This document shows, in pieces, positions 1-63,859 of a DNA stretch of 63,859 nt (its first letter is position 1; every line of letters begins with the position of its first letter). Both the position numbers and the translations under genes were made by a program. The DNA is from Saccostrea cucullata (lineage: Eukaryota), in NCBI RefSeq assembly GCF_032062105.1, contig NW_026930674.1, positions 372,001-435,859 of the forward strand. The letters are read 5' to 3'. The notes beneath the pieces are model-generated. The model ran no database searches, was not told the DNA's origin, and saw only the letters and a program-made list of their open reading frames with translations.

Positions 1-342
1 ACTTTATTAGTGGAGTATGCATACCAAAGAAGTCTCTATCTCTTATTGTTCAAAAGTTATGACAAACAGTGGAAAAAGCTATTTTTAGCATATAGGTCAC
101 AGTCAAGGTCACAAGGTCATTGACTTTGGGGTCATTTGAAAGGACTTTATTAGAGGAGTATGCATACCAAATATGAGGTCTCTATCTCTTACGGTTTAAA
201 AGTTTTGGCGAAGGTTAAAGTTGACAACAGACAGACAGACAAACAGACAAACAGATAAACAGACAAATAGACAAATAGACAAACAGACAAACAGACAGGA
301 CAAAAACAATATGCGCCCCGAAAAAATTCGGGCGCATAAAAA
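1..342 (+). mobile_element. 3' part of a non-autonomous Helentron/HINE-type element
   Basis: An internal repeat (actttattag..gagtatgcataccaaa) occurs twice, followed by a GACA/GACAAA microsatellite at 228-300 and a terminal hairpin atgcgccccgaa..ttcgggcgcat at 311-337. Confidence 0.7.
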
Positions 343-437
343 TCATATGTGATGATATTCTTTACGCGCCAGCCCCTGTGAAAAAAAAAAGTTTTATGCA
401 TCGGGATCGTTATACAGAAAATTCTTTATTCTCTCCA

Positions 438-3400
438 ATGGCAGAAGGTGGGGAAGAAGAAAACAACCCATTTTCTTTCAAAAAGTTTGTAAAATCGAAA
501 GACAAGCATGTTGTACAAAGCAGTGAAGATGAAGCGGAATCCAAGCAAGAAACTTTAACTCAAACAAAAGGTATAGATCATGTGTTTGTTCACCTTTGAT
601 CATTGTAAAATTTACGATTTCATCAGGACTCAGGCCATTAATTAAATTACATATAAAAACAGTTATATGATTGATTTCAATAAGCTAGCACTAGATGCAC
701 AGTGGTAAAATGATATTCGTAATGATGTTAAGATTGAAAAAGATAATCATTTGTGACAACTTTTATTTCCATTTTTCAGTTTGAAATCCATCAGTGGCAT
801 CATAACACTGATAATTAATGTTTGACAGGTCCAGGCCAAAGACTATTTCTACCTACGTAGCTATTAATAGCTACAAAGGTATTTAAACCTACCCAAAGTA
901 GCTATTTTTACCTACTTTCTGCTTTACTTGCATTTTGTGGCCAAACGCAGGAACGGCGCAACATGGTGAACACAAAATTTCTTGAAACTGTCACACTGAT
1001 GATGGATTATGACAAAAAGAACTATATGCGGTATATTGCATATGTTTGCCCCCACAAAAGTCAAATTTTGAAAACTTCCTGAAATGTGCTGAATTCAATA
1101 AATTGTACGAGAAATATAAGTTAACAGAAAATATTATAGTTCCACAGAGCAGTGTATTCACAATTTCTGTTTTTATGACGTCACAAACTAGTCCGATTTT
1201 ATATCCTTTTTCAGAAAGAGGACAAAATGGACAAAATTTCAACAATTTAAGCTTTAAAATTTATAGAGCGCATGTGTGTTCAGGAACAATATTGACATAT
1301 TTCATTGATATTATCATTCTACACATTATATCAAAATATTTATCCTGAACACACATGCGCTCGGTACTTTTTTTAAAATATGACGAAATATGTACATTTT
1401 TCTGCAAAATTCATAAAAAACTGAAATTTACGTCATATTTGTGACGTCATTACGTACATATGACGTCATTACTTCTGAAATTATTCAGTGCTTTTAAGTC
1501 AGCATATACTCCCCTGTTTAAGGACTTAATTAAATATTAATCCATCAAAGTTTGATTTTGGGGGGCAAATGTTGGTTAATACCGCATATAGTTCTTTGAC
1601 CAAAAAATGATTACTTCGTATATTATCAATTTTGCATAGAAACTAATATAAAATTGCCAATTCAGGAAGTAATCATTTTTTGGCCAAAATTCTGTCGTAT
1701 TCGTCATTAGTGTGACTGTATAAAATTAATATGGTATTCACCATGTTGCGCCGTTCAGTCTTTTGGCAACAAAATGCAGATAATACAAAAAGTAGGTAAA
1801 ATTAGCTACTTTGGGTAGGTTTAAATACCTACGTATCTATTAATAGCTACATAGGTAGAAATAGTCTTTGGACTGGACCTGTTGGAAAATGAGGAAAAAT
1901 CCTTCAGAACTGTTTGTATTAAAAAACATTTGCAAATAAAGGAAGGTTGCAAAACTGACAGATATTTCTTGCATGCTAATTTATTTGAAAAAAATATTCT
2001 ATTATTGTCAGGTTTCTGGTTGATCAAGAACCAGGTATATCATGGATACTAAATAATTCTACTCGAATTATTTATTCTGTTCAATGTTATTAAATATGAA
2101 TTTCCTTTCTTTGAAAGAGACTTCAAAAGATTCAAAGAAGAAGAAGAAACAAGATGAAAATCCTTTTTCCTTCAAAAAGTTTTTGGAATCCTCCGGAACA
2201 GGAAGCAAACCAAAGGACAGAAATGACCGAGTCTGTCATTCCCAGCGGACCAGTCAAAATACTCCAGACTTTGCCACAGATCTCCCCGATTTTGTCCAGG
2301 ATCATTTCCAGGACAGTCCCGCAGCAGCCAAGTTTCCTCCTAATTTAGATTTCCCTCTCCCTGATTTAGGATTTCCAAATGAATCAACTCAGAGAGGGCA
2401 TTCAAATTCATTTAATGAACAATTTGAGGTGAGAAATAGTGACTCCAGAAATTTATCATCAGACAGCTTAAGGGCCAGGGGTGTGTTTACGCCTAACAAT
2501 AGTGCAAGTGACCTAGTTTCTGGAATTGGTGAAGTGAATCGTGACAATACTGATGAGGAAGATTTTGTGCTTAATCGTCCTCAAGTTCCCACGAGTCTTC
2601 CAGACTTTATTACAGATGGCATACTCAAAAATACAGACAATGCCCAAAGTAATGAGATTTCCTTACCTAGGCCTCTCCACTCTCAACTGAATGGCTCACT
2701 TAGAGCACCATCAAATGGGGAGGAGGAAAATGAAAGAGTAAGTTATGAAAAAATTGATGACTTTATATATTTTTTCCTAATGTGAAAGATTTTGAAATGT
2801 TTTGCATAAATTCATTTTTTATTCACAGTTGAAAGCAGAAAATGAATCATTGCAACGACAATTGGAGGAGGCCAGAAATAGAGCTGTTATGGAAACTAAA
2901 AGGTAAAGCACTTCATTTAGGATTGAAATTATGGTTATGATTTACCACAGGCACCAAACTGGCTTGAATTTTTTCCCCTAGTATTTACTAAAGATTGATA
3001 TTTACTAGGAGGTAAAAAATTCAGGCAAGTTTGGTGCCTGTGATGTAACGGGTTTCTCATAGTAAAACCTGGACACTGCTATTCTTTCTATAACACCGGG
3101 GGAACCAATCTCTTATCCAAAACTCCTACTATGCCATTTAATAAAATTTAGCGAGAATTTTTATTACATAGCTTTTCTATTTTTTTTGATGGGATAGATA
3201 CATGTATTTGGGGTTTCTCATAGCAAATAAAAAGGACTTTGCTTTTATGCACATACGGGAGGAGAAGTATAATTTTGAGAGCTCTGTTGTCACAGTATCT
3301 CTAGTTATATTTCAGTTAAAACAGATATGCAATGCAAGTATATATGCACACGTTTTTGCTTTAATCATGTTTTACTTGATCAAAAAATGGTTCTAAAATA

Positions 3401-5932
3401 TGGTAAATTGTAGGTGCAATAAGTTGAAAAAAGAAATGGAAGCAGCTCAAAAGAAGGAGGCAGAAGACACAGCAGCCATGGAGAAGATGCTTGAGGAAGT
3501 GGAGGCCAATTTACTCACCTCTACAGTAAGTAGTTCCAATTCACCTCAACAGAAAGTAGTTCTAGGTCCCCTCAACAATAATTCTTACCTCCAGTGAGAA
3601 GCTCTTCAGCTATTTCACAAGTCTTTAGATTGCTTTAGTTCAGCTGACTACCGTGAGGTATAAAAAAAGTACCGGTAGATGTGTGGCTCAGATAGGATAC
3701 CCACTTTCACCATTGAAATACAAAAGCATCAAATAATATAAAACTTTTTTGTTGGGATTTTGAAACTTCAAATTAAAGATTATTTGTGAGCTTAAAGTAT
3801 AAAATAGCCTTGACTCAAAGTAATTGTGGCAAGTTCAAGGTTACTAGCTTAAAGTGTAAATTTATGTTAGATCAATAATTCACTGGATGTCCATATTTCA
3901 TGACTTGTAACCAAGGATATATCTTTAACTGAGCCCATTTTGACAAAATTGCAAAAGGAGAGTTTAAAAATAAATAAGAAAGTGGGGTTGTTAATTTGTA
4001 AGCTGTAGTGAATTCTTTTTCTTAACAGTTTGTTTAAAAAATATTTAAGATTTGAATTTATGTGTACTTTAATTTCTTTTTTCAGAACAGAGCAGTTGCA
4101 GCAGAAAATCAGGTTGCTGTGTTACAGGTATCAGTTTTCATCCTTGTAAAATGCATATGAAGAAAAAATGAAAGAAGTATTGTTAAATGACTTAATTTTG
4201 TTGAAGTTAACATGTCATTGTTTCAAGGTATGAAGAATCCCTTGAATTCATTTCCACCACACAATGTATCATTTCATAGATAAAAGTGCTCAAGAATTTT
4301 TTGTCCACACAATTAAATCCCCACTATAAACTAGTATTTTCTCCTTCAAAAATTGATCGCAGAAAGAATTGTAATTTTACAAAATCAGAACAAGTCAAGT
4401 ATTTTATTCCAGCATTCAGTAAATTTTCAGACTTAAATTGATTGCACAGAACCTGCTTTTCATACTTGTGGACGTAGTTATTATACATGTAAGTTTGTTT
4501 ATTGCAGAAACGTGTGACATTCCTGGAGAATGAGAATGAGTTACTTAAGTCCGGAGACAAAGGATTGGCGGATCTAAGGGAACGGACAACTTATGTTTCT
4601 CAGCAGTTAGTTTCTGTTGTATCAACTGCAGAACAAAATCTTAAGTGAGTTTGATATAAATTTTTAGCTCACATGAGCTGAAAGTAGGGGTGAAATGATA
4701 CACCTCCTCCACGGTTCAATACGTACCGTAAAATTTGGTCTCAGTTTGGTTATTTTCGATACGATACATTTTGATGAAAGGTAAAAAGTTCAACTGTTGT
4801 TTTAAGCTTCCTTTTAATTAATCTAGTCAAATAATTTATGGCCAATGGAAAGAAGAAATCAATTTAATTGATTTGACTCTTGAAAATTATTTTACAAACT
4901 GTAAGTCCACAAAAATTTACAATTTTGAACTAGTCATATGGAGGAGCATGTTTATACCTTATGCCAAACCCAACTGAATAACGATCCCGACTGAAAAACG
5001 AACTGAATTGAAAATAGAGATTTTGTACCGTGTATCGAAACGAGAAAAATTACTGCGTTGAATAGATACCGTGGTGAACCATTTCACTCCTAGCTGAAAG
5101 CTCCAGTAGATCTTTCTGATTGCATTTTATCAGAGTTCCATTTGTTTGTTTTTTAGTCTGTCTGTCAACTTTTCATGTTTTAGACTTCTTGTCAAGAACC
5201 TTTAGAACAGTTTCAATCAAATGCTGCAAAGCATCCTTGTGTGGACAAAGTTCATCTCTGTTCAAATGAAAAGCTATTTCCTCTATCAAGGGAAGATAAT
5301 TAATAGTTAGTCAAGATTTGTTAATGATATTCCAAACATTTTTATAAAGAGTTAATTCAAAAGTTTTCTTTTAAAAGTAGTATACTGTGTTCTAATAAAA
5401 ACATCTATCTGCTAGCATATATAAAAAGGGACATAACTCAATTTTCACTGTTAATTTGGAAAATAAGAAAATGGTTTATAACAAATTGTTCAGTGCATTG
5501 TTGTTTGAAATCAGTTACCAGTAAAATACAAATGTCATTGAGTTTTCAACATTGAAATTTCCAGGAATCATATTAGGCAATAGAATTATAATGATCAGCC
5601 CTGAAAATTACAGATTTCTTTCCCCTTTTAATCTCTCAAACTCCTTGGAACATGAGAATATTCTAGTTCACGCATCATTAGACCAAGATGATAGATAAAT
5701 TTAATTCAACTCTCAGAGTCTGAAAAGTGAAAAAAGAGCATGAAAACTAAGTTCCGCAGTAATTTTCTTACAGTTTGACTTATTTTAATTCACATATTTT
5801 TATTTTTACAGGCAGATGTTGTCAGGAGTGGAGAATTTACGAATCATGTCTCAAGTGTTAAAATCTATTGACAAAGTCACAGAGGCAGAGGGAGCGTCAG
5901 GTGAAAGTTCACAACCAAAGAAGAGCAGCTGA
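438..5932 (+). CDS. ENTR1: Endosome-associated trafficking regulator 1 (SDCCAG3) homolog, 7 coding exons
   Basis: Exons 438-570, 2118-2737, 2829-2902, 3414-3525, 4086-4127, 4508-4644 and 5812-5932 are all GT-AG and phase-consistent. The protein has NPFSFKKF motifs and a C-terminal coiled coil (MEKMLEEVEANL..RAVAAENQV..LKQMLSGVENLRIMSQVLKSIDKVTE) matching ENTR1. Confidence 0.88.
825..1882. mobile_element. Palindromic MITE with a nested second MITE (~1016-1597)
   Basis: Outer inverted arms of ~190 bp (acaggtccaggccaaagact.. / ..agtctttggactggacctgt). Inner TIRs aaagaactatatgcggta / taccgcatatagttcttt. Innermost palindrome at 1266-1362. Confidence 0.8.
2945..3042. mobile_element. Short hairpin MITE remnant
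   Basis: Inverted arms cacaggcaccaaactggcttgaatttttt.. / ..aaaaaattcaggcaagtttggtgcctgtg. Confidence 0.6.
4661..5300 (-). mobile_element. Degenerate HINE (Helentron-like) interrupted by a hAT MITE
   Basis: tttttagctcacatgagctgaaag..ctccagtagatctttctgat is the reverse complement of the HINE 3' hairpin end seen at 18505-18545. Confidence 0.6.
4685..5092. mobile_element. hAT-type MITE
   Basis: TIRs TAGGGGTGAAATG / CATTTCACTCCTA with a perfect 8-bp TSD GCTGAAAG (4677-4684 and 5093-5100). Confidence 0.85.
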
Positions 5933-6060
5933 CACACTGAGTGGGTCAGAGGTCATGTGTCAGAAGTCATATGTTAGAGGTCTTAGTTCATCAGAAGAGA
6001 GTTTTTCCTTGTAATTGGATAAAGAATCCATGATATAAATGAATGAGTTTTCTATTCATG

Positions 6061-6413
6061 CATCCTCACAATGCTAGGAGTCCTGAGTTAACACTTTGCC
6101 TTGGAACCCCTGGCGAATTTCATTAGATAAATTAGGGCTTGCTTCTCCCATTGAGAAGCACCAATCAAATTAAAGCTTTCATAATTAGTTAGATAATGTA
6201 ACAGAAAAGATTCAGTTGACACCTCAAATGCATGTGTTACAAGTTGTTTATCGTAGAATGGCTTAATGTCCTTAGCTGAGAGATAAGAAAAGCAATCAAG
6301 ATTTGTAATTTTTCTGAAAGCTGTGGCTACAGCCAGTTCCTGAATTATTTATTGATGTTGTCCAGGGTTCCACGGCAACATGTTGAGTCAGGACCCCTGC
6401 CATTACGAGGATG
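6061..6413. mobile_element. MITE downstream of the ENTR1 stop (likely 3' UTR)
   Basis: Imperfect TIRs of ~50 bp, catcctcacaatg..ccttggaacccctgg / ccagggttccacgg..cattacgaggatg. A short relative lies at 48583-48664. Confidence 0.65.
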
Positions 6414-6933
6414 GTATTTATCAAAAGTGATATCTTTGTAAAATTATTGATCATAAATGTGTTCTGCAAAAAAATAGTATTTTGTAGATTGCCCTTAAAT
6501 TTATGCTAAATTTTGCTACAAATTAAAATTTTTGTAATTAGAAATAGAAGTGTTGCTCTCAATAAGTGATGAATTTATAAGATGAGGCAGACTTTGCAAC
6601 TTACATACTTGTGACTGGAACAGCATAGGCCAATATTGATCAATGTTCAATGTTTTATCATATTTGTAATACAGTTTTTATTTTATATTGTGACAACTGT
6701 ATTTTATAAGAATTGTATACTTTAAGTAAAATATGTTTTGTTATTTTTCACTTTACACTATATGAGAGTACAAGTCTTTTCAGTTTATGAATACCTGATA
6801 CATCTTATTATTCATATATGACCATTTATTCAAAAGGGATGAAGGATGCAGTAAAAACATACCACATATTTCCACGGAGAAGAATTATGGCTTTAACATA
6901 GAAAAAAAAACATTCCTAGGTGAAATACCTTAT

Positions 6934-7144
6934 ACTGTGAAATCTTTAATTTTCGTGGGGGTTTAATTTTGGTTGTTTTCAAGGTTTGATTTGGCCCACA
7001 AATTTATGTCCACCACGAAATGCAATTTTTCACATATATTACTACTGAACAATTCTTCAACCACGAAATCAAATCCCCATGAACCAATATATTTTCCTCA
7101 AACCACGAAAATTTTACCCCTTGAAAATATGTGATTTTACAGTA
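6934..7144. mobile_element. Tc1/mariner-like MITE
   Basis: TA-CTGTGAAATC...GATTTTACAG-TA, with subterminal ttcgtgg/ccacgaa motifs. Confidence 0.7.
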
Positions 7145-8008
7145 TATAACAAGGTGTGATTTTGGTTCCAGGGTGTGACTATGTTTATCAGTGAGAAAAG
7201 AGAGGTCTTTTCTACATTTTCTTGTTGATAAGCTATGCAGTTTTATCTAAGTTAATTTTCATTACTAGTTCATACATTATTTGTTTCTCAGTGTCCAAAA
7301 AGTATTTTTCATTGCCATATAGAGGGTTCTTAATGCCTGTTTAATTGAGGAAGGACATATTATATATGTTTGTAAGTGGGTAAGAAAGTGTATTCAATGT
7401 CAAGTATCAAAAGGAAATATATCTTAACAGTGATACATGTATTATTGTCACTGTAAATCTAAACTGTTTACATACAGTTGTGTAAAGGGTCTACATGCAT
7501 GTTTTGTCAAGTGTCATTTACGTTCATACATTTCTTTGAAAAGTTCCTTTAAATTGCTCTATTTTACAATATAAAATCATAGTGACTAAATTTAGTTATT
7601 TTATGGACCGACGTGTATAATTTACTAACATTTACTTACTATTAAAGTAACATGATATAAAAGTTAAATGATCTTTTTAAAAAGAAGGGGGAGGGGTCTG
7701 GATTTTTTTCCCATCATGAATAAAGGAAAGTCATCATTTATTTGTAAGTAGTTAAAAATACATGGGTCCACAAGACAGAACAGTTTGAAAAAGACACCCC
7801 TTTTCCAAACATAACCTTTTAGTATTAAAATTTTTTATGGAAAGGCTCCTCACCTCTTTTTTGCTGAAACAGTTACTTGGTGAAAATCAGGGTAATCAGT
7901 TGTTAGGAATGAACAAAACTGTGGTCATGAAAGACGTTGGAACCTTTTCTTTTTAATCAAGACTAGGTAATAGTCGTATAGTCTAAATATAGGTATTGAC
8001 ATGCTTAT

Positions 8009-8326
8009 CAGGCGCGGATCCAGGAATTTTTTCCGGGGGGGGGGGGGGTTCCACCCCAGTCAAAAATAAAATCCAACTCAGAAATTTGTTGACAAACATA
8101 AAAAAATTACACCTGCGCCCAAACGTGACATTTGACTTCTAATGCTTTATAGCTATTACTTTTCATACCAACTTTACAAAGGTCTGCGTTTTCAAGGGGG
8201 GGGGCTCCTATTTCTAGGAGGGGTCCAAGGTCACTTTTAACTTGGTTTAGTGTATCAATTTAATATCTCTGCAAATTCCAGGGGGGGGGGGTGTCCAGAC
8301 CCTCCACCCCCTCTAGATCCGCGCAT
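8009..8326. mobile_element. Non-autonomous DNA transposon with G/C-run subtermini
   Basis: caggcgcggatccagga..(G)n..ctagatccgcgcat inverted termini. Confidence 0.65.
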
Positions 8327-9122
8327 ACTTATTAAAATCATTCGTTTTCTAATGCACACTCGAATGTATATCCATACTGTAATTACTAATCTTACGTTTG
8401 TGATAGGCTCACATGAATCCACGCACCAAATGGTAAAAAGCTGTTTGAATAAAATCAGTTTGTCCAAAAAATATCAAGATTAATGACCTTCAATATTCCC
8501 AGTGAATATGTAACATTTTTTCTTTAAGGTTCATTGATACTGTGGTAAGAGAGATAACTCCTAATGACGTCAACTCATGATGTCAACTGTGTAAAACTTG
8601 GCTCTTTCTAGAAAGTTTTAGTACTAGCTACTAGTAGTAGTATGTCGAAAAGGAAAAATAAATTCAGATTCCGTTTTCTTGTTTGTCATTATATAAGAAA
8701 GTTTTAAGAAAGGGCACAGCAAAACATATCTTTTAAAAGTACGTGTGTATTTATAAATGGAATTGGAGAGATGTCTTGATGTTTTATTTTTTGTGCAACA
8801 TTTCATGCGTTTTTGACAAAAAAAAAATAAATTCTTTTAATTTTCTTAACATTTTTATAGAAAATCATGCCCTAGATACCAACATCCTTTGCATGAAATA
8901 AAATTAACAGTGATCTATGATACCTTGCAATGATATCACATGATTTTACACTATGATGTTTTATATACGCATTCAAGTACCGGTATATAATGAATTTTGA
9001 AGAAACAACATGGGTATACATGTATTCACATTTTGTAGAGTAATATGTTTTTTCTATGCAGCATAAAGAAACAATAACACGTTATGGTAATAAGTATGCA
9101 TATGGAGTGGGGGAAACATTGA

Positions 9123-10322
9123 TTATCTATTGCGACATCCACAACAAGCAATACAACATTTTTTGAAAATGGTTTTGATGTCCTTTCGGAAGTTGATGTT
9201 AAGAAAACTATAAATCACAGGATTAATAGCATTGTTAATGAAGTAGGATTTGGTGCTGAATTTGTAGGCAACCTCTGCCTCAGGACTTAGATTTTCCTCA
9301 AAGTTCTTTGCCACACTTCTGACAACCATGACTATGAGGAACGGCAGAAAGCTAATGACGTAAGCGACAGTCACAGCAAACAGTACCACCGTAGTCCGAG
9401 TAACGCGCACATTGTTCCGAGAATTTCTTTTACCAAAGGCGTGTTTAGAACCACTTGATGCACGTTTGTCGTGGTAACCCTCATGATCAGAAGACATCTC
9501 TGTGCTGATTGGATCAGTGGAAATTTGATCTGAAGGAGTGTTCGAATCGTTCAAAGCGCGACCATTTGGCGTTGCTGAAATAGGCTCACCTATCCTGGCT
9601 TTCTTGCGCTTCCAGATCACTGCACCAATTTTTGCGTATATAACAGTAAAAAATACCAAACAAAGAATAAACAAAAGAAAGAGAAATCCATAATAAAGAG
9701 TGGGATAAATCGTGTGTCTAACTGAATCATCAGTGGAGCAGTCGACACCTTTGATCCCAGGTATCCCGAGCTCGATAGTCTTCTCACCAAACAAAATACA
9801 GGCTGGCCAAGATGAAAGTAGTCCGATAATGACAGATATGACACAAATTATTTTTGACTTTTTCACCGATATTTGTCTTCCAAGTTTACAAATTCTGTAA
9901 TATCGATCGAACGCCACAGCGATGAGTGTAATTGATGAACCGATTATCGATACTGATTCCACAAATCGTAGCAACTTGCATGCTGCGGGAGCATAAAACA
10001 TATAGGGATATCGGAGGTCCGTTACTTCAGTGGGCATGCCAATGATACAGGTCAAAAGGTCAAGGACGGCGAGGTTTAAAATAAAGTAGTGAGAGGAAGT
10101 TTTTGTGGGTTTACTGCAATACACACAGCACACCAAAATGTTTCCGAAAATCCCCATCAACATAAGAATTAACATGTACATAATAACTGGCAAGTAACGC
10201 ATCGCTAGCTCGTCATTCATCTTGTGTAGCAACATCCGGGCCTCTATCTCCTCCATCCCCATTGTTGTTGTATTCATGGTGACCGTAGTTTGATTTGAAA
10301 ACCCCTCCGTGATATTTGCCAT
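9123..10322 (-). CDS. Rhodopsin-like (class A) GPCR, 399 aa, single coding exon; orphan peptide-receptor-like (CCK/orexin-receptor-like)
   Basis: Seven hydrophobic segments. Motifs GN (TM1), LAVLD (TM2), DRY (TM3), FLP (TM6) and NPVIY (TM7). N-glycosylation sequons at the N-terminus and Cys residues in the C-tail. A probable 5' UTR intron spans 10338-12228. Confidence 0.93.
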   Translation of the reverse strand: MANITEGFSNQTTVTMNTTTMGMEEIEARMLLHKMNDELAMRYLPVIMYMLILMLMGIFGNILVCCVYCSKPTKTSSHYFILNLAVLDLLTCIIGMPTEVTDLRYPYMFYAPAACKLLRFVESVSIIGSSITLIAVAFDRYYRICKLGRQISVKKSKIICVISVIIGLLSSWPACILFGEKTIELGIPGIKGVDCSTDDSVRHTIYPTLYYGFLFLLFILCLVFFTVIYAKIGAVIWKRKKARIGEPISATPNGRALNDSNTPSDQISTDPISTEMSSDHEGYHDKRASSGSKHAFGKRNSRNNVRVTRTTVVLFAVTVAYVISFLPFLIVMVVRSVAKNFEENLSPEAEVAYKFSTKSYFINNAINPVIYSFLNINFRKDIKTIFKKCCIACCGCRNR

Positions 10323-11094
10323 GTTTTTCTTTTTAGCCTTGAAAAAAATGCAATTGGTTAAGTTAGAATAAATAAATCTTTATCGAGTATTGAAATTGTA
10401 ACACGCATTTTAACAAAAACTCGCTGTGAAATTTACTTGAAATACTATATGGTATGTTCCTCTCTGTATTGTATAATGTGTATCAAGGAAATATATAATA
10501 TAATAGCAGTAAAATCCGTCCATATACTAGTAATTATATAATAAAAAACTTCAGAAAGACAATTCTTGCACATGGGTACTGGTCCGTCCATTTGTCTATC
10601 ACAAAAATAAAGTTATATTGATATTTTTGAAAAGTAGGTTAAACTCCAATGTCAAGATCATGAGGTCAAAAATCATTTGGAAACAGGTAATGTATTTTTA
10701 GAAACTTGGAACTACTTATCAAAAATCTTAACTTTATCGATATATTTTTCCCAAGAAGAGACCAGGCTTTCTTACTCACATATGCATTACTTTTGACAAA
10801 GTCTTTAAAATTGTATTATGATATTTGACCTCGTGACGTTTTGAGAATTGATTAGCTTTATAATTATTTCGATTTGCCGTAATTTTTGTTACTTGTTTGT
10901 CTCTTTAGGAGTAAATGGGTGACATTGAAAAAAATGTACACGACATTTTATTAATCCGTGGAGCCTAAGTACTTTATGAACAAAACGCATGTCAAAAGTC
11001 ATGGTTAAAGAAAAATCTTTTGAAAGATCGTGTTTGCACTCAAGTGCAAAAAGCAAACGTGTCTTACCATAAGTCTACCCGATAAAAACATGGG

Positions 11095-11260
11095 CTTAGT
11101 GCGGGAGTGACCGGTCAATGGGGGATGCTAACGCCTCCCAGACCTGACCCCACCTCTGGAATTCCAAGGGGCCCGTGCTTTATTCCCACTTTACAGAATT
11201 GTATTGTTTACAGATATTTTGAAATCGATCAGTGTTCGGTATCTTCACCTCTTTCTTTCA
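11095..11260 (+). mobile_element. Fragment of a common bivalve interspersed repeat (probable retroelement 3' end)
   Basis: gcgggagtgaccggtcaatggggatgct..ccccacctctgg..gggcccgtg resembles a repeat motif I recall from bivalve genomes. The family is not confirmed. Confidence 0.4.
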
Positions 11261-13626
11261 CTCTAACACCTGGAGAGTGTTCGAGTCTGACGTAACATGT
11301 ACAACCAAATTCGAACACGTTTCAATAAAAGAAACCACAATACAGTAGAAGCTAAGTAATTAAATTAGCTATATCAGATCATCTCGTATACGATGTAACT
11401 GAATAGTGTTAAGTTACTATACAAATGAGAAGAGAGAATTTCTCTAATCATTTTTATCGCGTATTTCGCTGTCCTTGGGAAATCAAGACACGATTTTCAA
11501 TTTAACACAAAAACTATCTTAGAGATTTAATTTTTGTCTGGTGCCTACGGCATTGAAACCATTGAAACATTTTAATTCCTTAAATTATCAATTCAATATA
11601 TGCTTGGCTGTTTTTGCCGACTTTAAACATTAAATGTTTTCGATTATGAATGGTCGCGCTTTAACGCTGACTTTTTACTACTAAAAATGGATGTTTTTAA
11701 ATATTCCTAAAAGTGATGTTTGTCCTATTTAAATACTTATCACAAAATCGCACCATTCATTGTAATTTTATTATGAAATAATACCTTTTTTCTTCATCAG
11801 ATCTGTATACATGTACATAAAAAGGCAATAAAATGGAAATCTTTTTTTTTCAATAGTTAATGGACTCTGCACCGACATATGAATTGATAGAAAGCAAAAT
11901 GTGATTTTTCTTAAAAGAATAAAAAGAAATCGTATGCATAGTGATAGAGCCTATATAGATATGCCAGTTTTTTTTCAGAGTTCTTAGTATTTCAATTCAA
12001 TCAAAATGGAGAATTACTTGTATATTATGTAAATTGTAAAGTTTGAACATATACTTTTACCGGTATATAGAAATTTAAAATTCGATAAATTATAGATTTT
12101 ACATACTTTCAATGTATTTATTTTTAATTTTTTTTTATTAGAAACATAACAACAAAAAAATAAATAAATAAAATTGTACATTTATTACATTATTTCTGAG
12201 ACCGAAGTAAGTAAAAAGTAAAAATTACCTCAAAATGAAAATACACGACGGATCAATTCACCCTGCCATCCATTTTCACGTCCTTCTCTTCAGATTTCGA
12301 AGCGAAAATCTGTACAAATATAGAAGTTTTTAACTCTTAAAAAAATTGAACAATTTCCTGTATATTTGACTTTAAGAGCACAGTCGATGAATTCAAGTGT
12401 GAAACCGGATCAAACACAGAAACTTATGATGGTTCTTAAAATATTTTGGCCTTTTCAAGTGGCTTTATACCTATTCCAATCTTGGTTTCCGTTAATTACG
12501 CTTATGATTTATTGCCTCCTTATATATAAGGTAAATATTCTCAAACAGTTTAGAAATAGAGAGATGGGGGTCAACGAGTTACAGGGACGAGAGCTCCTTG
12601 TAAATTCACTCCTGACCCTCGGGGGTTGTGGTTGGTTCCCTGAGAAAGCAGGTACTCCCAAACTTGTGTACCGGTGTACTGTTATGAGAGTTAGAACGTT
12701 TAATTGGGAGCCTAAGTACATTATGAACGAAACGGTTTACTGATTTAGCGACAACAAAGAATCATCAAAAACTAAAAGTTCCCAAGATATATAATTATAC
12801 CTTAGTTGATAATGAAAAACTGTATTCCAATCACCTATCCTTACAACATTTGAATACTCGTGAATGGTTAAAACTGAAAATAATTATTTAAGAAGGATTT
12901 AGTTACATAAAATTTAGAAAACGTACCTACATACCAAATCCGAACACTTGGCTTTTCATCCAAAATGTATTTATTTCCATCAATTCAAATACAATTTCTT
13001 TATACGCAATCCCTAGAAAAACTTTTATACTGCCTATCCATCGAACTAAATTTTCCTTGTAATTTTACACTTTTGTTCAGCTAGAAAAAAACCCAGATTT
13101 CCTTACAATGTCAGTAATCGGGTCCAGCTTTGGCGTTTTCTAGATTTATTCCTTTTACAAACATTGTACTTCTTTATAACATTAAGTGTGCAGAAAAGAA
13201 CTTCACACCTCAGATTCCGTGAAAAGCATACAACAACCCTTTTGAAATAAATAATTATCGTATATACTTGGGAAAGGTTGATGTTTAAATATCAATTCCG
13301 TGGAGGAGAGACTTTAGGGCCTTGCTTATTTGTATACATATACAAGTGAACTTAGTTGCTACCGCGTCTCGAATTAAAATGTTGATTTTAAAGATAAAAT
13401 CTCAGAAGACGAGTTTGTTCATGCAAGGCAGTCAATTTTTTAATTCCCTTTTAGTTGAAAGTGAATACCTGTAGAGCATGAATTTTAAGGTGCGTTAAGT
13501 AAATAAAATAAATTACAAATTAATCATTAAAGTGCGCTTTTGATGTTTATAACTGAATATAAACTGACTGTGATAAATTGACACATTCCCATTAAAAATA
13601 ATTGAAAACACACACAGTTAATCTGT

Positions 13627-13660
13627 ACCCCCCCCCCCCCCCCACACACACACACACACA
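13627..13660. repeat. poly-C plus (CA)n microsatellite
   Basis: Seen directly in the sequence. Confidence 0.9.
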
Positions 13661-15731
13661 ATTTCTGTCACCACATTTGGTGTATGCCCACCAATGTACT
13701 CTGTTGAAGGCACAGTGTCCTCTATACTTGATTATAAGGTGTGTCACTGACAAGTCATTTGGCAGATTCTGAATATTTTAATTTCTTATGATAATTATTC
13801 ATTTTTGAACAACGCTACAAAGATAAGATGAATGTTTTTGATTTTTATTAAACAAAAACTATAAATAATACTTACATAATTGATTAAAAATTACTCCTTT
13901 TTGACACACAACCATGGTATAAATCCCTCACATTAATTTTATTTTTTACACCTAACTTCCTCTCACTAAGGTATCATGTCGATTTAATGACAGATCTATG
14001 TGCTAATGTTAACGGAGAACTTTTACCCGTGAGTCAGTCGACAGGTGCCCGTGGGGGACGGTCACAGCGTAATATGACGTATGTCTGCATACCCACAAAC
14101 TAAAACCTAGGATTAACTTATTATTCGCGGTTATCGCAATATTTCATCTCCTTCATTCAATACACATAACACGGCATGTTTTAATAACTGACATCGGATA
14201 GCCTTGATTAAACATGCAATGTTGGTGGTAGCTGTGACGCTAATACACGTGCAAATGTCAACACTGATCAATCGTGCCATATAAAACGTGGGCATTACTC
14301 TGTGGTTTTAATTTTACAAAAAATGTCGTTCACATTTTGTTTTCAGATGAATTAATTTCCTTTGCAGTTAGACTAAGTGGAAAAATTGTCTCACTATCTA
14401 AATTGAATAACCGTTCTGCAACTTACATGTAGTATCGGGGACTATTCTTTTTCCTTACATAAGGTCTCTTTGAGTAATGTACATCTACTTTTAATCATAA
14501 AAAAAACTTTTAAAATACAACCAGAATGAAATCAACGTAAATGATTTATTTTAATGACAAATGCATTTAATTTGGAATGATGCAAAATTTGTACATAAAT
14601 TCAGAAACACAAAGAAAAAACAAATACAATGTAACAAAATGAAATACTGAAGACACAGCTATTGGTTATTCAATAAAGCCCCCCTTCCTTTTTTTAACAT
14701 TAACAGTCCCTCTAGTTATGTAGCGAACATATATTAATATTACTATATGTACGTGGTGGGATATATTCAGAGGTTAAAGCTGTAATTATACAAAGGTAAA
14801 GAGAAAGCTGATAACTGGTTAATACATAATGTAAACATGCCTTCAGATAGACATGTGCTTAAAAATATATGAAGTTTTATATACATGCATAAAGAACCTC
14901 TTATTTACAAAGATTTACTGTCAAAACTACTTTCAGAACTTCATATCCTAGTTTATTCCTCTATCATATCATCCTCTGTTATAACAAACTTTTGTGTTAA
15001 AATAAGCTATAGACAATTTCCTGTTCATATAAAATCTTTATACTCACTGGGAGTGAATACTTATCGATACAGTACTCTTTTGTGTCCCCACCCATATACA
15101 GACATGACAATATAAATTCAACACACTGTTACACACACTGTTAAATAACATACAACAATAACACAGGTAGTCCATATCTAGCACACAAATAATAAAGTCT
15201 CCTAGCTGCAATTATTGAATCTTTTTTTTACACATCTGCATGTTTGTAACATATCTCATTAGCCTACAAGTAGAATCATTTAAAAGCAATTTATTACTGC
15301 ATCTATAAGGCATTATGCTGTAAAATAGGAACATGCTCTTATACTGGGTATTAACAATGCATGTAAAATGTAAATGTTCAGTAAACAAAAAAATGGATAG
15401 AGATTTACAGACTGCAATAATTTTTACCGGTGTATGAATTCCCTTCAGCAGAAGTATTAAAATACGGGACAACATTTTAAATGAGATTTATGAATTTCAG
15501 GAAGATGTGAAGATCAAGTTTAACAGACGAAAAGGAGTTCAGTCCAGTTGAATTTTGTAAAAATAAACATGTATTTTCAATGCTAATGAATAAAAGCTCA
15601 AATCGGTTACAGTAAAATGGATATTTCATTGCACTTTTTTGTTCCTTATAAAATACAAGATATAAATTGGCACAGAATTTACTGGTTGTGTTTGACAAGT
15701 ATCCAATATTCTGATCAACAGAGGTCAAAGG

Positions 15732-17132
15732 TCACTTCCTGAGAATGTTCCTCATTTGTTTATTCTGGCCCTCCAGAAGGGTGTTGGCTTTGTCCACTTT
15801 AGGCCCCATACGATCCAGCTGGGAGTTCTGACGCTCTATTTCATCACCGAGTCCCAGTGCTAGACCTTTTAATGCTGTCAAACCATCGGAGATCTGACCT
15901 GAAATCAAGGACAAAATTATAGTATCTACAATTTATTATTATATTTTATTATGCAAAACTAAATATTGTTATACAGTAACAGACTTCAATATAAAGAATT
16001 TTTAATAATTTCTTTGTAGTATTATATGGCCAAATAAAAGTTTTAACGAGGTATAATCATCATTGTCACTGTTTACTTAGTACATGTTAGATGATGAATT
16101 ATCAAAAAAAAAAAAATTTTCTTTTACAATTTATAAAGAATTTAAAAAAATCATAATCCTGTACCCAAGTTTTCATTAACTTGTTCCTCCCTTGCACTGT
16201 GAGTAACAGGTTTGATGTACTGTGTCCTTGCCCCTTTCATAAAATCCTCATCCAAATCATTATCCTCCTCATAAAACCCCCGACAGTCCTGGGCCTTGTG
16301 CTTTTCTACAGTTTCCTGTAAACGACTTGGCTTTGCCTCTGGAACACTGGATTCAGCTGGTTTCTTTTTGGAAGTCCACCAGTTTTTCACCCCACCAAAC
16401 ACACTTTTTATGGAATTTAAATGTTTCTGTGTGACAGTCATTGTTTCATTTATTTCATCTGTTTTTCTTTCAATGTTGTCTAATTGCTCTCCCTGTCTTA
16501 GAAGTTCCTAAAAATATCAATAAAGCTATATAAACATAATATATGTACCGTAGTCAGTCAGTGTTTGAAACTCACAATGAAACCAGCTACAAAATAGAGA
16601 CATAAAGGGATGACTGCAACTGTGTGCTACTGTAAGATGTCATCCTGCCAAAAATCTTTCTAGTCAGTAAAAATAATTGTGTTTTCTATAGAATAGAACA
16701 GAATAGAGTTTATTTTCCAATCATGGTCCCACTGGGGGCATAACACAGATACATGTATAAGCATAATTTGTAACATTCAACTAGGAGAAGAAATTTGTCA
16801 ATTTGATTTTAGTAATATAAATATGAATGGGACCAGTCACAATGATAACTTTGATACTGAATCTAAAGGCTGACAAATTCTACCCCTTAAAATTTGCTCA
16901 TTAAACTTTGCAGCTGTGAACACTTATTCTAGTAACAGCCAATTTGAGAGAGAATATCAAAATGCAATATGAATTTTAATTTCTGGAAAATTTTAAAGTC
17001 AAACCAAGTGTCAATATATGCAGAATCTGTTCAACAGTGACAAACTTAATGCATCTTTGGTGTCAGTTGCATTAAAAAAAACCACCACATCTAATGCTTT
17101 CATCATTCAGATTAAATATCTGTTCTCATTTT

Positions 17133-17171
<39 letters not shown>

Positions 17172-18426
17172 GCTTTGACCATTCTGTTCTTTACCAGATT
17201 TCCTCCTTGTAATACATAATGCATCCCCACCCTACCCCACTGATCATAATTTAGACATTTTGAAATCTACACTACCCCAGGATCCTTCCATGTGCACATA
17301 AGTTTCAACTTTTCTGGCACAGTGGTTCTTAAGAAGATTTTCAAAGATTTTTTCTATATATTTCTATGTAAAACTTTGATTCCCCATTGTGGCCCCTCCC
17401 TTCCCCCAGAGGTCATGATTTGAACAATTTAAAATCTACACTACCCCAGGATGCTTCCACATAAGTTTCAGCTTTTCTGGCCCAGTGGTTCTTGAGAAGA
17501 TTTTCAAAGATTTTTCCTATATATTCCTATGTAAGACTGATTCCCCATTGTGGCCCTGCCCTTCCCCCGGGGGTCATGATTTGAACAATTTAGAATCTAC
17601 ACTACCCCAGGATGCTTCCACATAAGTTTTAGCATTTCTGGCCCAGTGGTTCTTGAGAAGAAGATTTTCAAAGATTTTTCCTATATATTTCTATGTAAAA
17701 CTTTCCCCTTGTGGCCCCGAAATCCCCTGGGGGTTTGATTTGAACAATATAGAATATACATACCCCAGGATGCTTCCACATAAGTTTCAGCTTTATCTGG
17801 CCCAGTATCTTGAGAAGAAGATTTTCAAAGATTTTTCCTATATATTCCTATGTAAAACTTTGATTCCCCAAATAGGGGTCATGATTTGAACAAAAATCTA
17901 CACTAACCCAGGATGCTTTATAATTTCAGCTTTTCTGGCCCAGTGGTTCTTGAGGAGAAGATTTTTAAAGATTTGTTCTATATATTCCTATGTAAAACTT
18001 TGATTCCCCATTGTGGCCCTGCCCTTCCCCCCGGGGTCATGATTTGAACAATTAAGAATCCACACTATACCAGGATGCTTCCATATAAGTTTTAGATTTT
18101 CTGGCCCAGTGGTTCTTGAGAAGAAGATTTTTTTAAAGATTTTTCCTACCCCGGTATATATTTCTATGTAAAACTTTGATTCCCCATTGTGGCCCCGCCC
18201 TTCCCCCGGGGTCATGATTTGAACAATTTAGATTCTACACTATACCAGGATGCTTCCATATAAGTTTGTTCTGGCCCAGTGGTTCTTGAGAAGAAGATTT
18301 TTTAATGACCCCACCCTATTTTTGTATTATATATATATCTCCCCTTGTGAGGGGACTTGGCCCTTTATTTTAAGAATTTAAATTCCCCTTCACCCAAGGA
18401 TGCTTTGTACCAAGTTTGGTCAAAAC

Positions 18427-18459
<33 letters not shown>

Positions 18460-19287
18460 GTGAAAAGTTTAAGAACAGACCGACGGACGACGGACAAAAT
18501 GTGATCAGAAAAGCTCACTTGAGCCTTCAGCTCAGGTGAGCTAAAAAGGAATTTGTTGTGTGTTTGCAATGTAGTAAGATAAAAAGGATCACTAGAAGTA
18601 TCTTCAACAAGAGTCGCCTGATCTACCTGTTCGCAGGAGTCCGTTCGAGCAGATTCTGTTCGCCCGAAAATATTGTTCGCCCAATATCTTGTTTGCCCTA
18701 TATCTGGTTTGCCTAATACTTATATACACTTGTATATATATATTATATGAGTAAAATATTTTTAAAAACAGACCCTGTGCAAACAAGTTTTAGGGCAAGC
18801 GTACTCTGGATGAACAGGAACTAGGGCGAACAGGGTCATTGGCGAACAAATTTGAGGGCGAACGAACATACAACCAATCAGGAGAAGGAGCCTTTTTTAC
18901 TTTACTGACAAAAAACGGAAGAATGAGCCTTTATTGAGTATGGATCAGTATATTAATACAAATTTTGGCATTAAACAAGAAGATCTTTTGATCCTTTGAT
19001 GCCACTTTTTTGTTTTTTTGTTTTTTTTCTTACTTTTTGACAACTCCATCCCCACCAAATCAAAATACAATGACTCTTCTTGTTCAATTTTTACTTACTT
19101 CTGCTGTAGCCACCCCCATTCGTTCGGAATCTTGAATACTTTGCATTATTCTCCTGGTAGAATCGATCTGTCTATCCTCAGAAGCAGATATCTGTTCCTG
19201 AATCTTTCCTCCTCTGTTGGATCTCCAATCATCCTCATCATCTTCTTCCGTTAAAAATGGGTTCGAATTTTTGGGATAACCTGCCAT
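15732..19287 (-). CDS. SNAP29: Synaptosomal-associated protein 29 (Qbc-SNARE)
   Basis: Exons 19287-19099, 16507-16165 and 15898-15732. N-terminal NPF plus acidic stretch, SNARE motif 1 (SERMGVATAEELLRQGEQL..QKHLNSIKSVFGG) and SNARE motif 2 (LKGLALGLGDEIERQNSQLDR). Confidence 0.95.
17134..18546 (+). mobile_element. Helentron/HINE element carrying a tandem array of the ~165-bp satellite
   Basis: 5' end aacaagaggcccatgggccacatcgctcacctga, about 6-7 tandem units containing ggcccagtggttcttgagaagaagattt, a GACG microsatellite, and a 3' hairpin gagccttcagctcaggtgagctaa. Confidence 0.88.
18605..18876. mobile_element. MITE with repeated ttcgccc / gggcgaa subterminal motifs
   Basis: Multiple gttcgccc on the left arm and gggcgaac on the right arm, ending in caacc. 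Confidence 0.55.
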
Positions 19288-19700
19288 AACTGGGCTGCAG
19301 AAAACACTGCCTTCAAAGCTTTCAAATCAAACAAATATACAAGCGTCTGATGATAAAAATGAGTCACTGTCAAGTGGAAATATCGAAAAATGGAAATTGT
19401 CAAAGATAATAATAAGTTTGATCTAAGTATAGTCGAAACTTCATGATCTGTAGCAAGGAATACGTTTGATCAAACAGTCAAGTGACTTTACAATAGTTAG
19501 TTTGTACGTAGATTTCGTGAAGTAATTTATACACTTCTGATTTAAAAAACGATCAAATAATCCCTCTGATTAACATAATATGAAATGCATCTTTTGAAAA
19601 TCTTTTTCCTGGCTACAAAAACACACGTAATATAGGTGAACAGATTTATAAAACAGAATATAAAGAACGACTTAGCAAGTGTCTGACATTGAACGAAAAA
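19288..19700. promoter_or_regulatory. Bidirectional promoter region between SNAP29 and NDUFS3
   Basis: Divergent ATGs are separated by 413 bp. SNAP29 also has an acceptor-like ttctgcag just before its ATG, implying a 5' UTR intron inside this interval. Confidence 0.7.
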
Positions 19701-22700
19701 ATGGCTCTGCGATTGAGCCGATTTATTCGTCCAATTTCGCAGATTGCAAAGGGCGCAGGCAAGTAAATTCTGTGAATCATACTAAAATATTGCATTTCCC
19801 CTTTTGCAAGTAATTATTGTCATTTAATGATAAAGTTTCGACCATTATATAATAGAGAAAATTCGGTCGTGAAAGATTGATCAACAAATCAATTAATAAT
19901 ATTGAATTTATTCTATAATTTTCAGCTCACTTTAGCCCAAGCTGATCAACATCTGTCTGTTGTCTGTCTTTGTTATTGTCGCCGTCATTAGCTTTTGTAA
20001 TGAAATCAATTTCATTTTTTTTCTCCAAAAGCACTGGGCCCAATTTCACCCAAGCTTTTGAAACTTTGAGTGAAAGGGATATAATTTAATAAAATTAAAA
20101 AGAAGGATCATGCCCTCTTCCAAGGGGAGATAATAAAGGTCATTACCTTCAATTAAAAATCTTTCAAAAAACCATTTTGTGTCTATGAAAGCTTTCTGTC
20201 ATTGTTGAGTTGTTTCAAGTCTGTTCAAACTAATACTTCAAATCATGATCCCTGTTGGTAGGGACAGACCACTATGGTAATGTTACAGAGACATTTTATT
20301 GTCTCTGCTGGGTGTTGATTCCGGGGCTCTGGCTTGACAGTCCAGTGCTCTACCAATTGAGCTAAAGGGTTAACCCACTAGCCCAAGCTAGTAGAATGCC
20401 GTTTATCTAACACAACCACAGTAATAGTGAAATATATAGAAAAAAGTATTTTTAAACATTTTCAACATCATACCATATTCATGATTATTTATATGGAAGC
20501 ATTCTTTGTTCAAATTGTGATCATGAGGGGTATGATACGAGTACTATGATCAAGTTTCAAATGGTATGAGAAAAATAATCTGCTGATGAAGTACAAGAAA
20601 AGTCATAGTTCAGGTGTGCATTGTGGCTCATGGGCCTCTTGTTTTCTCAAAATGTTTCCGAAGCCTATGGTAATGAGTCATACTTTCTATAGTAATGATA
20701 TACATATTTGAATGTTGCATAACCATGATAATTTCATTATCAGTACTAAACCAAGCAAAGCCAGTACCTGCTATAGCCACACAGTGCTGGAGATTTGAAT
20801 CAACAAGCACAGAGAAAAAACGTAAGATTTTAACATTTTCCTGGAGCACCAGACATGAAAAAATTATTTAATTTTTTCAGTTGTGATTTTGATTGTTTAT
20901 TAACATTTTTTTTCAAGGAGAGAACAGATTATTTCCAATTTATGCCAGTACCCCCTTTCTGAATCAAATACAATGTAGTTGTCCCCTGAAATCAGGTGTT
21001 CTGATATGTTGTCAATAAGATACTAAGATTCCTCTCGAGTACTTTAGCCTTCGTAGCATCTTCTCATGAATAACTACTGTATTCATCATGTTGAACGCTG
21101 ATATCTATGATACCATGGATATTTGAATCCCAATCACTTTCTTCTTTATTTAAACTTAAAATCTCAAATCCTTTGATATCTCGGAAGTTATTTTTCTGGG
21201 TTCCATCGAGATAGAGATAAGAAGGTTTAACTGTGTATATTGATATTTACTGAGAGCATTTTAATACTTCAGCCACTGTGAGGGCGCCTGTGGCCCCCGA
21301 GCGTAAGAAGCAGCTGGAGGATTTTGGTCAGTATGTGGGTCAGTGTCTCTCTAAGTACGTCCAGACGGTCCGTCTGATGTCGGGGGATGAGCTGGAAATT
21401 CTGATTCACCCTGAGGGGATTGTTCCCACATTAAGTTTCCTAAAGGACCATCACAACTCACAGTTCACCAACATTGTAGATATAGCCTGTGTGGATGTAC
21501 CAACTAGAGCAAATAGATTTGAGGTAATCATATAGGGCATCAAGCTTAATGTTCTATCCTTTAGTACATGTACCTAATTTAGCACTCTTGCAGGCTTCTT
21601 TTAAAGTTTTTTAACAGTGAACTTAAGTTTTTTGTAGGTGCTTCAATATACTGTAAATCACTTTATTCCTGATAATTCTTTTAGCGTTATAACATGAGAC
21701 AGTGTGCTCACAAAAATTTGATTCTTGCATAGATTACTATTCCTCAAGTTTATATAGAGCTAAAACCACAATCCCTGAAATTTTGAACTTGCTAATATAG
21801 AGTAAATTACTATTTCATGAAAATAGGTATCTGTAAAATTTTATGATCTACAGAAAAAAAATCATAAGCTGTACTAACTTTAGTCTAGCTTTACATGTTT
21901 CATTTGATTGTTAAAAAATATCCTGAAACATACCTTCATACCATTGGTTGTTTTGTTCATTGACTGAAGTTAATGTTACATGTACATACAATTCAAAATA
22001 CTTCACATAACCTCTCTATGTACTTATAGCTATAATGCTGTTTGCTCTAGTCCTTAAAAGAGAATTTGTTAAAGAACATCTTCTTCATTAGCATTTGTCA
22101 TTTCAGATAGTATACAACTTGCTGTCAATAAAATATAATTCCCGTATTCGTGTCCTGACATACACTGATGAGCTGACTGGAATAGACAGCGCCTGCAGTG
22201 TTTTTGCAGGAGCTAACTGGTATGAGAGGGAGGTGAGTACCAGGTAGTCATGTCATGGGGGTGGTGTCACTCCCCTCCTAATCCTTTAGAAAGTGTAGGA
22301 TTTGATTTATTACATAACTTATTTCTTTTCATCACCACTGTGTGACTTCTTCAGATCTGGGACATGTTTGGAGTTTATTTCCATGATCACCCAGACCTGC
22401 GGAGAATCTTGACTGATTACGGGTTTGAGGGTCATCCATTCAGGAGAGATTTCCCTCTCACTGGCTACACTGAGGTCAGTATCAGTATTATATTAAAGAA
22501 AAATAATCAAAGAGGGCCAAACATGTACATGGGATATCAGTGTTTGAGATATCAAAGTTTAACTATGTATCTTAAAATTAGGAAACCAGGCCTATGTTAC
22601 ATTGAATAATGTTGGAAAATGTAATTATTTCTGATTAAATGTCAAACAGAACTTAATGATCATAATGATAAATCTTTTTTTTTTTTTTGATTGACTTGGA

Positions 22701-22888
22701 ATTTTGTCTTTTTTTAGCTCCGGTATGATGACGAGGTTCAGCGTGTGGTGGTTGAGCCTATAGAAATGGCCCAGGAGTTCCGCAAGTTCGAGTACAGCAC
22801 CCCCTGGGAGAGTTTCCCAAACTTTCGCCCAAAGGAGGAAGAATCAGAAACCCCAGTCCCTCAAGTGGAGTCTGGGGAGAAAAAGTGA
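19701..22888 (+). CDS. NDUFS3: NADH dehydrogenase [ubiquinone] Fe-S protein 3, mitochondrial
   Basis: Exons 19701-19758 (GC donor), 20744-20821, 21273-21523, 22107-22232, 22355-22474 and 22718-22888. Motifs [41 protein letters not shown] and [13 protein letters not shown]. Basic N-terminal mitochondrial presequence. Confidence 0.95.
19920..20645 (-). mobile_element. Degenerate HINE in NDUFS3 intron 1
   Basis: Starts tttcagctcactttagccc and ends gtggctcatgggcctcttgttt, the reverse complement of the HINE ends. Confidence 0.7.
20281..20420 (-). mobile_element. 140-bp solo LTR containing a tRNA-like sequence (Ajax-type TRIM-like)
   Basis: TGT...ACA termini with a 4-bp TSD GTAA (20277-20280 and 20421-20424). 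The minus strand reads tagctcaattggtagagcactggactgtcaagccag: A box/D arm plus an anticodon-like arm, with a degenerate B box. Confidence 0.6.
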
Positions 22889-23850
22889 TTGGACAATTTA
22901 GTTAAATTTGACATTATTATATTAAAGAGTTTGTGTAAATAAAGATGTTACAAGTAAATTTACAGTTTCTTTTTATTCACTGTTCATTTTACTATGAGTA
23001 TGTCAGTTTTGTGAAGGTAAATGCGGGTGTCTTTGCTAAGGACTTCATTTATTTTTGTGCAGTATTGAAGATATTTTGAATTTTTTTGTTGACCATCAAC
23101 ATAATAGGGAATTAATTTTTTTAATATGGACTTTGAAGGTTGCATGACAACACTATTATTATTAATGAATGTCAGTTGCAGAATGACCAAAAAATGACTA
23201 GATTACAAGTTATAACTTCAATGTTTTCTTTTCGTAGTGTGTATGACCATTCTGTGAGAGAATATTTGGATAAAAATCTGACCATAGGCGTGTCCAATGT
23301 TTACCTTTCTTAGATACACAGCTGACTCCAGCTGTTGCAACCATTCTTGAGTGTTATTTGAGGTGTTGTTTGTGACACCATAATTGGCTGAATGGCCACT
23401 GGAAGCACACCGATCCTTCAATGAATACCAACAATATACATGTACATTCATACAGATTATATAGGGACTAAATAATGGACTACCATATATTTTTATACTG
23501 GTTTAGTTTTTAATGCCCTTGAATATGGCCAGGGCATATAGAGTTTGTCATGACCCTCTTCCATCCTTCTGTTGCGTGTCCTGCCTGCCGTCTGTCCATC
23601 TGGCCCAAATAGCTATAGTTTGAATATTGTTTCAGACTTTAAAGAATCTCCCAAGTAAATTATCTAATTTTTTACTTGGCAAAATATTTTAAAATGACAT
23701 TTCATTATATAAATACATGTAAGTAATGCATGAGCATATAATGTTTACATTTAATTAATAAAGTCAATAAACAGAAGCCAAAATCTCATTATTTATTTAA
23801 AACTTAACAGGATTATTATCATAAATAAATATTCAATTGTATTGCAACAA

Positions 23851-24256
23851 CAAACTAGAGGTACTGTGAGCAATGAGCTCACTAAATGATACCCCCCGCC
23901 TCCCATAATGTCGATGTGTTGCTTTATATTGTTTTACGGTAATGTGTAAAGAGGAATAACTCGTCCCGTCAAATGTTATCCAGAACCTTCTATTACGTGA
24001 CGTCATAGGTAAACAAAAAATGGCAATGTCCATGTTTTGCTCTGGAAAACCTAAAATACGTGTCGAATAGAAAAGTGAAATAGGAGGTGCACAATGGCAA
24101 TATGTAATGAAGATTCTGTGAAAGTTTCATTCAATTTCACTCAGTAGTATAAGAGGAGTTGCGGATAAGAGATAAAGCGTAACAGACGGACGGACGGATG
24201 GACGGAAATCCCGATCACTATATACCCTCCCGCTTTTCAAGCAGGGGGTATAATAA
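23851..24256 (+). mobile_element. HINE/Helentron of a second family
   Basis: 5' end aaactagaggtactgtgagc, a GACG/GGAC microsatellite at 24184-24205, and a terminal hairpin ataccctcccgcttttcaagcagggggtat. Confidence 0.7.
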
Positions 24257-24332
24257 CATCAAAAATTAATGTTTTTGGCACATCAACATGGCATTTTAAA
24301 CCATAAACAGTCAAATGAAGTTCCTCGTAAAT

Positions 24333-27300
24333 TTAGGATTTCTTTCCTCTGAAGAACGAGAGGAAGCCAGACATTCTGGAATTGAGATCTGTGCGCTGTC
24401 TCTGTTTCTCAATGAAGCGTCGCCGGTCAGTGATAAATAACTTGGCTGTTTTATCCCAGCTGCTTCTTTCCACCAGTACCTATAACACAGAGAAAAGTGA
24501 AGATATTTCATTCGTTTATTTTAGAAGTAAACATTTCCATTTCTTGTGAATAAAAACCATGATTAAGAGTAATAGAAAAAAAGATTTTAAAAATTAAGAC
24601 TTTTACTGAGTGTAATTATATCAGGGGATAGATTAGCCCTATAGAAAAAATGCAAATAAAAAGATCTAGCTTAATTTTGAAATGAAATTCAGAGTTTGAC
24701 CATTTTTAATGTATGTGTTGTAAGTAAATCAGCCCATTGAATATAGCATTTTTTTAAGAGAAGGGAAAAATGATTAAAATAAACAGAGGTAAAATTTCCC
24801 TAAATATAAGCTGCAGTACTAGAGTTGGTGAAAAAAAGAGAGAAGACAATAATTTTACCTTGTAAGGTCCCTGTGTTTGTCTTGTTGGTCGTTTGATAGG
24901 CAGCATGATAGCAGGTTTAGAATCCACTGTGGTTGACATCTCCATTGGTGATATGGAGGAGAGATGGATGGCCACTTCTCCAGCAAAATCATCGGAGCCT
25001 ATCTTATCGTGATCCAAAATACTCAGCAGGAGGACTGCCCCCCTCACAGACATGTACTCACGGGGGACATTAGGGCTGTACAACAAAAACAAGTCTGTTA
25101 TTACCAGTGATATTCATCAACTCAACAACTGGGAATTTTAATTCACTTACTATTATAAAAACTTCAACAATTACATTATGCAAACCTTTTATGTTCAGTC
25201 TGATATATTTTAAAAAGTACTTATTTTAAATATACTATAAAAAGAATCACGTACAACTGAAAAGTAGTGTTGAACACAGGATTAAGGGTCTGCTCTAGAA
25301 CTTTGGTCTTTTGTGGTTTGTTGTGGCCAAACATTGTCTTTGGATAAAGGGAGACCACAACATAGGGGTCACTTAAACCCGAGTGGTCCAATCCGGGAAG
25401 GTCGGAGGCTCGAATCACTAACATGTCAGGAAAAATGACATTAGCGTCAGATTAAAAAAATTCATTTAAAGAAAAAAGTCATTTCTGATTCCTAATTTTA
25501 GCTGAATTTCAGCAATTAAGTTCAGTGTTTTCTGATTTTACCTTTAATAAAAATGGTAACATTTCCACGTGTTTCCTCTATATAAGACACCTTCACAGCA
25601 AGATTTCCCAGAAAATCAGATGTTAATGCCTCCTGCTTTACAGAGAGAAGTGACAAGTAAATTACATGTTCTAAAAAAAATATTACAATACCACAATATG
25701 CTGACTATTTCATCTCAAATTGTTTGTTGTACATGTTTTTATCAAACTATTTAAATAATAAATATCTCTCTTACATTTACAATGTCATCAGCAAGATTGT
25801 TGAAATACTCCAACATAAGTTCTTCTGTACTAAGAGCACTCAATTCCAGTCGGGCCTTTAATGCATTGTATTGCTCTGTCTGAATTTTGCTCTCTTCCAG
25901 GCCATCTTTGGCAAAGTAAGAGGTCAAGGCTCGTAAAAACTGAAAAAAAAATGTAAATTATATTTTGCTTAAATTATTATTCCTGTAATAATCTACAAAA
26001 ATTAAAAGGAAAAGCAAGTTTTGGGAACTTAGGATATATGTTTCATAAACTAACCTGCTTCATTTGAGAGTAATATTCAGGTCTTTCCTGAAAAAAATAA
26101 AGTAAAACACTGAATAAATACAGACTGGTATTAAAAAATCCTTGACAAAAGTAAATTAAAATGAGTGATTATAAATCAAGTACTTGTAAGTCAGTCATCA
26201 TGTAGATCCTCACCCCTATAAACACTTGTTCCTCCATAAGTTCTGTAATGGTCTTCCACAGTTCCTCTGTGATGTGTGGATACATGCTGTCAAACAGTCG
26301 CTCCTTCAGGGTACGTAAATTTGTGGACAAGTATTGGAACAGCTGATCAATGGACTAAAAAGAAATTTTATGTGTTTAAGTTATATGTTGTATTTTAATC
26401 ATACAAGTATATCAGTGCTAAAAATAAACTTTGTTTAACTGTAATTGTTGTACATATCTATTCTATAAGTAAATATACATGCTTTAGCATCTATTTCAAA
26501 AAATGTTTTGGGGGTACATACTGAAGCTTTTTCAGGAGTCTTCTGAGTAAATATTCCCATAAATCTAGCCATGTCTACTTTCATTTTCTCCACGATTTGT
26601 CGTATGAGGAGGGAACACTTGAGCAGTATTTCCTGTCCGGCTGAGGTGATGAGTCGAGTGAGCGTGGAGCTGGATTTGTTACCAATGTCATCGTTCTCAT
26701 GTTTGGTGGACAGAAGCATGCAGACAGATTCCCAGTCCAGCAGAACAGGAAGTTCCTTCAGGTACTGTCGCACATGCTCAATGTTGTTCAAAGTAATGCA
26801 AAGCTATAAAAGTAAAGATATACTCTAAATATTGTATTTGAACAAGGTATTGGCCATATTTGTTAGCCAAGGGTTATAATCTGCTCCTCTTCTGAATCAT
26901 ACACTTGGCTTATAAAGATGGAATTGGCTACAAATAGTTTTATTCAAATTTCAGTCAAAAATACTCTTTTCAATGTCTTCTATGTACATTTTGCTTACAT
27001 ATATATACAACATATAGATACTAGTACCTACCCTTTCTGTGATATCAAATTGTTCATCTCCATCGTCATAAAAATTACTCTTCTCCATCATTACGTGAAT
27101 CTTGTCTGTATACATTCTGGCTCCATCACAAATAAGCTGAAAAATAAACAGAAAAATAAAACAAAAGAACATCACAAAAGACTACAGAAGTTACTTACTT
27201 AAATATCATTAGTGGAACGTACTGGAATCAGGTTCTTTTTGATCTTATATAATTCCAAAACAATCACACTGGAATTTCAGCTGGGTCTTGATTTAAAAAT

Positions 27301-30300
27301 TAAATAAGTGGTCAACAGGTTACCAGTAAATAGATATAGATATGCAACCGAAGTGAATAGGATATACATATGTATTACTGATATAATACTTACATCCTTG
27401 TCACTCTCTTCTGTTAAATGTCTGTCATGAAATAGCAGCAAGAACAAAATCCACCTAAGAAAACAAAATCATATCAAATCTATGACATCCATGTCATTAA
27501 AACAGAATTACTATTGGACAATTATATGAAATAAATTTCAGAAATTTGACAAAAACTGGTGGTCCTGACATTTACACTGTAGAACAGAAACATCAATTTA
27601 TGTTAACACTGACTGGTGATATTTACCTGGTACCTGTGCAACTAACTCATGACACAGCTCTTTAATCACGTAGTTCCTTTTCCACATTGTCTTGCCAAAA
27701 CAGTGAGTTCATCTAATTGCACTGAATCTGCTAGCAGACCCGCCTATCTGATAGAGTCTCTCACCTTTCTTTCCACACAGAAGGAGTGAAGTAGCCGATC
27801 CACCAGGGTGTTTGATTTAAAAAGAACAGAAAAAAATGAACTGTGTCGTGTGGTCAGTCAAAACAGTGTATATACCAGTATCATGTATATTAAACAATTT
27901 GTTACCTGTATAGAGGTAAAATGTGCCCTACCTGTAGTTTTTTGAGGATTTTCTGGGTAAGTGGACTGTGTGGAGAAGATGGAATAGGTCCAGTTATACA
28001 CACATAATACTTAAAATCATCCTTGTCAACTTTTTACCTTGTAATCTGTGCTCTCTCTATTGTCAAGGTAAGGAGGGTTTATGTTGTTGTCCATTCGGTT
28101 CTAAATGTCTGTAACCAGAACACCAGAGCATCCAGAAACCAGTCCTGGTACTGATGAATGGTCAACCGGAACACATCCCTGTCATAATATAAACGGAAGA
28201 ATTACTCATAAGAAAGACAAAATCAAATCAAATCTGAACACATCCATGTCATTATAAACAGAAGAATTACTAAAAATGGACAATTATATGAAATAAATTA
28301 TCAGAAATTTGACAAAAATGTGAATTAGAATGGTACCTTCTGCTGACATTATCCCTAACGACACTGTAGAACTTTTTAGCTGCGAAGAACATTCTGAGGG
28401 CAAGTCGACAACTGTAAGTGATGTTAACACTGAACTGGTGATATTTACGCTGGTACAAATCTAACTCATGACACAGCTCTTTAATCAGCGAACTGATCTG
28501 TTAAAAAATATCATTAAAATATAGTTTTCCCCCTTTCCAAGAGGTTGAAATAGACATTTAATTCTTGATAAAACACTACATGCTTATAATTTCAGTACAG
28601 TCTACTGCATTCACTGAATCTGCTAGCAGACCCAGCTATTATATAAAGTCTCTCACCTTTCTTTCCACACAGAAGGAGACAATTCTGAAGTAGCCGATCC
28701 CCAGGGTGTTGTACAGGTTATTGACCACACCCATAGGGAGGCAGTGGGAGGATAACACACAAATTGCAATAGATCAGCTCCACAAGGGCATTTCACAATC
28801 TTCTTCCGGGGAAGGCCATATTTGACTGGGTCCAGTTGAATTTCTTTCACCGTATATATGTCTGTCTAGAACAAAATCAGAAAAATTGAATTTGAGGAAA
28901 AATGTGTCCTACCTTAATATAAACCCTTCTATCTTTAAAAGTTAAAATCTAGGCATTTGCAACGTGTAGACCTTTGACCTGGAATTTCAGTCAAGGTCAT
29001 GGTCATTTCAATGCTTTTAAATTTTCATTTTCCATTTAAAGGTGAAAGTAAAGAAGTAATATACAGGAGTTATGCACACAATTTCATTTGCCTTGAAAAA
29101 AAAAGCATTTCTATTTTCGCCTCTCTGTACACAAAGTCTATTTATGGTCTCTCATTTGTTAGTTATAGAAATTTTAAGGACCTAGTCAAAATGTGGTACA
29201 CTAACTGTTATATACTCGCCTATCTCTTCCGCCTATAAGTTTGTTACCTGTATAGAGGTAAAATGTGCCCTATTCCATTGTTGTAGTTAACAATTTTGAA
29301 ATGGATATTTAATTTTAAATCATGAAACAAAAAGTCAATCAAGTGGATTAAAATTATTGTATATAGATGATTTGGAATCATAAATAATCACATATATTCA
29401 GACATTTTCCAACAGAAATGAATACACACACTGGAACAGGAAGGACAAACCAGACCAATATTTAACTCCCAAAATACCGACTTATAGGTAAGTAATCGGT
29501 AGTCATCAATAATAACCTTGGATTGTGCAGCAAGTAAATATAGTACATGTAACTTTTTATACCATTGTGCTCAATCTGATTTCATGGATAATTATTCTCT
29601 GATGTTTGTCCACAAAAACTTTAATTTCATAACTTTTGCCCATAAATTTTGATTTAGTGGAGATGACTTTGTTCATATATGTGTCCATATTTTATGGGAA
29701 TAACCCTCCTCCTTCATAAATTATGTTGTTGTCCAGTTTGTCAGCCATAATATTTTGAACCCCCTCCCTCATAAATAAGAAGGTGGAGATTATGGCCATT
29801 TTTTGCCCCCCTCCCTTACAATTTAAAGGGCAGGGGGAGCTCGTCTCATAATTACATCATTAACTGTAACAAGAGATTACCAACTTTAATGCATGAAGTA
29901 AAGTTTAATGATATATACAGTATTTCTTTTTTAAAATTCAGATGATTCAGTCCTCACTTCTGAAAGGGCGTCAATATTTTATGGTAATGGGCATTTTTTG
30001 GCCATAATATTTTGAACCCCCCTCCCTCTAAAAGAGCAAGGTGAGATGTAAAAGGGACGGGGACTCAATATTTTACTGTTTGGAGGCAATATTTTATGGA
30101 TCATAAATTAAAAGGGCTGAAGTTCCTGTAAAGCCACCTGGAGGGCCTGGTCAACTGTGGTGATGTCATCATGGCAATATATGTATCAAAATATTATGCT
30201 ACAGGACCACTCTGACGGGAATATTTATCTTGTTGAAAAAGACGTTACAGTGAATGTGTCTCAAAAAATATTGTATGAAAAACTCAGAATTTTAAAACAC

Positions 30301-33300
30301 ACAGTTTGTAAACTTTTTAAAAAATATATTAAACATTTGAAATGAAAACATAATCTTGCTAAAGCTGAGACCTTCAAAGTGAGTAAACATGTTTAAGTAG
30401 CAAAACTTAAATGGCAAACTCTTAGAAAAATTTATCTATTATTAAGGAACGTCTCATCTGTCCTTAATTCTAAACTCACATCAAAATTTGAGATAACTTA
30501 GAGATTCCGTATGACTGAGCAAACAAATCTAAGATTCTACTGTCCTGTTTGTTGAGGTAGGGATCCAGAGGAGCATTCTCCTGTCAAGTAAAACATTTAG
30601 AAATGGCATTTTTTTCGTGATCATCAGCAAAATATATAAATGTAAATTAATTAACACAACAAAACAAACTCATCTACTTAGTTTTACATCTACAGATGTG
30701 GAATTTTATTTCAAAATGAGTTATCTCCCTTGGAGCAGTGTGATATCTTACCTCCAGGCCTTTAATGGCGTGTTTGTAGAACTGTTCTGCAGCCTGGTAG
30801 TAATCTTCTACTGAAAATGGCTGACTGCCGGTCTGAGAACTCTGGTATAAAAAAGATCAGATTAATTCATCTTTGAAAAATCAAAAAAATATAATGTTTT
30901 TAGCATTGTTTATAAAAAAAACTATTGATTAATTGTAGAATCACAAATTTATATACCTGCTGATGAGATAGATGAACTTTGATGTGACATTTTCCCCAAG
31001 AGAGTTTGCTTCCTTTAGAGGTGGGGCTTGTAATATCCCACCACCAATCACAGCCCTGAGCAGGAATCTCCTACAAATATAACAAATAACCAATTATAAT
31101 ACATCCCTTTATCATAAGTGGGAGATACATATTAAAATATCAGCTTGGTGTTAAGTTTTTGAATGATTTTAGTGTTGGTTATGATGAGGAGTGGGAAAAG
31201 AGGGGGGTATCTGAGGTTATCTGTAATAATTAAATTTTTACCCTCACTGGAATGATGACCTTGCCAAACAAATGCTGGTCTAGCCGGTCATGGTCACTGA
31301 CATGAAGGACATTCTTCAACAAGCTGTAAAACATCAATAAATGACTTAATATAACGGCTAAATGATGAAAATAAATTCTAAGGTCTTCAATAAATAATGT
31401 CTCTAGGAGTGTAGAGCTTTGTAACCCAAGTAAGACATTACAGCAAAATTGGAAAAAGAGATCATATTTATTATTGTAAATTTTCTAATACTACATGTGA
31501 GCAACTTGAGCGGAATTTTTAATCCCCCACATGAAAAGTTGGAAATTGTGTGCGGGTGGCTGTTAATTTAATAAATTAAGTTCTCAGGTATAGGTGCTTT
31601 ACAGTACTATAGCACTATATTGTTTGTGTGAATTGTAAGATATCTCACCTTGACAAAACATGAAGCCTGTCATGGTGGGGTTTTTCTGCTCCGATTTCTG
31701 GATCTTGGTTACAAATAAATAAATGTATTTCATCTGTTAGCATATCTTCTAAAGACCTACAATGCAGAAGATTTTCACATAATGACGTTTTCTTTACATT
31801 AATCCATTACATATCATTCCAGTTAGTGTGCATTCCATTATGTTTGAATGGGTTGCTAATTTTTGTTATTCAAAAATGATAGATCCCCTTGTTGTGAAAT
31901 TGTATCCAGGACAGAATTCTCATGTACAAATCTAAATATAATTTTACAGAGATTACTGAATGTTGACTGATTAATGCATCTGTAAGTTCTTATATTGGAA
32001 CTGCACAGATTACTGAATGTTGACTGATTAGGCCTAGAAAAAAAATATGTTTGTTTCCGCTTTCCCGACCGACCCTAATTTATAGTGTCGACCCTAAATA
32101 TTTTTTTAATGCTTTTGTCCCATGATGTGCAAGATTTCAACCAGGGAATTATAGCCTCAAACTTTGCAAGCTTTTCAAGACAGAAAGAAGTTTGGGTCAC
32201 CTTTCTATTATAAGTTAAGTCACAGTAATGCTTGAAAAGACCATTTCTTTTGTCATTAATATTACTTCTATACACATTTTGATTAAAGAAGCAAAAAAAA
32301 TTTTTTCAAAAAAAAAAAAAAATTGCCTACCTACCTACCCTATATTTTTTCAGCCTGAAAGCGGAAACAAACATTTTTTTTTTTCTAGGCCTTGTTAATC
32401 CATCAGACTGAGTAAGCTCTTACAGTTGGAACTGCATAGATTACTGAATGTTGACTGATTATTAATCCATCAGTAAGCTCTTACAGCTAGAACTGCACAG
32501 ATTACTGAATGTTGACTGATTATTAATCCATCAGTAAGCTCTTACAGTTGGAATTCCTCATTCCACTGGGGATCCATCGTGTGTTTGGCCGTGTTTGTCT
32601 TCATCATTTCCTCCACTTCCGTGGGGAGGGTGGCTGAGTGCTTCTTCAGCTGGGGTGAGGATTTCGGGGAGGGTTTGGGTGAGGTCTTTGGGGAGAATGA
32701 AGAATTTCGTTGTAGCGGATGATAGATGTTCAGGAGGCAGTAAGGATTGCAGTTCTCTTTAATAAAAATGTTTTCATTTTTATAATTATTTGTTATAAGA
32801 GCAGGCTTGGGGATGTTCAACATGAAAGGCTAATATAACATTCCATCAAATGTTTTTTTTCTCAAAGCAAGCACTAATTTGAATGGGATGTGGAATAAAT
32901 AACTTTTAATTGCATTCTATTTTTAAGAAAATAAATTTAAACGCATGGTACCTAGAGCATCTGTATGAAGGCCTTTGGCCTCTATGATGCATATATTGGC
33001 CTGGATAGCGTGGGGTCGATGGAACATTTCTTGTCGAATGTAGAATTCCTGTTCATCTTGATTCACCTCAAACACCTACAAATGGCGTACAAGCACTTAC
33101 AACTTCCTGTCTTTGTGAGAGTCCATTAAAGGAAACCTATTAACATAATGTTACAGTGGCCCACTTCCATGGATAAACATAGGCATTGCATGGTGCCAGA
33201 AATTATCAGTGTGATCTCTGTGATTTTTACACACTATACAAGTATTTAAAAAAAAGGTACCGATCATTAAAAAAACAACAATGCTCTACATGCATTGAGT

Positions 33301-36300
33301 AAATATTTAAACTTTTCAATGACAAAAAAGTGTAATGTATGCAATTTAAGTGACATTTTGTGAATATTTTTCACTGAACGAATCATTTTTAGCAAGTTTT
33401 TATTCAACAAAATAGATAAACCTTTACAATATTGGCTGTAAAAGGGCAGATCTTTACTGCCTGACACAGACTGTGTACAGACCCTAATGTCACAGCTAAA
33501 TGTCATCTGGGACTATATATATATAAATACTATTACTTATATAAAGATATCATTACTGACCTATAAATAACGAGGATCACATGTTAAAAAAAAGATCAAA
33601 AAACGATCAAGCAGCAATTAAAGCACATGTTAACTAATTTAAAAGCAAGTTTAAAATTTAATAGGTTTGATCATGAATATGACAAACATAATATTAAAAA
33701 AAAAAAGTAGACAAAAATTTCATCTTTCAAGTTCAACAAACAAAATAAAATTATTTTGTGTTTACCAGTGGTTGCATGGTGAGAAATTTTTATTACAGCA
33801 TTTACAGACATTAACACCTACTACTTTGATAAATGCTTTTTTATTTAAAGAATATAAAGTAGAAACAAACAGAAACCCGGTCATATTATCCTGGTTGAGA
33901 AAATAAAATTTAATGTTCTTCTACTGAAATCATTTGTTGAATTATATTTCCAATACATAAAAGGTTACAGCATGTGGATGTCTGCCATGTTTGTATAAAG
34001 TTCTACGGAAATGTATCAATCAATAATAGCAACTCAACAAATCATTTGATTATGAAAAAGAAACTGCTAACTATATATATGTCTTCATTCTAAGGTTTTC
34101 ACTCTTTTTTTTTGGTTTGGTGTTCATATATACATGTATCAGCATAAGTCTCACAATTGGAGTATTCTCTATGTCCGTTTTTTAAACATCTTTTCTTGAG
34201 ACTTACTTGAAACTCTGGTTGAAATTGGCTTGAATTTGCTATTTAAGTTGAAACTGACCTCTTTTAGTCTGTGAATTAGGTCACCAGGTCGGAGTCCCGT
34301 GGTGACGTCCGGGTTACCCAGTGGATGCAGCAGACAGCGGAGAATCCCACAGTACACATTCTCATTCTGTAAACAACAAAAAAACTTATTAAAATATATA
34401 TATATCCACAAATCTCATGAAGAAAGCTTTTTCTAATACCCTATGAAAATCAGGAGGACTTCCGACTTATTAATTCCAATATTCCAAGATCTAGATTGAA
34501 TTTTTCAATTGTCTGAAGGTGACAGTTAATCAGAACCTCTATCTCCCCCACTGTAAGACTCCCAGCAGAGGAACTTCTGTCCCTCTCAAAGTCAAACTCC
34601 ACACTGGACTCATCAGAAGTCCGACGATTGCTGTGGTAGGATTTCCTCCGAAGTCTTTTGGAAAACTTTCTCCTTAGTCTCGATAGTATTCCATTTGTAG
34701 AACTTAAAGAATTCCCTGGGGAAGGGGGTAAACTACCAGTATAAGAATAATGAGGGGTGAGGGAACCACTCCCTAAATATTCCAAGGAATCGGTTGGCAA
34801 ACTATTTGATTTTTTCATCGTCATAACTGCATGTTCCTCTCGCTATGTGCAGTTTCTTCTGTGTACGTGCTATTTTTACTTCTACCCTTGTTTTAAGATT
34901 ACCACTAAGGGTGGGGAATCTCTTTGGTTTGTAAACAGGTGCTCCTACGTCTAACTATAAATCAGTCCTATAAATCTTACACTGCATTCCACTTTGATTA
35001 AGAAGTGTTTGTCTAAGGATCTGCTAGATTTCCTGAATGTGAGAGATCATACCTCTGTCTCGCAGATATTTAAATAAATTTACCTAAGCAACCATTCAGA
35101 TTGATTAATCTTTTCAGAAAGTAGCACATTAAAATCAAATTAATTGATGTGGCATTTAAGATGATATGTTTGTAAGAAGTTTCTTTCTAGATACATTTAA
35201 ATCCTTTTTACAATTTCAATAAAAGGAACATACTTTGGTACCTTGGTTTTCTGACCGTTAGTGATAGAAATATTTTTATAATATCTAATACATACTTTTA
35301 CATGCATGTAATTATTTACAACAAGATAAGAATTATAAAAATTTTACAAAAATGTTTTGATGACAATTGACATTTTAACACGGGCCAAATGTACTTTTAA
35401 TTTCTATTTTTCATCAGCAAGCAATAAGAATTCAGGATCATAAAAAAAATATTTTTCGTGCTTTATAGTAATGGGTCATTATCAGGTAAAATTCAGAGGA
35501 TCCCCTTTTCTGCTGTTATTAAGAAGTCCCATGATAACCCAACAGAAGGGTGCATGATTGGGATTGGGAGCTTAAACATTTTTATTTAAGTTTATAAAAT
35601 TTGTAAATGTAAAAGTTTATACATTAACCAAGAAACTATATCCTATTTGTAAGTTTGTTTTTGTTGTTTCTCCATGGGTGGATGTGTACTATTAACCAAA
35701 CATTACGTCATGGTTGAGGGCTCCGTGCCTCAACTTCAAAGACAAAAAACCGGAACTGATTTCAAAATAGTGGTTTTATTTTTTTTTTATGCTTATGAGA
35801 AAAAATGCCAGTATTTCTATTGGCAGACCCAATCATATTTGATAAATAAAAATATATGTCATTTCTGTTGTTAACTTCCTTTCCTGTATATTACTTTATT
35901 TACTACATGTCAGATGATTGATGGTAGGTACCTACATGAATATACTCCTATTAACATTTTTGTACTTGAAACATTTTAGTGCTTTGTAAACCCCCCCCCT
36001 CCTTCCCATTCCACCCCCCTCCCAAGAGGGGGTATATGTTAGGTGATGATACGAGTTGCTGTAAAAAGTCTCTCTTTTGTCCTTTTTTTTAGTACTAGTT
36101 TTATTTCACTGAGACGAGGAAATTAAATACAGTCAAACTTTGTTACCTCAAACTTAATGACACCAAGAAAAACTTCCAAGATTTCTGAGGATTCAAGATA
36201 TCTAGTAGGGTAAAATACTGAAAGAATAAATGGTTGGAAATGTGAAACACTTCAACATCTTCATGGTATTTGAGTTATCAGTGTTTGACATACCATGACA

Positions 36301-37250
36301 AGGTTATCATTCTAAAATAAAATGTTACACAACAATTATTTAGTCACACCCAGCTACTGAAGCTGTCTAGACATTTGAGTCAGTACAATATCAGTGCTTT
36401 AGTAAGAAATCAGCTTACATAATATTGTATCTCTATATTAGACTTTTATAGATAAAAACTTATGAAATTTCCTCACGTGAGTAATTCTGTTAAAATTTAT
36501 TGTCGATTAATTTTCTACAAAAAACATACATGTAATTACATTTTATGCATTATACTTTAAGGAATTTTTTGTTTGTAGTGCCCACAAAGATAAATATGTT
36601 TGGTTTTATAAACTATCCTTCCTCCTAAACTTTAAATTGTTTCTTATGGGTCTTGGAATCTCTTTCCCTTCTCTTTGAAAATTCCCCAAGGTATTAGATA
36701 TGAAAACCTCTAAAAAGTTTGCATGTGTTCCAAAAAATTCCTTTGCTAAAAAATCACCAATATTTACACCAAATAAGAAGTTGAATAAATTTTTAAATAT
36801 GGAATTTGTTATAATGGCAATGATACTATAAGGACCACTTTCCAGACTCAAAAAGCAAAATGTTTGAAAAAGAAGAAAGGATGGAGGGGGAAGGTGGCTC
36901 AAAGCCCTGGCCCAAGGATTTTGAAGCGATTTTAGTCTTATACATTATAAGTCAGAATTTGTACATTGTCTTTGGGGCATATTTTAGAAAACATGTAAAA
37001 TTAACTTTCAAATGTTATTTCATTTTCTTTATTTTAAATTTTGTTTCAATTTTCAAGTGTCAGGATAAATAAAAGGTATTCATTTTACTAATGATAACAA
37101 GAGGCCCAGGGGCCACAGTGCTCACCTGAGCACATCTGGCTTGAGGCGTTCATCATTTGTTAAAATTAGGCCCCACCCTTGCCCCGGGGGTCATGATTTG
37201 AACAAACTTGAATCTACACTACCTGAGGATGAATCGACATGAATCTTTCC

Positions 37251-37284
<34 letters not shown>

Positions 37285-37417
37285 GATTTTTCTTATATAT
37301 TCCTATGTAAAACTTGGGTCGGCCATTTTGGCCCCACCCTTGCCCCGGGGAGTCATGATTTGAATAAACTTGAATCTACACTACCTGAGGATGAATCCAC
37401 ATGAGTTTCATATTTCC

Positions 37418-37451
<34 letters not shown>

Positions 37452-37780
37452 GATTTTTCTTATATATTCTATGTAAAATTCGGCCATTTTGGCCCCAAAC
37501 AATTTCCACAAGTCTTTCTGGCCCAGTGGTTCTGGAGAAGAAAAGATTTTTCCTATATATTCCTATAAAAATTGTATGCCCCGGGGGTCATGAAATTTTA
37601 CTACCTGAGGATGATTCCACATGAGTTTCATTTTTCCTGGCCCAGTGGTTCTATTTTTAAAAAATATTCCTATGTAAAACTAGGGTCGGCCATTTTGGCC
37701 CCACCCTTGCCCCGGGGGTCATGATTTGAATAAACTTGAATCTAACTATGAGGATGATTCCACATGAGTTTCATTTTTCC

Positions 37781-37814
<34 letters not shown>

Positions 37815-38093
37815 GATTTTTCCTATATATTCCTATGTAAAACTTGGGTCGGCCATTTTGGCCCCACCCTTTCATAAAAAGTACATTAGGATGATTCCAC
37901 ATGAGTTTCATCTTTCCTGGCCCATGGAGAAGAAGATTTTTAAAGATTTTTCCTATATAATAAAACTTTGGTCGGCCATTTTGGCCCCATATGAAACAAA
38001 CTTGAATCTACACTACCTGAGGATGCTTACATGAATGGCCCAGCGGTTCTGGAGAAGAAGATTTTTTAAAAATGCCATTAATACAAATTCATG

Positions 38094-38140
<47 letters not shown>

Positions 38141-38178
38141 AAAAATACTCTGTGCCAGTTTGGTTGAAATTGGCCCAT

Positions 38179-38216
<38 letters not shown>

Positions 38217-41200
38217 AAACAACGACGACGACGACAACGACGACAGACAACGGACAAATTTTGATCAGAAAAGCTGTGGCCATTAAAAATGTGGCCATTA
38301 AACAATTTACAAGTCTCTTTTAAAAAGTCATTATTTTATGAAAAATACCATATGAAACCTTGTTTATTAAAATACTGAATACAAACAGCACTGCAATAAA
38401 AACATAAATTGATTAAAATTGCCAGATCGTGATCAAACGGAACATAATTGATACAATTTTAATTTCAAGTCATAATTGAAAATCATGTGATTTGCCCATG
38501 AAGTTTAAAAGTGCTTTAAAGAAAGAAAACAACAGTTTGGGTGTTAGTAAATGTACCAGAATAAATGATGCAGTTTTTGCAGAAAAAATGCATAACCTGC
38601 GTAAGTGGGTTACATGTATATATGTAGACCCGTAGGAAGCAATTTCGGTTTCGTGGAGCCAAACATTTTCAGTTGGGGACACTAGCAATCACCCGAAAAT
38701 TTGTTTAACACTTAAATAAAAAATGTCATGAGACGTTATTAGTGTATGGTAGAGCTCTATGCTTTCCACATAGTGATTTATACATATGCAAAATTAGGGC
38801 GGGGGTGGGGGACCGCCCTCACCAGCCATGCGATAGCTGCAACGTTAATTCTCAAACTAAAAAACAAAGAAAGTCTTTTTTCTATATTTATAATCATTTG
38901 AAGTAGAATTTAGTTGAAAATATATTGTAATATTTTTGATAAATATGTCTACATTGTATAAATACGTTTCGTTGATGGAACAGTCACTGCTCAAGGAATA
39001 TGCACAGGTGATCTGCTTAGTGTTGTATACTGAGTATTAATACTGACTAATACGGAAATGATATTCTTTTAAAGAAATAGAGGAGGAAAATATATATTGG
39101 TTGTAAATGTATTTATGTAGTTTATTTAATTCTTCTAGTAAATAGCATATTGAAATCGTCAGTTTCTTTGCGAAATATAAAGGGTCAGACAGTGCATAAC
39201 ACGGGTTCGAATCTCACTGCAGGACGTAAATCGAAGCACCGTGTCACGGAAGACTTTGACACGACCTCACCACACAATGCATGGCCCTGGGTACTGAGAA
39301 TAGGTCTAAATTCACAGCCCCTCACCGAGAGGTGGTGGCGAGGTGAAATATTCTAGAAAGGAACGTACATCCCCCCCCCCCCCGCGGAAAAAAAGACATA
39401 CTTTATAGTATCAGAAAGAGTGAACAGAGCAGGTATAAATTCCATTGTTTCATTACAGGAATTTTCCTTGAAATCTTCCCTCCGAGGGGGGGGGGGGGGT
39501 GCTTGTAGCGAAAATTGATAAAATTGTACATTAGAGACCAGCATAACGCAACGGTTTTTGTGAACTCAAGATGTTTACAAAATATTAAATAAACGTAATG
39601 ATTTACATTTTAAAGCATTTAATCCACCTATATTCAGGCGATCTTCAGCCCTTGGGTATTTTCTGTTTTTTTTTATGAGCAACTGGCAGAGCAGAAAAAG
39701 CCATGTGTTCTCATACAAGACATACAGAGAATTAATTTGACCCTATATTCATATTGGAGAACGACTGATTTTTTTTTTCATTTTCAACTACAGACTGAAG
39801 AAAGAACCTGTAAAACACGCTGTCATTGATACACAGACGATATAATTACATACATACGACAATTATTATCTGAGAAGCCGACAGACAACCTACATGTCAT
39901 AGACTACATGTGTCCACTTCTCTACAGAGAATAGTACAACAGGGAAGTATAATTATTATAACTGACAAAGAGATGAATTACCACTGGATTTTGGGGATAG
40001 AAGACATCCTCTGAGTTTTGTTTGCTGAGTGTTGGTACATGGATTTTGAAATCCTCACATTTCATGGATGGACTGTTCATGCAGGAGACGGTTGAACGTC
40101 GGCCACTATGTCTCACTCGATTTATAAGTGTGGCGAATGTTCTCCTTTTTTGACGGCCACTTGACGTCTGCGAAACACCGTCTATGACGTCACCGTCGCT
40201 TTGACTGCGTAATTTCATGTCATGTTCTTTAGAGGGCACTCCAAGAAAGGAACTAGAATCCAGACTCACGCTTTTTAGCGCCGTTGCTTTGGGGGTCTCG
40301 GACACAAAAGGATGACCATCTTCATCAGCACCACGGTATAACTCGGTCCGTACATCGGCGCTACGTGAACCTCTTATGCGTTCTAAGTTCGAATCCCACT
40401 CCCGTTCATCGTCTGTCTTTGAGGCCGTAAATTTCCACGGAACACTGAGAAGTCGTGTTCTCATACACATCCCACTGCGGTACTTGCTATTTCTCATAAT
40501 AAACTGTCAATACACTTCTTTGGAGTTTTATTTAATTTTTTATGCCTCAGAAAACGCACTTTAAATATCAGTGAAATCCTTTTTGGTTCAATAGAATGTT
40601 GAAACATAAAATTTAAAATCAGTGCTTTTAACTGCCTTTTCTTCGATACATATAATTGTATAGTTTTAAGAGTAAGAATTTGCTATTTATTACTCAATAA
40701 GTGACAATGACGTATACAAGATACTGATCACATGCTCTTTCTTTGTACAGAAGTCCGTGAATGAAACTACTGCACGTTTACCTTGATATCATTTAAAACA
40801 CTTCATACCGAATAAATATATTAATTGATTGACAGTCCATATATTTCATATACTTGTATTTTCTAAATGAGATGCCAGCTGTATTCATGTAGAGATATTA
40901 TCATTTTACCCTAAAAAGGTCAATATAATTCATACTGCGTCATATTTTTACCCAGATTGTTTAATATAACCTCATTTAGCAATAATATATATCAAGCAAA
41001 AACATCCTAATTATTATTTGTATGGACATAAAAGTACACCACAAGTTTAATTTCAATTTGAAGGATAGCCTTCGATGGCTTTGATTCTTCAACCGGTCTT
41101 GTCTTGATACAACCGCTTTGCTTTTCAGGAAGACGATTCTTTATAACACCAGTCATTTAAACAGACAAACAAACAAACAAAAAAATACATAAATATAAAG

Positions 41201-41906
41201 AACTTTGATTATTAAAAACATGTTGACAGAAATCAGTAAAATTCCCAATCAACATTAGGAAGGGTAAAATGTGCTGGTACTAGGGTTTTTATCACCCTCT
41301 TTTTAACGTAATATAACTATTTTTTATGAAACTGTTATATTTTGGAGGAATGGGGGAGGGGGAGGGGAATTAGAACGAGACTACCAAGAATGAAACACAG
41401 CAAGATCAGCCTCTTGCTGGCAATGAATATGTACATTTCAAAGCTTGTTGGTAAGATTTCTAATAAAACATTAATTAATCATAATTATTGTAATTTTTTA
41501 ATTTACCGGGTGGTAGTAAAAATTTTGTCATATTGTAATTTTTGTATTTACTAACATCCGATAAATTTAAAAATTAAAATATGTCACACCCTCAAAATTA
41601 CATATACCAGAATAATTCAAATTTGAAACATTTCTCTCGTTTAAAGGTAAAAATATAGCACGGGTACATCGACACAGGCCGGTGTATGCACAGTGACGCA
41701 ACGTGTGAAGTTGCAATAAATAGCGATGATTTAAAACTGAATACTTGCGCAATCGTCTCAGCAAAGTTGAAACAAAATCCTATTCATAAACGCAATGTAA
41801 AACCATATTTGTTATTTGTATCGTGAAAAAGAGTTTAACTCACCCCGGTTGAATACAGAAGTCTAAGTTTGTTCCCTGGTTTGTATAGAAGGTCGATGTT
41901 CATCAT
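24333..41906 (-). CDS. BAIAP3: BAIAP3 / Munc13-4 (UNC13D)-like C2A-MUN-C2B vesicle priming and tethering protein; central exons disrupted in this sequence
   Basis: Alternative first exons 41906-41844, 40497-39982 or 34824-34537. Then 34366-34259, 33075-32952, 32756-32546, 31756-31649, 31323-31242, 31070-30957, 30841-30752, 30580-30480. A garbled zone at ~30200-27390 includes 28865-28657, 28497-28337 and 28178-~28080. Then 27136-27032, 26803-26522, 26354-26214, 26087-26055, 25939-25775, 25635-25542, 25417-25255, 25075-24859 and 24479-24333. MUN motif LNNIEHVR, C2B motifs DHSGLSDPYV and DHDKIGSDDFAGE. BAIAP3 versus UNC13D orthology cannot be resolved here. Confidence 0.8.
31950..32553. repeat. 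~60-bp minisatellite containing the exon end and splice donor of the Munc13-4-like exon 32756-32546
   Basis: The unit gattactgaatgttgactgattattaatccatcagtaagctcttacagttggaactgcaca occurs in about 4-5 copies and is split by a MITE. Confidence 0.85.
32031..32391. mobile_element. PIF/Harbinger-like MITE
   Basis: TIRs ggcctagaaaaaaaaatatgtttgtttccgc / gcggaaacaaacattttttttttttctaggcc, flanked by tta and ttg. Confidence 0.75.
34537..34824 (-). CDS. Alternative first coding exon (proximal) of the Munc13-4-like gene
   Basis: ATG, 96 codons of Ser/Arg-rich sequence, phase-0 donor gag|gttctg, in frame with exon 34366. Confidence 0.7.
37096..38300 (+). mobile_element. HINE with ~165-bp satellite array (deletion-riddled copies)
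   Basis: 5' end aacaagaggcccaggggccacagtgctcacctga, satellite units, a (GAC)n tract and gatcagaaaagct. Confidence 0.85.
39195..39368 (+). mobile_element. tRNA-derived SINE fragment
   Basis: B box gggttcgaatc and a SINE-like tail gtgaaatattctagaaaggaacgta. Confidence 0.5.
39982..40497 (-). CDS. Alternative first coding exon (middle) of the Munc13-4-like gene
   Basis: 172 codons, relatively GC-rich and likely disordered, phase-0 donor gtg|gtaatt. Confidence 0.7.
41844..41906 (-). CDS. Alternative first coding exon (distal), MMNIDLLYKPGNKLRLLYSTG
   Basis: ATG, 21 codons and a consensus phase-0 donor ggg|gtgagt. Confidence 0.5.
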
Positions 41907-42582
41907 GAAATGGTCAATCGGTCGTAGTGAATCGAACAAAATTTGTTTTCAATTTGTTGTACGTATACCAGCAGATTTTAAAAAGTTAAGTTGTAGATTT
42001 ATTCTGCATGGCTTACATGCAAAATAATTCGTTTAACCTAGAGGCTTAAAGTAGTACACCAGATACCGCCATTTATAACGGTTTACAGAATTAATGCGTA
42101 AAATAAAGCACGGGTCACAAATTTTATCAAATTGCTGCATTTAGAGAAATTCGAGAATTTGAAGCATTACTGGATTACAATAAATTTATTGTCATTAACT
42201 GGGTTTATGTACGCTACACTCAAAGTCGTACAATGTTAGCAACAATGACGTAGCATCGTTTTTGAAAAAGTGTGGGGGGGGGGTGCAGTCAGAGATTTTT
42301 TTTTTACTTACCTGTAAAAAGTTGACGAGCAAAAAAGGGGGAATTTTCCGAAGTCGAAAATCCTACAGTATTTCGGGGGTGGGGGGTGTAGAGGCCAACT
42401 TTTTTTTCAACACAAATTCCTTTCAGTATAAAATTATCTTCTTCCCTTCATACAATTACTACATTATCCTTATATCATTTTACTTTAGCCCCCCCCCCCC
42501 CCCCCCCCCCCTTGCTACGTGCCGGAGCAGTCTTTATACCGAGTCTGTACGGAATTTAAAATAAATGCAAATCACTGTTCAT

Positions 42583-42722
42583 TTATTGACTGAGTTCGAG
42601 GGCAACATACGTTTTGTCGGACCCAAGAACCAAACTATCTGCGTGAACCCGTCAGTCCGAAGGCAGACAATTTGGTCCGAGGGTCGACAAAAGATATTTT
42701 TCCCGAGAACTCGGTCAATAAA
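42583..42722. mobile_element. Palindromic repeat element (possibly Crypton-like non-autonomous)
   Basis: Hairpin ttattgactgagttcgagggcaacatacgttttgtcggaccc..gggtcgacaaaagatatttttcccgagaactcggtcaataa. Confidence 0.5.
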
Positions 42723-43932
42723 GTTTTTTTTTTTTGATAACTTTCATTTCATTTTAATTTTTTGGCATACATGCATTTTGTACTGCCTTCCGTGATGAAA
42801 CATCAGACCCGTCACTGTTGAATTCCAATGAATGAAAACAACATCTCACCGACCGACCTAACATCTCACTCACCGGTCAAACATCGATTTTTTTATGCCC
42901 GCTCAGCAAAACATAAGAAATGGTAGGCTTTTTTGGTTAGCTTTGTACATATAGGAACAAATTCTTAAAGGTATAACAAATGTAGATATTATTACAAGGA
43001 TAATAAAGCCTTGTAAGTCGATCCATGATCTATCGACTTCAAAGAAAGCACATCAAACACACAGGAATGACCAAATGAAAGGACATTTGTTATATATACA
43101 TGTTACATGTAATATCTTATTTGAGATAAATAAGAGACAGTCCTCTATGTTTCAATTATATTCACCTTGAATGTTGAAACATTTTTTTGTATTTCCCCAG
43201 AAGGTTGAGTAATTCAGTACAGAAAACATATAATTTAAAATAGCATCTGACGTAGAGAAAAACATCCAAATTGTTGAAAAACAAAATAAATTTAACAAAA
43301 CACATCGCAAATATGAATCTGAAAATGTAGAAAAGGGGATGCACCTGTATGGTAGATAAATATTCCATGCATTTTCAAAGTTACACATAGGAAGGAATCC
43401 GGCAATATAGAAGCAAAGGGAAATTACTATATATATTATAAGCTACTTTGATTTAAACCTTCATTTTCAATCCATTTTTGTAACGTAAGCATTAAATTTT
43501 CTTCAAAAAATCCCTTCCTACCTACCGAACAAATATTGAAAAAAAAATATAAACCCCTGAATCTTCGATTACGGGTGCAAAAAATTTATCTTGACATTTT
43601 AAAGATGGCCTTAAAGAAACATACGGAGATAGATGGGGTACATACTGATGGACTGAGGCACAAAAACCAAACTCTATCACGTAGTAAGGCACGTGTATGG
43701 ATATAAATAACAACTTTACACGTGAGTTTTATTAATAAATTAATTATCAGTTTAATCGTATCGCCCAATTATAATCAACAAACAGCATAATTTTGCTAAC
43801 ACGACAACATCCACCTATTATGAAAATACCGACTTCCAATTGGTCGAAACCAACCCCAAACTCCCCCGTTTTTTCCTTGTAATAATCTGACTTTCATGAA
43901 TTCTTCCTTTGATCTACTTCACAATCATAATC

Positions 43933-45297
43933 TACAAAAGCCCATTGGGCTCATTTTCGTAGGTTAAAAAAATAAAATCATCGCGTTAAAATGCGAAACT
44001 TTCGCTATATAAAACGAAACTTTCGCGATATAACGCGAAACTTAATAAATTCCTCAGAAATTTCCCCCAGAAGATGTCCTGGAGAAATGATGCGAGAATA
44101 GAATAGATTAGTCATCACAATTTTTTTTTCAAAACCCTACCAATTAATAAAGTGAATTTTACTTTCTTGTTCAAGTATTTCAGTTGTTAAATTAAAAAAA
44201 ATTCTTTAGACTGATTATTTTATTGAAGGAAAATCTGTACTTGTCACTTTCTCAAGCTGATTTTTCTCATCAGTAACATTCACTACATCTGTACCCTAAG
44301 TAAATTTAGCAATCCGTCATTTTAAACTAGAAATTATATCCTGTAGAAACATAGCTTAAAAGTGAGTGAACAATGTGTCATTTCAAGAGCTTAACGTGCC
44401 ATATGATGTTTTTTTAAAAGTAATAACTGGTATTGTTAATTACAAATTGATCGAGAAAGGGGGGTCTACTTTTCTTAATTTTTCTTCAATATTTATATAT
44501 CTGAAGGGTTATTGTAAAGTTCGTGGACTAGCGCCATAAATCAAAACTATTAAGGAATACAGGAAAGAGATTTTACACTTTGTATTACCGGTAATTGTCA
44601 AATAAAAATTAATGTTTTCGTAAGCAATGGAATGACCACGTGGCGCAACCTCAAAATACGATGTATTTCTACAGTGAATCTAACAAAGACAAATGAAAAT
44701 TTGCCATCCAATTTTTACCCATGTAGTGGGACACAATTGACAAATTTACCTATTTTGTCAATTTTCTGAAATCTTAATCTAATTCTTAACTATTTTATTT
44801 CAAATTCTCTTAAGAGTGTATAAAATAGACATCTGAAAGGGTCGATTTTTTCCCGAAATTCATAATCATAAAGTTTAACTTTTGAAAAACTCGCATTAAC
44901 TTTGAATGGTTTGAACAGCGTTGAGAAAGACAAAATGTGACTGTAATATGGATTAAACAGCAATAAAACTTAAAATTGTAGTTGTGATGGTCCAAGATCA
45001 AAATGACCTTTTTTGCTTTTCTTTGTGATGAATAAACTAGATCACAAAATCAAAATAAAGTTAAGACATATGCAAATGTCTTGATTAAACAGCAAAAGTT
45101 TCGTGTTATAACGCGTAAGTTACGCTTTATATCGTGAGAGCTTTGGGTCATATCGCGGAACTTTTGCTGTTTAATTAAATAAATAATTTTTTCGCGTTAT
45201 ATCGCGAATGTTACCCGTTTATTTGCGAAAGTTTTGCGTTATAACGCGAAAAAATTATTTTTTTAACCTATGAAAATGAGCTCAATAGGCTTTCGTA
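43933..45297. mobile_element. ~1.36-kb non-autonomous DNA transposon with long TIRs and subterminal tandem motifs
   Basis: tacaaaagcccattgggctcattttcgtaggttaaaaaaataa / ttattttttaacctatgaaaatgagctcaataggctttcgta, with repeated tcgcgttatatcgcg-like motifs on both arms. Confidence 0.75.
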
Positions 45298-45392
45298 ATA
45301 ATCTAAGCAATCGATTTTATAGGTTATTTTAGCGAGATTTAAAGCTAGGGTCGAGTATGTTTTTCTCTTAGACAAAACCCCCATTACCCAGT

Positions 45393-45469
45393 GTTTTTGG
45401 CTCACCTGAGCCGAAGGATCAAGTTACTATAAAAACTTTTCTTTATCAAAATATGTACCTTGTCTGTCT

Positions 45470-45501
<32 letters not shown>

Positions 45502-45597
45502 ATAAAGAGCAACCGGCAGACGGACAGACAGACGGACGCCAGACAAAATGTGATCAGAAAAGCTCACTTGAGCCTTTGGCTCAGGTGAGCTAAAAAT
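45393..45597. mobile_element. Inverted fusion of two HINE 3' ends
   Basis: The left part is the minus-strand HINE end (ggctcacctgagccgaagg). The right part is the plus-strand end (gagcctttggctcaggtgagctaa). Confidence 0.7.
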
Positions 45598-45761
45598 CAA
45601 AACTGCTCAGTTTAGGTTGAAAATGGAGTATTTATCACTTGAACTGTTGGTGACCACATATCTATTGCACATGACGTAAGTTTCCTCTAGTCAATGTATT
45701 ATGACGTCAAAAAATGCGTCATTTTTCCAATATCCTGTAAATTCCTTTGAAAATGTCTTAA

Positions 45762-46645
45762 GGTAAGTCACTCCTGAAATTTGTTATATCAACGATTTTT
45801 TGAGAAGTATATTTTGGATAAGTATAAAGTGTAACTCAAAATCGCAAAGAAAATAGGGGGTATTTCATACATTTAACTTGACCTTTTTGCACTTAAATTT
45901 CATCTCTTTAGTTAATTACTTAAACCCTTATCATATTTTATCAGATGTAAGCATGGCAATAAATATAATGTTATTTTACGTAAAATAGTCTGAATAATAT
46001 TTATCATTAAACAAATCTTGCAAATTAATGCGCGTAAATTATTGTGTGACCTTTTTGCACTAAAAAATAAATATTTGGGGTATTAAAAAACTTAATAGGC
46101 AATAAAAAATTTTCTTATATCAAACTTTTTACGACTGAAGTGCTGATCAGTCACAAGTATTGAGTAGTTTAAGATAATGAAAGAAAAAGATGGGGTCAGT
46201 GATGTTAATTTTGAAATATTTGTCAAAATATGTGATTTTCAGGCGAAAAATGGTGTAAATTTGATCTTGACTTCTTTAATACATTTTCATTTTTTGGAAA
46301 AGTTTGTTGAGGGAATCATCCAAAAATATAAATTAAGACCTATATTAAATATTTTTAGCAATATCAAAACAGAAAATACGAGTAAAATTATGTGAGGCTA
46401 AATTTTTACATTAAATTTTATAAATGTGCAGATTTGCAGAAGTTTCTGCTAAATATCCTTCCACCAAAAAAAATAGTCCCTCATAAATTTTGCTTCTTTG
46501 TAGATTTTTGAGCAGTTTTTTCGTTGAATGTTAAAAAATTTACATTGTTGAATTCAAATATGTTATAAAAATCGAATTTTAATAAGTAGTTTTGAATTAA
46601 ATGCTTCTGCGTAAACTTTTATAAAAAGCTGACGAGTGACATACC
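45762..46645. mobile_element. Kolobok-like non-autonomous DNA transposon
   Basis: TTAA TSD on both sides with TIRs GGTAAGTCACTC / GAGTGACATACC. Confidence 0.75.
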
Positions 46646-47385
46646 TTAAGTTGAAGTATTTCTTCAATATTTCATATAGAGCACAGCCTCTGATCCAAAA
46701 TATGCAATTTCATACTGAAAGATCTGTTTCTGAAGATTAAAAAACATGTACCCCAGTATTAATTTTTGGATCCTGGGCTGTGCTCATCTTTTAATCATTT
46801 GCTGAAGGTAGTCAAATACATGTGTTTTCTGCAATATTCAAGAACATTGCATTTTCTAAAAGCTTGTTTTCCAATACTCAGATTCTCAAAAAGTAAACTT
46901 ATTACAGGAAATAAAAGCACTAAGTCTCTTCTTTATTTTGATAAATGAAATAGGAAAGAGGGTGATAGATTAATTGATTCAAGGACAAGGCCATTTTTGC
47001 ATAAACTGAACCAAGCTCTTTAAAAAGCTGTTATTTTTCATTTTAACAATGTACTTGCTAAAATATGGGAAAAGAATTTTTGAAGATTTTTATGCATTTT
47101 CACTAACTGCTCAATACAGCCCCACCCTAACACCAGAGCCCCAGAAAACTCACAAACAAACAAAATGCCCTGCTTCCTGGAGGTTCATTATATAGCAGTG
47201 CAATAAATCACGTCGTCATGAATTTCAAAGTATAATTAACAACTATACTAATTTATTAAATATTTACAATCTGTTATTTGATATATTATAAATGCTTTCT
47301 GCAGTCTTTCATAGTACATGCACTCCGAATCTTGTAAAAATAGTCAAGAATATTGCACTTTTGGCCCCACTTCAAACAACTGCTG

Positions 47386-50300
47386 TTAGAATGGATTTAA
47401 ATGTACAGGTGAACACTTCTCCATCACAGAATCAAGTAATGAAGTACCAGTTATTATTTTAGAAGTGGCTATCACATAGTCTGTACCTCCTGAAATAAAT
47501 AAAAAAAAGATATAAAAATTGTATTGCAATAAGTTACAAAGGGCAATAACTCCAAAGATTTTGTTGAAAAATCAATATTTCCTTTTCTATTTTTTTCTGT
47601 GTGATAACATTTCTTATTGTTTTCTCTGTGATTACTAGTATTCTTTGAAAGTAGGGGGTATTGATTTCTTGATAATTCAACTGGAATGTAAATGAGTTAT
47701 GGAGGCCTAATACTTGGTATTCATGTTAATCTCCTGCAGCTGTGTCCGACATCAGTGGGCATCTATTGAAATTACCAGGTAACATGGGAGGCCTCATGTA
47801 ATTTCAATCTATTTGATGATATCATTTTAAAATTTAAATTTACAATTTTATTTCACAATGAAATATAAATACAAGGAATCACTGTCTACAGGGTTACACA
47901 GGGTTATTGCGAATTCACGGATATAGCAAAGTTATCTGGAATCTCCAGTGAATTCCTTATACGGATATAACGAATTACAGATATAGCAAAGTAATTTCAT
48001 AGGTTGCAGTGACTTTGTTATAACCGAGTTTTACTGCAGACAATAATATGTACTTGTTACTTTTCTTGTGATTACTTACTTCCGGGGGGTGGGGTGGAGA
48101 AGCAAGGTTTGGTGTAATATATATAACAAGGGTCATGCTTTCTGCTAGGGCTGGTACAATACACAATACAATACAATACAATAATTTCTATAGCGCATTA
48201 TAATAATGACACTCTAGTGCGCTTCACATTAAAATAGATATAAGCTTACAAACTGGCGAACAAATTACTTTAAAAAATACATGATACATATTTGTGCATA
48301 AAAATAGGATATCTAAAAGACTTTATGTGTACTAAAAGGCCATAAAAAATTACGTTGCGTGGGAGTCACTCTAAAAAAATTACAACTTATGAAACATTTT
48401 AAAAAATAATAATAATAAATATTAAAGGAACCTGTACTCGATCTACGAAATAAAAAATATTAAAAACTTTAAGATCAGTTCAGTGTCCTTTTACATTAGG
48501 TATATATATATATCACTATAAAAACAATATTTACATTCCCTTTACATATTTACAATATCCCAGTTTTTTTGTGATGCACACTGTCACAATGTCAGGGGTC
48601 CTGAGTCCATGGACATGGGGTCTACAACCATGAGTGGACTCAGGACACCTGACATTGTGAGGATTTTCAATATGAGTTTTATCTTTATTGATATATTAGG
48701 TCCTGGCATCAGAATATGAAACAAACTTTAGACTGCTTTTATTCCTGGAAATAAAACTCTAAATTAATTATAAAGAGATATCTTGCCAGCCATTTTATTT
48801 TACTGATTTTGCACCAATAGATAAATCTTTAAACATTTCAGAGAATAACATCCACATTCAGACATTACTTCCTATAGCATAAAAAAATTTTAAAAGATGA
48901 ACATTCTTTAAAATTATTTTTCCTAAATTGTTTGATATAAATTCTGAGTTCTTTTCTCATAAAAGCTGAATAAAAATACACATATGCATCACTTTCACTC
49001 TATTACTGATTTGCTTTTTAGATATTATTGCAGAATATTGTCTAAGCCCTTATATTGTGGTGCAGGTTATGCCACAATGCTGTTGATAAGATGAGAAGTG
49101 TGTGATGAAGAGTGGCATGTAATGGTGATCAGGGTCAATGAAATGTTTTACCAGACATGCAGTTTGATATTGAGTCACAGTTAAGGAAAAGCTTCCATCA
49201 AGGAGTTCACTAATGATGTTCCAGTGATTATTTTTGTGGCATAAACAAGATATTCACATCCTGCTGCAATTCAAAGTGGATCTTCCTTTAAGAACTGTTT
49301 ATCACGTAATACATGTACATGTACTTTTAACATTATCGGGATTTCTGTAAACCAGCTATTATTTAAGAAAACTGTTATTTGTACATTGACAGTAACTCAT
49401 TTGTCAAACTGAAATTAAATTTTAATTTTCACATCTGGACAGGAAATTTACAGTCCTACCTATATTTGCTTGCAATAATAATTATTTGTTAAATAAATTA
49501 GGATGAACAACTGAGGGAAATTCCTAAAAACAAAAATTGGTTAACAGTTTGTGCAATTAATCATCAATAGTAATCTTATCACAACAAAATACTTACTTTT
49601 TGAAAATCAGAAAAAATATTAATCAGAATCAGAGAAAATATATATCACACGTTAAAGCTGATCGAGGCATAAGAAAAATGATAATGTTATTCTTCAGATA
49701 TCAGTGATATGCTTTTGAGATCGGTGTAAAGAGTTTACACACACGCATCCAAGTTTCATAATCTTCTGTCAATGACTTTTGGTCAGGATCATACCCCCCG
49801 AGATGAATTTGTGTGTTTCAATATTTAAAAACAAGTTTATAGCAAATAACATCAAACTTTCGTTAATGGTTTTAATATGTTTTCACCTTGAACCAAGAAA
49901 TATTGGAAAATTGACTAGATACAGAGAGCAACTGATACCTATTGTATAACAATTTCAGTCAACCCTGTTGATTTGTTGAGCCAGGTTTTCATTAACTTTC
50001 ATCCCTGATCATAAGTTATAACCACATTTTACTTCTCTGAATTCTTTAGAAAAAAACTTTTCTGCCATTATGTTTAAATTAAGAATATGAAAAACATTCA
50101 CATTTATAAATGTAACCTTTATGGCATTATAACGTTCTTGTGATTTTTTAACAACAAAGTTATATGAAATGCACAGGAAATGTATAAATTCACTAAGTCA
50201 AGTATTAGATACTACTACAGTGTATCGCTATGTACTTGTAAAATTACCAACAATTTATCAATTCAGACATCTTAATATCTTACATCTGTAACTTACCATC

Positions 50301-62768: not shown

Positions 62769-63389
62769 TTGAAAATATAAAAAGATTATTCAGAATGACA
62801 GACCGAGATGGATATGAAAAGGTCGTCTGAGCAACTAAATTGATCTAAAAGAATCGTGAAAAATAATTTATAATAGATTAAAACTAGCCTTATTTAAATT
62901 ATTTGAAATAATTTTTGTACTTCTTAGTAAAATCACCATGTCAACAAACGTCATTTCAATCAACACTTGTTTTAATTTAAATAAACACACTTAAAATTAA
63001 TTTCATCCTCATGTAATGAGAATAAAAGTTCATTAAACCTTTTGTAGACAGTGTCAGTAAGTCTAATGTACTCATGTTCTCTATCAGGAACGTGATCTGA
63101 AGATTGCAGTAGATTTAAGGCCAGTACTACAGAATGATATTGTGTGATTTAATACATTGTTCCTTAAAATTTCTACTAAGCTATCTGTGAAATTGATTTG
63201 AATACCATTTCCATATATACTCACGCGTAGAAATATACACATAGAATTTTGCACACATCACAATGAGGCTACAGCAACGTAAGTAAAAAAGCAACGATAT
63301 AGAGAAGCGAGAAATTTAAATATTGAGTATATTTTTGGTGCTTTCAAACATGTAAAATGTAAATATAAGGAAGGTTTTCAAGTTAAGTG

Positions 63390-63512
63390 TGAATTATTGG
63401 TGTGTAAATCACACAGACTTGCACGCAGACACGTTTTTCATTAAGCGCTTTCACACTTCATGAAATATGCCTACATGACAAGTCTGTGTGATTTACACAC
63501 CAAGAACTCACA
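63390..63512. mobile_element. Palindromic repeat element
   Basis: tggtgtgtaaatcacacagacttg / caagtctgtgtgatttacacacca. Confidence 0.55.
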
Positions 63513-63859
63513 CAAAACTTAAAAACATTCTTTAAGTAGTTAACTGCAAAGGATGTATTTGCTTTTGACAAAAGAATTGACCTATAGGAGAGAACAATTT
63601 CCCGGAAAAAGTGACATTGAATAATTAATCTTTATTTGTTGTTTTCTACCGTATATATGTCTAAATTTTTCAAATTTGTATTTTATACCTAAAATTTATT
63701 ATTTACAACTTTACAATTAACCTCCAAAGTTGGCCTAAACACCATTTTGTCCGATAAAGCGTTGATTTTTGCATGAATTTTGGCCTAGAAGTCCTTCAGG
63801 GCAGGCGTGCCCCTAAATAAAATTGTGATATTTTGATAGGTTTGGATGTAAGGATTAAT

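Follow-up and report, generated by a model that had tools for sequence, protein, structure and literature searches.

The HOPS and CORVET tethering complexes contain VPS33A as their SNARE-chaperoning subunit. In the oyster Saccostrea cucullata, the last intron of the VPS33A gene contains a second, diverged version of the last coding exon, which raises the question of what this sequence is, how transcripts use it and what it does to the C-terminus of the protein. We studied this locus in the window, i.e. the whole stretch of 63,859 nt that was analysed (contig NW_026930674.1).

The VPS33A gene in the window

The exons of the window map at 100% on two RefSeq proteins, XP_062567310.1 (P0362, 396 aa) and XP_062567309.1 (P0369, 403 aa). 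Both proteins belong to the 90% cluster of P0294, a Crassostrea VPS33A that has 91% identity to the window exons and carries the Sec1 domain PF00995 as well as VPS33A names. Judged by sequence, the gene can be assigned to VPS33A of the Sec1/Munc18 family rather than to another SM protein, and the window would comprise the 3′ two thirds of it. The first codon of both RefSeq models, isoform X1 and isoform X2, is an internal Met at 58992. The remaining 4.9 kb to the contig end, 58992–63859, yielded no exon for the N-terminus of VPS33A (∼207 codons). The gene looks truncated in this assembly. Separate contigs of 16.9 and 17.8 kb carry two VPS33A-like proteins of the same species, P0363 and P0373, both annotated as 'partial'.

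Searches were run with single window exons and not with a joined spliced model, and the full-length proteins referred to here are database records. Against the representative library, the 58-aa exon at 59004–58831 returned fragments (one of them, P0001, 98% identical) and distant full-length proteins, and the leech orthologue P0048 used as the query led to molluscan VPS33A proteins. The hagfish representative P0131, used as the query of a word search, yielded vertebrates only. Alignments of the two tail exons gave no match in either a word search or a metagenome scan.

Exons and introns at the 3′ end of the gene

The gene lies on the minus strand. Its penultimate coding exon (50297–50419) is covered by contigs of RNA runs X1, X5 and X12 on 50296/7–50419, and residues 330–369 of both RefSeq proteins map to it at 100%. 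The last base of the exon, G, opens a split codon, and the donor gtaagt comes next. Directly upstream of the exon, at 50397–51655, is an array in which a 43-nt unit occurs ∼24 times (about 10 copies at period 129), with each unit ending in a ttttag/g-like acceptor on the minus strand; as the RNA contigs start the penultimate exon at 50419, the acceptor used is that in the last 43-nt unit. The same intron holds a second minisatellite at 51998–52897, with 19 copies of a 47-nt unit that are 93% matching, which yields a ladder of overlapping 38–43-aa ORFs on the plus strand.

The canonical last coding exon, hereafter the distal exon, occupies 47386–47489 and ends in ...HLNPF. It is in phase 1 (G + GA = Gly), continues for 33 codons and stops at 47388–47386, and its acceptor has a strong polypyrimidine tract with a long T-run. 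Its peptide agrees at 100% with the tail of RefSeq isoform X1. The 3′ UTR of the gene extends at least over 47228–47385, as RNA contigs reach 47228 (run X1), 47276 (run X5) and 47027 (run X2, more diverged), and it includes an AATAAA at 47257–47252.

Between these two exons lies the alternative, or proximal, exon of 112 nt at 49152–49263. It also enters in phase 1, with the G of 50297 and CA forming Ala, and then runs for 26 further codons; the coding part spans 49263–49184 and is followed by a TAA stop at 49183–49181 and 29 untranslated nt before the donor, the GT of which is at 49150–49151 (ctg/gtaaaa; joint 47488/49151, with CT..AC ends on the plus strand). The initial annotation of this DNA, made from the sequence alone, had described a phase-1 frame with its own stop at 49263–49181, and all of its coordinates are borne out by the minus-strand sequence. 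The NAGNAG acceptor that it had pointed out is there as well, at 49261–49265, with two AG (49265–49264 and 49262–49261) 3 nt apart. The upstream AG is the one used, as shown by the RNA joint at 49263 and by the junction ...DD-AG-CEY of RefSeq isoform X2. A purine-rich stretch precedes this acceptor, and its polypyrimidine tract is weak. Combined with the NAGNAG acceptor and the donor ctg/gtaaaa, this poor tract gives the exon the features of a weak, regulated exon.

Inclusion of the proximal exon removes a GT..AG intron at 49264–50296 (1033 nt, skipped by the joint 49263/50297 in RNA run X1), and the intron between the proximal and the distal exon, defined by RNA joints and sequence, spans 47490–49151. 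About 47792–48039 of the last intron is a highly repeated, expressed element with a summed contig depth in the thousands in all four RNA runs; it has many diverged contigs with loose ends and is probably a transposon fragment.

RNA joints and the mode of splicing

Logan contigs from four runs, each of a different study, were aligned to 46800–50500. In one 170-nt contig of RNA run X1, 30 nt of the penultimate exon are followed by 49263–49152 and by 27 nt of the distal exon; the joints, 50297^49263 and 49152^47489, are both GT..AG on the minus strand. This is the one inclusion contig, present in one of the four runs, and its flanks of 30 and 27 nt are just under the 31-nt bridging rule. The skipping joint 50297^47489, also GT..AG, is present in RNA runs X1, X5 and X12. 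Both junctions by which the initial annotation had proposed to check the exon were thus found. The contigs give no isoform ratios, and contig depth was not used to rank the isoforms. Chimeric assembly of the inclusion contig was considered and is unlikely: a 31-mer graph could be bridged only by a longer identical stretch than any the two exons have in common, and each joint coincides exactly with a splice site. As the exon is single-copy in the 1.17-Gb assembly, a retrocopy does not explain the joined form either.

Since the inclusion contig leaves the proximal exon at a GT donor and enters the distal exon, the proximal exon is a cassette exon and the distal exon becomes 3′ UTR when the cassette is included. 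Both of its splice sites are used, it carries an in-frame stop, and skipping it gives the other tail. Very probably, therefore, the proximal exon is a weak stop-containing cassette, and the gene obtains two C-termini by its inclusion or skipping. The junction 49152^47489, seen in that one contig, has independent though indirect backing from Ostrea edulis, in which the cassette likewise seems to be joined to the canonical exon. The Ostrea edulis alternative exon has no stop, and the tail of its isoform X1 (P0370) includes RLCDSH; the canonical exon of the window (47459–47488), read one base out of frame, gives RYRLCDSHF-stop, like this Ostrea edulis tail. Isoform X2 of Ostrea edulis (P0364) ends differently, so there are seemingly at least two ways to terminate the alternative form.

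The initial annotation had favoured another mode, an alternative last-exon choice giving two mutually exclusive C-termini. Transcripts entering at acceptor 49263 would then have a separate 3′ UTR that ends at an intronic poly(A) site past 49181, and no mRNA would contain both terminal exons. Minus-strand AATAAA motifs are found at 48799–48794, 48743–48738 and 48689–48684, and rare forms can escape contigs. However, the only contig that carries the exon leaves it at the GT donor (49151) and splices from 49152 to 47489, and 48784–49150, including the sequence directly downstream of the exon, is covered by no RNA contig of the four runs (3′ ends cannot be read from contigs). The downstream AATAAA that the initial annotation had noted is present at 48799–48794, yet this nearest motif lies about 380 nt past the stop, in an AT-rich window with 233 AATAAA, roughly one per 550 nt per strand here. 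In addition, Ostrea edulis isoform X1 runs from the alternative into the canonical exon. We therefore regard an alternative last exon as highly unlikely. Mutual exclusivity does not hold at the RNA level, as the run X1 contig joins the proximal to the distal exon; it is the stop codon that makes the two tails exclusive.

A stop codon counts as premature in nonsense-mediated decay (NMD) when it lies >50–55 nt upstream of the last exon junction. In the cassette, the stop ends at 49181 and the exon at 49152. With the stop only 29 nt before the last junction, the cassette does not classify as an NMD poison exon by this rule, which is a vertebrate one, and the inclusion mRNA should escape decay. 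For the stop-containing cassette, the following course is proposed. Skipping of the cassette would produce the canonical protein, RefSeq isoform X1; its inclusion would keep the phase, give 27 residues instead of the canonical 34, terminate at 49183–49181 and leave the distal exon untranslated. We infer that the alternative isoform is translated.

Annotated isoforms and their spread among molluscs

The tail of XP_062567310.1, annotated as VPS33A-like isoform X2 of Saccostrea cucullata, is identical to the translation of 49263–49184, and the tail of XP_062567309.1, isoform X1, is the peptide of the distal NPF exon. The two isoforms share a 369-aa prefix and then differ in the last 34 (isoform X1) or 27 (isoform X2) residues. 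RefSeq isoform X2 represents the same gene and exon as those of the window, with no difference at the protein level; it is an automatic model with no described function. Together with the inclusion joint, it supports the second C-terminus without an NPF end that the initial annotation had predicted. The exon was not 'hidden', as had been thought. The alternative exon and its isoform are already known from annotation, in this genome and in many other molluscs, and are apparently undescribed in papers; a full-text literature search found no paper on these VPS33A isoforms.

Isoform pairs are annotated in Saccostrea echinata (alternative tail in isoform X2), Magallana gigas/Crassostrea angulata (610 and 603 aa; isoform X2 of Magallana/Crassostrea), Ostrea edulis (isoforms X1/X2), Mytilus (isoforms X1/X2), four scallops (isoform X1), Mercenaria and Ruditapes (isoform X2), Mya (isoforms X3/X4), Haliotis (isoform X1) and Biomphalaria (isoform X1). 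In every one of these taxa, (K/H/M/T)LNPF terminates one isoform of the pair but not the other. The alternative tails of the other molluscs likewise replace the same last ∼30 residues with a homologous strand–helix segment without NPF, and the tails of the different molluscan groups differ greatly from each other. In the heterodont clams Mercenaria, Ruditapes and Mya, isoform X1 (P0392, P0394 and P0397) is a third form, in which 8–11 residues are inserted between the penultimate exon and the canonical tail; such an insert points to one more small exon, or else to an alternative donor, at this junction.

The genomic order is the same in the mussel, where one contig (L095) carries the penultimate exon, the non-NPF exon and, 5.1 kb further, the NPF exon. 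A duplication restricted to the lineage of the window was also considered. This reading had rested on two relatives (L004 and L009) and the metagenome contigs L015, L019, L025 and L040, with one tail exon each, and it was rejected: mussel locus L009 ended 1 kb past the non-NPF exon, and the NPF exon lies beyond (L095). Relative L004 shows the NPF exon only, and L015, L019 and L040 have annelid-like tails with introns of 0.4–1 kb and no second copy. Three further metagenome matches (L021–L023) are vertebrate-type cDNA contigs with bird- and fish-like tails.

Origin, age and constraint of the second exon

The peptides of the proximal and the distal exon align without gaps, with 13 of 26 residues and 46 of 78 nt identical. 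The two exons are on one strand, share phase 1 and lie 1.7 kb apart, as tandem exon duplicates do. In the shared 8-residue core, KIITGTSL, three synonymous third positions are the only differences, exactly as the initial annotation had it. A profile was built from 15 VPS33A tails of other species, none of them from the window, and scored against 3,619 six-frame stop-to-stop fragments of the window. The distal exon scored an E-value of 6e-15 and the proximal exon 4.7e-8, compared with 0.13 for the next-best fragment. The claim that the proximal exon duplicates the last coding exon is thus upheld by both the gap-free alignment and the profile. In a search of the PDB (177,635 distinct sequences), each of the two peptides matched human VPS33A (4BX9) only, at the homologous C-terminal residues 571–593/595 of 596, the match of the proximal peptide being weak on its own (E 0.85).

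Between the two copies, pS is 0.82, so that synonymous sites are saturated, and pN is 0.28; the intron flanks, 200 nt on each side of the two copies, show no similarity. These values point to an old duplication of which the proximal copy has kept frame, phase and splice sites. The last coding exon would have been duplicated in tandem long ago; the distal copy would be the ancestral one, with an LNPF tail as in nearly all molluscan, annelid and cnidarian VPS33A tails compared. A tree of 39 tails (34 columns, largely unresolved) places the four oyster alternative exons in one clade (95% support), which means that the exon was retained from a time before the oyster genera diverged. A single origin of all alternative exons is neither shown nor rejected by this tree (p-AU 0.39).

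The second copy may nevertheless be a decaying duplicate that is included by splicing noise only, giving an unproductive transcript and no functional protein. Its acceptor is weak, its inclusion was seen in one of four RNA runs, its isoform is known at the level of RNA and annotation, and its tail evolves fast between oyster genera: between Saccostrea cucullata and Magallana/Crassostrea, 17 of 27 residues of the alternative exon are identical, compared with 29 of 34 for the canonical exon. Past the helix, the alternative tail diverges fast between genera, and part of the exon may be weakly constrained. On the other hand, the open frame, the phase, the acceptor and the donor are all intact despite the saturation of synonymous sites. 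Between Saccostrea cucullata and S. echinata, the alternative exon is conserved like the remaining protein (26 of 27 residues identical, with 30 of 34 for the canonical exon and 97.3% for the remaining protein). The single clade of the oyster alternative exons predates the genus split, second exons of a comparable kind have persisted, and are annotated, in mussels, scallops, clams and gastropods, and a stop 29 nt from the junction makes the transcript an atypical target of decay. Mere decay of the duplicate is thus an even slimmer prospect than an alternative last exon. A chance open frame in an AT-rich intron that happens to resemble the last exon, for which one could cite the length of only 27 codons and the weak PDB match, has a negligible probability in view of the profile score relative to the next-best fragment, the PDB match to homologous VPS33A residues and nothing else, the spliced RNA and the identical RefSeq isoform.

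Predicted effect of inclusion on the C-terminus

The stop-containing cassette, when included, encodes residues that keep the Tyr and the Thr that are invariant in the tail alignment (A4), as well as the hydrophobic strand pattern. In a structure model of the alternative isoform of S. echinata, these residues form a strand (579–585) and a helix (591–598), at a mean pLDDT of 66.8 and about 57–78 in the segment; the model of the canonical isoform has a pLDDT of 50.9 and is too poor for a comparison with the alternative isoform. The alternative residues are thus predicted to form the same final β-strand and short helix of SM domain 2. The initial annotation had presented this assignment as established; it agrees with a model of moderate confidence, which supports it weakly.

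If the strand and the helix are rebuilt in this way, the main functional change brought about by inclusion is most likely the loss of the NPF-ending tail. A C-terminal NPF, mostly as (K/x)LNPF, is conserved in VPS33A of molluscs, annelids, nemerteans and octocorals (P0286–P0355; L015, L019, L025 and L040), and vertebrate VPS33A tails have PF only. Canonical tails almost always have LNPF; the alternative tails never do. The switch would most likely toggle whatever the NPF tail does and leave the fold intact. A literature search found no paper linking VPS33A to an NPF motif. We may further speculate that the LNPF of invertebrate VPS33A is a functional short linear motif, e.g. a ligand of EH-domain endocytic proteins, removed by a splice switch that has been kept since before the bivalve/gastropod split. 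This proposal, drawn from motif conservation, is unlikely to be right as a whole; if true, it would imply a second HOPS/CORVET pool with different recruitment or partners. That molluscs keep two versions of the last strand–helix segment of VPS33A, with and without LNPF, is in itself of modest biological value, and the oyster and mussel isoforms offer a simple handle on the role of the VPS33A tail.

Comparison with known systems

The oyster locus resembles mutually exclusive tandem exons in that two adjacent homologous exons have the same phase and one of them is translated per mRNA. It differs from them in that the inclusion mRNA carries both exons, and exclusivity comes from the stop codon and not from splicing.

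The closest analogue is found in another SM protein, mammalian STXBP1/Munc18-1, in which a 110-bp stop-containing sequence is included or skipped just before the transcript end to give two C-termini, M18L and M18S (PMC4667524). The 112-nt cassette with a stop in oyster VPS33A is its counterpart in a different paralogue and phylum, and a common origin of the two cassettes is unlikely. Functional differences are documented for the Munc18-1 variants, whereas the oyster VPS33A isoforms are known from sequence and RNA. The Munc18-1 parallel suggests that SM proteins have repeatedly resorted to a stop-containing cassette to tune their C-terminus.
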